Shown here piece after piece: positions 1-64,000 of a stretch of 64,000 nt of DNA (its first letter is position 1; the number at the start of each line of letters is the position of its first letter). Under the pieces are notes generated by a model. It did not search any database. It saw only the letters and a program-made list of their open reading frames with translations, and was not told the origin of the DNA. The translations under genes were made by a program, and so were the position numbers. Source of the DNA: Paracoccaceae bacterium (lineage in GTDB: Bacteria; Pseudomonadota; Alphaproteobacteria; Rhodobacterales; Rhodobacteraceae); the NCBI GenBank assembly GCA_041397305.1, contig JAWKWX010000004.1, positions 94,429-158,428 on the forward strand. The letters run 5' to 3'.

Positions 1-1
1 C

Positions 2-184
2 GCCCGCACCCTCGCGCAGGATGCGCGAACGAGCCTCATATACGGGATGCCCGGCGCCGCGGCCGCGATGGGCGCGGCAGAGGAACTGTTGCCGCCCGCA
101 GAGATCGGCGCGCGCATCCTGACGCTCTGCACGGTCGGCGCAACGCCGCGCCCGGCAATCCGGCCTGACGCGACAGAGGGCTAG
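2..184 (+). CDS. cheB: Chemotaxis methylesterase CheB, C-terminal fragment (5' end outside window)
   Basis: Frame 2 reads ...RTLAQDARTSLIYGMPGAAAAMGAAEELLPPAEIGARIL... This matches the conserved CheB C-terminal pattern TLAQDExSxVVFGMPxEAIxxGA. Stop TAG at 182-184. Absent from the ORF track because it is truncated by the window edge. Confidence 0.7.
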   Translation, partial: ARTLAQDARTSLIYGMPGAAAAMGAAEELLPPAEIGARILTLCTVGATPRPAIRPDATEG

Positions 185-627
185 AACCAGGACACGTCAC
201 CGCTTGGTTCGGTCTGTGGCGAAGCGTCTGCGCCGGCCGCTGCCTCCGGCGCGGCCTTGGCCCCGAACAGGCGGTGCGCGAGGTCGCGCAGGATCAGCTC
301 ATCCGCGAGCGGCGGCGCGGCAATGGTGGTGGAGGGGGTCAGCTGTCCGCCAAGGGCGGCCAGCAGGCGGGAGAGATCGCCGAGGTTCTGGGTGATCCGG
401 TCGATCGCCTGCAGACCGGCGGACGCTTCCTCCGGCGCCCTCTGGGCAATGCCCGCGACCGAGAGCGCGTTCTGCAGATCGAGCGCGAGGCCCGCAAGAT
501 GGCTGAGCTCTCCCGCGACGCGGGACGCGAGTGCGGCGACGGCAATTTCGGCATCACTCCCGCCGCCGGTACGCCGGACGGGTTCGGGGGCGCGCGCGGC
601 GCGCGGCGGCAGGTCGGACCCGCTCAT
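181..627 (-). CDS. Hypothetical protein, last gene of the che operon (148 aa, Ala/Leu-rich, ends ...GDVSWF)
   Basis: ORF track 181..627. Strong GC3 codon bias in this frame. Start ATG lies 1 nt after the cheR stop, suggesting translational coupling. I recognise no family. Confidence 0.5.
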   Translation of the reverse strand: MSGSDLPPRAARAPEPVRRTGGGSDAEIAVAALASRVAGELSHLAGLALDLQNALSVAGIAQRAPEEASAGLQAIDRITQNLGDLSRLLAALGGQLTPSTTIAAPPLADELILRDLAHRLFGAKAAPEAAAGADASPQTEPSGDVSWF

Positions 628-628
628 G

Positions 629-1486
629 CTATCCCTCCGCGCGCATGTCGTTGCGGCTGTAGATCGTCTGGCCGATCGCGCTGAGCCGCGAGGCGGCGGG
701 GCCGGTCAGCCGTTCGGCATGGCCGAGCAGGAGCCAGCCACCGTCGGCCATGGCTGCGGTGAAGCGCTCCAGCAGCCGTTCCCGGGCCCGCGGTTCGAAA
801 TAGATCAGCACATTGCGGCACAGGATGGCGTCGAAGCCCTGGTCCGCGCGCCAGTCGCCATGGAGGTTCGCGGTGCGGCACCGGACCAGCCGCCGCACCT
901 CGTCCGACAATGTGAACCCGTCGGACAGAGAATGACAATGATGCCGGTGGCGGGGCGGGATCTCGGCCAGCGCGGCGGTGGGGTAGACCGCGCGGGCGGC
1001 GCGCGCGGTCTGGGTCGCGTCAAGGTCGGTTGCCAGGATCTGGAGATCGAGCCGTGCCGCGTCGGGCGCGAGATCGAGAAGCGTGAGCGCAAGAGAATAG
1101 GCCTCCTGCCCGGCGGCGGAGCCGGCCGACCAGAACCGGAGCCTGCGACCTGCGCGCGCGTCGGCGATCAGGGGGGGAAGCAGCCGGTCGCGCATCATCC
1201 CGAAATGATGGGGCTCGCGGAAGAAATGCGAGACATGGGTCGTCAGCAGACCGAGCAGGGTCGCGCGTTCCGCCGCGCCGCCGGGCCCGCCGATGAGGCG
1301 CAGATAGTCGCGGTAGCCTGCCAGGTTGAGCCGCGCGAGGCGCCGACGCAGGCGCGCCTCGATCATCGGATGGCGCGCGGGCGGCAGAAGCAGCCCCGCC
1401 TCCTCCTCGACCCGGCGGGCGATCGCCGCAATGTAGAACCGCGTCCGGTCGGTCGCCGCGCCGCTGGTTTCGGCGCGCAGGTTCAT
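629..1486 (-). CDS. cheR: Chemotaxis protein methyltransferase CheR
   Basis: 285 aa with FFREPHHF and RFWSAGSAAGQEAYSLA (AdoMet-binding) motifs typical of CheR. 4-bp overlap with cheW. Confidence 0.9.
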   Translation of the reverse strand: MNLRAETSGAATDRTRFYIAAIARRVEEEAGLLLPPARHPMIEARLRRRLARLNLAGYRDYLRLIGGPGGAAERATLLGLLTTHVSHFFREPHHFGMMRDRLLPPLIADARAGRRLRFWSAGSAAGQEAYSLALTLLDLAPDAARLDLQILATDLDATQTARAARAVYPTAALAEIPPRHRHHCHSLSDGFTLSDEVRRLVRCRTANLHGDWRADQGFDAILCRNVLIYFEPRARERLLERFTAAMADGGWLLLGHAERLTGPAASRLSAIGQTIYSRNDMRAEG

Positions 1487-1977
1487 GCGACGCTGCCTTC
1501 CGGTGCGGGAGCGAGGCGCGCGGGATCGAGCACCCGCAGGATCGTGCCCGCCTCGACCGCCAGCGCCTTGAGGAAACCGCCGCCCGGCCCGGCGGCGCAG
1601 GCGGGGGGCGGCTCGAGCGCCAGGTCGGCGAGCCTGGTGATATCGCGCACGCGCGCCACCGCGACACCAAGCGGGCGGCCCGCGGTCTCGACCACCACGA
1701 TGACCGGCCTCGCGCCCAGCACGCCGTTGCTGCTGTCTGCAGCCTCAAGCCCCAGGCGGCGGCCGAGGTCGATGACCGGCAGGATGGTGCCGCGCAGATT
1801 GACGACGCCCAGCACCCAGTCGGGCCTGTGGGGAAGCGGCGTGGCGCGGCTGAAGCTGCGGATTTCGCGGATCGCGCTGAGCGGCAGGATGAACTCCTCT
1901 CCCGCCGCGGACAGGCCGAGATAGTCGGTGCCGACCTCTGTTGGCGCAGCGGTCTGCGCGGGCAGGGCTTCGGTCAT
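1483..1977 (-). CDS. cheW: Chemotaxis coupling protein CheW
   Basis: 164 aa with the CheW-like motif VVNLRGTILPVIDLGRRLG. Overlaps the cheA stop and the cheR start by 4 bp. Confidence 0.9.
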   Translation of the reverse strand: MTEALPAQTAAPTEVGTDYLGLSAAGEEFILPLSAIREIRSFSRATPLPHRPDWVLGVVNLRGTILPVIDLGRRLGLEAADSSNGVLGARPVIVVVETAGRPLGVAVARVRDITRLADLALEPPPACAAGPGGGFLKALAVEAGTILRVLDPARLAPAPEGSVA

Positions 1978-3914
1978 GAGGCGCGCCTTTCGGAGGGGGA
2001 TGTCTGGCCGTCGGTCGCCGCCGCGAGGCGCATGAGTTCGCCGGGGTCGAGGATGAGAGCGACGGTGCCGTCGCCAAGGATCGTTGCGGCGGCGGTGCCC
2101 GGGACCGGGCCGAGGCTCGCGCCCAGGGGTTTGACCACGATCTGATGTTGGCCCAGCAGGTCGTCGACGATAAGGCCAAGGCGCCGGTCCTCCTCGTCGG
2201 CGACGAGCACGGCGAGCGCGGCGGCGGGGCGGGCGGCGCCGAGGCCGAGAAGACCCGCAAGGTCGAAGAGCGGGGTCTGGCGCTGGCGCAGGCGGACGAG
2301 CCGCTCGCCCCGTGAGAAACGCACAAGGTCCGGCGTGCCGAGCCGGGTGGCCTCGAGCGTGGCGGCGAGCGGCAGAGCGAAGACCTGGCCACCGGCCAGG
2401 ACGAGCATCGCCTCCATCACCGCGAGCGTGAGCGGCAGCGACAGGGTCAGGCGGGTGCCCTTGCCCGGCTCGGACCAGAGCGACAGGCGACCGCCGAGCG
2501 CGGTGACCGCCTTTTGCACCGCATCCATCCCGACACCGCGACCCGAAAGGGCGCCGACCGCGCGCGCCGTGGAAAAGCCCGGCCGGAACAGAAGCGCATC
2601 GGTCTCGGCGTCGGTCAGGGCCGCACCGGCATCGACCAGCCCTTGCGCGATCGCGGTGGCGCGGACGCGGGCGCGGTCGATCCCGGCGCCGTCGTCGGCC
2701 AGGTCGATGATCACCCGCCCCGATCTGTGGGCGGCCGCCAGCGTGATCCGCCCTTGCGGGGCTTTGCCAGCCGCCAGCCGCTGCGCGGGGGCTTCCAGCC
2801 CGTGATCGACCGCATTGCGGATCATGTGGGTGAGGGGTTCCACCAACCGCTCGGCGATGGACCGGTCGATTTCCGTCGCCTCGCCGCGGATATCCAGAAG
2901 TGTTGCCTTGCCTGCGCGCGCCGCCGCCTCGCGCAGGATGCGCGCCATGCGCTGGAAGAGCGGCTTGACGGGTTGGGTGCGCAGCGCAAGGACCGAGTCC
3001 TGCAGATCGCGCCCTAGCGTCTGCACCTCCGCCAGCGCGGCGGCGGCGGAACGGCGATCAAGGCCCATGTCCTTGAGGCGGCGCGCAAGGATCGCTTCCG
3101 CGATCGCCAACTCGCCGACGAGGTTCATCAGCCGGTCGAACCGGTCAAGATCGACACGCACCGTCGGGCGGTCGGCCGGGTCGGTTCGCGCCTGCGGTTC
3201 CTTGTCTGGCTGCTTGTCCTCGGCCGGTGCGGCATCCGCTTGCACCGATGCCGCCGGGGATGCAGGCGTCCGGTCGAACTGCAGGTCACAGATATCCTCG
3301 ACGAATTCGAACGTCTCGCGGATCGCGTGCTCGTCGGCCGAACCGGCAAGATCGACGGTCCAGGACAGGTAGCCGCCCTGCGGGTCCATCGCCGCGAGCG
3401 ATGGCAAGAGGCTGGTGTCGCAGGCGACCGACGCCTCGCCGAGGTCGGTGAGCGCGTTGATCAGGTGAAGCGGCTCGTTCCCCGACTGATAGAGCGCCGC
3501 GGCGGGCCGGAAGAGGATGCGCCAGTTGCCCGAAGCCGCCGGTCCGGCAGGTTCATGGTCCGCTGAACCGCTGTCCGGCCCGGCGGTCCGCGCCGCCTCG
3601 ACCGCCCGCGCCAGATCGTCGGCGCGCCGCTGCAGGTCGGCGACGGCGGTCGCGCTTGGCCCCTCGCCAGCAGTGCGGAGGCGGTCGAGCCGACTTTCGA
3701 AACCATGCGCAGTGTCGGCCAGCGCGTCATAGGACAGCGAGGCGGCGCCCCCCTTGATCGTATGGACGGCGCGGAAAGCGGCATGGATCGCCTCCGATCC
3801 GGGCCGGGTGATGGCCGGGTCGGCGAGTGCATCGTCGAGCCGCCCGAGCAGATCCTCGCATTCGGCGAAGAAACCGGTTCTGATTTCGGCAAGCGGATCG
3901 TCGGGGGCGGTCAT
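1974..3914 (-). CDS. cheA: Chemotaxis histidine kinase CheA
   Basis: 646 aa. Hpt motif FRAVHTIKGGAASL, HATPase blocks DDGAGID and GRGVGMDAV, and a C-terminal CheW-like domain. Confidence 0.95.
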   Translation of the reverse strand: MTAPDDPLAEIRTGFFAECEDLLGRLDDALADPAITRPGSEAIHAAFRAVHTIKGGAASLSYDALADTAHGFESRLDRLRTAGEGPSATAVADLQRRADDLARAVEAARTAGPDSGSADHEPAGPAASGNWRILFRPAAALYQSGNEPLHLINALTDLGEASVACDTSLLPSLAAMDPQGGYLSWTVDLAGSADEHAIRETFEFVEDICDLQFDRTPASPAASVQADAAPAEDKQPDKEPQARTDPADRPTVRVDLDRFDRLMNLVGELAIAEAILARRLKDMGLDRRSAAAALAEVQTLGRDLQDSVLALRTQPVKPLFQRMARILREAAARAGKATLLDIRGEATEIDRSIAERLVEPLTHMIRNAVDHGLEAPAQRLAAGKAPQGRITLAAAHRSGRVIIDLADDGAGIDRARVRATAIAQGLVDAGAALTDAETDALLFRPGFSTARAVGALSGRGVGMDAVQKAVTALGGRLSLWSEPGKGTRLTLSLPLTLAVMEAMLVLAGGQVFALPLAATLEATRLGTPDLVRFSRGERLVRLRQRQTPLFDLAGLLGLGAARPAAALAVLVADEEDRRLGLIVDDLLGQHQIVVKPLGASLGPVPGTAAATILGDGTVALILDPGELMRLAAATDGQTSPSERRAS

Positions 3915-3924
3915 CGCGCGCGCC

Positions 3925-4293
3925 TCAGCCCGCGATCATCTGCAGGGCGCGCACGAGCTTGTCGGCCTCGAACGGCTTCACGATCCAGCCGGTGGCGCCT
4001 GCCGCGCGCGCCCGCGCCTTCAGTTCCGGCGCGCTTTCGGTGGTCAGCACGAGGATCGGCGTGGCGCGGTAGCGGTCCTGCCGCCTGACCGCCTCGATCA
4101 GCCCGAACCCGTCGAGGCGCGGCATGTTGATGTCCGAGATGATCGCATCCGGTGCGACCTCCGCCAGCCGGTCGAGCGCTTCCTGCCCGTCCTCGGCCAG
4201 CGTGACCTGATAGCCCGCGCGGGTCAGCGCATGCTGCAGAAGGTCGCGGATCGTTCGGCTGTCGTCGACGGCAAGCACCCGTATGGCCATCAT
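3925..4293 (-). CDS. cheY: Chemotaxis response regulator CheY
   Basis: 122 aa single receiver domain: AVDDSRTIRDLL, phospho-acceptor context ISDINMPRLDG, LTTES, VKPF. Confidence 0.9.
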   Translation of the reverse strand: MMAIRVLAVDDSRTIRDLLQHALTRAGYQVTLAEDGQEALDRLAEVAPDAIISDINMPRLDGFGLIEAVRRQDRYRATPILVLTTESAPELKARARAAGATGWIVKPFEADKLVRALQMIAG

Positions 4294-4649
4294 GCATCCC
4301 CTTCGAGCGCGGACAGGGGCAGGGCGAAACTGGCAAGCGCAGCATCGAAAGCCGCCGACCGCGGCGCGATGCGCAAGGGGCGGCCGTCGTCCCGCCAGGC
4401 CGCTGCCGCCGCGAGCAGGATCTGCAGGCAGAGGCCACCGAGAAGGGCAACCTCGCCTGCATCCACCCGCACCGCCTTTCCCCGCAGGGCGAGGAAGCGC
4501 GCGCGCAGGGGCCCCGCCGCCGTCAGGTCGAGCCTGCGGTCGAGCGTGACCGGCGCGGCCCCGCCAGCTTCCCCGCCAGATTCCCCGCCAGCTTCCCGGT
4601 CAGTCCGATTGTCCTTGCGCATGGTGCATTCGTCCTTTGCCCAGGGCAT
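4290..4649 (-). CDS. Small STAS-like / CheS(CheX)-like protein, first gene of the che operon
   Basis: 119 aa. It occupies the position immediately upstream of cheY that a small STAS-like accessory gene occupies in alpha-proteobacterial che operons. 4-bp overlap with cheY. Start ambiguous (4649 or internal ATG at 4622). The family call is weak. Confidence 0.55.
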   Translation of the reverse strand: MPWAKDECTMRKDNRTDREAGGESGGEAGGAAPVTLDRRLDLTAAGPLRARFLALRGKAVRVDAGEVALLGGLCLQILLAAAAAWRDDGRPLRIAPRSAAFDAALASFALPLSALEGDA

Positions 4650-4694
4650 CAGGACTAAGGCCGCGCGGTTAAGAATGGCTTGACAGGGAAAGGT

Positions 4695-5666
4695 TCAGTC
4701 CGCGATCCGGCGGCCGATGTGATCGGCGCAGCCTTCAAGGGCGGCATAATCATCCTCGACCACATGGACGGCGAACTCGCCCATGAAGTCCGAAAAGCGC
4801 CCCTTGTCGCGGAATGTATCCGTGAAACCGTGGTCGGCGAGATAGGGCGCGAAGGCGCGCGCGACCCCGCCGACCAGATAGATGCCGCCGAAGGGCAGAT
4901 GGTCGAGCGCCAGGTCGCTTGCCACCCGGCCCAGAAGCGTGACGAAATGCCGACAGGTTGCGTCAGCTGCCGCGTCGCTGCGCTGGCCTATCCGCTTCAT
5001 GATCTCTGCGGCCGATATTTCCTTGCCTGCGGCGTGGAAGCTGTACAGCCGTTCAAGCCCGCGGCCCGACAGGACATCCTCGACGCCCGCGAACCCGTGC
5101 GCCTTTTCGACATGCCCGGCGAGGCGCAGATCCTCCTCGGTGCGGAGCGGCAGGGTCGCATGGCCGCTTTCGGCCGCCGCGACGAACAGGCCACCTTCGA
5201 TCCGGTGGACAGGCGCTGCGTTGAAGCCGGTGCCGACGCCGATCACCAGCCGCGCGCCGCTGCGCGGGGCGGGTGGCGGGGGGATGACCGTGCGCAGGCT
5301 GTCGCCCGCGAGCCGGTCGAGCGCATGGCCCTGCGCCTGCAGGTCGTTGAGGATGGCAACGATCCGGGCGCCGGTGGCATCGGCCACGTCGGCACTGGTG
5401 ATCCGCCAGGAGAGATTGGTCATCTCGGCGACGCCGTCCTGAACCGGCCCCGCGACCGCGATGCAGGCGCCGGAGCAGGACGGGGCGCCAAGCGCGTTCA
5501 GATATTCCGTCAGGATCGCGGGCAGGCCTGCACTCGATGCATTCGCATAGCGACGGATCGTGTCGCGCGCCACCCGGCCGTCATGGGCAAGCGCCACGCG
5601 CGTATTGGTGCCGCCGATGTCGGCAAGAACGAGCGTCGCGCTTGGTGGCGAAGAGGCTGGGGTCAT
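4695..5666 (-). CDS. glk: Glucokinase
   Basis: N-terminal LVLADIGGTNTRVAL ATP-binding motif of the Glk family. I place the start at MTPASS (5666), 8 nt after the bglA stop, rather than the ORF-track maximum (5720). Confidence 0.85.
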   Translation of the reverse strand: MTPASSPPSATLVLADIGGTNTRVALAHDGRVARDTIRRYANASSAGLPAILTEYLNALGAPSCSGACIAVAGPVQDGVAEMTNLSWRITSADVADATGARIVAILNDLQAQGHALDRLAGDSLRTVIPPPPAPRSGARLVIGVGTGFNAAPVHRIEGGLFVAAAESGHATLPLRTEEDLRLAGHVEKAHGFAGVEDVLSGRGLERLYSFHAAGKEISAAEIMKRIGQRSDAAADATCRHFVTLLGRVASDLALDHLPFGGIYLVGGVARAFAPYLADHGFTDTFRDKGRFSDFMGEFAVHVVEDDYAALEGCADHIGRRIAD

Positions 5667-5674
5667 CGTGCGGA

Positions 5675-7009
5675 TCAGGTTCCGGAAAGAAGCAGGCGCT
5701 GGAAGGCCTGATAGGACCATTTCGGGGTCCGCTTCAAGCTTTCAAAATCGACATGGACAAGGCCGAAGCGTTTCTCGTAGCCAAGCGCCCATTCGTAATT
5801 GTCCATGAGCGACCAGTAGAAATAGCCCTTCAGCGGGACGCCTGCGGCGATTGCGCGCCGACAGGCGGCGAGATGGGCATCGACATAGGCGATGCGCCCC
5901 CGATCGGCGACGATGCCATTGTGAATAGGGTCGTCGGCGCTCATGCCGTTTTCGGTGACATGGAGCGGCAGGCCGGGGAAGAGATGGGCGAGTTTTGTCA
6001 ACCGTTCGGTCAGGCCGTCTGGATGAATCTCCCAGCCCATCGTGGTCTTCGGCAGCGGGCCTTCGACCTCGCGCGACGCAGGCCAGGGCGTGTCGGGCGC
6101 GACCGCCTTCAACGCGCGGCGATAGTAATTCACGCCCAGCCAGTCGAGCGGCGCGGAGATGGCGTCGAGGTCGGCCTGCCAGCCTTCCGGCAGCCAGCGC
6201 CCGAGACCTTCAAGCGCCTCGGCCGGGTAGCGGCCAAGCGCCAGCGCCTCGGCGAACCAGCGGTTGAAAAGCGCCTCTTCGGTCGCAGCCGCGCCCTCGT
6301 CGGCAGGGGTGGCGGGTTCGATATGTTCGAAATTGAGGACGATGCCGAGGCCCTCTGCGCCTTCGGCGCGCAGCGCCGCGAGCGCACGGGCATGCGCGGC
6401 GAGCGTGAAATGCATCGCCCGCGCAGCGGCGGATATGTCGCGCAAGCCGGGCGCATGCAGACCGAGGAAATGCGACAGCCAGGCCACGCACCAGGGTTCG
6501 TTCAGCGTGGCGATGCTGGCGAGACGGTCGCCGAACCGGCGCTGCACGGTCAGCGCGTAATCGGCGAACCAGCCGGTGATGTCGCGGTTCGTCCAGCCGC
6601 CGCGATGGGCCAGAGCCGCGGGCAGATCCCAGTGGTAGAGCGTAAGGAACGGTTTCAGGCCGCGCGCGCACATGCCGTCGATCAGCCGGTCATAGAAGGA
6701 AAGCGCGTCGGGGTTCGGCGCGCCCGTCCCCCCGGGCAGGAGCCGCGCCCAGTTGATCGAGAAGCGGTAGGCATCGAATCCGGCGCCCGCGACCAGATCG
6801 AGGTCGTCCGCCCAGCGGTGGTAATGGTCGCAGGCCCGCGCCGCCGTCTCGCCCCGGACCACAGTGCCGGGCGTCAGCGCGAACGTATCCCAGTGCGAGG
6901 CGCCAGCCCCGCCGAAGGCCGTGCCTTCGATCTGGGTGGCCGAGGTCGCGGCGCCGAAGAGAAACCCTTCGGGAAAATCGGCCCGCCGGTGCGAAAGGCC
7001 GGGGGTCAT
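5675..7009 (-). CDS. bglA: GH1 beta-glucosidase
   Basis: 444 aa with GH1 catalytic motifs TLNEPW (acid/base) and VTENG (nucleophile). Confidence 0.9.
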   Translation of the reverse strand: MTPGLSHRRADFPEGFLFGAATSATQIEGTAFGGAGASHWDTFALTPGTVVRGETAARACDHYHRWADDLDLVAGAGFDAYRFSINWARLLPGGTGAPNPDALSFYDRLIDGMCARGLKPFLTLYHWDLPAALAHRGGWTNRDITGWFADYALTVQRRFGDRLASIATLNEPWCVAWLSHFLGLHAPGLRDISAAARAMHFTLAAHARALAALRAEGAEGLGIVLNFEHIEPATPADEGAAATEEALFNRWFAEALALGRYPAEALEGLGRWLPEGWQADLDAISAPLDWLGVNYYRRALKAVAPDTPWPASREVEGPLPKTTMGWEIHPDGLTERLTKLAHLFPGLPLHVTENGMSADDPIHNGIVADRGRIAYVDAHLAACRRAIAAGVPLKGYFYWSLMDNYEWALGYEKRFGLVHVDFESLKRTPKWSYQAFQRLLLSGT

Positions 7010-8034
7010 GTCCGGGGCGCCGGGCCGGTCGACGCGCCGACGATCAGCGCCGCCTCCAGAAGCCGGGTCTGCGGCGTCTGGTCGGGGTCGGCGATCAGGT
7101 CCAGGAGCATTGCCGCCGCCTGCCGCCCGGCCTCGCGCACCGAGGAACGGGTGGCGGTGAAGATCGGCACATCCTCGCCGTTGCGGAAATAGCTCAGCTC
7201 GTCGTCATGGGTGACGATCGAGATGTCGCGGCCGAGTTTCAGGCCGTGCTCCTCGATGGCGCGGCGGGCGCCGATGGCGGATATGTAGGAGGAGGTGAGA
7301 AGGGCGGTCGGCGGTGCGGCGAGGCCCAGCAGGCGGCGGGTCGCCCGATAGCCGTTGGCCTCGGTCATCTCCTCCGACAGCATCAGCGCGGGATCGGGCG
7401 CCAGCCCGTGCGTGGCGAGCGCCGCCTCATAGCCCCGGCGCCGCCGGTAGGCGAAATCCATGGCCTCCAGCCCGTTGATCAGGGCGATCCGGCGGTGACC
7501 GAGGTCGAGAAGGAAGGACGTTGCGCGTTCGAAGGCGCGGCGGTTGTTCACGTCAAGCCAGGAGTAGGGCAGCGTCGCCTCGGACGCGCGGCCATGAACG
7601 ACGAAGGGCAGGCCGATCTCGTGCAGCAGGGCGATGCGGCTGTCGGTGACCTTGGGGCCATGGACGATGATCCCGTCCACCGTGCCCTTGGCCCGCAGTT
7701 TGCGATAAGCGTCGGCCTCGTCGGCATCGGAGACAACGGTCAGCACCATGTCATAATCGGCGCCGGAATAGGTCTCTCCGGCGCCCGCGATGAAATCGGC
7801 GAAGACCGGATTGACGATCTCGTGCTTGGACGACACCGGGATGACATGGCCGATCGCCATGGCCCGGCCGGTCGCCAGCCCGCGCGCCCGCATGTTCGGC
7901 CGGTAGTTGTAGTGCCGTGCGGCCGCCTGCACCTTGGCACGCGTCGCTTCGCTGACCTCGGGAAATCCGTTCAAGGCACGGCTGACCGTCGTCTGCGACA
8001 GTCCGAGCCTTTCCGAAAGTTCCTTGAGGTTCAT
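7006..8034 (-). CDS. LacI-family transcriptional regulator (likely regulator of the divergent agl operon)
   Basis: 342 aa. N-terminal HTH LKELSERLGLSQTTVSRALNG plus a periplasmic-binding-protein-like sugar-binding core. 4-bp overlap with bglA. Confidence 0.9.
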   Translation of the reverse strand: MNLKELSERLGLSQTTVSRALNGFPEVSEATRAKVQAAARHYNYRPNMRARGLATGRAMAIGHVIPVSSKHEIVNPVFADFIAGAGETYSGADYDMVLTVVSDADEADAYRKLRAKGTVDGIIVHGPKVTDSRIALLHEIGLPFVVHGRASEATLPYSWLDVNNRRAFERATSFLLDLGHRRIALINGLEAMDFAYRRRRGYEAALATHGLAPDPALMLSEEMTEANGYRATRRLLGLAAPPTALLTSSYISAIGARRAIEEHGLKLGRDISIVTHDDELSYFRNGEDVPIFTATRSSVREAGRQAAAMLLDLIADPDQTPQTRLLEAALIVGASTGPAPRT

Positions 8035-8041
8035 GGCGTTT

Positions 8042-8055
8042 CCAAAGCGCTTTAG
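8042..8055. promoter_or_regulatory. Putative LacI-family operator 1 (CCAAAGCGCTTTAG)
   Basis: Perfect 10-bp palindrome AAAGCGCTTT with a central CG, 8 nt upstream of the regulator start codon. A second near-identical copy lies at 8172-8187. Confidence 0.6.
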
Positions 8056-8171
8056 ATGTCACTGACTGAACCATGGTCCCGGTTTGGCGTCAATCTCTTC
8101 CTGCTTATATGCTTTTCACGGCCGATTTCATTCTGATTGACTCGTGGGCCTGACTGACGCATGGTCGAGTT

Positions 8172-8187
8172 GTCAAAGCGCTTTGGA
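8172..8187. promoter_or_regulatory. Putative LacI-family operator 2 (GTCAAAGCGCTTTGGA)
   Basis: Perfect 12-bp palindrome CAAAGCGCTTTG about 55 nt upstream of the aglE start. It shares the 12-nt string CAAAGCGCTTTG / CCAAAGCGCTTT core with operator 1. Confidence 0.6.
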
Positions 8188-8240
8188 TAAGTGATTCCGG
8201 CGCCTGATGACTCGGGCGGTGGCCCATTCGGGAGGAGATC

Positions 8241-9593
8241 ATGAAAAAACTGCTGGCCGGAACGGCCCTTTTCGCACTTCTGGCGGGCGGCGCGCCCGCG
8301 CAGGATCTGAAGTTCGCGCCGGGCGAGGATGCACGGTTCAATTGGCAAAGCTTCACCGATTTCTCGGAGAAATACAACCTTGACGGGCAGTCGCTGACGA
8401 TCTTCGGCCCGTGGCGGGGCGAGGATCAGGTGCTGGTCGAAAGCATGCTGGCCTATTTCACCGCTGCGACCGGCGTGAAGGTCAATTATTCCTCGTCGGA
8501 AAATTACGAACAGCAGATCGTCATCGACACCCAGGCGGGATCGCCGCCCGATATCGCGGTCCTGCCGCAGCCCGGCCTCATCGCCGATCTCGCCTCGAAA
8601 GGCCTGCTTGCGCCCTTGGGTGACGAGACCACCGCCTGGCTCAGGGACAATTACGCGGCGGGCGACAGCTGGGTCGGCCTCGGCACCTACAAGGGCAAGG
8701 ACGGCACCCCGGCACTTTATGCCTTCCCCTACAAGATCGATGTGAAATCGCTCGTCTGGTATGTGCCCGAGAATTTCGAGGATGCGGGCTACGAAGTTCC
8801 CCAGACGATGGAGGAGCTGAAGGCCCTGACCGAGCAGATCGTTGCCGATGGCGGCACGCCCTGGTGCATCGGGCTCGGGTCCGGCGGCGCTACCGGCTGG
8901 CCCGCGACCGACTGGGTCGAGGACATGATGCTGCGCACGCAGGCGCCCGACGTTTATGACAAATGGGTCACGAACGAACTGCCGTTCAACGATCCGGCGG
9001 TGGTGGGGGCCATCGACGAGTTTGGCTGGTTTGCCCGCAACGACGCGTTCGTCGATGGCGGCGCGGCGGCTGTGGCGACCACGGACTTCCGCGACAGCCC
9101 GAAAGGCCTCTTCGCCTCGCCGCCGAAATGCTACATGCACCACCAGGCGTCCTTCATCCCGTCCTTCTTCCCCGAAGGCACCAAGCTGGGCCGGGATGCC
9201 GATTTCTTCTACATGCCGGCCTATGCGGGCAAGGACCTCGGCAAGCCTGTCCTTGGGGCGGGCACGCTCGCGATGATCACCAAGGACAGCGAGGCGGCGC
9301 GCGCCTTCATCGAATGGCTGAAGACGCCGATCGCGCATGAGGTCTGGATGGCGCAATCCGGATTCCTGACGCCGTTGAAGTCGGTGAATGTCGAGGCTTA
9401 CGGCAACGATGCGCTGAAAAAGCAGGGGGAAATCCTTCTGAACGCCACGACCTTCCGGTTCGACGGGTCGGACCTGATGCCCGGCAAGATCGGCGCGGGT
9501 GCCTTCTGGACCGGCATGGTCGATTATGCGGGCGGCAAGCCCGCCGCCGATGTCGCGGCCCAGATCCAGAAGGAATGGGACGCGATCAAGTAG
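8241..9593 (+). CDS. aglE: Alpha-glucoside ABC transporter, periplasmic substrate-binding protein
   Basis: 450 aa with signal peptide MKKLLAGTALFALLAGGAPAQ. First gene of an SBP / 2 permeases / GH13 / ATPase operon arranged as in Sinorhizobium aglEFGAK. Confidence 0.8.
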   Translation: MKKLLAGTALFALLAGGAPAQDLKFAPGEDARFNWQSFTDFSEKYNLDGQSLTIFGPWRGEDQVLVESMLAYFTAATGVKVNYSSSENYEQQIVIDTQAGSPPDIAVLPQPGLIADLASKGLLAPLGDETTAWLRDNYAAGDSWVGLGTYKGKDGTPALYAFPYKIDVKSLVWYVPENFEDAGYEVPQTMEELKALTEQIVADGGTPWCIGLGSGGATGWPATDWVEDMMLRTQAPDVYDKWVTNELPFNDPAVVGAIDEFGWFARNDAFVDGGAAAVATTDFRDSPKGLFASPPKCYMHHQASFIPSFFPEGTKLGRDADFFYMPAYAGKDLGKPVLGAGTLAMITKDSEAARAFIEWLKTPIAHEVWMAQSGFLTPLKSVNVEAYGNDALKKQGEILLNATTFRFDGSDLMPGKIGAGAFWTGMVDYAGGKPAADVAAQIQKEWDAIK

Positions 9594-9669
9594 GTCGCGC
9601 GACATTCTCATGAACTGCGCCGGGGGCGTTCCGCGCCCCCGGCCGATCGGACAGAGAACGGGGGCGTGC

Positions 9670-10680
9670 ATGGTACAGGTCTGGACGGCGCTTTTCACCA
9701 TCGTGCTCGGCATCTTCGCGGCCGTCAGCTGGTTCTGGGGCGCGAACTTCTGCCTGGACCGGCTTCTTCCCGCGCGTACCGGCGACCCCGTGCGGAATGC
9801 ACGTAACATCCACCGCGCGGGCCTGATCCGGCCCTGGCTGTTCCTTGGCCCCGCGATCCTCGCGCTTGGCCTCTATCTGGTCTATCCGGTCTGGGAGTCG
9901 CTGTTCCTGTCCTTCCATGGCAAGTCGGGGCGGGAGTTCGTCGGCGCTGCCAACTACCGCTGGCTGTTCGCTGATCCGGGGTTTCGCGAGTCGATCATCA
10001 ACAATTTCCTCTGGCTTCTGGTGGTGCCCGCCGCCTCGACCTTCCTGGGACTTCTCGCGGCGGCGCTGACCGACCGGATCGCCTGGGGCAATCTGGCGAA
10101 ATCGCTGATCTTCATGCCGATGGCGATTTCCTTCGTGGGCGCGGCGGTGATCTGGAAATTCGTCTATGACTATCGCTCGGGGGATGACGCGCAGATCGGC
10201 ATCCTGAACGCCCTCGTCACCTGGTTCGGGGGCGACCCGCAGGCCTGGATCGCGCTGCCGTTCTGGAACAACTTCTTCCTGATGGCGATCCTCGTCTGGA
10301 TCCAGACCGGGTTCGCCATGGTGATCCTGTCGGCCGCGCTGCGTGGCATCCCCGAGGAAACCATCGAGGCGGCGGTGCTCGACGGCGCGAACGGCATCCA
10401 GATCTTCTTCAGGATCATGGTGCCGCAGATCTGGGGTACGATCGCGGTGGTCTGGACGACGATCACCATCACGGTGCTCAAGGTCTTCGACATCGTTCTG
10501 GCGATGACCAACGGTCAGTGGAAATCGAACGTTCTGGCCAATCTGATGTTCGACTGGATGTTCCGGGGCGGTGGCGATTTCGGCCGGGGGGCGGCGATCG
10601 CCATCGTGATCATGGCCCTGGTGACGCCGATCATGATCTGGAACATCCGCAATGCCAGGGCCGAGATGGAGGGGCGCTGA
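9670..10680 (+). CDS. aglF: Alpha-glucoside ABC transporter permease
   Basis: MalF/BPD_transp_1-type membrane protein. I chose the start MVQVWTALFT (in-frame ATG 171 nt into ORF 9499..10680) because the upstream part overlaps aglE and is Arg/Pro-rich. Confidence 0.8.
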   Translation: MVQVWTALFTIVLGIFAAVSWFWGANFCLDRLLPARTGDPVRNARNIHRAGLIRPWLFLGPAILALGLYLVYPVWESLFLSFHGKSGREFVGAANYRWLFADPGFRESIINNFLWLLVVPAASTFLGLLAAALTDRIAWGNLAKSLIFMPMAISFVGAAVIWKFVYDYRSGDDAQIGILNALVTWFGGDPQAWIALPFWNNFFLMAILVWIQTGFAMVILSAALRGIPEETIEAAVLDGANGIQIFFRIMVPQIWGTIAVVWTTITITVLKVFDIVLAMTNGQWKSNVLANLMFDWMFRGGGDFGRGAAIAIVIMALVTPIMIWNIRNARAEMEGR

Positions 10681-10681
10681 G

Positions 10682-11812
10682 ATGGCCAACAATCCCTATC
10701 GCTGGGCCGTTCATCTGTCGGTCGTGCTGTTCGTGGTTCTCTGGACGCTGCCGACCTTCGGCCTGTTCGTCACCTCCTTCCGCGACAAGGACCAGATTGC
10801 CGTGTCCGGCTGGTGGACGGCGCTTGGATCGGCCACCCGCAACGACATGTTCCGCGCGCCGGCCGGCGAGGGCGAGGTGGAGGAGGGCGGACGGTTCACC
10901 CTGACCGGATCGGTCTTCGCGGGCGCGGGCGGGCATGTGAAGGCCTTCGGCATCTCCTCCAAGGCGCCGGACGCGTTCGCAGCCGGGGAAAGCGCCGACC
11001 TTGGCGATGGTGAAAGCCTGACCGTGGCGCAAGATGGCACCTTCACCCTTGCCGGACCCGAAAGCTTCAAGGACAGGCGCGGGCAGCGCATCTTCTTCAC
11101 CGCGACCACGCCGCCCGCCTTCACGCTCGACAATTACCGCGCGGTCCTCTTCGCCGAGGGGCTCGGCCGGTCGTTCCTGAATTCCGCCACCGTCGCGATC
11201 CCCTCGACCGTCATTCCGATCCTGATCGCCGCTTTTGCCGCCTATGCGCTCAGCTGGATGCAGTTTCCGGGCCGGGCGCTTCTGGTCGCGGCCATTGTCG
11301 GGCTCTTGGTCGTGCCCCTGCAGATGTCGCTGATCCCCTTGCTGCGCATCTATAATGCGGCGGGGCAGGCGCTGGGGTTCGATCCGAAAAGCTATATCGG
11401 CATCTGGCTTGCCCATACCGGATTCGGCCTGCCGCTCGCCATCTATCTCTTGCGCAACTACATGGTCGGCCTGCCGAAGGAGATCATGGAAAGTGCCCGC
11501 GTCGATGGTGCGACCGATTTCCAGATATTCACCCGGATCGTGCTGCCCCTGTCGTTCCCGGCGCTTGCGAGTTTCGCGATCTTCCAGTTCCTCTGGACCT
11601 GGAACGACCTTCTGGTGGCGCTCGTCTTCCTCGGGCCGCAGGATGACAAGCTGGTGCTGACGGGCCGTCTGGTGAATCTCCTCGGGTCGCGCGGCGGCGA
11701 CTGGGAGATCCTGGCCGCCTCCGCCTTCGTCTCGATCGCGGTGCCGATCCTCGTTTTCTTCGCTTTGCAGAAATATCTCGTGCGCGGCCTTCTGGCCGGC
11801 TCGGTCAAGTGA
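10682..11812 (+). CDS. aglG: Alpha-glucoside ABC transporter permease
   Basis: MalG-type permease. Start MANNPYRW lies 1 nt after the aglF stop. EAA-like loop ESARVDGATDFQIFTRIVLP. Confidence 0.8.
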   Translation: MANNPYRWAVHLSVVLFVVLWTLPTFGLFVTSFRDKDQIAVSGWWTALGSATRNDMFRAPAGEGEVEEGGRFTLTGSVFAGAGGHVKAFGISSKAPDAFAAGESADLGDGESLTVAQDGTFTLAGPESFKDRRGQRIFFTATTPPAFTLDNYRAVLFAEGLGRSFLNSATVAIPSTVIPILIAAFAAYALSWMQFPGRALLVAAIVGLLVVPLQMSLIPLLRIYNAAGQALGFDPKSYIGIWLAHTGFGLPLAIYLLRNYMVGLPKEIMESARVDGATDFQIFTRIVLPLSFPALASFAIFQFLWTWNDLLVALVFLGPQDDKLVLTGRLVNLLGSRGGDWEILAASAFVSIAVPILVFFALQKYLVRGLLAGSVK

Positions 11813-11819
11813 GGTTTCC

Positions 11820-13433
11820 ATGAACATGATGACCCAGATGCAGAACCGCCAATTGCCGGGCGACACCGAATGGTGGCGCGGCGCGGTGATCTATCAGATC
11901 TACCCGCGCAGCTTTCAGGACACCAATGGCGACGGGATCGGCGATCTGGCGGGGATCACCCGGCGGCTCGACTATGTGGCGCGTCTCGGCGTCGATGCGA
12001 TCTGGATTTCGCCCTTCTTCACCTCTCCGATGAAGGACTTCGGCTATGATGTCGCCGATTACCGCGATGTCGATCCGATGTTCGGCACGCTGGCCGATTT
12101 CGACGCGCTGGTGGCGCGGGCGCATGAACTGGGCCTGAGGGTGATGATCGACCTCGTCCTGTCGCACACATCCGACCAGCACCCGTGGTTTCAGGACAGC
12201 CGTTCCGGGCGCGGCGCGGAGAAGGCCGACTGGTATGTCTGGGCCGACCCGAAGCCCGACGGAGCCGTGCCGAACAACTGGCTGTCGGTTTTCGGCGGTT
12301 CGGCCTGGGCCTGGCATGGCGGGCGGATGCAATATTACCTGCACAATTTCCTGTCCTCGCAGCCCGACCTGAATTTCCACAATCCGGCGGTGCAGGCAGC
12401 GCTTCTGGATGTCGCGCGCTTCTGGCTGGAGCGCGGGGTCGACGGGTTCCGGCTCGATACGATCAATTTCTATTTCCACGACGCGGAACTGCGCGACAAT
12501 CCGGCGCTGCCCGCCGAGGCGCGCAACGATTCCATCGCCCCCCTCGTCAATCCCTACAATTGGCAGGATCACGTCTACTCGAAAAATCGTCCGGAAAATA
12601 TTGATTTCCTGAAGAAACTTCGCGCCCTGATGAACCGGTTTGGCGCGGCAGCGGTGGGCGAGGTCGGCGATGCGCAGCGCGGGCTGGAGATCATGGGCGA
12701 ATATACCTCGGGCGCCGACCGGATGCAGATGTGCTATTCCTTCGATTTCCTTGCCCGCGAGCGGCTGGGCGCCGCCGACATAGCCGCGATCTTCGCCCGG
12801 CTGGAGGCGAAGGTGCCGGGCGCCTGGCCCTGCTGGGCCTTTTCCAACCATGACATGCCACGCCATATCTCCCGCTGGCAACTTTCCGACGCTGCGGCAA
12901 AGGCTTACATGACGCTTCTCATGTGCCTGCGCGGCTCTGCCTGCCTCTATCAGGGCGAGGAGCTGGGCCTCAGCGAGGCCGAGATCGGCTTTGACGATCT
13001 GCAAGACCCTTATGGTCGCGAATTCTGGCCCGAGTTCAAGGGCCGCGACGGGTGCCGGACGCCGATGGTCTGGCAGCGCGACAATGGATCGGGTGGCTTT
13101 TCCAGCGGCCGGCCATGGCTTCCGGTGCCCGCCGACCATCTCGCGCGCGCCGTCGATGCGGCCGAGGCAGAGGCGGACGGCCTGTTGCAGCACTACCGCC
13201 AGATGCTTGCCTTCCGGCGCGCCCATCCGGTTCTGGCCAAGGGCGACCAGTCGGCAATGCGCGCGGAAGGAGATGTCTTGTGCTTCGAGCGGTCCGACGC
13301 GGGTCAGCGGATTTTCGTCGCCATCAACCTCTCGGCGCAGGCCGCGACAGCATGGGTAGGGGGCGCGGATGCGGCGGCGCGGGGGCCGGTCGAGCTCGGC
13401 CCCTGGGGCACGGCGCTAGTGGTGGAGGCGTAG
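11820..13433 (+). CDS. aglA: GH13 alpha-glucosidase (oligo-1,6-glucosidase/sucrose isomerase-like)
   Basis: 537 aa with GH13 conserved regions DLVLSHTS, GVDGFRLDTINF, GEVGD and FSNHD. Confidence 0.9.
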   Translation: MNMMTQMQNRQLPGDTEWWRGAVIYQIYPRSFQDTNGDGIGDLAGITRRLDYVARLGVDAIWISPFFTSPMKDFGYDVADYRDVDPMFGTLADFDALVARAHELGLRVMIDLVLSHTSDQHPWFQDSRSGRGAEKADWYVWADPKPDGAVPNNWLSVFGGSAWAWHGGRMQYYLHNFLSSQPDLNFHNPAVQAALLDVARFWLERGVDGFRLDTINFYFHDAELRDNPALPAEARNDSIAPLVNPYNWQDHVYSKNRPENIDFLKKLRALMNRFGAAAVGEVGDAQRGLEIMGEYTSGADRMQMCYSFDFLARERLGAADIAAIFARLEAKVPGAWPCWAFSNHDMPRHISRWQLSDAAAKAYMTLLMCLRGSACLYQGEELGLSEAEIGFDDLQDPYGREFWPEFKGRDGCRTPMVWQRDNGSGGFSSGRPWLPVPADHLARAVDAAEAEADGLLQHYRQMLAFRRAHPVLAKGDQSAMRAEGDVLCFERSDAGQRIFVAINLSAQAATAWVGGADAAARGPVELGPWGTALVVEA

Positions 13434-13436
13434 GCA

Positions 13437-14522
13437 ATGGCCGATCTGAAACTGACCTCGGTCGCGAAAAGCTATGGCGATGTTCAGGTGCTCAGGAACA
13501 TCGATCTCGATATCAGGCGCGGTGAGCTGATTGTCTTCGTCGGCCCGTCGGGCTGCGGCAAGTCCACGCTGCTGCGGATGATCGCGGGGCTGGAGACGAT
13601 CAGCGGCGGGGTGCTGGAAATCGACGGCGTGCGGATGAACGATGTGCCCGCCTCGCAGCGTGGCATTGCGATGGTCTTTCAATCCTACGCGCTTTATCCG
13701 CACATGTCGGTGCGCGACAACATGGCCTTCGCGCTGAAGATCGCAAAGAAGCCCAAGGCCGAGGTCGATGCGGCCATCGAGAAGGCTGCGCGCATCCTGC
13801 AGCTGACGCCCTATCTGGACCGGCTGCCCAAGGCCCTGTCCGGCGGGCAGCGCCAGCGCGTGGCGATCGGCCGGGCGATCGTGCGCGACCCGAAGGTCTA
13901 TCTCTTCGATGAACCCCTGTCGAACCTCGATGCCGCCCTGCGGGTCGCGACGCGGATCGAGATCGCGCAGCTGAAGGAACAGATGCCCGATTCGACGATG
14001 ATCTACGTGACCCATGATCAGGTGGAGGCGATGACGCTCGCCTCGCGGATCGTGGTCCTGAACAAGGGCGGTATCGCCCAGGTCGGCTCGCCGCTGGAAC
14101 TTTATGAGCGGCCGGAGAATGAATTCGTGGCGCAATTCATCGGCTCGCCCGCGATGAACCTTCTGGACGGCCAAGTGACCGCGACCGGCGCCGAGACCGA
14201 GGTTCGGCTGAAAGGCGGCGGCACGGTGCGCTCATCGGTGCCGACGGAGGCGGGCCTGCAAGGTGCCGCTGTCCGGGTCGGTATCCGGCCGGAACATTTC
14301 ACGCCAACCGATGGCGCGGCGACCTATCGCGGCGAGGTAGAGATTACCGAGGCCCTGGGCGAGGTGACGCTTCTCTATTTCAGGGCCCCGGACGGCGACG
14401 CACCGGTGATCGCCAAGCTGCCCGGCATTCATGCGGGCGTTCGCCACCGGGAGGTCGCACTGTCGGTGACGCCGGACAAGGTGCATCTCTTCCGCGATGG
14501 CCGGTCGCTTCTGGCGCGCTGA
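13437..14522 (+). CDS. aglK: Sugar ABC transporter ATP-binding protein (MalK-like)
   Basis: 361 aa: Walker A GPSGCGKST, signature LSGGQRQR, Walker B LFDEPLSNLD, and a MalK-type C-terminal regulatory domain. Confidence 0.9.
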   Translation: MADLKLTSVAKSYGDVQVLRNIDLDIRRGELIVFVGPSGCGKSTLLRMIAGLETISGGVLEIDGVRMNDVPASQRGIAMVFQSYALYPHMSVRDNMAFALKIAKKPKAEVDAAIEKAARILQLTPYLDRLPKALSGGQRQRVAIGRAIVRDPKVYLFDEPLSNLDAALRVATRIEIAQLKEQMPDSTMIYVTHDQVEAMTLASRIVVLNKGGIAQVGSPLELYERPENEFVAQFIGSPAMNLLDGQVTATGAETEVRLKGGGTVRSSVPTEAGLQGAAVRVGIRPEHFTPTDGAATYRGEVEITEALGEVTLLYFRAPDGDAPVIAKLPGIHAGVRHREVALSVTPDKVHLFRDGRSLLAR

Positions 14523-14525
14523 GGG

Positions 14526-14663
14526 TCAGAACATCCAGTAGGTGGACAGGTAGAAACCCGTGGTGATGAAAAGCGCCGACGAGGTCAGGCCCATGAGCAC
14601 GAGCCTGACCGCGCCGACGGCAGCGCTTTCAGCGATCGAGCGTGAAGGTTGATATGCGGTCAT
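14526..14663 (-). CDS. Possible small membrane protein (45 aa, MTAYQPSRSIAESAAVGAVRLVLMGLTSSALFITTGFYLSTYWMF)
   Basis: My own translation (below the ORF-track cut-off). Hydrophobic C-terminal helix, good GC3 in the distal two thirds, G-rich stretch upstream of the ATG. It lies just downstream of the ABC ATPase on the same strand. The start is uncertain and a competing 21-aa frame overlaps it. Confidence 0.3.
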   Translation of the reverse strand: MTAYQPSRSIAESAAVGAVRLVLMGLTSSALFITTGFYLSTYWMF

Positions 14664-14762
14664 GCGTCTCATACCCCCGATCAGAAACCGACATGGTTTC
14701 CTTCCGGTTAAGTGAAACGCGCATTTCTGCCGGGGTCAACGTTTTTTGCCCCGACTTTGCCT

Positions 14763-16850
14763 TTATTCCGCCGCAATCGCGATTACCGGCTCCATGTTCG
14801 CGAACTCTGCATCCGGCAGGTGGCACTTGATCTCGTGTCCGGAGGCGATCTTGCGCATCGGTGGCACCTCTTTCTCGCACAGCCCGCCCGCGACCTTGGA
14901 TTTCCAGTGGCAGCGGGTCTGGAACGGGCAACCCGGCGGCGGGTTCATTGCCGAGGGGATCTCGCCCTCAAGCACGATGTGCCGTTTCGTGACATGCGTG
15001 TCCGCAATCGGAACCGCCGACAGAAGCGCCTCGGTATAGGGGTGGTAGGGGGGGGAGAAGACCTGGTCGGTCGTGCCGATCTCGACCACATGGCCGAGAT
15101 ACATGACCATCACCCGGTCGGAGAGATAGCGCACGATCGAGAGGTCGTGGCTGATGAAAAGGAGCGTCGTCTTGTTCTTGCGCTGGATCTCCATGAGAAG
15201 ATCGGTCACGGCCGCCTGGACAGACACGTCGAGGGCGGACACCGGTTCATCCGCGACCACGACCTTGGCGCCGCCCGCAAAGGCCCGTGCGATGCCGACC
15301 CTTTGCTTCTGGCCGCCCGACAGCTGGCGCGGCATGCGGTCGGCGAAGGAGCGGGGCAGTTTCACCAGATCGAGGAGTTCCAGCATCCGGGCGGTCCGTT
15401 CGGCATCGTTCGCACCCTCGCCGAAGATTTCGAGCGCGCGGATGATCTGGCGGCCGACCGTCATCGACGGATTCAGAGTGTCGAACGGGTTCTGGAACAC
15501 CATCTGCACGCCGGACACGGTTTCGGTCGTACGTTTCTCGATCGGCGTGTTCTGGATATCGCGATCATAGAGCATGATCTTGCCGTCGGTCGCGGTCTCG
15601 AGCCCCATCAGCACCTTGGCGAAGGTCGACTTGCCGCAGCCGCTCTCGCCGACGATGGCGAGCGTCTCGCCCTCGTGCGCCTCGAAGCTGAGCGTTTCGT
15701 TGGCTTTCACCACCTTCTTCAGGCCGCCGCCGAACATGCCGGAGGACACCTCGTAATATTTCTTCACATCCTCCATCTTCAGCACGACCTTGCCGATCTC
15801 GCCCCGGGCCGCGCCCTGCTTGACCTTTGGTTTTGCGGTCCAGTCGATCTCGTCCACGCGCCGGCACCGGCTTTCGTGGCGCTCGTCCCCGGCGATCGGG
15901 ACCATCGGAATATCTCCCGCATCGCAGAGTCCGGACTGGAAGTAGGAACAGCGCGGGCCGAAGTTGCAGCCCTTGGGGCGTTCGTGGGGCAGGGGGAAAT
16001 TGCCCGGGATCGCGACAAGGGGCCTTGCGTTCTTGTCGGCGCCCGGCAGCGGGATCGACCGGAAGAGCGCCTGCGTGTAGGGATGCTGCATCTTGTTGAA
16101 GACATCGACGATCGAGCCGGTTTCGACGGCCTCGCCCGAATACATCACGCAAAGCCGGTTGCAGACCTCCAGCACCAGCCCGAGATTGTGGCTGATGAAG
16201 AGCATGGACGTGCCGTATTTCTTGCCGAGATCCTTCACCAGATCGACGACGGCTGCCTCGACCGTGACGTCGAGCGCGGTCGTGGGTTCGTCGAGGATCA
16301 GGAGCGAGGGTTTCGACATCAGCGCCATGGCGATGACGATGCGCTGCTGCTGGCCACCCGAAAGCTGATGGGGAAAGGCGTTCACGATGCGCTCTGGGTC
16401 GGGCAGACGGACATCGCGCACCACTTCCAGCGCGCGCTTGCGCGCCTCCTCGGCCGAGATGCCTTCGTGGATCATCGGCACTTCCATCAGCTGCTTGCCG
16501 ATCTTCATCGCCGGGTTCAGCGATGCCATCGGCTCCTGATAGATCATGGCGATTTCCTTGCCGCGAATATGGCGCAGCTCTTCGTCGCTCATCGTCGTGA
16601 GGTCACGGCCCTTGAACTTGATGGTGCCGCCGACGATCCGGCCGTTCTTGCCGAGGTCGCGCATGACGGCGAGCGCGACAGTCGACTTGCCGCAACCGCT
16701 CTCGCCGACAAGGCCCATCGCCTCGCCGGGCATCACCTTGCAGGAAAAATCCATCACGGCGGGGATTTCGCGAAGCCGGGTGAAGAAGGAAATCGACAGG
16801 TGGTCGATCTCGAGGATCGGCTGCGACGGGTCCCAGTTGGTGGCGGTCAT
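14763..16850 (-). CDS. Fused double ATP-binding protein of a peptide/opine-type ABC importer (DppD-DppF fusion, GsiA/YejF-like)
   Basis: 695 aa with two complete ABC cassettes (GESGCGKST twice, LSGGQ(Q/K)QR twice). Confidence 0.9.
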   Translation of the reverse strand: MTATNWDPSQPILEIDHLSISFFTRLREIPAVMDFSCKVMPGEAMGLVGESGCGKSTVALAVMRDLGKNGRIVGGTIKFKGRDLTTMSDEELRHIRGKEIAMIYQEPMASLNPAMKIGKQLMEVPMIHEGISAEEARKRALEVVRDVRLPDPERIVNAFPHQLSGGQQQRIVIAMALMSKPSLLILDEPTTALDVTVEAAVVDLVKDLGKKYGTSMLFISHNLGLVLEVCNRLCVMYSGEAVETGSIVDVFNKMQHPYTQALFRSIPLPGADKNARPLVAIPGNFPLPHERPKGCNFGPRCSYFQSGLCDAGDIPMVPIAGDERHESRCRRVDEIDWTAKPKVKQGAARGEIGKVVLKMEDVKKYYEVSSGMFGGGLKKVVKANETLSFEAHEGETLAIVGESGCGKSTFAKVLMGLETATDGKIMLYDRDIQNTPIEKRTTETVSGVQMVFQNPFDTLNPSMTVGRQIIRALEIFGEGANDAERTARMLELLDLVKLPRSFADRMPRQLSGGQKQRVGIARAFAGGAKVVVADEPVSALDVSVQAAVTDLLMEIQRKNKTTLLFISHDLSIVRYLSDRVMVMYLGHVVEIGTTDQVFSPPYHPYTEALLSAVPIADTHVTKRHIVLEGEIPSAMNPPPGCPFQTRCHWKSKVAGGLCEKEVPPMRKIASGHEIKCHLPDAEFANMEPVIAIAAE

Positions 16851-16879
16851 GATCGTCTCCCGGGTCTGGTTCTGGGAGG

Positions 16880-16949
16880 GAGGCCGGGGGCTCTGCCCCC
16901 GGACCCCCGGGATATTTGGAAACGGAAGAGGGGCAGGGGCCTCTCTTCC
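16880..16949 (+). repeat. REP-like intergenic repeat, copy A (hairpin CCGGGGGC-tct-GCCCCCGG + ACCCCCGGGATATTTGG tail + second hairpin GGAAGAG..CTCTTCC)
   Basis: A 26-nt string ccgggggctctgcccccggacccccg is identical to 38115-38140. The element fills the intra-operon gap between the permease stop (16950) and the ATPase start (16850). Confidence 0.8.
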
Positions 16950-18137
16950 CTAGTCTTTCAGGCTTTCCTCGCGCAGGCCGTCGGCGAGGAGGTTCAGGCC
17001 GAGAACGAGGCTCATCAGCGCGATGGCAGGCACGAGGGCGGGCCAGGGCGCGATGGTCAGAAGCTTGCGGCCCGCGTTGATGGTCGAGCCCCAGTCAGGG
17101 CTTTCAGGCGACAGGCCGAGGCCGAAGAAGCCCAAGGTTCCCAGAAGGATCGTGGTGTAGCCGATCCTCAGGCAGAAATCCACGATCAGCGGGCCGCGCG
17201 CGTTGGGCAGGATCTCCCACAGCATGATGTACCAGGGCCGTTCGCCGCGGGTCTGGGCGGCGGAGACATAGTCGCGCGTCTTGATGTCGAGGACGAGGCC
17301 GCGGACGATGCGGAACACGGTGGGCGCATTCACGAAGACGACCGAGACGAAGACGATCAGGATGTTCGCCGGCATATGGATGAAATCCAGCGCCTGCGGC
17401 AGGACGGAGACCTTGGTGTCGGCTTCGCTGACGAGGCTGAGGTAGGCCCAGCCGCCGAGCACGAGGATCACCGCGATCACCATGTTGCGAAAGCCGGGGG
17501 TCACATAATAGCGCGAGTTCACCAGAAGGACGAGGAAGAGGAGCGGCAGGACGAAGAGGACCACCGCGAGATATTGCGGCAGGCCGGTTTCCACGATCTC
17601 TGGCGTGACCAGCAGATAGAAGAGAAGAATGACCGGGAAGGCGAGAACGAGGTTCGCCAGGAACGACAGGCCGGTGTCGAAAAGTCCGCCGTAATAGCCT
17701 GCCGGCAGCCCGAGCGTCACGCCGACCATGAAGGCGAACATCGTGGCCATGGGTGCGATCTGGATCACGATCCGGCTGCCCGCCACCATGCGCGAGAAGA
17801 CGTCGCGCCCGAGGTTGTCGCCGCCGAGGAGGTAATGGCCGGACCCGTCCGGGACCGGGGTTCCGGGCAGCGCGTTCTTCATCTGCGCAATCTGGCTCAG
17901 AACATCGCGCGTCTCGATCAGCGGCGCGAAAAGCGCGGTGAAGACCCAGAACATCACGAAGGCAAAGCCGATCATGCCGACGGTCGAATCGAAGAGCTTG
18001 CCGTAAAGCCCCAGGCGCCGCTTGAAGGTGATGGAAAGCGCGAAAGTGGCGATCAGCGCGATCCAGACCGGAAGGAAGAGACGAAGGATGGTGGCGAGGA
18101 TGGCGCCCCAGGCAAGCGGTTCCATGGCGGTTTCCAT
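16950..18137 (-). CDS. ABC transporter permease (DppC-like)
   Basis: Multi-pass membrane protein. I place the start at METAMEPLAW (18137), 1 nt after the upstream permease stop; the ORF-track maximum is 18173. Confidence 0.85.
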   Translation of the reverse strand: METAMEPLAWGAILATILRLFLPVWIALIATFALSITFKRRLGLYGKLFDSTVGMIGFAFVMFWVFTALFAPLIETRDVLSQIAQMKNALPGTPVPDGSGHYLLGGDNLGRDVFSRMVAGSRIVIQIAPMATMFAFMVGVTLGLPAGYYGGLFDTGLSFLANLVLAFPVILLFYLLVTPEIVETGLPQYLAVVLFVLPLLFLVLLVNSRYYVTPGFRNMVIAVILVLGGWAYLSLVSEADTKVSVLPQALDFIHMPANILIVFVSVVFVNAPTVFRIVRGLVLDIKTRDYVSAAQTRGERPWYIMLWEILPNARGPLIVDFCLRIGYTTILLGTLGFFGLGLSPESPDWGSTINAGRKLLTIAPWPALVPAIALMSLVLGLNLLADGLREESLKD

Positions 18138-18138
18138 C

Positions 18139-19185
18139 TCAGCTGATCCTGATGCGGGGATTGAGGAAGACATAGCCGATATCGGAAATCAGCTGGGTCA
18201 CGAGGACGACAAGGACGGCGACAACCGAACAGCCGAGGAGCAACTGGATGTCGTTATTGCCGGCAGCAGAAACCAGCGTCCAGCCGAAGCCCTTGTAGTT
18301 GAAGAGCGTCTCGACGATCACGACGCCGTTCAGAAGCCAGGGAAACTGCAGCATGATCACCGTGAAGGGCGCGATCAGCGCGTTGCGGAGCGCATGCTTC
18401 ATCACGACATTCGCAAAGCTGACGCCCTTCAGCCGTGCGGTGCGGATATATTGCGCGGTCATCACCTCGGTCATCGAGGCGCGGGTCATGCGGGCGATAT
18501 AGCCGGTGCCGTACAGAACGATCGTGGCGACCGGCAGGGCGAAATTCTCGAAGGTGAGCCCGTCCATCGCGCTGTTGGCCGACCCCTTGAACCATTGCAG
18601 GCCCACGAGTTTCGAGGCGAAGACCACGATCAGGATGACGCCCGAGACATATTCCGGTGTCGCGGTCGAGGCGATGGAGAAGGTCGAGAGCGAGCGGTCG
18701 AGTTTCGACCCTTCGCGCATGCCGGCGAGCACACCGATCATGAGCGACAGGGGCACCATCGTCATCATCACCCAGAACATCAGAAGGCCGGTCAGGCCAA
18801 GCCGCGTCGCGATGATCTTGGATACATCGTCGCGGAAGACGGTCGAAAAGCCCCAGTCGCCTTGCAGGACGCCACAGAAGCGCGGCGCCTCGGCGGGGTC
18901 GATCTTGGGTCGGATGCAGCGGCCCGTGATCATGCCGCTTTCGTCCGTGCGCGTCCAGCCGGGCACGACGCCCAGCCATTCGCCGTAGCGCTTCAGAAGC
19001 GGCTGCGCGTGACCGTTCTTTTCCAGCCAGGACTGCACCTCTGCGTCGGAAATCCGCGATCCGGCCTCGGATTTCGCGACCTTTTCCAGGTTCGGTGGCA
19101 GGTTGGTCAGATAGAACACCACGAAGGTGATGCAGAATGCCGTGAAGATCATCGCCGCCAAGCGACGGATCAGGAATTTCAGCAT
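18139..19185 (-). CDS. ABC transporter permease (DppB-like)
   Basis: 348 aa. Typical DppB N-terminus MLKFLIRRLAAMIF and BPD_transp_1 core. Confidence 0.9.
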   Translation of the reverse strand: MLKFLIRRLAAMIFTAFCITFVVFYLTNLPPNLEKVAKSEAGSRISDAEVQSWLEKNGHAQPLLKRYGEWLGVVPGWTRTDESGMITGRCIRPKIDPAEAPRFCGVLQGDWGFSTVFRDDVSKIIATRLGLTGLLMFWVMMTMVPLSLMIGVLAGMREGSKLDRSLSTFSIASTATPEYVSGVILIVVFASKLVGLQWFKGSANSAMDGLTFENFALPVATIVLYGTGYIARMTRASMTEVMTAQYIRTARLKGVSFANVVMKHALRNALIAPFTVIMLQFPWLLNGVVIVETLFNYKGFGWTLVSAAGNNDIQLLLGCSVVAVLVVLVTQLISDIGYVFLNPRIRIS

Positions 19186-19290
19186 GAACTCCCCCGGTCA
19201 GGCCCCTTGCTGGACCCTACTCCCCCAAGCGCGAATGCGCCGCTTTTGGTGACGGGGCGCGGGTTGCCTGCGCCCCGTCGCTCTGTCAGG

Positions 19291-20943
19291 TCAGGCGGCG
19301 TCCATCCACCAGGTGTAGTGATGGTGCTCGAACGTGGCATGTGCCTCGATCCCATGCACGGTCGGCCGCGCATGGCGGTAGATCGAGCGCCAGTAGGGCT
19401 GAATGAGGACCCCTTCGTCCTGCATGATCTTCTCGAGCCTGGCCATCACTTCGCGCCGCTTGTCGGCATCGGCAATGCCGAGCGCCTCGGCCAGCGCCGC
19501 GTCGAAGTCGGCGTTCGCAAAGGCCGTTTCGTTCCAGGCGACGCCCGACTTGTAGGCCAGCGCCAGGATCTGGACGCCCAAGGGGCGCATGTTCCATTCG
19601 GTGGCCGAGAACGGATATTTGGTCCAGTCGTTCCAGAAGGTCGAGCCCGGCAGGATCGTGCGCTTGATGTTCAGGCCAGCATCGCGGATCTGGGCCGCAA
19701 CCGCGTCGCAGGTCGCTGCCTGCCAGCCGTCGTCGAGCGAGATCAGCTCGAACTCGGCGCCGCCATGGCCTGCTTCTTCGACCATCGCCTTGCCGGCTGC
19801 CGGATCGACCACCAGCGGGGGGAGCTGGGCATATTCGGGGTGGATCGGGCAGACATGATGGTTCTCGGCCACCTTGCCGAGGTTGTTGTAGCCGAGTTCC
19901 AGAACCGTCGCATTGTTGACGATTGTCTGCAGACCCTTGCGGACCTTCGCATCCTTGTAGAGGTCCGCGAGCTGGTTGAAGCGGACGGCAATTGTTGCGG
20001 CCGTCACCGCCTCGGACTTCGACCAGCCGAGGCTGTCGAACACCGTCACGAAATCGCCTTCGGTACGATGGACCGCGTCAATCTCGTCGGCTTCGATCGC
20101 GGCCTGCCAGGCGGCCGGGTCGGTGCCGAGGTCGATATATTCGATCCGGTCGAGATAGGGCCCGCCGTAGACTTCGGTGCCCCACCAGGTGTGGTCGGGA
20201 TTTCTCGCCAGCACCTGCTTGACGCCAACCTCGTTTTTCTCCGGCAGGTAGGGCCCGGTGCCGATCGGGTTGCCGATCGGGTCATTCTGGCCAAGGCTCG
20301 AATGGTAGACCGCCGCCGGATAGTCGGCCATGCCGACGATGATGGTGATGTCGGGTGCAGGCAGAGTGAGCTTGACGGTATGGTCATCCACCTTGGCAAC
20401 GGCGCCGTCAGCCGCCATCTTGGTGTCGGGATTGACGAGGCCGCCCATGCGCGAGGCCATCGAGTTGCCCTCGACATTGGCATTGCACCAGTCGGTGATC
20501 ACGCGCACCACGTCATCGGCGGTGAAATCGTCGCCGTTGTTCCACTTCACGCCCTGGCGGACGTTCAGCGTATATTCGGTCGCCGTGTCGTTGGTGCTCC
20601 AGCTTTCCAGCAGCATGCCGCGCAAGGACCCGTCATTGTTGTATTCGACGAGATAGTCGAGCCAGCCGCGCGAGAAGTTCGCCAGTTCGGACCAGTCCCA
20701 TGTCGGCGGGTATTTGCCTGCCTTCGTTTCCATCTGCATCCGGAGCGTGCCACCCATCGCGGGCTCTTGCGCACGGGCTTGGGGCGCGGCAAGGCCGAGG
20801 AGGCCGTAGGCGGCAACCGCCGACAGGCCGATGCCCGTCGTATGGGCCAGGAATTCGCGGCGGCTGATCTTGCCGTCCCTGTAGTCCCGGGCAAAAGTTT
20901 CAACGGCCGGATGCATTTTTTCCGGCACGGTATGTTCGGTCAT
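19291..20943 (-). CDS. ABC transporter substrate-binding protein, family 5 (peptide/opine/nickel type), Tat-like signal
   Basis: Start placed at [10 protein letters not shown] (20943) behind GGGAGA. Signal [35 protein letters not shown]_bac_5-like body. Confidence 0.85.
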
Positions 20944-21167
20944 CTGTTTTCTCCCTGTGCGATGAACCAAGTCGATGCACACGTATGACCCGCGTCTGGC
21001 GGCAGGTTCACGCGTCGTGAAAGTGATGTTCCCGGGCCTATTGCGCACCCTTTTTCCCGACACGTCAACGTGCAAATGCGACGTCCTGCGTCGCCTTCCA
21101 CCGATTTGCCGCCTATTCGGGGATTTTTTCCGTCATTGCGGAAAATGCTGCGGGACGGGGTTGCGGC

Positions 21168-22094
21168 TCAAAGCCCTTTGCGGAAACCCGAAGGCGTCTT
21201 GCCGGTCCGGTGCTGGAAGGCCCGGGTGAAATAGGCAGGCGAGGTGAAGCCCAGTGTCTCGGCGATGTCGCGGATCGGCGCACGGGTTTCGGTCAGCAAT
21301 TTGCGGGCCTCGAAGATCACCCGGTCATGCAGAAGGTCGGAGGCGGGCCGCCCGCAGGTCTTGTTGCAGACCCGGCTGAGATGGGTGGGGGTGACACCGA
21401 GCTTGCGGGCGAAGTCGGCCACGCCGAGGCCCGAGCGGAAGTTTCGCTCCAGAAGGTCGGCATAGGCGCGCGCGATGCGCCGTGCGGCATCGGGTTCGCG
21501 CGCGGCGTCGGCCGAAAGATCGGCCTGCCGTTCAAGCCAGACCGACAGGAGGCCGAGGTGATGGCGCGCGGCGCGTTCCCTGGCGGGGCGTGTGCTGTCA
21601 AGCTCACGCTGGATATTCTCGATGATCCCGGACAATTCGGCCTGCGGGCCGACCTCCCGGATGCGCAGATGCAGCGATTCCTCCGGCAGGTCGAGCCCGC
21701 TATCCTCGCCGAAGAATAGCGCGGTGCCCGACGACTGCGCGCCAAGTTCGAACCCGTGCATCACGCCCGCGGGAACGAAGATGGCATTGTGGGCGCCGTA
21801 GCCGCGCGTGACGCCGCCAATGGTGATCCGGCCCTGGCCGCGGGTGAACCACAGAAGCAACGGCTCCGCGTAGGAGCGCATCGCCTCGACCCGCCAGCGC
21901 CCTCCCTGTGCCAGCCGGGTGATCGGCACGAGGCGCAATGCGGCGGGTGCGGGTGCGGGTACTTCGGCGATCCGGCGCACGGCACGCGCCGCTGGTCCGC
22001 GCGCATCGAGCGCGTCGGAGAACTGGGAAAGCGGCGTCGCAGAGAAGAGTTTGGCCAAAGTCGTATCCGCATCTTGACAGCAAGGCCCCCGCAA
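21168..22094 (-). CDS. AraC-family transcriptional regulator (cupin sensor + HTH)
   Basis: C-terminal AraC HTH ...IAETLGFTSPAYFTRAFQHRTGKTPSGFR and an N-terminal cupin-like AIFVPAGVMHGF. The true start is probably internal to the ORF. Confidence 0.8.
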   Translation of the reverse strand: MRGPCCQDADTTLAKLFSATPLSQFSDALDARGPAARAVRRIAEVPAPAPAALRLVPITRLAQGGRWRVEAMRSYAEPLLLWFTRGQGRITIGGVTRGYGAHNAIFVPAGVMHGFELGAQSSGTALFFGEDSGLDLPEESLHLRIREVGPQAELSGIIENIQRELDSTRPARERAARHHLGLLSVWLERQADLSADAAREPDAARRIARAYADLLERNFRSGLGVADFARKLGVTPTHLSRVCNKTCGRPASDLLHDRVIFEARKLLTETRAPIRDIAETLGFTSPAYFTRAFQHRTGKTPSGFRKGL

Positions 22095-22191
22095 CGCGGC
22101 GGAGGACCCGATCTAAATACGGGAACCTCGGCGTTCGGCCAAGAAAAAACCGGACGATTCAAGGAGATCGGCGAAGCGATGCCGAAAAGAC

Positions 22192-23079
22192 TCACCCCGG
22201 GACGACCGGGCGCCAGTACGACATTCTGCGGCGGAGCCAGGTGCGCTGGCGCTTGGCATATTGGCGGCTCTGGGCCTTGGCCGCAGATATTGCGTCTTGA
22301 AGCGGGGTAACCCCCCGCAGGTAGTCGATCAGCTCCGGCGCGCCGATCGCCTTGGCCCAGAGCGCCGTGGGGTCCCACATCGGCAGGACCGCCCTGACCT
22401 CGTCCAGCGCGCCCTCGGCGATCATCCGCTCGAACCTTGTGTCGATGCGGGCAGCGAGCCAGTCGCGGTCGCACTCGAGCCGCAGAAGTATCGCCGACCC
22501 GGGGGGCAGGAGCGGTGGTCCGGTCTCCGCCTGCCAGGCGGCGAGGCCCCGCCCGGTGGTGCGCAGCACTTCCCAGGCGCGCTGGATGCGGGCGGGGTTG
22601 TGCCGGTCGATCCGCCGCGCGGTTTCCGGGTCGAGCTCGGCCAGAAGCGCCGCCGCACCTTCCGCCTGTGCCCGGCGGTCCGCCTCGGCCCGGACCGGCG
22701 CGGGGGTCGGCGGTATGTCGGCCAGCCCCTCGGTCAGCGCCGTCAGATAAAGGCCAGTGCCGCCGACGATCACCGGCGCGCGGTCGGCCGACAGCAGACC
22801 TTCGACCTCGCGCAGCCAATGGCCGACGGAATAGTCGACCCCCGGCGCCAGATGGCCGAAAAGCCGGTGGGGGATTTCCGCTTCCTCTTGCACCGACGGG
22901 CGGGCCGACAGGATGCGCCAGCAGGACCAGACCTGCAGCGCGTCGGCGTTGATGATCGTGCGGCCCTGACGGCGCGCGATGGAAAGGGCCAGCGCCGATT
23001 TGCCGCTTGCGGTCGGACCGGCGATGACGACCGGCATCGCGCGCGGGATGTGGTCGGGAATGCCGGGCAGTTCATCCAT
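22192..23079 (-). CDS. miaA: tRNA dimethylallyltransferase
   Basis: C-terminal 295 aa of ORF 22192..24189. P-loop [12 protein letters not shown] and the MiaA core GGTGLY. The upstream 370 aa of that ORF runs antisense through pyrH and is spurious. Alternative start MPVVIAG at 23037. Confidence 0.9.
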
Positions 23080-23238
23080 AATTTGTCCCGCTTCCCCCAC
23101 GAATACGCAATCTGTCGTGTCTTCGGCAGCGATCTGCCGTTGAACCTCGTCCCGTTTTCCGCCATTTTGCGCGGCAGTGACAAGGGCCCGGTTCTGGGGC
23201 ATCGGCGACGGCCCGCAAATCAGATCATGAGAGAGCAT

Positions 23239-23970
23239 ATGACCGGGGCAGCAGAACCCACCGTAACCTACAAACGTGTCCTTCTGAAGATTTCCGGCGA
23301 GGCGCTGATGGGCGATCAGGGCTACGGCCTGCATCCCCCGACAGTCCAGCGGATCGCCGAGGAGGTGAAGTCGGTCCACGATCTCGGCGTCGAGATCTGC
23401 ATGGTGATCGGCGGCGGCAACATCTTCCGCGGCCTGCAGGGATCGGCCCAGGGGATGGAGCGGACGACGGCCGACTACATGGGGATGCTCGCCACGGTGA
23501 TGAACGCGCTGGCCATGCAGGCGGCGCTGGAAAGCCTTGGCGTCTTCACCCGCGTGATCTCGGCCATTCCGATGGATCAGGTCTGCGAGCCCTACATCCG
23601 CCGCCGTGCCGTCCGGCACCTGGAGAAGAAGCGGGTCTGCATCTTTGCCGCCGGCACCGGCAATCCCTATTTCACCACCGATACGGCGGCGACGCTGCGC
23701 GCGAACGAAATGGGCTGCGAGGCGATCTTCAAGGGCACGAAGGTCGACGGGGTCTATGACAAGGACCCCAAGAAACATGCCGACGCCAAGCGCTATGACC
23801 ATGTGACCTATGACGAGGTGCTGCAGAAGCATCTGGGCGTGATGGACGCCTCTGCCATCGCTCTGGCGCGCGACAACAGCCTGCCGATCGTGGTCTTCTC
23901 GCTTGACGAACCCGGCGGCTTCCGCGGCATCCTGTCGGGCCGGGGCACCTACACGATCGTCAAGGACTGA
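23239..23970 (+). CDS. pyrH: UMP kinase
   Basis: 243 aa: [34 protein letters not shown]. Confidence 0.95.
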
Positions 23971-24142
23971 GGCTGCCCTCCGCGCCCCGGGCAGGCCTTC
24001 CCGTCGGCCTTCGGCCCTTCGTCGGGCTGCCTGAGCGGAAGCGAGGCGCCCGGACAGGGGCCCCCGCGCTCCGCGCTCCGACCCTATACAGAGACGGGCT
24101 TCTCGCCTATAGAAACCCAAAGACACGACCCCGGAAAGACCC

Positions 24143-24706
24143 ATGTCCGACGATATCGAAATTGACATCGACGACCTCAGCCGCCGCATGGACGGCGCGG
24201 TTGCTGCCCTTCGCCACGAGCTTTCCTCGCTCCGTACCGGGCGCGCCTCCGCCTCGATGGTGGAGCCGATCCACGTCGACGCCTACGGCCAGATGACGCC
24301 GATCAACCAGCTTGGCACCGTGAACGTGCCCGAGCCGCGCATGGTCACGATCAATGTCTGGGACAAGGGCATGGTCGGCAAGGTCGAGAAGGCGATCCGC
24401 GAGAGCGGCCTCGGCATCAACCCCCAGCTCAACGGCACGATCATCATGCTGCCGATCCCCGAGCTGAACGAGGAGCGCCGCCGCGAATTGACCAAAGTTG
24501 CGGCGCAATATGCCGAACATGCGCGCGTCGCGATCCGTAACGTGCGCCGCGACGGCATGGACCAGATCAAGAAGGCCAAGGGCGCAGGCATGCCCGAGGA
24601 CGATCAGAAGATGTGGCACGACGAAGTACAGGAACTGACCGACAAGGCCATCGCCACCGTCGACAAGACGCTGGAGGCCAAGCAGGCGGAGATCATGCAG
24701 GTCTGA
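24143..24706 (+). CDS. frr: Ribosome recycling factor
   Basis: 187 aa with a typical Frr sequence ([20 protein letters not shown]..., [10 protein letters not shown]). Confidence 0.95.
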
Positions 24707-24773
24707 CCTTTCGGTCCGGATTTGCAGAGGTGGAACGGGCGGGGCTGAGCAGAAAAGGGCACGCGCAGGCAGA

Positions 24774-25502
24774 ATGGCGGCCAAGGACATCACCACGCGC
24801 ACGGCACGTCACGTGGCCATCATCATGGATGGCAACGGCCGCTGGGCCACGAGCCGGGGCTGGCCGCGCCTTGTGGGCCATCGACGTGGCGCCAACAAGG
24901 TGCGCGCCATCGTCCGGGCCGCGCCGGGGCTCGGCATCAAGTATCTCACCATCTTCGCCTTCTCGACCGAGAACTGGAAACGCTCCACCGAAGAGGTGCT
25001 GGGCCTCATGGCGCTGTTCGCGCGCTATATCCGCAACGAGGCCGAGAAGCTCCGCGAAGCGGGGGTGCGGGTGCGGTTCATCGGCTCGCGCGACCGGCTC
25101 GACCCGGCGATCCAGGAGCTGATGGCCGGGATCGAGGCCAAGACGCGCGAGTGCGAACTGCTGACGCTGACGGTCGCGATCAATTACGGCGGTCGCGACG
25201 AGATCGCACGGGCGGCCAAGAGGCTCGCCGAGGATGTGGCGGCCGGGCGGCTGACGGCGGAGGACGCGGGCGAGGCGGCGCTTGCGGCCCGTCTCGACAC
25301 GGCCGACATGCCCGATCCCGACCTGATCGTCCGCACCTCGGGCGAGACGCGGACCTCGAATTTCCTCCTCTGGCAGTCGGCCTATGCCGAATATGAGTTC
25401 ACCCCCACGCTCTGGCCCGATTTCACGCCCGAGGAACTGGCGGCGATCATCGACCGGTTCTCGCGCCGCGAGCGGCGCTTCGGCGGTGTCGTCAGCGCAT
25501 GA
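24774..25502 (+). CDS. uppS: Undecaprenyl-diphosphate synthase
   Basis: 242 aa: HVAIIMDGNGRWA, FAFSTENWKR, RTSGETRTSNFLLWQ. Confidence 0.95.
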   Translation: MAAKDITTRTARHVAIIMDGNGRWATSRGWPRLVGHRRGANKVRAIVRAAPGLGIKYLTIFAFSTENWKRSTEEVLGLMALFARYIRNEAEKLREAGVRVRFIGSRDRLDPAIQELMAGIEAKTRECELLTLTVAINYGGRDEIARAAKRLAEDVAAGRLTAEDAGEAALAARLDTADMPDPDLIVRTSGETRTSNFLLWQSAYAEYEFTPTLWPDFTPEELAAIIDRFSRRERRFGGVVSA

Positions 25503-26293
25503 GCGATCCGGCCAAATGGGCTGACCTGAAAGTCCGCGTCCTGTCCGGCCTGATCGTGTCGGTCCTTGGCCTCGCGGCGGTGGTTGCGGGCGGCTGGCCG
25601 CTCGTCTTGCTCGCCGTGGCGGCGGCGGGGCTCGGCCTGTGGGAGCTTGCGCGGCTGACGGCGCCAGAGCGGCCCGCGCAGGCGCTGCTCGTCGGGCTTG
25701 TCGCCGCCCTTTCGATGGCGGTCATCCTTTTCGAACACGGGCCCTATTGGCTTGCCACACTGGCGCTGCCCTCCATCATCGGGCTCGCAAGCCCGCGCAA
25801 AGACCGGCTGGTCTATGCCGCCTACGGCTTCCTGATCATGCTTGCCGTCTATGCCTTCGTCGCCTTCCGCGAGGGCTACGGGCTCGCCTTCGCGGCCTGG
25901 CTGGTGCTGGTGGTCATCGCGTCCGACATTCTGGGCTATTTCGGTGGCCGGATGATCGGGGGGCCGAAGTTCTGGCCGCGCGTCTCGCCGAAGAAGACCT
26001 GGTCGGGCACGGCCGCGGGTTGGATCGGCGCGGCCGTGGTTGGGCTTGGGTTCGCGGCCTGGTTCAGTCACCCGCTGGTCCTTGTGCCCTTCTCGGCGCT
26101 CACCGCCCTTGCCGCACAGATGGGCGACATTGGCGAAAGCGCGATCAAGCGGCGGGCGGGCGTGAAGGACAGTTCGAACCTGATCCCCGGCCATGGCGGG
26201 CTTCTCGACCGGTTCGACGCGCTGATCGGGGCTGCGGTCTTCGTGCTCGTCTGGGGGCTTTTGCGGCTGCCGGTGCCGGTCTTCGAGGGCTGA
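25499..26293 (+). CDS. cdsA: Phosphatidate cytidylyltransferase
   Basis: 264 aa membrane protein with the CDS signature SAIKRRAGVKDSSNLIPGHGGLLDRFD. Confidence 0.9.
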   Translation: MSDPAKWADLKVRVLSGLIVSVLGLAAVVAGGWPLVLLAVAAAGLGLWELARLTAPERPAQALLVGLVAALSMAVILFEHGPYWLATLALPSIIGLASPRKDRLVYAAYGFLIMLAVYAFVAFREGYGLAFAAWLVLVVIASDILGYFGGRMIGGPKFWPRVSPKKTWSGTAAGWIGAAVVGLGFAAWFSHPLVLVPFSALTALAAQMGDIGESAIKRRAGVKDSSNLIPGHGGLLDRFDALIGAAVFVLVWGLLRLPVPVFEG

Positions 26294-26296
26294 GCG

Positions 26297-27478
26297 ATGC
26301 GGTCCATCACGGTCTTTGGCGCCACGGGCTCGATTGGCGAAAGCACCTTCGATCTTCTGATGCGGCAGGGGGGCAGGGAGGCCTATCGCACCCACGCCCT
26401 GACCGGCGGACGCAATGTCGCCCGCCTGGCCGAACAGGCCCGCGCGCTTCAGGCAGAGATCGCGGTCACCGCTTATGACGATTGCCTGCCCGGCCTGCGC
26501 GAGGCGCTTGCAGGCAGCGGGATCGAGGCGGCGGCGGGGGCCGAGGCGCTGGCCGAGGCAGCCGATCGCCCGGCGGACTGGGTCATGTCCGGCATCGTCG
26601 GAGCGGCGGCACTGGTGCCCGGCTTCCGGGCGCTGAAGCGCGGCGCGACACTGGCGCTGGCCAACAAGGAAAGCCTCGTCACCGCCGGGCCGCTGATCAT
26701 GCAGACGGCGCGCGACAATGGCGCCCGCATCCTGCCGGTGGACAGCGAACATTCGGCGATCTTCCAGGCGCTTCTGTCCGAAGACATGCAGGCCGTCGAG
26801 CGGATCATCATCACCGCCTCGGGCGGCGCCTTCCGGGACTGGCCGCTCGACCGGCTGGCAGGCGCGACCGTGGCCGAGGCATCGACCCATCCGAACTGGG
26901 CGATGGGCCAGCGGATCACCATCGACAGCGCCTCGATGTTCAACAAGGCGCTAGAACTGATCGAGACGCATGAATTCTTCGGCATCGCGCCAGAGAAGAT
27001 CGAGGTGCTCGTCCATCCCGAAAGCCTTGTCCATGCGCTGGTGGGCTTTCGTGACGGCGGCATGATCGGCCATCTGGGCGCCCCCGACATGCGCCATGCG
27101 ATCGGCTATGCGCTGAACTGGCCCGACCGGGCCCATCTGCCGGTCGAACGGCTTGACCTTGCCGCCGTCGGCAGCCTGACCTTCCGCGCGCCCGACCCGG
27201 TGCGCTATCCGGCGCTGAGGCTCGCGCGCGGGGTGATGGCGACCGGCGGTCTTGCCGGGGCGGCCTTCAACGCCGCGAAGGAAGTTGCGCTCGACGCTTT
27301 CATCGAAGGCCGGATCGGCTTTCTCGACATGGCGCCCGTGGTGGAACGGGTACTTGACCGGATGGCGGGGCAGGGGGGGCTTGGCAAGGGTGCGCCGAGC
27401 CTCGATATGATAATGGAAGGCGATGCCGAGGCCCGTGCCGTCACGCGGGCGGTTGTTGCCGAGACCGGAAGGACCTGA
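26297..27478 (+). CDS. dxr: 1-deoxy-D-xylulose-5-phosphate reductoisomerase
   Basis: 393 aa: NADPH motif GATGSIG, LANKESLV, DSEHSAIFQ. Confidence 0.95.
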   Translation: MRSITVFGATGSIGESTFDLLMRQGGREAYRTHALTGGRNVARLAEQARALQAEIAVTAYDDCLPGLREALAGSGIEAAAGAEALAEAADRPADWVMSGIVGAAALVPGFRALKRGATLALANKESLVTAGPLIMQTARDNGARILPVDSEHSAIFQALLSEDMQAVERIIITASGGAFRDWPLDRLAGATVAEASTHPNWAMGQRITIDSASMFNKALELIETHEFFGIAPEKIEVLVHPESLVHALVGFRDGGMIGHLGAPDMRHAIGYALNWPDRAHLPVERLDLAAVGSLTFRAPDPVRYPALRLARGVMATGGLAGAAFNAAKEVALDAFIEGRIGFLDMAPVVERVLDRMAGQGGLGKGAPSLDMIMEGDAEARAVTRAVVAETGRT

Positions 27479-27479
27479 A

Positions 27480-28820
27480 GTGGACGCTGTCAGCCTGATC
27501 CCGAGCTTTGGCAATGTGGCGCTGAATATCGTGGCGTTCATCATCGCGCTGTCGATCATCGTCGCGGTTCACGAATACGGCCATTACATCGTCGGCCGCC
27601 TGACCGGCATCCATGCCGAGGTCTTTTCCATCGGCTTCGGCAAGGTGCTGTGGAGCCGGACCGACAGGCGCGGCACGCGCTGGCAGGTGGCGGCGGTGCC
27701 GCTGGGCGGTTACGTGAAGTTTCTTGGCGATGCCAATGCGGCCTCGGCGGGGGCGGACGGTGAGGTGGTTTCGCGCCTGTCGGCCGAGGAATTGCGCCAT
27801 ACGATGAGCGGTGCCCCCCTCTGGGCACGGGCCGCAACCGTGGCGGCGGGGCCTGCTTTCAACTTTGCACTGACCGTGCTTCTCGGTTCCGGGCTCCTCG
27901 TCGCGATCGGGCTCCCCAAGGAGCAGCCGGTGATCGCGGAGCTTTATTCCTTGCCCGCGGGCACCGGCGACCTGCGCGCGGGCGACGAGATCGTTTCGGT
28001 TGGTGGCGTGGCGATCGCCGGCTGGAAGGCGCTGAATGACGCTGCGGACGCGGTGCCGCACGCGGCGAGCCTGACCTACGAGGTCAAGCGCGATGGGACG
28101 GTTGTCACGGTGACCGGGCCCGCGCTCTATCCGCCGCGGATTGCCAGCGTGTCGCCGGGCACGGCGGCGGCTTCGGCGGGCCTGAAACCCGGCGATGTGA
28201 TCGAGACGATCAACGGCACGCCGGTCAGCACGTTCGACGAGATCAAGCCGCGCGTTTCGGAAGGGGCGGGCGCGGCCATGGCGCTCGGCATCTGGCGAGA
28301 CGGTCAGCGCGTCGATGTCACGCTCACGCCCAAGATCACCGACATGCCCGCCGCGGGCGGCGGTTTTGAGACCCGTTATCTGATCGGCATCGGGGGCGAT
28401 TTCTTCTTTGCGCCGGCGACGCGCGCCGTCGGCCCCTGGGAAGCGGTGACGAGCGCCGCCAGGCAGGGCTGGTTCGTTGCCAAGACCTCGCTCTCGACCC
28501 TCGGCCATGTGGTGACGGGGGCGATCTCAAGCTGCAATGTCCGCGGGGCGATCACCATTGCGGAGACATCGGCGCATGCGGTCTCGCTCGGCCTCGCCGA
28601 TTTCGTCTGGTACATCGCCGCGCTGTCGACCGCGATCGGCCTCATCAACCTGTTCCCCGTACCGATGCTCGACGGCGGGCATCTGGTGTTTTACGCGTTC
28701 GAGGCGCTGACCGGGCGCCCGCTGCCGGAGCGGGTGCTGAATTTCGCCGTCTCGATCGGGCTGGTGATTGTTCTCGGATTCATGATGTTCGGGCTCAGCA
28801 ACGACCTATTCTGCCCGTGA
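27480..28820 (+). CDS. rseP: RIP zinc metalloprotease RseP
   Basis: HEYGHY (HExxH) in TM1, PDZ region, NLFPVPMLDGGH. I place the start at GTG 27480 behind GGAAGGA, directly after the dxr stop; the ORF-track maximum is 27423. Confidence 0.9.
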   Translation: MDAVSLIPSFGNVALNIVAFIIALSIIVAVHEYGHYIVGRLTGIHAEVFSIGFGKVLWSRTDRRGTRWQVAAVPLGGYVKFLGDANAASAGADGEVVSRLSAEELRHTMSGAPLWARAATVAAGPAFNFALTVLLGSGLLVAIGLPKEQPVIAELYSLPAGTGDLRAGDEIVSVGGVAIAGWKALNDAADAVPHAASLTYEVKRDGTVVTVTGPALYPPRIASVSPGTAAASAGLKPGDVIETINGTPVSTFDEIKPRVSEGAGAAMALGIWRDGQRVDVTLTPKITDMPAAGGGFETRYLIGIGGDFFFAPATRAVGPWEAVTSAARQGWFVAKTSLSTLGHVVTGAISSCNVRGAITIAETSAHAVSLGLADFVWYIAALSTAIGLINLFPVPMLDGGHLVFYAFEALTGRPLPERVLNFAVSIGLVIVLGFMMFGLSNDLFCP

Positions 28821-28905
28821 CGATCGGGTGGGGCCGCGATCTGGCCGCAATCCGGCCATATTCGGGCGATAGCCTTGCCTCAAGACCGTCGCGGTGGAGG
28901 TGTCG

Positions 28906-29070
28906 ATGCAAGCGATCTCGCGAGAATACAAGGGCCTGAGCCTGATGATGGATCTGGTCGCAGACCGGGTACTCGTACCGCTGGCGATCGGCATGAGCCT
29001 GCTTTTGGCAACCGGGGTCATCTACCGGATCCTGAATGCCGAGGTGCCCCTCTCCCCCACCTTCTTCTGA
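28906..29070 (+). CDS. Small membrane protein, 54 aa (MQAISREYKGLSLMMDLVADRVLVPLAIGMSLLLATGVIYRILNAEVPLSPTFF)
   Basis: My own translation (below the ORF-track cut-off). GGAGG sits 7 nt upstream of the ATG. About 80% GC3, one predicted TM helix, and its own terminator hairpin at 29116-29150. Confidence 0.5.
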   Translation: MQAISREYKGLSLMMDLVADRVLVPLAIGMSLLLATGVIYRILNAEVPLSPTFF

Positions 29071-29115
29071 CGGTCGGAACCGGCCTCGTCTCCCTGCCGG
29101 TTTCCTCTTCTGCAC

Positions 29116-29150
29116 AACGGCGCGGCACTCGTACAGGGTGCCGCGCCGTT
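29116..29150 (+). terminator. Stem-loop terminator candidate
   Basis: Perfect 13-bp stem AACGGCGCGGCAC / GTGCCGCGCCGTT with a 9-nt loop, followed by CCTTTG (short U-tract). Confidence 0.55.
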
Positions 29151-29216
29151 CCTTTGACAAGCCCCCCCAATCCCGCTAGTCAGGAACGGCAAAAAACTGA
29201 ATTACCGGCGGGGAAA

Positions 29217-31505
29217 ATGATGAGACGTCAGGTCGGGCTTCTGAGCCGAACAGCCCTTTGCACCGTGCTTTTCCTGACCGCCGCGGGCCTGCCAGCCTCG
29301 GCGGCGAGCTATACTTTCTCCGATATCCGAATCGAGGGGAACGCGCTGATAGATCCGGCGACGATTCTTTCGTTCGCGGCGGTGCCGAAGGGCCAGTCGA
29401 TCAGTGATGGCGGGCTGAACGACGTGGTCCAGCGCCTGAACGATTCCGGCCTCTTCGCTTCGGTCGATGTGATCCCCTCGGGCGGGACGCTGATCATCCG
29501 GGTGGTCGAGAACCCGACAATCAACATCATCAATTTCGAAGGCAACAAGAAGATCAAGGACGAAGACCTCGCCAAGGTCATCAAGTCCCAGTCGCGCCGG
29601 GTCTATTCGGCGGCGCAGGCCGAGGCGGACGCCCAGGCCCTGATCGAGGCCTATACCGAGACCGGGCGACTTGCCGCGCGGATCGAGCCGCGCGTGATCG
29701 ACCGGGGCGACAACAAGGTCGACCTCGTCTTCGAGATCCGCGAAGGCAAGGTGACGGAAGTGGAGCGGCTTTCCTTCACGGGCAACCGCGCCTTCTCCGA
29801 CCGGCGGCTGCGGCAGGTTCTGGAAACCAAGCAGGCCGGCATCTTCCGCCAGATCATCCAGCGCGACACGTTCGTTGCCGACCGCGTGGATGTGGACAAG
29901 CAGCTTCTCACCGACTTCTATCGCTCGCGCGGCTATATCGACGCGGCCGTCACCAGCGTGTCGTCGGAATTCTCGACCGAACGCGACGGGTTCTTCCTGA
30001 CTTTCGCGATCCGCGAAGGCCAGAAATATTCCTTCGACGATATTCGCGTGGTGAGCGAGGTCGAGGGCGTCGACGCGACCGAATTCGGCAAGCTGGTGCG
30101 GATTCGCAAGGGCGTGGCCTATTCACCCACCGCGATCGACACCACGATCACGCGGCTTGAGAATCTCGCCGTGAAAAAGGGGCTCAACTTTGTTTCGGTC
30201 GAACCCCGGATCAGCCGGGACGAAGCGACCCAGACGCTCGATGTGACCTTCGTCCTGACCAAGGGGCCGAAGGTCTTCGTCGAACGGATCGATATCGAAG
30301 GCAATGCCACGACGCTTGACAAGGTGGTGCGGCGGCAGTTCCGTACGGTCGAAGGCGACCCCTTCAGCCCGCGCGAAATCCGCCAGAGCGCGGAGCGGGT
30401 GCGGGCACTTGGCTATTTCAAGGACGCGCAGGTCAATGCGCGCGGCGGTTCCTCCGAGGATCAGGTGATCGTCGACGTGAATGTCGAGGAAAAGCCGACC
30501 GGCTCCCTGAACTTCGGCGCCTCCTATTCGATCAGCGACGGTCTTGGTTTCAATATCGGCCTCACCGAGGCGAATTTCCTTGGTCGCGGCCAGTATGTCA
30601 GCGTGAAGATCGGAACCACGGCCGACCAGAAGGACAGCGGCATCACCTTCATCGAGCCGAACCTTCTGGACCGCGACCTGAAGCTGAAGCTGTCCGCATG
30701 GTACCGCACTTCGGAAAATTCGAACTCGCGCTATTCGACCAAGCGCCTCGGTTTCTCGCCCTCGCTTGAATTCCCGCTGGCCGAGCGGACGAAGCTGGAA
30801 CTGCGCTATTCGGTGTCGAGTGACGAGATTTTCAGCGTCGACACCAACTCCTCTCCGATTCTGAAGGCAGAGGAGGCGCGCGGTTCGGAGGTGACGAGCG
30901 CGCTTGGCTATTCGCTCAGCTTCGACACGGAGCGGTCCGAGACCGATCCGACCGAGCGGCTTCTGCTGACCTTCGGGCAGGATTTCGCCGGCGTGGGCGG
31001 AGATATCGATTCGATCACCACCACCGGTCTGGCGAAGTACCAGAAGAAGATTTTCAACGAGGAAGTGACCCTGCGCGCCGAGTTCGAGGCGGGCGCCGTC
31101 GTGTCGCGCAGCGCCGACACGCGATTGGTCGACCGCTTTACCGGCAACGGCAAGATCCGGGGCTTCGAGTCCAACGGGATCGGCCCGCGCGACCTGAGCG
31201 TCGGCAATCAGGATGCGCTCGGCGGCAACATGTTCGCCGCACTGCGCTTTGACGCCGAATTCCCGCTGGGCCTGCCCGAGGAATATGGCATCACCGGCGG
31301 CGTCTTCGCCGATATCGGCTCGGTCTGGGGGCTCGACAGCCCCGGCGGCGTGGATGACGGCCTGCATCTAAGGTCGGCCGTCGGTGTCTCGATCCTGTGG
31401 GATTCCACCCTCGGGCCGCTGCGCTTCAACTTCTCGAAGGCGATCCAGAAGGAAAGCTACGACAAGGAGCAGACCTTCGACTTCACCATCTCCACCCAGT
31501 TCTGA
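29217..31505 (+). CDS. bamA: Outer membrane protein assembly factor BamA
   Basis: Start MMRRQVGLLS with a signal peptide ending ASA. POTRA repeats (FSDIRIEGN..., VERLSFTGNRAFS..., VERIDIEGNATT) and a C-terminal Omp85 barrel ending in F. Confidence 0.95.
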   Translation: MMRRQVGLLSRTALCTVLFLTAAGLPASAASYTFSDIRIEGNALIDPATILSFAAVPKGQSISDGGLNDVVQRLNDSGLFASVDVIPSGGTLIIRVVENPTINIINFEGNKKIKDEDLAKVIKSQSRRVYSAAQAEADAQALIEAYTETGRLAARIEPRVIDRGDNKVDLVFEIREGKVTEVERLSFTGNRAFSDRRLRQVLETKQAGIFRQIIQRDTFVADRVDVDKQLLTDFYRSRGYIDAAVTSVSSEFSTERDGFFLTFAIREGQKYSFDDIRVVSEVEGVDATEFGKLVRIRKGVAYSPTAIDTTITRLENLAVKKGLNFVSVEPRISRDEATQTLDVTFVLTKGPKVFVERIDIEGNATTLDKVVRRQFRTVEGDPFSPREIRQSAERVRALGYFKDAQVNARGGSSEDQVIVDVNVEEKPTGSLNFGASYSISDGLGFNIGLTEANFLGRGQYVSVKIGTTADQKDSGITFIEPNLLDRDLKLKLSAWYRTSENSNSRYSTKRLGFSPSLEFPLAERTKLELRYSVSSDEIFSVDTNSSPILKAEEARGSEVTSALGYSLSFDTERSETDPTERLLLTFGQDFAGVGGDIDSITTTGLAKYQKKIFNEEVTLRAEFEAGAVVSRSADTRLVDRFTGNGKIRGFESNGIGPRDLSVGNQDALGGNMFAALRFDAEFPLGLPEEYGITGGVFADIGSVWGLDSPGGVDDGLHLRSAVGVSILWDSTLGPLRFNFSKAIQKESYDKEQTFDFTISTQF

Positions 31506-32056
31506 TGCGCGGCGCGCTTGCCGTTCTGGCGGGCGTGGCCCTCTTGGCGGGCGTCGCGCCCGCCAGGTCGCAAGAGGTGCCAGCGCAGAGCCCGGTGGTG
31601 ACCGTCGATCAGGAGCGACTGTTCACTGAATCGGCCTGGGGAAAGCGCGCGTTGGCCGAGATCGACAAGGATTCGCGCGAGCTGCAGGCGGAGAATCGCA
31701 GGATCGAGACGGCGCTCACCGCCGAGGAAAAGGATCTGACGGATCGCCGCCCGACGCTGCCGCCCGCAGACTTCCGCAAGCTTGCCGATGCGTTCGACGA
31801 GAAGGTGACGGGCATCCGCAAGGCGCAGGATGCCAAGCTGCGTGATCTGACCTCGCGGCATGACACTGCCCGCAAGGCCTTCTTCGATGCGGTTCTGCCG
31901 GTCATGGGCCAGGTGATGGAGGCGCATGGCGCTTTTGCGATTCTGGACAATCGGGCGGTTTTCATGTCGGTCCGCTCCATCGACATCACCGACGCGGTGA
32001 TCGCGGCCGCGGACGCGGAGCTTGGCGACGGTACGGGCTCTGTTACAGCGCCGTGA
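31505..32056 (+). CDS. OmpH/Skp-family periplasmic chaperone
   Basis: 183 aa from the ATG overlapping the bamA stop (TGATG). Signal peptide MRGALAVLAGVALLAGVAPA, coiled-coil-rich body. Conserved position between bamA and fabZ. Confidence 0.8.
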   Translation: MRGALAVLAGVALLAGVAPARSQEVPAQSPVVTVDQERLFTESAWGKRALAEIDKDSRELQAENRRIETALTAEEKDLTDRRPTLPPADFRKLADAFDEKVTGIRKAQDAKLRDLTSRHDTARKAFFDAVLPVMGQVMEAHGAFAILDNRAVFMSVRSIDITDAVIAAADAELGDGTGSVTAP

Positions 32057-32132
32057 GGCGGGTGCGCTTGCCAGCCTCTCCCCATATTGTTAGCAAGGCC
32101 CAAAGCGGCGCACTGCCCGGGGGACGATTTTC

Positions 32133-32591
32133 ATGACGAGCACCACTGTGACCGAGGCGGATATCCATCTGATCCAGCGGATCATTCCGCATCGCTATCC
32201 CTTCCTGTTGATCGACAAGGTCAAGGATATCGTCCCGAACGTCAGCTGCGTCGGCATCAAGAACGTGACCTTCAACGAGCCGCATTTCCAGGGCCATTTC
32301 CCCGCCAAGCCAATCATGCCGGGCGTCACGATCATCGAGGCGATGGCGCAGGCAGCCGCCGTGCTCGTCGGCATTTCCATGGATGTGGTCGGCCGCGATC
32401 TCCTGACCTATTTCCTGTCGATCGACGCCTGCAAGTTCCGCCGCATGGTGGTGCCGGGCGACGTGCTGGAACTGCACATGACGGTGAAGCGCGGCGGCGG
32501 AAAGATCTGGAAATTCCACGGCAAGGGCATGGTAGACGGCCAGATCGCCGCCGAGGCCGATATTGCTGCGATGATGGACCTCAGGGACTGA
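32133..32591 (+). CDS. fabZ: 3-hydroxyacyl-ACP dehydratase FabZ
   Basis: 152 aa: [31 protein letters not shown]. Confidence 0.95.
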
Positions 32592-32597
32592 CCCTTC

Positions 32598-33392
32598 ATG
32601 GCCACCCATCCCACAGCCTCGGTCCACCCTTCGGCGGTCATCGCCCCGGAGGCCGGGATCGGCCCGGATTGCCGCATCGGCCCCTTTTGCGTGATCGGGC
32701 CGGAGGTAACGCTCGGGCCTGAGGTCGAGCTGAAATCCCATGTGGTGATCGAAGGCGCGACAGCGATTGGCGAAGGGACCGTCGTCTATCCGTTTGCCTC
32801 GCTCGGCCATGCGCCACAGGATCTGAAATTCAGGGGCGAACACACAAGCCTGGTGATCGGCGCCCGCAACCGCATTCGCGAAGGCGTGACGATGAACCCC
32901 GGTACCGACGGCGGCGGCGGGGTGACGCGGATCGGCGATGACGGGCTATTCATGGCCAATTGCCATGTGGCGCACGATTGCCAGATCGGCGACCGGGTGA
33001 TCCTGGTGAACAATGTCGCGATTGCCGGCCATTGCGTGCTTGAGGATGACGTGATCGTTGGCGGCCTCTCGGGCGTTCACCAGTTCGTCCGTATCGGTCG
33101 CGGCGCGATGATCGGCGCGGTGACGATGGTCACCGCCGACGTGATCCCGCATGGTCTGGTGCAGGGGCCGCGCGGCGTGCTGGACGGGCTCAATCTCGTC
33201 GGGCTGAAACGGCGCGGCGCGGGCAAGTCCGACATCCTCGCCCTGCGCGATCTGCTTGGCGATCTCGGGACCGGGTCTTTCCGCGACAGCGCGCGCGAGC
33301 GGGCGAACGACGGCACCGACAATGAGTATGTCCGCGAAGTGCTGGATTTCATCCTCGGGCCGTCGGATCGCTCTTTCCTCGCGCCGCGATGA
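32598..33392 (+). CDS. lpxA: UDP-N-acetylglucosamine acyltransferase LpxA
   Basis: 264 aa left-handed beta-helix hexapeptide repeats. Conserved fabZ-lpxA order. Confidence 0.95.
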   Translation: MATHPTASVHPSAVIAPEAGIGPDCRIGPFCVIGPEVTLGPEVELKSHVVIEGATAIGEGTVVYPFASLGHAPQDLKFRGEHTSLVIGARNRIREGVTMNPGTDGGGGVTRIGDDGLFMANCHVAHDCQIGDRVILVNNVAIAGHCVLEDDVIVGGLSGVHQFVRIGRGAMIGAVTMVTADVIPHGLVQGPRGVLDGLNLVGLKRRGAGKSDILALRDLLGDLGTGSFRDSARERANDGTDNEYVREVLDFILGPSDRSFLAPR

Positions 33393-34195
33393 CCAGGACG
33401 GCGCTCATCGCCGGGCAGGGGCAGCTGCCGGCGCTTCTTGCTGCGGAACTGACGGCGGCGGGAGAGGCCTTTCTGATTGCCGAGATGGACGGGTTTCCGG
33501 CGGCCGTTGCCGGTACCGCGCCGCTGCGCTTCCGGATCGAGCGCCTGGTACCCTTTCTCGACCGGCTGCAGGACGAGGGCGTCCAACGGGTCTGCTTCGC
33601 CGGGGCCGTGCGGCGCCCGAAGATCGAACCCGAGCTTTTCGATGCGCGCACCGCGGCGCTGGTGCCACGCCTTCTCGGCGCCATCCAGTCGGGTGACGAT
33701 GCCGCGCTGCGCGCCGTGATCGCGATCTTCGAGGAATGGGATTTCACCATCGTCGGCGCCGATCAGCTTGCGCCCGGCCTCGTGCCGGGCGAGGGCATCC
33801 TGTCCGGCCAGCCATCGGAGCAGGACCGGCAGGATGCGGCGCGCGGGGCAGAGATTGTCAGCGCGACCGGCGCGCTCGATATCGGGCAGGGGGCGGTCGT
33901 GGCGCGCGGCCTCTGCATCGCGGTCGAAACCTTGCCCGGCACCGATGCGATGCTCGATTTCACCGCCGCCCATCATCCGGTCCCTCGCGCGGGCCTGCTT
34001 TACAAGGCACCGAAGCCCGGGCAGGACCGCCGGGTCGACCTGCCCGCCGTCGGCCCCGAAACCGTCGCCCGCGCCGCTGCCGCCGGTCTGAACGGCATCG
34101 CCTGGGAGGCGGGCGGCGCGCTGCTCCTCGACCGGACCGCGACCATTGCGGCGGCGGAAGTGGCGGGTCTCTTTCTCTGGTCGCGGGCGCCATGA
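33389..34195 (+). CDS. lpxI: UDP-2,3-diacylglucosamine pyrophosphatase LpxI (DUF1009)
   Basis: 268 aa between lpxA and lpxB, as in alpha-proteobacteria that lack lpxH. Overlaps both neighbours by 4 bp. Confidence 0.8.
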   Translation: MTRTALIAGQGQLPALLAAELTAAGEAFLIAEMDGFPAAVAGTAPLRFRIERLVPFLDRLQDEGVQRVCFAGAVRRPKIEPELFDARTAALVPRLLGAIQSGDDAALRAVIAIFEEWDFTIVGADQLAPGLVPGEGILSGQPSEQDRQDAARGAEIVSATGALDIGQGAVVARGLCIAVETLPGTDAMLDFTAAHHPVPRAGLLYKAPKPGQDRRVDLPAVGPETVARAAAAGLNGIAWEAGGALLLDRTATIAAAEVAGLFLWSRAP

Positions 34196-35340
34196 AGCTT
34201 TTCCTCACCGCCGGAGAGGCCTCGGGTGACGCGCTTGGTGCCGCACTGATGGCGGGGCTGAGGGTGCTTCGACCGGATGTGAGGTTCGAAGGCGTCGGCG
34301 GTCCGCTGATGGCGGCCGAGGGTCTCAGGAGCCTGTTCCCGATGGAAGATCTCTCGGTCATGGGGCTTCTGGAGGTTCTGCCGAAATACCGGTTCCTGAA
34401 ACGCCGCATCGCCGAGACCGCCGCCGCCGTGGCGCGGGCAAGGCCCGACGCGCTGATCACCATCGACAGTCCGGATTTCTCGCTGCGCGTTGCGAAGCTG
34501 GTGCGCGAGGCGAACCCGCAGCAGAAGACCATCCATTATGTCGCGCCCACGGTCTGGGCCTGGCGGCCGGGCCGCGCCGCGAGGATGGCACCTCTCATCG
34601 ACCATGTGCTGGCGCTCTTTCCTTTCGAGCCGCCCTATATGGAAGCGGCGGGGATGACCTGCGATTTCGTCGGCCATCCAGTGGTGTCGATGCCGCGCGC
34701 GACCGAAGAGGAGGCCCGCGCCTTCCGCGAGACCCATTCGATCGACGAAGGCCAGCCGCTTCTCCTCTGCCTGCCCGGCAGCCGCCGGGGCGAGGTCACG
34801 CGGCTCATGCCGCGGTTCGAGCAGGCGCTTGACCGGCTGCAAGCAGACCATCCCGGCCTGCGCGTCGCCGTCCCCACGGTCCGGGGTGTTGCCGGTATCG
34901 TCGGCGATCGCGCGGCGCGTTGGCAGAACCCGCCGCTGGTCCTGACCGACGCGGCCGACAAGCGCGCCGCCTTCGCCGCCGCCGATCTGGCGCTGGCGGC
35001 CTCGGGGACCGTCAGCCTGGAACTCGCGGCGCACCGGGTGCCGATGGTCATCGCCCACGATTTCAACCAGCTCACCTGGTGGATGATGAAACGCGCGGCG
35101 CTGATCGATACGGTGACGCTGGTCAATATCGTGTCGCAGACCCGCGCCGTGCCGGAATTCCTCGGTCCCGCCTGCCGGTCCGGCCCGATCGCCGACGCGC
35201 TTGACCGGCTGCTGGCCGATCCGGCGGCGCGCACCGCGCAGCTGGAGGCCATGGAGGCCACGATGGACCGGCTGGGACGCGGCGCCGAGGCGCCGGGCCT
35301 GCGCGCGGCGCGGTCGGTCCTGGCACAGGTCGGGGGCTGA
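34192..35340 (+). CDS. lpxB: Lipid-A-disaccharide synthase LpxB
   Basis: Start MKLFLTAGEASGDALGA at the ATGA overlap with the lpxI stop. GT19 family features. The N-terminal extension in ORF 33736..35340 is spurious. Confidence 0.9.
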   Translation: MKLFLTAGEASGDALGAALMAGLRVLRPDVRFEGVGGPLMAAEGLRSLFPMEDLSVMGLLEVLPKYRFLKRRIAETAAAVARARPDALITIDSPDFSLRVAKLVREANPQQKTIHYVAPTVWAWRPGRAARMAPLIDHVLALFPFEPPYMEAAGMTCDFVGHPVVSMPRATEEEARAFRETHSIDEGQPLLLCLPGSRRGEVTRLMPRFEQALDRLQADHPGLRVAVPTVRGVAGIVGDRAARWQNPPLVLTDAADKRAAFAAADLALAASGTVSLELAAHRVPMVIAHDFNQLTWWMMKRAALIDTVTLVNIVSQTRAVPEFLGPACRSGPIADALDRLLADPAARTAQLEAMEATMDRLGRGAEAPGLRAARSVLAQVGG

Positions 35341-35351
35341 CGGGTCGCCGT

Positions 35352-35415
35352 TCCGCTTCCTGTCTTCAAATACTCTCGGGGGAGCGCGAGGGGGGCGGAC
35401 AGCTCCCCTCGCACG
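35352..35415 (-). repeat. REP-like intergenic repeat, copy C (reverse orientation)
   Basis: Reverse complement reads GCGAGGGGAGCtgtccgccCCCCTCGC-GCTCCCCCGAGAGTATTTGAAGACAGGAAGCGG. This has the same hairpin + CCCCCGRGRTATTTG + GAAG tail organisation as copies A and B. It lies between the convergent lpxB and mnmA genes. Confidence 0.65.
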
Positions 35416-35438
35416 GGTCGGCGCCGAAGGCGGCGACA

Positions 35439-36599
35439 TCAGCGGCCCTTCCAGATCCAGCCGCCGCCGAGGATGCGGCCGGTCGGACCCCCGATGCCGG
35501 TTTCGTAGAAGACGCAGGCCTGTCCGGGGCTCACGCCGTCCTCGGGGTCGAGAAGCTCGACCTCGGCCTCGCTGGCCGAGAGCGGCCGGATCATCGCCGG
35601 TCGCGGCGGCCGGGTCGAGCGGATCTTGACCGCGACCTGCCATCCGGCTGCGCTGTCGAAGGGGGCGTCGCCCAGCCAGTTGATCTCGCGCACCGGTACG
35701 ATGCGGGTGGCGAGTGCTTCCTTCGGGCCGACGATCACCCGCCGGGCCTCTGGGTCAAGCTTCACCACATAGAGAGGATCGCCCGTGCCGCCCACGCCGA
35801 GCCCGCGGCGCTGGCCGATCGTGTAATGAATGACGCCCCGATGTTGCCCCATTACGCGGCCATCCAGATGCACGATTTCGCCCGGGTCGGCGGCGCCGGG
35901 ACGCAGCTTCTCGATCACCGACGCATAATTGCCGTTCGGCACGAAGCAGATGTCCTGGCTGTCGGGCTTGTCGGCGACCGAAAGGCCGTATTTCGCCGCC
36001 AGCGCGCGCGTCTCGGCCTTGGACGGCAGATGCCCGAGCGGAAAGCGCAGGAAATCCAGCTGCTCGGGGGTCGTCGAGAAGAGGAAATAGGACTGGTCGC
36101 GGTTCGCGTCCGCCGCGCAATGCAGTTCCGGCCCCGCAATCCCCATCTTGCGCTGGATGTAATGTCCGGTCGCCATGCAGTCGGCATCGAGCTCCCGCGC
36201 GGTCGCCAGAAGATCCTTGAACTTCACCCGCTCGTTGCAGCGGATGCAGGGCACGGGCGTCGCGCCCGCGAGATAGGCATCGGCAAATTCCTCGATCACC
36301 GCCTCGCGGAACATGTTCTCGTAGTCGAGGACGTAGTGCGGAAAGCCCATCGCCTCGGCCACCCGGCGGGCGTCGTGGATATCCTGACCGGCGCAGCAGG
36401 CGCCCTTCTTGGCCAGTGCGGCACCGTGATCGTAAAGCTGCAGCGTGACGCCCACGACATCATAGCCCTCGTCCTTCAGCATTGCGGCCACGACCGAACT
36501 GTCGACGCCGCCCGACATGGCAACGACAACTCTGGTATCGGCGGGAGCCTTGGCAAGGCCGAGGGAATTCAGCGGAATGTCTTTCATGGGGGCGCTCAT
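35439..36599 (-). CDS. mnmA: tRNA 2-thiouridine(34) synthase MnmA
   Basis: PP-loop [13 protein letters not shown] and catalytic Cys regions. Start MSAPMKD (36599) or MKD (36587); the ORF-track maximum is 36653. Confidence 0.9.
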
Positions 36600-36718
36600 C
36601 AGGGTCCGCAAGAATATAGGAAAATTCGAAACACTCACAAGCCCGGGTTTCACCCGTCCTTAAGCCTGCTTTGGGAGGGTCGGTGCGGGTGAAGGTCCGG
36701 TTAGTCGGGGGGTGCCTG

Positions 36719-36997
36719 ATGTATCTCAAGAAGATCGACGGTCCAAGGGCGGTGACGCTGCCGGACGGAACCGTGATGACGCGTGCCGATCTGCCGCCGC
36801 CGGAGACGCGGCGATGGGTGGCAAGCCGCAAGGCGCGCGTGGTGCGTGCGGTCCAGCATGGGCTGTTGCCGCTGAAAGAGGCGCTCGACCGCTATGGCCT
36901 GTCAGAGGAAGAGTTCGAGTTGTGGCGGGCAGCGGTGGAACGGCATGGCGAAAAAGCCCTCAAGGTCACGGCTTTGCAAAAGTATCGCCAACTTTAG
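36719..36997 (+). CDS. sciP: DUF1153 small transcriptional regulator, SciP homologue (CtrA antagonist)
   Basis: 92 aa from MYLKKIDGPRAV... The motif ...TRRWVASRKARVVRAVQHGLLPLKEALDRYGLSEEEFELW... is the DUF1153/SciP signature. Located immediately upstream of ctrA. Confidence 0.8.
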   Translation: MYLKKIDGPRAVTLPDGTVMTRADLPPPETRRWVASRKARVVRAVQHGLLPLKEALDRYGLSEEEFELWRAAVERHGEKALKVTALQKYRQL

Positions 36998-37035
36998 GTT
37001 GTATTTCCATATTTAAATGCGTCGCTAACGTGTGA

Positions 37036-37059
37036 TTAACCATTTATGCCCATGGTTAA
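37036..37059. promoter_or_regulatory. Inverted pair of CtrA 8-mer half sites TTAACCAT-N8-ATGGTTAA in the ctrA promoter region
   Basis: TTAACCAT at 37036-37043 and its exact reverse complement ATGGTTAA at 37052-37059, within an AT-rich patch 33-56 nt upstream of the ctrA ATG. Confidence 0.55.
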
Positions 37060-37091
37060 GGTAATGAAGACTTTAACGCGGAGTGCGGCGC

Positions 37092-37805
37092 ATGAGAATT
37101 TTGCTGGTAGAAGACGATCCGACCACCTCCCGCAGCATCGAACTGATGCTGACCCATGCGAACCTGAACGTCTATTGCACCGACCTGGGCGAGGAAGGGA
37201 TCGATCTGGCGAAGCTCTATGATTACGACCTGATCCTTCTCGACCTGAACCTGCCAGACATGAACGGCCATGAAGTGCTGCGCCAGCTCCGCCTGTCGAA
37301 GATCGCCACGCCGATCCTGATTCTCTCGGGCGCCGACGATACCGAGAGCAAGATTCGCGGCTTCGGCTTCGGCGCCGACGATTATCTGACCAAACCCTTC
37401 CATCGCGAGGAACTGGTGGCGCGCATCCATGCGATCATCCGCCGCTCGAAAGGTCATGCCCAGTCGATCATCCGCACCGGCCATATCAATGTGAATCTTG
37501 ATGCCAAGACGGTCGATGTCGACGGGCTGCCGGTACATCTGACCGGCAAGGAATATCAGATGCTGGAGCTTCTCAGTCTCAGGAAAGGCACGACGCTGAC
37601 GAAGGAGATGTTTCTCAATCATCTCTACGGCGGCATGGACGAACCGGAACTGAAGATCATCGACGTGTTCATCTGCAAGCTCAGGAAGAAGCTGGCCGAG
37701 GCGACAGGCGGGGAAAACTATATCGAGACGGTATGGGGGCGGGGCTATGTGCTGCGCGAGCCCCAGCCGCACGACATGGACCGGCGGGTCGCTGTCGGCG
37801 CCTGA
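37092..37805 (+). CDS. ctrA: Cell-cycle / motility master response regulator CtrA (OmpR family)
   Basis: [20 protein letters not shown]... Receiver domain with [14 protein letters not shown], and a winged-helix output ...[13 protein letters not shown]...[13 protein letters not shown]. Highly characteristic CtrA sequence. Confidence 0.95.
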
Positions 37806-37853
37806 GAGGTCAGAGCGGGTTCAGCCTGGCGGCAGGCACCAGCCCCGGCAGAG

Positions 37854-37887
37854 GGCGGCCCCCGAGGCGTCGGGGGCCGCCTTTGTG
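37854..37887 (+). terminator. Rho-independent terminator of ctrA
   Basis: Stem GGCGGCCCCCGA / TCGGGGGCCGCC (12 bp), loop GGCG, followed by TTTGTG. Confidence 0.75.
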
Positions 37888-38110
37888 CCTCCATTGGCGT
37901 GCGTCCTGCCTGTCGGCTTTCCCGGTCGCCGCATCCTGCCACGTGCCGCCCCCGAGGTTCGGCTGGCTGACTGCCCGGAGAAACCGTTCCGGAAGTTCTG
38001 ACCCGCAGGGGATCGCGTGCCGTGAAGGGCAAGGGAGCGGTCCCGGGTGCCCGGTCCGAGAGGAGGCGCCGCCGCCCCTTGAGGGTATCGTCCCGCCTTC
38101 GGCGGGCCGA

Positions 38111-42500
<4,390 letters not shown>

Positions 42501-42518
42501 GGTTTGTTCGCGAATGTT

Positions 42519-42534
42519 CTTAAAAAGTTCTTTA
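42519..42534 (+). promoter_or_regulatory. Near-consensus CtrA box TTAA-AAAGTTC-TTTAC
   Basis: One mismatch to TTAA-N7-TTAAC. It sits in an AT-rich patch 50 nt upstream of a small ORF start and overlaps the direct repeat GTTCTTaaaaaGTTCTT. Confidence 0.3.
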
Positions 42535-42584
42535 CAGCGGCCGAGATTCGTGAGAACAAAAAGGCAACAAGGATGGAGGAACCG

Positions 42585-42704
42585 ATGCGCGATCTGAAAG
42601 CCGCCTTTTCCCGGTCTCACGAAACCATGCTGATCGATGCGGCGGGCCTTGCCTCGCTGATCGCCATGCTGATCGTCGGCCTACACCTGCCCGATCTGAT
42701 CTGA
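42585..42704 (+). CDS. Small membrane protein, 39 aa (MRDLKAAFSRSHETMLIDAAGLASLIAMLIVGLHLPDLI)
   Basis: Internal start of ORF 42504..42704, chosen because GGAGGA lies 5 nt upstream. One TM helix. Followed by a strong terminator at 42799-42838. Confidence 0.45.
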   Translation: MRDLKAAFSRSHETMLIDAAGLASLIAMLIVGLHLPDLI

Positions 42705-42798
42705 CCCTGCCCAAGCGGTCTTTCCGTGGGCCTGCCTGTCCCGCAGTGATACCCCCCGGGCCGATCCCCAGTCGGCCCTGTCCCCGGTAACCGCAGAC

Positions 42799-42838
42799 TG
42801 CCGCCGTGTCCCCGCCGGGGCACGGCGGTTTTTTCTTT
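42799..42838 (+). terminator. Rho-independent terminator
   Basis: CCGCCGTG(tCCCCgccGGGG)CACGGCGG long hairpin followed by TTTTTTCTTT. Confidence 0.8.
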
Positions 42839-42844
42839 CGGGCC

Positions 42845-42885
42845 GGGAAGGTGCTGCCCTGCCGGAGTATTTGGCGGCGGAACCT
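42845..42885 (+). repeat. Possible degenerate fourth copy of the REP-like element
   Basis: ...GCCCTGCCGGAGTATTTGGCGGCGGAACC shares only the GRGTATTTGG core with copies A-C. Confidence 0.3.
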
Positions 42886-42890
42886 GTGGA

Positions 42891-43325
42891 TCAGTGGGTT
42901 TTTGCGAAAGCGTCCGCCGTCGCTTCGAGAACCAGAAGGATCGACGCGTGGCGGTTGGCATAATCTCGGGCGGGCGTCAGCACTTCATAGCCGTCGAAGG
43001 GCGGGGCAGGGACAGGACCCATTTCCTTCAGCATCGCCTTCAGCTGATCGCGCGCCTGCAGCACCTCGGCCTCGCTCCGGCCGATCATCTGCGCCCCGGC
43101 GATCGCCGCCGAGGCCTGGCCGAGCGCACAGGCCTTCACATCCTGCCCGAAGCGGGCGATCCGCCCGTCCTCGAACCCGAGATCGACGGTGACGGTCGAA
43201 CCGCACAGCGGCGAGCGGCGCATGGCCGTCGCGTCGGGGTGGTCGAGGCGTTCGGCATGGGGGATATCCGCAGCCAGCGCCAGGATGCGCTGCGAATAGA
43301 GTTTGATGAGATCGGTTTCGCTCAT
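42891..43325 (-). CDS. Iron-sulfur cluster assembly scaffold, IscU/NifU N-terminal-like (SufU-type)
   Basis: 144 aa: [15 protein letters not shown]..., conserved Cys contexts [12 protein letters not shown] and [21 protein letters not shown]. Confidence 0.75.
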
Positions 43326-43402
43326 GTGCCCCGCCCGAATTGCCGCGCCTGCGGATTCGCCCTAAAGATAGAGGCCGGTTCAGGGAAATCAACGAGACCA
43401 AG

Positions 43403-43765
43403 ATGCAATTTGACGCGAGCAACCTTCGCCTTGACGCGGCCGGGCTTGTGCCGGTGATCGCGCAGGACCATGCGTCGGGCGAGGTGCTGATGCTGGCCTG
43501 GATGAATGCCGACGCGGTGCGCCAGACGCTGGAAACCGGTCGCGTCACCTACTGGTCGCGCTCGCGCCAGAGCTTCTGGGTGAAGGGCGAGAGCTCCGGC
43601 CATGTGCAGAAGCTGGTCGAGCTGCGCGTCGATTGCGACCGCGACTGCCTTCTGGCCCTGGTCGAGCAGACTGGCCCGGCTTGCCATACCAACCGGCGGA
43701 CCTGCTTCTACACGGCGGTCAGGGCGGGCGAGGAAGTCGAGCTGATGGCGCCGGAGCGGGGGTGA
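43403..43765 (+). CDS. hisI: Phosphoribosyl-AMP cyclohydrolase
   Basis: 120 aa from MQFDASNL: [54 protein letters not shown]. Confidence 0.9.
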
Positions 43766-43771
43766 ACCCGG

Positions 43772-44053
43772 TCAGTTGATATAGAATTCGCCCGTCACAT
43801 TCCGCCAGTCGCCGGGGCGGATCAGTTTGCGGTGGGTGAAGCGCACGGAATGGAGCGGCCCGTCGATCTTTTCCTGCCAGAATTCGATGAAGTGAAACAG
43901 TTCCGGATAGTCCGGCGCCAGATCATATTCCTGCCAGATGAAGCTGTTGAGTACATGGCGGTAGTCCGGCATCCGGTAGTAAAGCTCCGCCGTCGTCAGC
44001 CCATAGCCCTTGAGCATCAGTTCGGTCTCTGCCGTCGGTCCTGTTGCACGCAT
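43772..44053 (-). CDS. usg: Usg-family protein
   Basis: 93 aa from MRATGPTA behind GAAGGAGGG. LKGYGLTTAELYYRMPDYRHVLNSFIWQEYDLAPDYPELFHFIEFWQ is the Usg (PF06233-like) signature. Confidence 0.75.
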   Translation of the reverse strand: MRATGPTAETELMLKGYGLTTAELYYRMPDYRHVLNSFIWQEYDLAPDYPELFHFIEFWQEKIDGPLHSVRFTHRKLIRPGDWRNVTGEFYIN

Positions 44054-44243
44054 CCGACCCTCCTTCGCGCGCCCTCGTGGACTGGATAGTGCCACAAGGT
44101 TACTTTCCAATGAAATCAAAATCTTGGCAAGAATCCGGCGGGATGGTGTGGTGCCCGCTGTACCGCGCCTTGCACCCTACAGATGGGATGAAGTATAGTG
44201 CGGGACAACAAGATCTAGACAAGAAGAAAGCCTGGGCAGTCAC

Positions 44244-46970
44244 GTGACCGACGAACCGGAAGTTCCTGAAAACGCAGAAGATTCTCATCCCCGCATGTTC
44301 CATGCCGGGCCCTCGGTCGCGATCGAGGAGGAGATGAAGACCGCCTATCTCGATTATGCGATGAGCGTGATCGTGAGCCGCGCCATCCCCGATCTGCGCG
44401 ACGGGCTGAAACCGGTGCACCGCCGCATCCTTTACGCGATGTACGAAACCGGCAACACGCACGACAAACCCTACCGCAAGTCGGCGCGCCCGGTGGGCGA
44501 CGTGATGGGGAAATACCACCCGCACGGCGATGCGGCGATCTATGACGCGCTTGTGCGCATGGCGCAGGATTTTTCCATGTCCGTGCCGCTTCTGGACGGG
44601 CAGGGCAACTTCGGTTCCATGGACGGCGACAATGCTGCCGCCATGCGCTACACCGAGGTTCGGATGGAAAAGGTCGCGGCCGCGCTTCTCGACGATATCG
44701 AGAAGGAGACGGTCGACTTCCAGGACAATTACGACGGCAAGGACAAGGAGCCGACCGTCCTTCCGGCCCGTTTCCCGAACATGCTTGTCAATGGCGCGGG
44801 CGGGATCGCCGTCGGCATGGCGACGAACATCCCCCCCCACAATCTCGGCGAGGTGATCGACGGCACGCTCGCGCTGATCGAAGACCCGGACCTGTCGATG
44901 GAAGCGCTGATGGAGATCATCCCGGCGCCGGATTTCCCGACGGGCGGGCTGATTCTCGGCCGGTCGGGCGCGCGGAAGGCCTATCTGGAGGGGCGCGGTT
45001 CGGTCATCATCCGCGCCAAGACCCGGGTAGAGGAGCTGAGGAAGGACCGCTTCGCCATCGTTGTCGACGAAATACCCTATCAGGTGAACAAGGCGACGAT
45101 GATCGAGAAGATCGCGGAGCTTGTGCGCGACAAGAGGATCGAAGGCATCGCCCATGTCCAGGACGAAAGCGACCGGGTCGGCGTGCGCGTCGTCATCGAG
45201 CTGAAGCGCGACGCGACGGCCGAAGTGGTGCTGAACCAGCTCTTCCGTTTCACGCCCTTGCAGACCTCGTTCGGCTGCAACATGCTTGCACTGAACGGCG
45301 GGCGGCCGGAACAGCTTACGCTTAGGGATTTTCTCACCAATTTCATCGGTTTCCGCGAGGAAGTTGTTGCACGTCGCACCGCGTTCGAACTGAGAAAGGC
45401 GAGGGAGCGCAGCCATGTCCTGTGTGGTCTGGCCGTGGCAGTGTCGAACGTCGATGAGGTGGTGGCAACGATCCGTGCCTCGGCCACGCCCGCCGATGCG
45501 CGCGACAGGCTGATGACCCGGCGCTGGCCCGCCCATGAGATCGTCGAATATATCCGGCTGATCGACGATCCGACCCATCCGGTCAATGATGATGGTACCT
45601 ACAACCTGTCCGAACGGCAGGCCCGTGCCATCCTCGACCTTCAGCTGCAGCGTCTGACGCAACTCGGCGTCAAGACGATCACCGACGAACTTGAGGAGCT
45701 GGCCGCGAAGATCAAGGATTACCTCTCCATCCTCGGGTCGCGCGACCGGATCATGGAAATCATCTCGACCGAGCTGCGCGATGTGCGCACCGCCTTCGCC
45801 CAGCCGCGCCGGACCGAGATCGTCGACTGGGCAGGCGATCTGGACGACGAGGATCTGATCGAGCGCGAGGACATGGTCGTGACCATCACCTCGGGCGGTT
45901 ACATCAAGCGCACGCCGCTTGCGGAATTCCGCGCGCAGCGCCGGGGTGGCAAGGGCCTTTCGTCGATGCAGACCAAGGAAGACGATGTGGTCACGACGCT
46001 TTTCGTGGCGAACACCCATACCCAGCTTCTGTTCTTCACCACCGACGGCATGGTCTACAAGCTGAAGACCTGGCGCCTGCCGCTCGCGGGGCGCAATGCC
46101 AAGGGCAAGGCGATCGTCAATATCCTGCCGATCGATCAGGGCGTGACCATCGCCGCGCTGATGCCGGTGGACGTGCCCGAAGAGGAATGGGACGATCTGC
46201 AGATCTTCTTCGCCACCTCCGAGGGCGATGTGCGCCGGAATGCCCTGTCGGACTTCACCAACGTGATGCGCAACGGCAAGATCGCGATGAAGCTGCCTGA
46301 AGGCGTGAGCCTCGTGAACGCGCGCATCTGCGACGAGAACGACGATGTGATGCTTGTGACCGAGATGGGCCGCGCGATCCGCTTCCCGACGACCGAGGTG
46401 CGGGTGTTCAAGGGGCGCGATTCGACCGGCGTGCGCGGCATCCGGCTGGCGGCCGGCGATAGCGTGGTGTCGATGTCAGTGATCCGCCATTTCGAAGCCG
46501 ATCCGGCCGAACGCGCCGCCTATCTGAAGCAGCGCCGCCTGATGGAAGGGGCGCTGGAGGACGAGGTCGAGGATGACGAGGACGAGGCGGTCGAGGGTGG
46601 CCAGCTTTCGCCCGAACGCTATGCCGAAATGTCGGCGGCCGAGGATCTGATCCTGACCGTCACGGCCTCTGGCCTCGGCAAGCTGACCTCCTCGCACGAT
46701 TATCCGGTGCGCGGTCGCGGCGGCCAGGGCGTGAAGGCCATCAGCCAGGGTTCGCGTGGTGGGCGGCTGATCGCCTGCTTCCCGGTCGAGGGCGGCGATC
46801 AGGTGATGCTCGCCACCTCGACCGGCCAGTCGATCCGCTGCCCGGTCGACGGCATCTCCTTCCGGTCGCGTTCGGCGGGCGGGGTGAAGGTCTTTGACAC
46901 CGGTGCCGACGAGGAAGTGGTCTCGGTCGCCCGTGTTGCGGCCGAGGGTGCGGAGGAAGAGGCGGAGTGA
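44244..46970 (+). CDS. gyrA: DNA gyrase subunit A
   Basis: 908 aa. Active-site Tyr context [14 protein letters not shown]-like region HPHGD, C-terminal beta-pinwheel repeats. GTG start. Confidence 0.97.
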
Positions 46971-47118
46971 TCCGCCATCTTCCGCCCGAGTGCCGGTCAT
47001 GAAGACAAGCCGATTTTGACACATTCTTAACCTACTGCCGCCAGACTCCCCTTCAAGACTGGGCATGTCGGGCGGTGGTCTTGGGAAGGGCACCGTCCCC
47101 GGATACAAGGGGAAGGTC

Positions 47119-47322
47119 ATGGCATATACCGATCTCGCGGGTCGCATCGGCGAAACCAAACGGGAAGAAGGCGCACTGCGCCGGTTCCTGGCGACGTTCT
47201 TCGCGGCGCGGTCCGAACGGACGGCGACCGGGCCGGCGCCGCGCAAGCTCGCAGGGCCCGTGCCCGGCGATATCCGCGCCCGCGGCTATCTCGACGATCT
47301 CGACATCGAAGTCGGGTTCTGA
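47119..47322 (+). CDS. Hypothetical small protein, 67 aa (MAYTDLAGRIGETKREEGALRRFLATFFAARS...)
   Basis: Internal start of ORF 47065..47322 behind GGGGAAGG. High GC3 in this frame. I recognise no family. Confidence 0.4.
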   Translation: MAYTDLAGRIGETKREEGALRRFLATFFAARSERTATGPAPRKLAGPVPGDIRARGYLDDLDIEVGF

Positions 47323-47360
47323 GGCTTTTCTTCCCGTCCCTCATGGTCTAATCCGCGCGC

Positions 47361-48692
47361 ATGGACGCGCAACTCAACATCGTCGGCGGCGGCATGGCCG
47401 GTTCCGAGGCCGCCTGGCAGGCCGCCAACATGGGGCTCCGGGTCTGCATTCATGAGATGCGCCCGAAGGTCGGCACCTTCGCCCATCGCACCGGCCATTT
47501 CGCCGAGATGGTCTGTTCCAATTCCTTCCGCTCCGACGATGACGAACGCAATGCGGTCGGGCTTCTGCATTGGGAAATGCGCGCGGCGGGCGGGCTGATC
47601 ATGGACATGGCCACCCGCCACCGGTTGCCCGCGGGCGGCGCGCTGGCGGTAGATCGCGATCCTTTCGCCGAAAGCGTGACGGAGGAATTGCGATCGCATC
47701 CAAACATTTCCGTTTCAGAAGAGGAAGTTACGGAACTGCCCTCGGACGGTTCCTGGATCATCGCCACCGGCCCGCTGACCTCGTCCCGCCTGGGCGAGGC
47801 GATCCGGGCCGAGACGGGCGCCGACGCGCTTGCCTTCTTCGATGCCATCGCGCCCATCGTCTATGCCGACACGGTCGACATGTCGGTCGCCTGGATGCAG
47901 TCGCGCTACGACAAGGGCGAGACCATCGAGGAACAGACTGCCTACATGAACTGCCCGATGGACCGCGACCAGTACGAGGCCTTCATCGACGCGCTGCTTG
48001 CCGCCGACAAGGCCGAGTTTCGCGAGGGCGAGACGGCGGGCTATTTCGACGGCTGCCTGCCGATCGAGGTGATGGCCGAGCGCGGGCGCGAAACGTTGCG
48101 GCACGGGCCGATGAAGCCGGTGGGGCTGACCAATGCCCACCGGCCCGAAACGAAGCCCTATGCCGTCGTGCAGCTTCGCCGCGACAATGCCCTGGGGACG
48201 CTCTACAATATCGTGGGCTTTCAGACCAAGATGAAGTACGGCGCGCAAGTGGATGTTTTCCGAAAGATTCCGGCCCTGGAGAATGCCTCCTTCGCCCGCC
48301 TCGGTGGCATCCATCGCAATACGTTCATCAACTCGCCGACCCTTCTCGATGACCGGATGAGGTTGAAATCCCGGCCGAACATCCGTTTCGCGGGCCAGAT
48401 CACCGGCGTCGAGGGTTATGTCGAAAGCGCCGCCATGGGCCTGCTCGCGGGCCGGATGGCGGCAGCCGAGATTCTGGGGCGGAACCTCGCCCCGCCGCCG
48501 CCGGAGACCGCGACGGGATCGCTCATCCATCACATCACCGGCGGGGCGGAGGCAAAGACCTTCCAGCCGATGAACGTGAATTTCGGCCTCTTCCCGCCCA
48601 TCGACGCCAGGGGTGGCCGCAAGGGCCGCAAGGACCGCTACAAGGCCTATACCGACCGGGCGAAGGCGGCCTTCACCGAATGGCTGTCGTAA
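47361..48692 (+). CDS. trmFO: Methylenetetrahydrofolate--tRNA-(uracil-5)-methyltransferase TrmFO
   Basis: 443 aa: FAD motif [14 protein letters not shown] and a Gid/TrmFO family body. Confidence 0.95.
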
Positions 48693-49534
48693 CCCGCTTC
48701 GCGCCGTCGCCCACGGGGCCCCTGCACCTCGGCCATGCCTATTCCGCGATCCTCGCCCATGACATGGCGCGGGCAACGGGCGGGCGGTTCCTCTTGCGGA
48801 TCGAGGATATAGACCGCTCGCGCGCGCGCCCCGGGTGGGAGCAGGCGATCTACGATGATCTCGCCTGGCTCGGGCTGTCATGGGAAGGGCCGGTGGCGCG
48901 GCAATCCGACCGGCTTCCTCTTTATCACGATGCGCTCGCCCGGCTATGGGCGGCGGGTCTTCTTTATGAATGTACCTGTTCGCGGCGCGACATCGAGGAG
49001 GCCGCAAGCGCGCCGCAGGAGGGTGCCGTGCCGCGCCTTGGTCCGGACGGGCCGATCTATCCAGGCATCTGCCGGAACCATCCGCGTGGCGGTGATCTGC
49101 CAACGGGCGCGCTGCGCCTCGATATGGCGCGCGCCGCGGCGGCGCCGGTCATCTTTCGTGAGGAAGGTGGCGGACCGGCCGGAGAAAGCGGCACGATCCT
49201 TGTCGCCCCCGGCGATCTGGTGGAGAAGGTCGGCGACGTGGTGCTTGCCCGGCGCGACATGGGCACATCCTACCACCTGTCGGTCGTGGTCGACGATGCG
49301 GCGCAGGGCATCACCCATGTGACGCGCGGCGAGGATCTGTTCGAGGCGACGGCGATCCATGCGCTCCTGCAGCGCCTTCTCGGCCTGCCGACGCCCACCT
49401 ATCACCACCATCGCCTGATCCGCGACGAGGCTGGCAAGCGCCTTGCCAAGCGCGACGATGCCCGCGCGATACGCAAATACCGTGAGGAGGGCGCGGCACC
49501 CGCCGACATACGGCGGATGGTCGGCCTCTCCTGA
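48680..49534 (+). CDS. gluQ: Glutamyl-Q tRNA(Asp) synthetase
   Basis: 284 aa truncated GluRS paralogue: [15 protein letters not shown] (HIGH), Zn-binding C.C...Y.C context, KRLAKRD (KMSKS-like). Confidence 0.9.
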
Positions 49535-49550
49535 CCCGGGCTGCCGCGCT

Positions 49551-50618
49551 TCAGGCGGCCTGGGCCGCCTTCTTGCGCAGGAGCATCCCGAACAGATCGC
49601 GCGGATCGTCCGGGTCGGCGATCATGTCGAGGTCTTCGCTGAACTTCAGCGACTTCGGCAGCGCCGTCAGCTGACCGAGCACATAGCGCAGCGCCGAGAA
49701 ATCCTCGATCGCGAAGCCGACGGAATCGAAAAGCGTGATCGCGCGGCTGTCTTCGCGGCCCCTGATCGCGCCGGTCATCACCTGCCACAGTTCCTTGACC
49801 GGATAGTCCGGGACCAACTGCTGGATCTCGCCCTCGATCCGGGTCTGGGGCGGATATTCCACGAAAATATCGGATCTTAGCAGGATATCCTTATGCAGCT
49901 CTGTCTTGCCGGGGCAGTCGCCGCCCACCGCGTTGATATGAACGCCCGAGCCGACCATATTGTCGGTCAGGATCGTCGCATATTGCTTGTCGGCGGTGAC
50001 GGTGGTGATGATCTCTGCCCCGAGGATCGCCTCTTCGGCTGTCTTGCAGGATACGACCTTCAGGCCCGATCCGGCGAGGTTCGCCGCGCATTTCCGCGTC
50101 GCGGCCGGGTCGATGTCATAGAGGCGGACTTCGCCGATCCCGCAGATGGCCCGGAAGGCCAGCGCCTGGAATTCCGCCTGCGCGCCATTGCCGATCAGCG
50201 CCATCGCGGACGAGCCTTCGGGCGCCAACCATTTGGCGGCGAGCGCCGACATGGCGGCCGTGCGCAGGGCGGTCAGGATCGTCATCTCGGTCAGAAGCAC
50301 CGGGTAGCCGGTGTTCACATCCGCCAGAAGCCCGAAGGCGGTGACGGTCTGCAGGCCTTCCTTCATGTTCTTCGGGTGGCCGTTCACATATTTGAACCCG
50401 TACATCTCGCCATCCGAGGTCGGCATCAGTTCGATCACGCCGACATCGGAATGGGAGGCGATGCGCGGGGTCTTGTCGAAGAGCGGCCATCGGCGGAAGT
50501 CGGCCTCGATCTCGGCGGCCAGGTCGGTCAGAACGCGCTCGATCCCGACGTGAAGAACGAGGCGCATCATATTGTCGACGCTGACAAACGGTACGAGGTT
50601 CAGGTTCTGCTTCATCAT
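49551..50618 (-). CDS. ocd: Ornithine cyclodeaminase
   Basis: 355 aa OCD/mu-crystallin family with Rossmann motif LIGNGAQAEFQ. Immediately downstream of arginase, as in rhizobial arc/ocd operons. Confidence 0.9.
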   Translation of the reverse strand: MMKQNLNLVPFVSVDNMMRLVLHVGIERVLTDLAAEIEADFRRWPLFDKTPRIASHSDVGVIELMPTSDGEMYGFKYVNGHPKNMKEGLQTVTAFGLLADVNTGYPVLLTEMTILTALRTAAMSALAAKWLAPEGSSAMALIGNGAQAEFQALAFRAICGIGEVRLYDIDPAATRKCAANLAGSGLKVVSCKTAEEAILGAEIITTVTADKQYATILTDNMVGSGVHINAVGGDCPGKTELHKDILLRSDIFVEYPPQTRIEGEIQQLVPDYPVKELWQVMTGAIRGREDSRAITLFDSVGFAIEDFSALRYVLGQLTALPKSLKFSEDLDMIADPDDPRDLFGMLLRKKAAQAA

Positions 50619-50619
50619 C

Positions 50620-51543
50620 TCAGTAGCTCCGTGTCGGCCGGTCGAAGACCTTGCGGCCCATGAGGGAACCGACGAGTTCGACCATCAGCTTCGCCGTCCG
50701 CCCACGGTCGTCGAGGAAGGGATTCAGCTCGACAAGATCGAGCGAGGTGACGAGGCCGCTTTCATGCAGAAGCTCCATCACCAGATGCGCCTCGCGGAAG
50801 GTCGTGCCGCCCGGAACCGTGGTGCCGACGGCAGGCGCGATCGAGGGATCGAGGAAGTCGACGTCGAGCGAGACATGAAGCAGGCCGTTTTCGGCCCGAA
50901 CCCGCTCCAGGAACTCACGCAAGGGGGCGACGATGCCGCGTTCATCAAGCGCCCGCATGTCGCAGACCACCATGTCGCTTTTCAGAAGCGCGGCATGTTC
51001 GGCCGGATCGACAGAACGGATGCCGTAAAGGCAGATGCGGTCCTCGGGCACCGGAGCGGGGAAGGGCGGGAAGGCGTCGAACCCGCCATGGCCGGCGATA
51101 TAGGCCACCGGCGTGCCGTGCAGGTTGCCGGACTGGGTGGTGAGCGGGGTGTGGATGTCGGAATGGGCGTCGAGCCAGAGCACGAACAGGGGGCGGTCGG
51201 CAGCCCGCGCATGCCGCGCCGCGCCCGAGACCGACCCGAGCGCCAGCGAATGGTCGCCGCCCATGAGGATCGGGAACCCCCCGGCCGCCAGAGCCTCTTC
51301 GGTGCGGTCCCCAAGGGCCACCGTCCAGCCCACCGTTTCGGCAAGCGAATGGACGGCGGGGTTCGGGCAGGAGACGGGCGCCAGAACCGGCAGCGCGACA
51401 TCGCCCCAGTCGGCGACCTTGTGGCCGAGGTCAGTGATCGAGGGGCCAAGCCCCGCGACCCGGTAGGCGGCCGGGCCCATCAGGCAGCCCGCTCGTTTCT
51501 GGCCGCTGTCGATGGGCGCGCCGATCAAAATGCAGTTCTTCAT
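50620..51543 (-). CDS. rocF: Arginase
   Basis: 307 aa ureohydrolase with Mn-binding motifs GGDHSLA, DAHSDIH, SLDVDFLDP. Confidence 0.9.
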   Translation of the reverse strand: MKNCILIGAPIDSGQKRAGCLMGPAAYRVAGLGPSITDLGHKVADWGDVALPVLAPVSCPNPAVHSLAETVGWTVALGDRTEEALAAGGFPILMGGDHSLALGSVSGAARHARAADRPLFVLWLDAHSDIHTPLTTQSGNLHGTPVAYIAGHGGFDAFPPFPAPVPEDRICLYGIRSVDPAEHAALLKSDMVVCDMRALDERGIVAPLREFLERVRAENGLLHVSLDVDFLDPSIAPAVGTTVPGGTTFREAHLVMELLHESGLVTSLDLVELNPFLDDRGRTAKLMVELVGSLMGRKVFDRPTRSY

Positions 51544-51646
51544 GGTCCGTCCTTGGTCGTTTCCGCCATGATGCCGCCCTCTTGCGTAAGCCTGAAAGCG
51601 AATTATTGTCGGATTGCGCGAAGCTTTGTTCGAAATGGCGGAAAGA

Positions 51647-52087
51647 ATGACCGATTTGGACGATACCGATCAGCGGCTTGTGGCGGAGCTGAGGCGCGAC
51701 GGTCGCGCGGCCCTGTCGGACCTCGCCGACCGTCTCGGGCTGGCGCGTGCGACGGTGCGGGCGCGGCTGGAACGGCTGCAGGCGCGCGGCGAGATCGTCG
51801 GGTTCACCGTGCTGACCCGCGGCGATGTCAGCGCCTCTCCCGTGCGGGGTCTGATGATGATCGCGATCGAGGGCCGCGGCCAGGAACGGATCACGGCCCG
51901 GATCCTCGGCTTGCCCGAGGTGCAGGCGGTCCATTCGACCAATGGTCGCTGGGACCTCGTGTGCGAACTGGGGACGCGCACGCTGGAGGAGCTGGACGCG
52001 CTGATCCTCAAGGTGCGCGGCTATGAAGGCGTGCTGGCGAGCGAGACCAACCTGCTTCTGTCCACCAGGCGGCCGGGCCGCCGCTAG
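51647..52087 (+). CDS. Lrp/AsnC-family transcriptional regulator (divergent from arginase-ocd)
   Basis: MTDLDDTDQRLVAELRRDGRAALSDLADRLGLARATVRARLERL HTH plus an RAM/AsnC_trans_reg domain. Start ambiguous (TTG 51614, ATG 51635 or ATG 51647). Confidence 0.85.
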   Translation: MTDLDDTDQRLVAELRRDGRAALSDLADRLGLARATVRARLERLQARGEIVGFTVLTRGDVSASPVRGLMMIAIEGRGQERITARILGLPEVQAVHSTNGRWDLVCELGTRTLEELDALILKVRGYEGVLASETNLLLSTRRPGRR

Positions 52088-52548
52088 CCGCGCCGCGTGG
52101 CCGCCCAGACCCAGATGGCCGCGAGGCCGAGGGAAAAGAGCGCGTTCCAGGAGGCCATCGACAGTCCGAAAAGCGACCAGGCCACTTCGTCGCAGCGGAT
52201 CAGCGGCGCGTTGAGGATCTGGTTCATCAGATCGTCGGCCGACAGGCCGCCGACATCGCCCGAGGTGCAGGTGGTGGGCCCGAGCCAGAACCCGCGCTCC
52301 ACCCCGGTGTGATAGAGGCCGACCCCGGCGGTCGCGAGGGCGCCGAGCGCGCCGAGCCAGGCAAGGCCCGCGCGCCGGGTCGCGAGGCACAGGGCGCCGA
52401 TCACGATCGCCGCGGCATGCGGCCAGCGCTGCCAGAGGCAGAGCTTGCAGGGCGCATAACCGAAGGCCTGGAAGATGAAGGCCCCCGCGAGAAGCGCAAG
52501 CGAGCCCCCGGCGGCGACAAGGATGGCGGTTCGTTGCTGGGATGTCAT
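52084..52548 (-). CDS. dsbB: Disulfide bond formation protein DsbB family
   Basis: 154 aa, 4 TM helices. First-loop CxxC motif APCKLCLWQRWPH and a second Cys pair (TCTS...RCDE). Confidence 0.8.
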   Translation of the reverse strand: MTSQQRTAILVAAGGSLALLAGAFIFQAFGYAPCKLCLWQRWPHAAAIVIGALCLATRRAGLAWLGALGALATAGVGLYHTGVERGFWLGPTTCTSGDVGGLSADDLMNQILNAPLIRCDEVAWSLFGLSMASWNALFSLGLAAIWVWAATRRG

Positions 52549-53135
52549 AGGGTCTTGAGCCCGAAATAGAGAAGGACGAGAAGGCCGATCACGACGGCGA
52601 CGATCAGCATCAGCCGACGTTCGATGAAGGCGAGGATCGGCTCGCCGTAGCGCCGCAGGAGCCAGGCGAGCGCATAGAAGCGCCCGCCGCGCGCCACGAT
52701 GGCCGACAGGATGAACAGCGGCAGGCTGAAGCCGACAACACCCGAAAGGATTGTCACCACCTTCATCGGCGGCAGGTGGGCGAGGCCGGAGGTGATGAGA
52801 AGCACGAGGATCAGCCAGGTCGACCCCGCCACATCGGCGCGCATCGCCTCGAACGCATCAAGCTTGTGGTAGAATTCCAGAACAGGCCGGGCGAGCCATT
52901 CGAAGGCGAAATGGCCGATGAACCAGCCGAAGATCCCGCCCAGGACGGAGGTCACGCTCGCGATGAAGGCAAGCCGCATCGCCCGGTCGGGCCGGGCGGC
53001 GCACATCGGGATGAAAAGCACATCCGCCGGGATCGGAAAGACCGAGCTTTCGACGAAGGAGATGGTGCCAAGCGCCGTGGTCGCATGCCGTGACCGAGCC
53101 CAGGCCAGCGTCCAGTCATAGAGTTGTCGGAACAT
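52545..53135 (-). CDS. YqaA/DedA-like inner membrane protein
   Basis: 196 aa. ...ISFVESSVFPIPADVLFIPM... is typical of the SNARE-associated/YqaA family. Confidence 0.7.
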   Translation of the reverse strand: MFRQLYDWTLAWARSRHATTALGTISFVESSVFPIPADVLFIPMCAARPDRAMRLAFIASVTSVLGGIFGWFIGHFAFEWLARPVLEFYHKLDAFEAMRADVAGSTWLILVLLITSGLAHLPPMKVVTILSGVVGFSLPLFILSAIVARGGRFYALAWLLRRYGEPILAFIERRLMLIVAVVIGLLVLLYFGLKTL

Positions 53136-53275
53136 GTGGCCTCTGGTTTGCGTCGGGCGCCATAGGCCATGGTGCGGCGCCCCCCGTCAAGAGGCAGGGC
53201 TTTCGCCGCCGCCCCCGGTCGGATAAACTTTCCGCCAGCACCTGCAGGTGGGGCGGTTCAGTCGGGGGATTGGTG

Positions 53276-54130
53276 ATGAAGTGGCAGGGTCGGCGCGGCA
53301 GCGACAATATCGAGGATCGGCGGCGCATGTCGGCCGGCGGCGCCATAGGGGGCGGCGGGCTTGGACTGGTGGTTGTGGCGCTTCTGGTCTGGGCACTCGG
53401 CGGCGATCCGATGGCGGTTCTGCAGCAGGGGCTGGGTGCGCAGCAGATCGGCGGTACCGGCGGTGGCGAAGTCACCGAAGCCGATCAGCGGGCCGCCGAG
53501 TTCGTTTCGGTCACGCTTGCCGATACCGAGGCGATCTGGGGGCAAATCTTCGAACAGGAGCTGGGCCGCGCCTATCAGCCGGTGACCTTGGTGCTGTTCA
53601 AGGGCGGCACCCAGTCGGGCTGCGGCGGCGCCACGGCGATGACCGGGCCGTTCTACTGTCCGATCGACAAGAAGGTCTATCTCGACACCGATTTCTTCGC
53701 GACGCTTTCCCAGCGGCTTGGCGCCAAGGGCGATTTCGCCGCCGCCTATGTCGTCGCCCACGAAATCGGCCATGCGGTGCAGGATCAGCTCGGCATTCTC
53801 GAGAAGACCACGCAGATCCGCCAGCAGTCGAGCGAGGCCGACAGCAACGCGATTTCGGTGCGGGTCGAGTTGCAGGCCGACTGCTTCTCGGGCGTCTGGG
53901 CGCGATATGCAGCCGATCAGCTTGGCACGCTGGAACAGGGCGATATCCAGGAGGCGGTGGATGCCGCGGCCCGGATCGGCGACGATACGTTGCAAAGAAG
54001 CGCGGGCCAGCGCCCGATGCCCGACAGCTTTACCCACGGCACATCGGACCAGCGCCAGAAATGGCTCGCGACCGGCTATAAGCAGGGTACGATACGGGCC
54101 TGCGATACATTTTCGGCAAGCTCGCTCTGA
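53276..54130 (+). CDS. YpfJ-family putative neutral zinc metallopeptidase
   Basis: Start MKWQGRRGSDNIEDRR (typical YpfJ N-terminus), one TM helix, HEIGHAVQ zinc motif. The ORF-track N-terminal extension is spurious. Confidence 0.85.
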   Translation: MKWQGRRGSDNIEDRRRMSAGGAIGGGGLGLVVVALLVWALGGDPMAVLQQGLGAQQIGGTGGGEVTEADQRAAEFVSVTLADTEAIWGQIFEQELGRAYQPVTLVLFKGGTQSGCGGATAMTGPFYCPIDKKVYLDTDFFATLSQRLGAKGDFAAAYVVAHEIGHAVQDQLGILEKTTQIRQQSSEADSNAISVRVELQADCFSGVWARYAADQLGTLEQGDIQEAVDAAARIGDDTLQRSAGQRPMPDSFTHGTSDQRQKWLATGYKQGTIRACDTFSASSL

Positions 54131-54184
54131 GCCCGGAATGACGCTTGAAAGCGTGACCAGGGGCGGCTAAGGGTCTTGGCGGTG

Positions 54185-54268
54185 GCCCGAGTGGCGGAAT
54201 GGTAGACGCAGCGGATTCAAAATCCGTCGCCGCAAGGTATGCGAGTTCGAGTCTCGCCTCGGGCACCA
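54185..54268 (+). tRNA. tRNA-Leu (anticodon CAA)
   Basis: Acceptor stem GCCCGAG/CTCGGGC + ACCA. D arm GCGGAATGGTAGACGC. Anticodon loop TT-CAA-AA. Long variable arm. T arm GCGAG-TTCGAGT-CTCGC. Confidence 0.9.
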
Positions 54269-54638
54269 GATTCGCAGCGAATCGTCGGTGGCACCTGTTG
54301 CGATACCGGTGGTCAAAAGGCGCCCCTGCCGATTTCCATGCGGGCCCGGGCCACCATGAAATGTCGGGCCAGCCAACCTGGCGGCTGCGGCCGGTCATCG
54401 CAACTGTTGTGATAATGGCAACGCGCAGCGACCTCGCGGCGGCGTCATCGGGCCTCCGGCTGACCCGATGACCTGTTGGGGCACGCAGTGATCGTTTTTT
54501 GTCTGACTTTCGGAAATAATCGCGGGGCGTGGTGTGACGCCACGTCACCGCGGCCGCGGGGCGGGCGCCCAAATTTCGCCACATTTCGAACGGTATAAGT
54601 AACCTATTCGTAAGTATAAATTCTCTACGCTCTTTCAG

Positions 54639-55232
54639 ATGACCCTTCGGGGATTTTGTAACTGGCCCGTACGTTTGACGGCCGCTTTTGTTGGAACCAC
54701 CACATTGTCTTGTCTGACCTCAGGAACATTCATCACGACACTCAGGGGCGAAAAGCCGGTGGAACAGCTTGTTCCCGGCGATCGTGTCGTCACCCGCGAT
54801 GACGGATTGCAGACGGTACGTTCGGTGCGCCGTCGCGACTTCGACTACGGGCAACTCGCCTCCGCCCCCCGGATGCAGCCGGTTCTCATCACCGTTGGTG
54901 CCGTGTCGCGCGGCCTGCCGGAGCGCGAGCTGCTGGTCAGCCCGTCGCTGCGCATCCTGATGCAGACAGCCGAGCGCGATCATCTGGTGGCGGCAAGTGA
55001 TCTTGCAGACGGCCACGCGATCCGGACCTGCTCGGTCCTCGGCGTGCGCTATGTCCATATCGGCTTCGACCGCGACGAGGTGATCCTCGCCAACGGTGTC
55101 TGGGTCGAGGCCTTTCAACTTGCCGAGCGGCAGGACGATGTCCCGCAATCGGCGCAGACAGAGGAATATCTGGAGCTGTTTCCTGCCGGGCAGGACAGCG
55201 AAACGGTTGCGGCGCGACAGGACGGTATCTGA
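54639..55232 (+). CDS. Stand-alone Hint (bacterial intein-like, Hint_2-type) domain protein H1, 197 aa
   Basis: Domain starts at Cys25: C-LTSGTFITTLRGEKPVEQLVPGDRVVTRDDGLQTV... Later blocks are LLVSPSLRI (His replaced by Leu), DEVILANGVWVEAFQ, and the tail AQTEEYLELFP. Paralogous to the C-terminus of the RTX protein. Confidence 0.75.
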   Translation: MTLRGFCNWPVRLTAAFVGTTTLSCLTSGTFITTLRGEKPVEQLVPGDRVVTRDDGLQTVRSVRRRDFDYGQLASAPRMQPVLITVGAVSRGLPERELLVSPSLRILMQTAERDHLVAASDLADGHAIRTCSVLGVRYVHIGFDRDEVILANGVWVEAFQLAERQDDVPQSAQTEEYLELFPAGQDSETVAARQDGI

Positions 55233-55298
55233 GCGCGCGATGATGGCGGCAATCCCGTTCGGGGCCGCCGTGTGACGAGTAAGGTCGAGGAGTTTCGA

Positions 55299-55406
55299 AT
55301 GACGACGGTTCTGGTTCTTCTTTCCTGCGGTCTCCTGGGGCTTTCGCCCCTGGCATTTGTAGTGCTGCAGCAGCGCGACCGCATCGCTGTTCGTATCTCG
55401 ATCTGA
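55299..55406 (+). CDS. Possible 35-aa membrane peptide (MTTVLVLLSCGLLGLSPLAFVVLQQRDRIAVRISI)
   Basis: My own translation. GAGGAG lies 7 nt upstream of the ATG. Hydrophobic. Located between the two stand-alone Hint genes. Confidence 0.35.
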   Translation: MTTVLVLLSCGLLGLSPLAFVVLQQRDRIAVRISI

Positions 55407-55471
55407 TGGTTTCGACGCCGGGCGGTTCGCCCCGGCGCCGCATGTGAATTTGAGTAGAAGGTAAAAGGTCA

Positions 55472-56152
55472 ATGAAGCACACATTTTTCCAGACCGAGGC
55501 CGCTATGGCTGATCAGATCTCCGGTCTCGCCGAAACCCGCCTTCAGGGCGCGGCAGGCGAGGAACGGCTGGTAGAGGCCAAGGGGCGCGACGGCCAGCCG
55601 GGCGTAGCGGCTGAACATCTGGAAGCGGCCCCCTGTTTCACTCCGGATGCCGAAGTTCTGACCGAGCGCGGGCCGGTAGCCGCGCATCTCTTGAAAGTCG
55701 GCGACAGGGTCATGACCCGCGATCACGGCCTTCTGACCGTGCGCCACATTGGCCGTCGGCAGTTCGGCTGGCGTGCGCTCGGCCTCATTCCGCTGCTGCG
55801 CCCGGTGGTCATCGCGGCGGGTGCGCTCGGCCATGGTCTGCCCGCGCGTCAGATCGCACTGTCGCCCGAACACGGTATCGCCAGTGCCGGTGCCGACGGC
55901 CTTGGCATGCAGATCGTTCAGGCCAAGCGCTATGTCGGGACCCCCGGCGTCGAGCGCGGCGCCTTCCACAACGTGACCTACATCCAGATCGGCCTCGACC
56001 AGCCCGCGCTTGTGAATGTTTCCGGCTTGTGGTGCGAGACCCAGGCAGGGGCCAGCGCCACCGTCGCGCAGACGCCGATTGCCGTGGTCGGGGAGGTTTT
56101 GCAACCTGCGAAGGCCACCAAAGCCGACCCCGAGGTCAGCGTCGCGGCCTGA
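55472..56152 (+). CDS. Stand-alone Hint (Hint_2-type) domain protein H2, 226 aa
   Basis: Domain starts at Cys55: APC-FTPDAEVLTERGPVAAHLLKVGDRVMTRDHGLLTV..., then IALSPEHGI and VSGLWCETQ. Has a 54-aa acidic N-terminal leader with no signal peptide. Confidence 0.75.
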   Translation: MKHTFFQTEAAMADQISGLAETRLQGAAGEERLVEAKGRDGQPGVAAEHLEAAPCFTPDAEVLTERGPVAAHLLKVGDRVMTRDHGLLTVRHIGRRQFGWRALGLIPLLRPVVIAAGALGHGLPARQIALSPEHGIASAGADGLGMQIVQAKRYVGTPGVERGAFHNVTYIQIGLDQPALVNVSGLWCETQAGASATVAQTPIAVVGEVLQPAKATKADPEVSVAA

Positions 56153-56185
56153 GACCGTCCCGCAAGGCATCCTGTGCCCTTCCGG

Positions 56186-56223
56186 TAACGCCAGATGCCC
56201 AATCTGGCGTTATCACGTTTTTA
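56186..56223 (+). terminator. Rho-independent terminator after H2
   Basis: Perfect 11-bp stem TAACGCCAGAT / ATCTGGCGTTA, 5-nt loop, then TCACGTTTTTA. Confidence 0.8.
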
Positions 56224-56444
56224 GTTTACGCACCGACCTGCTGAAAGCTGCTATTCGATCAGGAATGGCGCCGGTGTCTGGTGTTGCTGTGGTTGGTGGT
56301 TTGGGGAGGCGGCGCAATGTTTCGGGTGACGGCCATAGAAATAGCCAAATCAGACGGCATTAACGCGCCGGAAGGGCACTGCTTGGCATCTGCCCTTACA
56401 TCGTTTGGGCGGTATCGGGCAGAGAAAACCGGCAGTTAGTCCTC

Positions 56445-59400
56445 ATGGCGACGATCCTCGGCACCGCGGGCAACGACACGACACTTACGGGCACCGGCGC
56501 AAGTGACCTGGTCAGCCTTTTCGGCGGCAATGATTCCTTCGCGGCGAACGGCGGCAATGACACGGTCTTTGCCGGGACCGGCGACGACACGATTGACGGT
56601 GGTTCGGGCGCGGATTCGCTTCTGGGCGAAGACGGCAACGACCTTTTGCTGGGCGGGTCGGGTAACGACCGGCTTTTCGGCGGCAACGACAACGACACGC
56701 TGATCGGCGGCGCCGGATCGGATTCACTGGACGGCGGGGCCGGATTCGACACGGCCGACTACAGCGCCTCGGGGTCCGCGGTCTCGGTCAATCTTGCGAC
56801 GAACGTCAATACCGGCGGCGATGCCGCCGGAGACACGCTGACCGGGATCGAGGCGGTGATCGGCTCGGCCTTCAACGATACGCTTGTCGGAAGCGCCGGA
56901 GATGAGGCGTTTTTCGGCGGCGCCGGAAACGATTCCATTGATGGCGGAAGCGGCAACGACACGCTGGTCGGCGGTGCGGGCAGCGATACGCTGATCGGCG
57001 GCGCTGGCTTGGATGAGGTCAGCTATGCCACCTCGGCCTCGGCGGTATCGGTCAACCTCAGCGCCAATATCAATACCGGCGGCGACGCGGCAGGCGATAG
57101 CATCTCGGGTGTCGAGGCCATCACCGGGTCGGCGTTCAACGACACGCTGATCGGGTCGAACACCGGCGACAGCCTGTTCGGCGGAAGCGGCAACGACAGT
57201 CTTGCCGGGCTTGGCGGCAACGACAGCCTGTTCGGCGGTATCGGTGCAGACACGATCGACGGCGGATTTGGCAACGATTCCATAGATGCGGGTGCCGACA
57301 ACGATTCCGTGTCGGGTGGCGCCGGAGCCGACACGATCTTCGGCGGCGCGGGGCTCGACACGATCACCGGCGGCGACGGGGCCGATTCAATCGATGCGGG
57401 CGACGGCGCCGACAGCGTGGATGCCGGGGCCGGCAATGACACGGTTCTGGGTGGCCTTGGTGACGATACGATCCTGGGTGGCGGCGGATCGGATTCGATA
57501 TCGGGCGGCGATGGCAACGATGTTCTTTACGGCGACGACACCGTCACGGCCACGGCCACAAACGAAGCGCTGCACTGGAATCTCGCGGGGGCGGACGAGG
57601 CGAGCATCTCCAACGGCTTCGTCCAGGACACCGGCCTCATGGATGTCCGGGTCAGCTTCGTCACCACGGCGCTTGCCTCGACCCAGACGGTAGAATCCAC
57701 CGACACGGTCTATATCGGCACCGGCGAGCCGATGAGTGCGACGTCGAACCTGAACCTGACCGGCGCGGGCTCCGGGACGACCTCGACGACCTATATCGAC
57801 TTTGCCGCATCAGCAGGCAGTGGCGTGACCGACGCGGTCAGCAATGCTCAGTTCCGGATCAACGATATCGATGCGAGCACCGGCAACTGGCAGGACGTCA
57901 TTACCGTCAACGCCTATGATTCGAACGGCAATCTCATCCCGGTCACGATCACGCTGAGCGGCAACGATTCGGTTTCCGGCAATACGATCACTGCGGCGAA
58001 TACCGCCGACACTGCCAGTTCGCCGCTGGGTTCCGCCCTTATCAACATCGCGGGACCGGTCGCGCGGATCGAGATCATCTATGCCAACGTCGGCACCTCG
58101 ACGCAGTCGCTCTGGGTCAGCGACGTCCATTTCACGACCATCCCGCAGACGGCGGGCAACGATACGATCGACGGCGGCACGGGCAACGATTCCATTTTCG
58201 GCGGCGCTGGCGATGACAGCATTCTTGGCGGTGCGGGCCTTGATACGATCTTCGGCGGCACGGGCAATGACACGATCGACGGCGGCACCGAGGCCGATTC
58301 GATCGACGGCGGCGACGGCAACGATTCGATCCTCGGCGGCACGGGGAACTTCGCCGACACGCTGATCGGGGGGCTGGGCGACGATACGCTGCGCGGTGAC
58401 GACGGGGCGGACCTGCTTTTCGGCGGCGACGGCAATGACTCGCTTGATGGTGGGCTTGGCAATGACACGATCGATGGCGGCATTGGCAACGATTCCATTC
58501 TCGCGGGCGATGGCAACGATTCCGTCACCGGCGGCGCGGGCCTCGACACGATCTTCGGCGGCGCGGGCAACGACACGATCGATGGCGGCACCGAGGCCGA
58601 TTCGATCGACGGCGGCGACGGCAATGATTCGATCCTCGGCGGCGCTGGCGATGACAGCATCACCGGCGGCGCGGGCCTTGATACGATCTTCGGCGGCACG
58701 GGCAACGACACGATCGACGGCGGCACCGAGGCCGATTCCATCGACGGCGGCGATGGCAATGATTCGATCCTCGGCGGCACGGGGAATTTCGCCGACACGC
58801 TGATCGGGGGGCTGGGCGACGATACGCTGCGGGGTGGCGACGGGGCCGACCAGCTCTTTGGCGGCGACGGCAACGACTCGCTCGACGGCGGCGACGGCAA
58901 TGACACGATCGACGGCGGGATCGGAGCCGACCGTCTGGATGGCGGTGCAGGTGACGACAGTCTGACGGGCGGCGACGGCAATGACACGATCTTCGGTGGC
59001 GACGGCAACGACACGCTAAATGGCGGCGCCGGCGCGGACAGCCTTGTCGGCGGGCTCGGATCCGACTTCTTCACCGGCGTCGGGATCGGCGATGTCATCG
59101 ACGGGTCGGAAGACACGCCCTCCAACGAGGTAGACGTCCTCGATCTCTTTGGCTCGGGCTGGACAAAGGCCACGACCAACATCCTTTATGCCGGGGGCAA
59201 TGACGAGGCGGGCACCGTCCAGTTCCTGGACAATCTCGGCAATATCATCGGCTCCCTGACCTTCTCGAACATCGAGAAGATCGTTCCCTGCTTCGCCGCA
59301 GGAACGGTGATCGAAACGATCCGAGGCGCGGTCGCGATCGAGGATCTCCTGCCCGGCGACCTCGTCCTGACGCGGGACAGCGGTTATCAGCCGGTGCTTT

Positions 59401-59876
59401 GGATCGGGCGCAGGGCCCTCACGGCACTGGATTTGCTGATCCAGCCCCAACTTGCACCGATCCGCATAGAGGCGGGCGCGCTCGGGCGGCGCGCGCCAGA
59501 GCGCGCGCTGACCGTCTCGCCCCAGCACCGCGTCCTTGTGTGCGGCAGCCGCGCCGAGCTGATCTCGGGCGAGACCGAAGTTCTGGTCGCCGCGACCCAT
59601 CTGTGCGGTCTGCCGGGCATCGAGCAGATAACGCCCGAGGACGGCGTGACATATTTTCATATGTTGTTCCGTCAGCATGAGATCGTCCTGACCGAGGGCC
59701 TGTGGACCGAGAGCTTTCAACCGGGCGCGGCCACGCTTGCCGGCATCGACGATGCGCAGCGCCGCGAGATTCTTGCCCTGTTCCCCGAACTTGCATCCGA
59801 TATCGCCTGGAATGCCTATCAGGCGGCGCGCTCCAGCCTGAGGGCACATGAGGCACGAGCGATCATCGCGGCCTGA
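56445..59876 (+). CDS. Large RTX (hemolysin-type Ca-binding nonapeptide repeat) protein with central non-repeat domain and C-terminal Hint domain, 1143 aa
   Basis: Dozens of GGxGxDxxx repeats in two blocks (aa 1-365 and 570-885). A central domain of about 200 aa (...FRINDIDASTGNWQDVITVNAYDSNGNLIPV...). Hint domain from Cys949 (VPC-FAAGTVIETIRG...TVSPQHRV...LTEGLWTESFQ). Confidence 0.9.
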   Translation: MATILGTAGNDTTLTGTGASDLVSLFGGNDSFAANGGNDTVFAGTGDDTIDGGSGADSLLGEDGNDLLLGGSGNDRLFGGNDNDTLIGGAGSDSLDGGAGFDTADYSASGSAVSVNLATNVNTGGDAAGDTLTGIEAVIGSAFNDTLVGSAGDEAFFGGAGNDSIDGGSGNDTLVGGAGSDTLIGGAGLDEVSYATSASAVSVNLSANINTGGDAAGDSISGVEAITGSAFNDTLIGSNTGDSLFGGSGNDSLAGLGGNDSLFGGIGADTIDGGFGNDSIDAGADNDSVSGGAGADTIFGGAGLDTITGGDGADSIDAGDGADSVDAGAGNDTVLGGLGDDTILGGGGSDSISGGDGNDVLYGDDTVTATATNEALHWNLAGADEASISNGFVQDTGLMDVRVSFVTTALASTQTVESTDTVYIGTGEPMSATSNLNLTGAGSGTTSTTYIDFAASAGSGVTDAVSNAQFRINDIDASTGNWQDVITVNAYDSNGNLIPVTITLSGNDSVSGNTITAANTADTASSPLGSALINIAGPVARIEIIYANVGTSTQSLWVSDVHFTTIPQTAGNDTIDGGTGNDSIFGGAGDDSILGGAGLDTIFGGTGNDTIDGGTEADSIDGGDGNDSILGGTGNFADTLIGGLGDDTLRGDDGADLLFGGDGNDSLDGGLGNDTIDGGIGNDSILAGDGNDSVTGGAGLDTIFGGAGNDTIDGGTEADSIDGGDGNDSILGGAGDDSITGGAGLDTIFGGTGNDTIDGGTEADSIDGGDGNDSILGGTGNFADTLIGGLGDDTLRGGDGADQLFGGDGNDSLDGGDGNDTIDGGIGADRLDGGAGDDSLTGGDGNDTIFGGDGNDTLNGGAGADSLVGGLGSDFFTGVGIGDVIDGSEDTPSNEVDVLDLFGSGWTKATTNILYAGGNDEAGTVQFLDNLGNIIGSLTFSNIEKIVPCFAAGTVIETIRGAVAIEDLLPGDLVLTRDSGYQPVLWIGRRALTALDLLIQPQLAPIRIEAGALGRRAPERALTVSPQHRVLVCGSRAELISGETEVLVAATHLCGLPGIEQITPEDGVTYFHMLFRQHEIVLTEGLWTESFQPGAATLAGIDDAQRREILALFPELASDIAWNAYQAARSSLRAHEARAIIAA
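58227..58967 (+). repeat. Nested intragenic duplication inside the second RTX block (units a 58227-58529, b 58530-58664, c 58665-58967)
   Basis: Units a and c (101 codons each) both begin GGAGLDTIFGGTGNDTIDGGTEADSIDGGDGNDSILGGTGNFADTLIGGLGDDTLRG. Unit b repeats the first 45 codons. DNA is near-identical over the first ~170 nt, with differences at third codon positions. Confidence 0.85.
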
Positions 59877-59879
59877 CGT

Positions 59880-60482
59880 TCAGCCAGGCGGCGGCGCCTG
59901 CCAATTGTCCCACTCTTCCGGTGTGTCGAGGTCGGTCAGGGCATGGCGGTCGGGCAGGGGCACGAGTTGGACCGGCCGCCCCTCCAGCAGCTTGCGCGCG
60001 CCGTGGTCGCCGGTCAGCACGCTCAGGTCGGCGAAAAGGCGGCGTGGCAGGATGACGGGATGGCCCGGCGTACCGTCGGCGCCCGTACCGCGTGCCGCAT
60101 GCGACGGGTCGCGGGCGAAAGCGCCGACGACGCGGGCGATATCCTCGCCGGTGATCTCCGGCATGTCCGGCAGGAGGATCATCAGCCCCTCCGACATCGC
60201 CGCCGCCTGCGCGCCCGCGCGGATCGAGGCCGACATTCCGTCGTGATAGTCGGGGATCGAAATGACTTCGGCGCCCGTACCCCGCAGGACAGCGGCGCGG
60301 GGGGCCGCGAAGGGGCCGCCGTCCGGGATCGTGACCACCACATGGGGCGCGATGCTGCGCGCCAGTCGCACTGTCCGTGAAAGCGCGGTTTCGGACCCGA
60401 CGCGTTCCATGAGCTTGTCGCGCCCCCGCATCCGGGAAGATGCCCCGGCCGCGGGAACGAGGATTGTCAATGTCGCAGCCAT
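59880..60482 (-). CDS. MobA/MocA-like nucleotidyltransferase (NTP_transf_3 family)
   Basis: 200 aa: LVPAAGASSRMRGRDKL N-terminal signature and LLPDMPEIT. Confidence 0.8.
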   Translation of the reverse strand: MAATLTILVPAAGASSRMRGRDKLMERVGSETALSRTVRLARSIAPHVVVTIPDGGPFAAPRAAVLRGTGAEVISIPDYHDGMSASIRAGAQAAAMSEGLMILLPDMPEITGEDIARVVGAFARDPSHAARGTGADGTPGHPVILPRRLFADLSVLTGDHGARKLLEGRPVQLVPLPDRHALTDLDTPEEWDNWQAPPPG

Positions 60483-60535
60483 GATCCGATTGAAGGACGA
60501 TGGGCCGCATTGGTCAAGACCTACCTCGGGGCGCT

Positions 60536-62962
60536 TTAGCCCCGCATCCGGGCCCCATCGGCATCCCAGAGCGGTGCGGACACCATCCGCGCCTTGCGGC
60601 GTTCACCGAGAATCTCGATCTCGCCCTCCAGCCCCTCGCGGATCAGCTCGACCGGCACGAAAGCCTGTGCGACCGACTTGCCGGTCCAGTGCGAATAGCC
60701 GCCCGAGGTGCAGAAGCCCACGACCTTGTCGCCGACCCACAGGGGTTCGTAACCGACCACATCGGCGTCAGCCGCCTCGATGACGAAGCAGCAAAGCCTG
60801 CGTCTGGGGCCCGCGGCCTTTTCGGCCATCGCTGGCGCCTTGCCGATCCATGCCACCGGCTTGTTCCAGCGGATGAAGCGGTCGATGCCGGTCTCGCCGG
60901 GGAAATAGTCCGGGCTGAATTCGCGCGTCCAGGAGCCGAACCATTTGTCGAGGCGGAGGGACATCATCGCCCGCATGCCGAAGGGCGTCAGCCCGAGGTC
61001 CTGGCCGGCAGTCCAGAGCGCATGCCAGAGGCTGCGTTCCTTCATGAAGTCGCAGAAGATCTCGTAGCCAAGGTCGCCCGTGTAGCTGACGCGCTGAACA
61101 AGACAATCGACCATGCCGACCGTGATCTGGCGCGCATCCATGAACGTGAACGCCTCGCCCGAGACATCGGCGCGGGTCACCCGCTGCAAAAGCTCGCGTG
61201 CCTTCGGTCCGGCGATCTGGAAGCCCGTGATCCGGTCCGAGACATTTTCGACGGCGACGCCCGGATCGAGGTTCTTCTCGAACCAGCGCAGGTGCTGGTC
61301 CTGTGCGCCGTAGGAGCCGGTGATCTGGAATTCACTTTCCGAAAGGCAGGTGACGGTGAAGTCACCGATGATCTTGCCCTTGGGGCTGAGCATCGGCGTC
61401 AGCGACAGGCGACCCGGTTTCGGAATCGCGCCCGCCATGATCCGGTCGAGCCAGGCGCGGGCGTTCGCCCCCTTCACCCTGAACTTGCCGAAATTCTGCA
61501 CCTCGTTGATGCCCACGGTCTCGCGCACGGCAAAGACCTCGCGCCGCGTGGCTTCCCAGGCGTTCGAGCGCTTGAAGGTGGGCGTTTCATAGCGCGACTC
61601 GCCCTCGGCCGCGAAATAGTTCGGGACTTCAAGGCCATACTGCTGGCCCCAGACCGCCCCCATCCCATCGAAGATGTCGTACATGGGCGTCGTGCGGAAG
61701 GGCCGCGCAGCGGGGCGTTCCTCGTTCGGGTAGCTGACCGAGAAGCGCATCTGATAATTCTCGATCACTTTCGGCACCGTGTAGCCCGGCGTCGTCCATT
61801 TGCCGAAGCGCGCCACGTCGAAGCCGCGCGGGTCGCATTCCGTCTCGCCATGTATCATCCATTCGGCGAGCGACTTGCCCATGCCGCCCCCCTGGGAAAA
61901 GCCCGCCATGACCGCGCAGGCCGACCAGTAATTCCTGAGACCCGGCACCGGGCCGATCAGCGGGTTGCCGTCGGGCGCAAAGGTGAAGGGGCCGTGGATC
62001 ACGCGCTTGACGCCGGTCCGTTCCAGAACCGGGAAGCGGCGATAGGCGAAGGCGACGGAATCCTCGATCTTGTCGAACTGTTCGTTCAGAAGCTCATGCC
62101 CGAAATTCCACGGCGTGCCATCGACAGACCAGGGTTCGCAGGGCTTTTCGTAGAAGCCGATGCAAAGGCCGCGCCCTTCCTGGCGCAGATAGCTTTCGCC
62201 GCCCGGGTCCATCACATGCGGAAACTCGCGGCCGGATTTCAGGATGTCCATGATCTCGGGGATATCATCGGTCACCAGATACTGGTGCGCCATCGGCAAA
62301 AGCGGCAGGTAGACGCCCGCCATGGCGCCGACTTCCCGCGCCCAGAGGCCGCCCGCGTTCACCACATGCTCGGCATGGATCGTGCCCTTTTCGGTCACCA
62401 CATCCCAGCTGCCATCGGCGCGCGGGTTGGTTTCGAGCACCTTGTTATGTTCGACGATCTCTGCCCCGCCCATCTTCGCGGCGCGGGCATAGGCGTGGGT
62501 GGTGCCGGACGGATCGAGGTGGCCATCCAGAGGATCGTAGAGCGCGCCGATGATCCCGTCGGTATTCACCATGCCGTCGGTGAATTTCGCCACCTCCTCC
62601 GGGCCGAGGATTTCGGTATGCAGGCCCATGTAGCGGTGCTTGGCGCGCTCTGCCTTCAGCATCTCGAAGCGCGCCATATTGTCGGCCAGCGTGATGCCGC
62701 CCACATGGTGGAGCCCGCAGGACATGCCGGTGATCTTTTCCAGTTCCTTGTAAAGCTGGATCGTATAGCCCTGCAGCGCAGCCATGTTCGTGTCGCCATT
62801 CAGCGTATGGAACCCGCCCGCCGCGTGCCAGGTCGACCCGGAGGTCAGCGTCGACCGCTCGATCAGCATCACGTCTTTCCAGCCGTATTTGGTCAGATGG
62901 TATAGGACCGAACATCCGACGACGCCGCCTCCGATGACGACGACCTGCACTTGTTCCTTCAT
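60536..62962 (-). CDS. Dimethylglycine/sarcosine dehydrogenase-family flavoprotein (DAO domain + GcvT aminomethyltransferase domain)
   Basis: Start MKEQVQVVVIGGGVVGCS (FAD dinucleotide fold), covalent-flavin context SGSTWHAAGG, C-terminal GcvT-like folate-binding domain. The ORF-track N-terminal extension (to 63094) is unlikely. Confidence 0.9.
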   Translation of the reverse strand: MKEQVQVVVIGGGVVGCSVLYHLTKYGWKDVMLIERSTLTSGSTWHAAGGFHTLNGDTNMAALQGYTIQLYKELEKITGMSCGLHHVGGITLADNMARFEMLKAERAKHRYMGLHTEILGPEEVAKFTDGMVNTDGIIGALYDPLDGHLDPSGTTHAYARAAKMGGAEIVEHNKVLETNPRADGSWDVVTEKGTIHAEHVVNAGGLWAREVGAMAGVYLPLLPMAHQYLVTDDIPEIMDILKSGREFPHVMDPGGESYLRQEGRGLCIGFYEKPCEPWSVDGTPWNFGHELLNEQFDKIEDSVAFAYRRFPVLERTGVKRVIHGPFTFAPDGNPLIGPVPGLRNYWSACAVMAGFSQGGGMGKSLAEWMIHGETECDPRGFDVARFGKWTTPGYTVPKVIENYQMRFSVSYPNEERPAARPFRTTPMYDIFDGMGAVWGQQYGLEVPNYFAAEGESRYETPTFKRSNAWEATRREVFAVRETVGINEVQNFGKFRVKGANARAWLDRIMAGAIPKPGRLSLTPMLSPKGKIIGDFTVTCLSESEFQITGSYGAQDQHLRWFEKNLDPGVAVENVSDRITGFQIAGPKARELLQRVTRADVSGEAFTFMDARQITVGMVDCLVQRVSYTGDLGYEIFCDFMKERSLWHALWTAGQDLGLTPFGMRAMMSLRLDKWFGSWTREFSPDYFPGETGIDRFIRWNKPVAWIGKAPAMAEKAAGPRRRLCCFVIEAADADVVGYEPLWVGDKVVGFCTSGGYSHWTGKSVAQAFVPVELIREGLEGEIEILGERRKARMVSAPLWDADGARMRG

Positions 62963-63188
62963 GATGCGCTCCCGCTGGACACTTTGGTCATCTTTGCGGC
63001 TCCATGATCTCTGGCATGTCATTTTTCGACAAAATCTGTCGTATCCGCGCGACGATGCTTGCCATACCCGAGCGCGCCAGCTTGCCGACGCCACCCAGAT
63101 GACGCCCTACAACCAAGGTTGATTGAGGGGGGGCGGGTCCCGGCGTAGCGGTCTGTCGGCACGACCCTCGCGACGATCGGATGCGCGC

Positions 63189-64000
63189 TTGACCCGACTG
63201 GCCACCGGCCCCCTTCTGGGCCTCTATTTCGTCCTGCTCGCAGGTCTTGTCTGGCTGCGGCCGCTCCTGCCGGTCGACGAGACCCGCTATCTCGCGGTGG
63301 CGTGGGAGATGCACCTGTCGGGCGATCCCTTTCACCTGACCCGGAACTTCGCGCCCTATGCCGACAAGCCGCCGCTTCTGTTCTGGCTGATCAACCTCGT
63401 CTGGATGATCGCGGGCGTGAACGAATTCGCCGCGCGGCTGGTCGGCCCGGCCTTCGCCGTAGCGATGATTGGTGCGACCGCGGCTTTTGCCCCGCGCCTT
63501 TGGCGTGACCAGCCGACGGTCGGGCGCCACAGCGCGATCGTTCTTGGCGGCATGCTGGGCTTTATCGTCTTTGGCGGGGCGACGATGTTCGACACGATGC
63601 TCGGCCTTGCCGTCCTTCTGTCGCTCCGCCAGATCTGGCGGATCGGTGTCGAGGGGCAGGGCGGCTGGCGGCCCTGGGTCGGGCTGGGGCTTGCCGTCAC
63701 TTTCGGCTTCTACGCCAAGGGACCGGTGATCTTTCTCCATCTCGCCGCGCCGTTTCTCTTCTTCCGCTGGTGGGCGGCGGAACGGATCGGTACGCGGCGG
63801 TTCTGTCTCGGCCTTGGGCTCGCGCTTCTCCTTGTGCTCGCGGGCGCGCTTTTGTGGCTGGTTCCTACGCTTCTGACCGCGACCCCCGAATTTCGCCACG
63901 AACTTCTCTGGCGCCAGTCGGCAGAGCGGCTGGGCGGCGGGCTCGCGCATGATCGTCCTGTCTGGTTCTTCCTACTCGTCCTGCCGGTCCTTCTGTTCCC
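63189..64000 (+). CDS. GT39 / ArnT-like (PMT_2) membrane glycosyltransferase, 5' part (3' end outside window)
   Basis: My own translation of frame 3: LTRLATGPLLGLYFVLLAGLVWLRPLLPVDETRYLAVAWEMHLSGDPFHLTRNFAPYADKPPLLFWL... The DE.RY...Y.DKPPL motif is typical of GT39/GT83. The frame is open from 63123 to the window end. No ATG; the TTG 63189 start is a guess. Confidence 0.65.
   Translation, partial: MTRLATGPLLGLYFVLLAGLVWLRPLLPVDETRYLAVAWEMHLSGDPFHLTRNFAPYADKPPLLFWLINLVWMIAGVNEFAARLVGPAFAVAMIGATAAFAPRLWRDQPTVGRHSAIVLGGMLGFIVFGGATMFDTMLGLAVLLSLRQIWRIGVEGQGGWRPWVGLGLAVTFGFYAKGPVIFLHLAAPFLFFRWWAAERIGTRRFCLGLGLALLLVLAGALLWLVPTLLTATPEFRHELLWRQSAERLGGGLAHDRPVWFFLLVLPVLLF

What the first reader, a model, noticed from the sequence alone, without database searches (positions are those of the whole stretch)
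54269..59876. tRNA-Leu-flanked accessory locus with three paralogous Hint (bacterial intein-like) domains, only one attached to a cargo
Core synteny breaks directly after tRNA-Leu(CAA). A 370-bp non-coding stretch follows, ending in an unusually AT-rich patch (54580-54638). Then come three + strand genes whose only shared module is a 150-190 aa Hint_2/BIL-type autoprocessing domain that starts at a nucleophile Cys. The three domain starts are: H1 LSC-LTSGTFITTLRGEKPVEQLVPGDRVVTRDDG; H2 APC-FTPDAEVLTERGPVAAHLLKVGDRVMTRDHG; H3 VPC-FAAGTVIETIRGAVAIEDLLPGDLVLTRDSG. They also share downstream blocks: L.VSP.H, G(V/L)W.E..Q, and the tail AQ..E.L.LFP. Only H3 carries a cargo (948 aa of RTX repeats plus a central domain). 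H1 and H2 are essentially bare Hint domains with their own ribosome-binding sites, and H2 has its own strong terminator. B-type BIL/Hint domains at the C-termini of RTX-like proteins of Rhodobacter-type bacteria are established knowledge. As far as I know, the role of a cluster of cargo-less copies beside the fusion gene is not established. This is the best candidate in the window for an undescribed multi-gene system, for example trans-acting processing/ligation partners or decoys for the secreted RTX-Hint protein.
Basis: partly seen in the sequence, partly recalled or inferred. Interest (0 to 1): 0.7.

Follow-up and report, generated by a model that had tools for sequence, protein, structure and literature searches.

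The report
Conserved three-gene Hint/RTX array
Three related self-cleaving-type (Hint) genes beside a tRNA gene are an old, inherited gene array found across Rhodobacter-type bacteria rather than a mobile island, and one cargo-less copy has lost its catalytic residues and always travels with an unannotated 35-residue membrane-peptide gene.

Summary
The three + strand genes are real, and all three hit Pfam Hint_2 (E 1e-39, 2e-30, 2e-53). Only H3 carries RTX cargo (948 aa). The "accessory locus / synteny break" reading is wrong. The same slot (DsbB–DedA–Zn-peptidase–tRNA-Leu(CAA) … MobA-like–DAO/GCV_T) holds a co-directional array of 1–4 Hint_2 genes in dozens of Rhodobacteraceae/Paracoccaceae genomes. 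The Hint domains form position-specific lineages: first (H1), middle (H2, almost always short) and last (H3).

H1 really starts at TTG 54705 (M-S-C…), so it has no N-extein. It has lost the block-B His, two other conserved His and the helical tail. It has gained new invariant residues and is under purifying selection (dN/dS 0.13). It is followed, in all 11 loci of its sub-lineage and nowhere else, by an unannotated 34–38-aa hydrophobic/basic small ORF (window 55299–55406).

H2 keeps the Cys/His dyad and a remnant of the pre-Hint linker. H3 has the full module: pre-Hint β-strands, Hint core and a ~50-aa helical tail.

H2 and H3 come and go independently across genomes, so an obligate three-gene system is not supported. 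Verdict: a new variant within the known B-type BIL family, of moderate interest.

The parts
54185..54268 (+). tRNA-Leu(CAA). It is a conserved upstream neighbour of the Hint array, not an integration scar.
   Evidence: ARAGORN and Rfam tRNA at 59.5 bits. A tRNA-Leu(CAA) lies within 1.5 kb upstream of the array in 46 of 73 assessable loci. No repeat of its 3' end occurs in 53900-60600.
54505..54704 (+). Conserved H1 leader / putative promoter plus 5'UTR. It contains the palindrome GTGACGCCACGTCAC (54534-54548), the direct repeat GCCCAAATTTCGCCACATTT (54567-54586) and the AT-rich patch (54580-54638).
   Evidence: About 95% identical to Frigidibacter RF13 and SD6-1, while the stretch just after the tRNA is divergent. 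The GCCA-repeat motif is found upstream of 9/20 bare and 6/65 cargo H1-clade genes, 3/43 H3 genes and 0/52 H2-type genes, against a background of 0.04 per kb. No Rfam family matches.
54705..55232 (+). H1: a 175-aa stand-alone, catalytically degenerate Hint_2 protein. TTG start, Cys codon at 54711-54713, no N-extein and no helical tail.
   Evidence: Pfam Hint_2 1.1e-39. Orthologues are 172-208 aa and mostly start M-P-C. The start is revised from the DNA alignments. It has L80, D104, D130, S38 and R40 where 113 cargo-bearing domains are invariant H, H, H, W and G. New invariant residues include Cys109. dN/dS is 0.13-0.14. It belongs to a monophyletic bare group of 18 inside the first-position clade.
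55299..55406 (+). Unannotated small ORF of 35 aa, MTTVLVLLSCGLLGLSPLAFVVLQQRDRIAVRISI. It has a hydrophobic N-terminal half, a basic C-terminus and a GAGGAG SD 7 nt upstream. It is the probable operon partner of H1.
   Evidence: Present in 11 of 11 loci of the degenerate-H1 sub-lineage (34-38 aa, GGAG-type SD, C-terminal charge +2 to +5). Absent after 8 of 8 other bare H1-clade genes, in 107 other inter-Hint gaps and in 492 random 300-bp windows. Not called in the RF13 or L002 gene tables.
55416..55437 (+). GC-rich hairpin (CGCCGGGCGGTTCGCCCCGGCG) after the small ORF, with no T-run.
   Evidence: Read from the sequence. The stem is conserved in RF13 and SD6-1. Its function was not tested.
55472..56152 (+). 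H2: a 226-aa short Hint_2 protein of the 'middle' lineage. The Cys codon is at 55634-55636, preceded by a 54-aa N-region that is a diverged pre-Hint linker. The Cys1/His80 dyad is kept; H104, H124, H130 and the tail are lost.
   Evidence: Pfam 1.7e-30. 40 of 44 H2-clade members are bare. hhalign of the H2-clade N-region against the cargo pre-Hint region gives probability 95% and E 3e-8, but the window's own copy is not individually significant. In the AF2 model the Hint core (residues 51-193) has pLDDT 80-96 and both ends are disordered. Foldseek hits only Hint folds. dN/dS is 0.17-0.25.
56184..56224 (+). Intrinsic terminator after H2 (13-bp stem plus T-run).
   Evidence: Terminator scan. The stem GGTAACGCCAGA...TCTGGCGTT plus T-run is conserved in RF13 and SD6-1.
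56445..59876 (+). H3: a 1143-aa RTX-Hint protein. RTX block 1 is 56445-57539, an unassigned central domain is 57540-58139 and RTX block 2 is 58140-59174.
   Evidence: 23 HemolysinCabind stretches, 43 GGxGxD-type motifs and 27-nt periodic repeats. The central domain has no Pfam or PDB match but recurs in 34 loci.
59175..59288 (+). Pre-Hint linker module of H3 (three predicted β-strands, ending ...FSNIEKIVP).
   Evidence: AF2 model of residues 901-1143: strands at fragment residues 11-40, pLDDT 71-83. The region is conserved among cargo-bearing proteins (consensus).
59289..59726 (+). H3 Hint core, with Cys949 as residue 1, Ser-Pro-x-His block B and three further invariant His.
   Evidence: Pfam Hint_2 2.1e-53. 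pLDDT is 85-98. All residues that are invariant in cargo-bearing domains are present.
59727..59873 (+). ~50-aa helical C-terminal tail (…LFPEL…AAR..L[KR]..E…L). It is conserved in cargo-bearing proteins and missing or degenerate in H1 and H2.
   Evidence: Five short helices with pLDDT 75-87. A180, R181, L184, K185, E188 and L192 are near-invariant in 113 cargo-bearing domains and lost in the bare lineages.

Best explanation
The interval is a vertically inherited, core-chromosome array of three anciently diverged B-type bacterial intein-like (Pfam Hint_2) paralogues. The array sits downstream of tRNA-Leu(CAA) in many Rhodobacteraceae/Paracoccaceae. The genes are lineage-specific orthologues (first, middle, last) that have evolved largely independently.

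H3 is the canonical form. It is an RTX-repeat protein whose last ~230 aa form a three-part module: a β-strand pre-Hint linker, a Hint core (Cys1, Ser-Pro-x-His block B and three more invariant His) and a ~50-aa helical tail. By analogy with tested B-type BILs, it is inferred to form a thioester at the X-Cys949 bond and release the 948-aa RTX part. The tail may serve as an export signal or as an acceptor/cleavage element.

H2 belongs to a lineage that has been short since before these genera diverged. It keeps the Cys1/His80 dyad, so it probably still performs the first acyl-shift/cleavage step on its own ~54-aa N-peptide. It has lost the tail and two to three of the conserved His.

H1 is the orthologue of the large first-position RTX-Hint gene. 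It lost its whole cargo in one old event, starts two codons before the Cys, and lacks the block-B His and the tail. It can no longer be a self-processing enzyme. Purifying selection, new invariant residues and an exclusive pairing with a 35-aa membrane-peptide gene indicate a neofunctionalised, non-catalytic Hint protein that most likely acts by binding, possibly at the membrane through the peptide.

Shown: architecture, synteny, lineages, residue loss, selection and small-ORF co-occurrence. Inferred: cleavage chemistry, secretion and the binding role.
For: - Hint_2 and RTX hits; Hint fold by AF2 and Foldseek.
- Synteny in RF13, SD6-1, a distant metagenome and dozens of genera.
- Slot statistics: tRNA-Leu(CAA) upstream in 46/73 loci, at least one shared flank in 49/61, all 82 arrays co-directional.
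- Position-specific clades in the Hint tree.
- In the 82 arrays every Hint domain ends within about 40 aa of the protein's C-terminus, and the same holds in the top 150 of an exhaustive census of 13,495 clusters.
- Cys1 is kept in 122/122 cargo-bearing and 67/73 bare domains.
- Near-invariant residue set in cargo-bearing domains, with specific losses in H1 and H2.
- Co-loss of Cys1 and His80: 59 keep both, 10 keep Cys only, 0 keep His only, 6 keep neither.
- dN/dS of 0.13-0.25 for the bare copies, similar to the H3 Hint domain and MobA.
- H1 start revised; single major cargo-loss event; new invariant residues.
- Small ORF in 11/11 versus 0/8, 0/107 and 0/492.
- N- and C-terminal cleavage by B-type BILs, as summarised in PMC7765530.
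Against: - There are no expression, secretion or cleavage data for any of these proteins.
- No type I secretion genes were seen within ±10 kb or among the window ORFs sampled.
- The catalytic roles of His80, 104, 124 and 130 are inferred from conservation and the intein analogy, not measured for Hint_2.
- Most bare H1 copies still keep Cys1, which is unexplained if the residue has no role.
- The loci were retrieved with H1-clade peptide patterns, so the sample is biased towards arrays that contain that lineage.
- The NJ tree has no support values.
- A few 'bare' calls are contig-edge truncations.
- The small ORF's sequence constraint is weak (dN/dS 0.4-0.7 over 35 codons).
Confidence: 0.6

Rival explanations
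1. One reading: the three genes form one functional system. The cargo-less Hint proteins would act in trans on the RTX-Hint protein as processing or ligation partners, thioester acceptors, or decoys/regulators of its cleavage or export.
For: - Bare and cargo-bearing Hint genes are adjacent and co-directional in many genomes. Patterns C-b-C, C-b-b and b-b-C account for 31 of 82 arrays.
- The bare copies are under purifying selection.
- H1 keeps Cys close to its N-terminus. In principle this could attack a thioester.
Against: - Components vary independently. 21 arrays are C-C with no bare copy, and 10 arrays hold only bare copies.
- 4 of 11 degenerate-H1 loci have no adjacent RTX-Hint gene.
- H1 lacks the block-B His and two other conserved His, and some orthologues have Phe in place of Cys.
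- H2 and H3 are separated by a conserved terminator.
- The H1-type promoter motif is absent upstream of the H2 lineage.
Confidence: 0.15
2. H1 and H2 are non-functional relics (5'-truncated pseudogenes) of former RTX-Hint genes that merely persist.
For: - Catalytic residues and the tail have been lost.
- Cys1 is lost only in bare copies, 6/73 versus 0/122.
- GC3 is slightly lower than in neighbouring genes.
Against: - dN/dS is 0.13-0.25, like neighbouring genes.
- ORFs of constant length are intact down to about 50% identity.
- Subfamily-specific new invariant residues have appeared.
- The start codon, leader and downstream small ORF are all conserved.
- The H2 lineage is bare in 40 of 44 members across many genera.
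Confidence: 0.05
3. The locus is a tRNA-Leu-targeted genomic island or other mobile accessory element.
For: - It lies directly after a tRNA gene.
- GC dips to 0.56-0.60 at 54400-54999.
- Cargo lengths are highly variable between genomes.
Against: - The same flanks and tRNA are found in many genera.
- No integrase or transposase appears in the ±10-kb gene tables.
- There is no att-like direct repeat.
- GC3 is close to that of neighbours.
- The GC dip is simply the conserved non-coding leader.
Confidence: 0.02
4. It is a polymorphic-toxin-type locus, in which a Hint domain releases a C-terminal toxin and the short genes are orphan toxin or immunity cassettes.
For: Hint domains are used as releasing peptidases in polymorphic toxin systems (established knowledge; A-type BILs in CDI and MafB-type proteins are cited in papers listed).
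Against: - Nothing follows the Hint domain except a conserved tail of 50 aa or less.
- There is no variable C-terminal domain and no immunity-like gene downstream. The next gene is a conserved MobA-like gene on the opposite strand.
- There are no PADLOC hits.
Confidence: 0.02

Closest known systems
B-type bacterial intein-like (BIL) domains / Pfam Hint_2 PF13403 (Amitai et al. 2003; Dassa et al. 2004, as summarised in PMC7765530)
   Same: H3, and by sequence H1 and H2 too, belong to this family. They have the Hint fold, an N-terminal Cys, an intein-like block B and no C-terminal His-Asn. They sit in hypervariable RTX-type proteins of alphaproteobacteria.
   Different: - The array sits in a fixed, conserved chromosomal slot with position-specific lineages.
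- H1 has no N-extein and lacks the block-B His, so it cannot be an autoprocessing domain in the described sense.
- H2 is a minimal form.
- A conserved pre-Hint β module and a helical tail accompany the cargo-bearing domains.
- A small membrane-peptide gene is tied to the degenerate subfamily.
Hedgehog C-terminal (Hog) autoprocessing domain
   Same: The order is cargo – Hint – short helical C-terminal region. The cargo is released through a thioester at the residue before Cys1. Foldseek matches 1at0 and 6tyy.
   Different: Sequence identity is 16% or less. There is no evidence for a sterol or other acceptor. The tail here could equally be a type I secretion signal.
RTX proteins exported by type I secretion (HlyA type), and the self-processing module of Neisseria FrpC
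   Same: H3 has Ca-binding nonapeptide repeats (23 Pfam stretches), an acidic Gly/Asp-rich sequence and a C-terminal non-repeat region. One relative is named 'type I secretion protein' by its source. FrpC-like proteins also self-cleave after export (my knowledge).
   Different: The C-terminus is a Hint domain rather than a classical signal. No ABC/MFP export genes are nearby. FrpC's self-processing module acts at an Asp-Pro bond and is not a Hint domain.
Catalytically dead enzyme homologues (pseudoenzymes) and Hint-like domains that lack splicing residues (for example Vint and other divergent Hint groups, PMC2362128)
   Same: H1 keeps the fold, has lost key catalytic residues and remains under selection.
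   Different: I know of no described bacterial stand-alone pseudo-Hint lineage, and none that is paired with a small membrane peptide.

Membership tests
B-type BIL / Hint_2 (PF13403) | Significant match to the family profile, and a Hint fold | tested here: met
   H1 scores 136.6 bits, H2 106.8 bits and H3 181.1 bits against a cut-off of 28.4. The H2 and H3 models have confident Hint cores. Foldseek returns only Hint-fold structures.
B-type BIL / Hint_2 (PF13403) | Nucleophilic Cys/Ser as first residue of the domain, preceded by an N-extein to be cleaved | tested here: inconclusive
   Cys is present in all three. H3 has a 948-aa N-extein and H2 has 54 aa. H1 has only Met-Ser before the Cys, so the feature is met for H3 and H2 and not met for H1.
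B-type BIL / Hint_2 (PF13403) | Intein-like block B (T/S-x-x-H) | tested here: inconclusive
   H3 has SPQH and H2 has SPEH, but H1 has SPSL with the His replaced by Leu. The His is invariant in 113 cargo-bearing domains and present in only 10 of 21 bare H1-clade members. Met for H2 and H3, not met for H1.
B-type BIL / Hint_2 (PF13403) | No canonical C-terminal His-Asn plus downstream nucleophile (this distinguishes the family from inteins and A-type BILs) | tested here: met
   Read directly from the sequences and alignment. The domains end in G-x-W-x-E-S/A-F-Q, and no terminal HN-[CST] is present.
B-type BIL / Hint_2 (PF13403) | Autocatalytic N-terminal (and atypical C-terminal) cleavage | not testable with these tools
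   This needs protein expression with and without Cys-to-Ala. Only the literature summary is available.
RTX / type I secretion substrate | Tandem GGxGxDxUx nonapeptide repeats | tested here: met
   H3 only: HemolysinCabind E 1.3e-121 with 23 stretches, 43 motif matches and 27-nt DNA periodicity. H1 and H2 have none.
RTX / type I secretion substrate | Dedicated ABC transporter and membrane-fusion genes linked to the substrate gene | tested here: not met
   None appear in the ±10-kb gene tables of two syntenic loci or among the 15 window ORFs scanned. Unlinked export genes elsewhere in the genome cannot be excluded.
tRNA-linked genomic island | Integrase, att direct repeat of the tRNA 3' end, variable presence among relatives, atypical composition | tested here: not met
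   No integrase and no att repeat. The locus is conserved across genera. GC3 is 0.73-0.80, against 0.78-0.9 for neighbours.
Polymorphic toxin system with a Hint releasing domain | Variable toxin domain C-terminal to the Hint domain, plus an adjacent immunity gene | tested here: not met
   The Hint domain lies at the extreme C-terminus in all 197 array genes and in the top 150 census hits, with a tail of about 50 aa or less that is conserved. The downstream gene is a conserved MobA-like gene on the opposite strand.

The most novel reading that the evidence does not exclude
The degenerate, N-extein-less Hint protein H1 and its co-inherited 35-aa membrane peptide form a previously unrecognised two-component module. 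In this reading a pseudo-Hint adaptor is tethered at the inner membrane and acts in trans on RTX-Hint proteins, for example by capturing or blocking their thioester intermediate, or by gating their export or surface retention. That would give the first physiological role for bacterial intein-like domains beyond self-cleavage.
Probability: 0.12. Interest if true: 0.75.

Novelty: new variant of a known kind. Interest (0 to 1): 0.45.

Why it matters
B-type BIL/Hint_2 domains are very abundant. An exhaustive search found 13,495 clusters at 50% identity. The domain is enriched, together with RTX repeats, in fast-responding marine Rhodobacteraceae (PMC12487129). Yet their biological role has stayed open since they were described in 2003.

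This analysis turns an apparently odd local cluster into a defined, widely conserved three-lineage array. The array contains natural 'dissection products' of the module: the full form, a minimal form that probably still has the catalytic dyad, and a catalytically degenerate form paired with a small membrane peptide. It is also present in genetically tractable species. Rhodobacter capsulatus has the large–short–large version, and Cereibacter spp. have a single bare copy.

That gives concrete constructs and mutants for testing three questions: what the Hint domain, the pre-Hint linker and the helical tail each do; whether Hint folds have been recruited for non-catalytic roles in bacteria; and whether the small ORF encodes a new small membrane protein.

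Tried and rejected
- **Island hypothesis.** I looked for att repeats, integrases and a compositional anomaly. All were negative.
- **Known RNA element in the leader.** Rfam at E ≤ 1 found only the tRNA.
- **CtrA-like or CRP-like boxes in the leader.** The GTAAC-N6-GTAA motif and the GTGAC-N5-GTCAC palindrome occur only in the three closest genomes. I did not pursue them as general motifs.
- **Co-regulation through a shared promoter motif.** The GCCA direct repeat is specific to H1-clade promoters and absent upstream of the H2 lineage.
- **H2 N-region as the pre-Hint linker.** A single-profile search was significant for only 7 of 40 H2-clade members and not for the window's copy. Only the profile-profile comparison supports family-level homology.
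- **Identity of the H3 central domain and of the tail.** There were no Pfam, NCBIfam or PDB sequence matches.
- **Defence-system models.** No PADLOC hits.
- **Literature.** Eight full-text searches found no functional study of Hint_2 proteins in Rhodobacterales, no exoproteome paper that mentions Hint, and nothing on stand-alone B-type BILs (paper check). The primary BIL papers are not held.
- **UPGMA clustering of the Hint domains.** It was dominated by outliers, so I used the NJ tree instead.

Full report
**What is there**

The window carries tRNA-Leu(CAA) at 54185-54268. Three + strand ORFs follow at 54639-55232, 55472-56152 and 56445-59876. All three match Pfam Hint_2 (PF13403) far above the 28.4-bit cut-off: H1 136.6 bits, H2 106.8 bits and H3 181.1 bits. 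H3 also has 23 HemolysinCabind stretches, 43 GGxGxD-type motifs and 27-nt DNA periodicity. No other Hint copy exists in the 64 kb. The three domains are only 30-36% identical to each other, so they are old paralogues. The core observation is therefore correct.

**Corrections to the description**

ATG 54639 is not a conserved start. It is ACG in Frigidibacter sp. SD6-1. In both RF13 and SD6-1 the frame hits a TGA eleven codons later. What is conserved, in close and distant orthologues alike, is a TTG/GTG two codons before the Cys. H1 is therefore 54705-55232, 175 aa, beginning M-S-C. It has no N-extein.

This is a conserved promoter/leader, not island debris. No Rfam family matches it.

Only H2 has a clear Shine-Dalgarno sequence. 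The hairpin terminator after H2 is real and conserved.

**Not an accessory locus**

Look-ups of H1 orthologues showed the same gene order in Frigidibacter sp. RF13 (H1 89% identical) and in a metagenomic relative whose H1 is only 51% identical. That order is GyrA … AsnC-type regulator, DsbB, DedA-like, Zn-peptidase, Hint genes, MobA-like, DAO/GCV_T.

A scan of one genome per species returned 80 loci from Rhodobacter, Cereibacter, Thioclava, Roseovarius, Gemmobacter, Sinirhodobacter, Albidovulum, Frigidibacter and others. The slot statistics are:
- At least one flank is shared with the window in 49 of 61 assessable loci.
- A tRNA-Leu(CAA) lies within 1.5 kb upstream of the array in 46 of 73.
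- All 82 arrays are co-directional.

There is no att-like repeat and no integrase in the gene tables. GC3 of H1, H2 and H3 (0.73-0.80) is close to that of neighbours. The rest of the window is housekeeping: CheA, Opp, BamA, LigA, RecG and MnmA.

**Anatomy of the array across genomes**

The 82 arrays contain 197 Hint ORFs. In every one the Hint domain lies at the extreme C-terminus.
- 122 have more than 120 aa before the Cys (up to 2,480 aa), and 116 of those have at least 3 RTX motifs.
- 73 are 'bare', with 120 aa or less before the Cys.
- The commonest array patterns (C = cargo-bearing, b = bare) are C-C (21), C-b-C (15), C-b-b (11), b (7) and b-b-C (5, the window's type).

An NJ tree of the domains splits them by position:
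- A first/single-position clade of 88 (67 cargo-bearing, 21 bare) that contains H1.
- A last-position clade of 47 (46 cargo-bearing) that contains H3.
- A middle-position clade of 44 (40 bare) that contains H2, with a sister group of 13 last-position genes that are mostly bare.

So the array is an old three-lineage arrangement. H2 belongs to a lineage that has long been short. H1 is the orthologue of large first-position RTX-Hint genes, for example the 2,076-aa protein of R. capsulatus. Within the first-position clade, 18 of 21 bare members form one monophyletic group. That points to one main cargo-loss event. Two of the three other 'bare' members are contig-edge truncations.

An exhaustive profile-free search found 13,495 representative clusters at E ≤ 1e-3. 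In the top 150 the Hint domain is always C-terminal, and about 15 of them have 120 aa or less before it.

**The canonical module**

Cargo-bearing domains (113 in the H1 and H3 clades) share a near-invariant residue set. It comprises C1, T28-R29-D30, W38, G40, S77-P78-x-H80-R81 (the intein block-B equivalent), H104, H124, H130-E131, G137-x-W139-x-E141-S-F-Q-P-G and a conserved tail (A180, R181, L184, K185, E188, L192).

An AlphaFold model of H3 residues 901-1143 (pLDDT 86) shows three β-strands before the Cys, the Hint core, and about 50 aa of short helices after it. No solved structure is close in sequence.

By analogy with tested B-type BILs, which cleave at the N-terminus and atypically at the C-terminus (PMC7765530), H3 is inferred to release its RTX part through a thioester at Cys949. 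Whether the helical tail is a type I export signal, a cleaved C-peptide or a Hedgehog-SRR-like acceptor element cannot be decided here. No export genes are linked.

**The bare copies are maintained genes with altered chemistry**

dN/dS against RF13 and SD6-1 is as follows.

| Gene | dN/dS |
|---|---|
| H1 | 0.13-0.14 |
| H2 | 0.17-0.25 |
| H3 Hint domain | 0.12-0.14 |
| MobA-like gene | 0.11-0.14 |

Cys1 is kept in 122 of 122 cargo-bearing domains and in 67 of 73 bare ones (Fisher p = 0.002). Every bare copy that lost Cys1 also lost His80: 59 keep both, 10 keep Cys only, 0 keep His only and 6 keep neither (p = 4e-5, not corrected for phylogeny). This supports a coupled catalytic dyad.

H2 keeps that dyad but has R104, Q124, P130 and no conserved tail. 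Its clade typically has D104 and Q124. The N-region of the H2 clade is homologous to the pre-Hint linker at family level (hhalign probability 95%, E 3e-8). The window's own copy is diverged and not individually significant, and it is modelled as disordered. The H2 Hint core is confident and matches only Hint folds: BIL2, inteins, Hedgehog and the C. thermocellum BIL.

H1 has L80, D104, D130, S38, R40, no tail and no N-extein, so it cannot be a self-processing domain. Its sub-lineage (the window plus L002-L011) has instead fixed new residues, including an invariant Cys109 where other domains have V, A or I. That indicates a new function rather than decay.

Sixty-six bases after the H1 stop lies a 35-codon ORF at 55299-55406, with a GAGGAG Shine-Dalgarno sequence. 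It encodes MTTVLVLLSCGLLGLSPLAFVVLQQRDRIAVRISI.

An equivalent ORF follows H1 in all 11 loci of the degenerate-H1 sub-lineage, including three loci where H1 is the only Hint gene. Each equivalent has 34-38 codons, a GGAG-type SD, an uncharged hydrophobic N-terminal half and a net +2 to +5 C-terminus.

It is absent after the 8 other bare first-position genes, which keep all four His. It is also absent from the other 107 inter-Hint gaps and from 492 random 300-bp windows. It is not called in the RF13 or L002 gene tables. Sequence constraint is weak (dN/dS 0.4-0.7 over 35 codons), as is usual for small membrane peptides.

The exclusive pairing suggests an H1–peptide operon. H1 may act at the membrane.

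**Is it a three-gene system?**

The evidence is against an obligate one:
- H2-lineage genes are missing from about half of the arrays, including 21 C-C arrays.
- Four of the 11 degenerate-H1 loci have no adjacent RTX-Hint gene.
- A conserved terminator separates H2 from H3.
- The direct-repeat promoter motif of first-position genes (window 54567-54586) is absent upstream of the H2 lineage.

A looser functional relationship, such as a decoy or regulator, is not excluded.

**Comparison with known systems, and novelty**

H3 is an ordinary member of the B-type BIL/Hint_2–RTX class. H2 is a minimal member. H1 matches the family profile and, by that match, the fold (it was not modelled here), but fails two defining features: an N-extein to cleave and the block-B His. 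The polymorphic-toxin, genomic-island and defence readings all fail their defining features.

Eight full-text searches found no functional work on these proteins and no description of stand-alone B-type BIL lineages. The primary BIL papers could not be read, so an earlier mention cannot be ruled out.

I rate the finding as a new variant of a known kind. The ingredients are known. The new elements are the conserved positional array, the degenerate stand-alone lineage and its small-ORF partner.

**Caveats**
- The loci were retrieved with H1-clade peptide patterns, which biases the sample.
- The tree is NJ without support values.
- N-extension lengths are maxima, measured from the first possible start codon.
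- The Fisher tests ignore shared ancestry.
- All chemistry, secretion and binding statements are inferences.

Noticed in passing
window 55299-55406 (+): An unannotated 35-aa small ORF with a GAGGAG SD, a hydrophobic N-terminal half and a basic C-terminus. It is present after H1 in all 11 loci of the degenerate-H1 sub-lineage and nowhere else tested.
   Followed up: yes
window 54505-54704: A highly conserved H1 leader. It contains the palindrome GTGACGCCACGTCAC (54534-54548), an 11-bp-period direct repeat GCCCAAATTTC/GCCACATTT (54567-54586) that recurs upstream of first-position Hint genes in distant genomes, and a CCC-UUCG-GGG-type hairpin inside the false ORF start (about 54643-54652). The regulator is unknown.
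   Followed up: partly
window 58160-58459 and 58598-58897: A 300-nt internal duplication (89% identical) within the second RTX block of H3. It indicates recent repeat expansion. H3 orthologues differ greatly in length: 704 aa in SD6-1, 984 aa in RF13 and 1143 aa here.
   Followed up: partly
window 57540-58139 (H3 residues 366-565): A Thr/Ser/Asn-rich central domain between the two RTX blocks. It has no Pfam, NCBIfam or PDB sequence match, yet it is detectable in Hint-array proteins of 34 loci, in both first- and last-position genes.
   Followed up: partly
window 56330-56375, upstream of H3: A conserved stretch, AATAGCCAA(A/T)T..GACGGCATT(A/G)AC, shared with RF13 and SD6-1 in an otherwise divergent H2-H3 spacer. 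It is a possible H3 promoter or operator.
   Followed up: no
window 55416-55437: A GC-rich hairpin without a T-run directly after the small ORF. Its stem is conserved in RF13 and SD6-1. It could be a leaky terminator or attenuator between the small ORF and H2.
   Followed up: no
L017, L020, L042, L045, L052 (Rhodobacter sensu stricto): The large–short–large Hint array is intact but sits in a different chromosomal context, with none of the window's flanking genes. The array seems to have moved as a unit in this genus.
   Followed up: no
window 58079-59182 (-) and other long antisense ORFs across the RTX region: Long ORFs on the opposite strand (for example 367 aa, Pro/Ser-rich) are by-products of the GC-rich 27-nt repeats. 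They are not genes.
   Followed up: no
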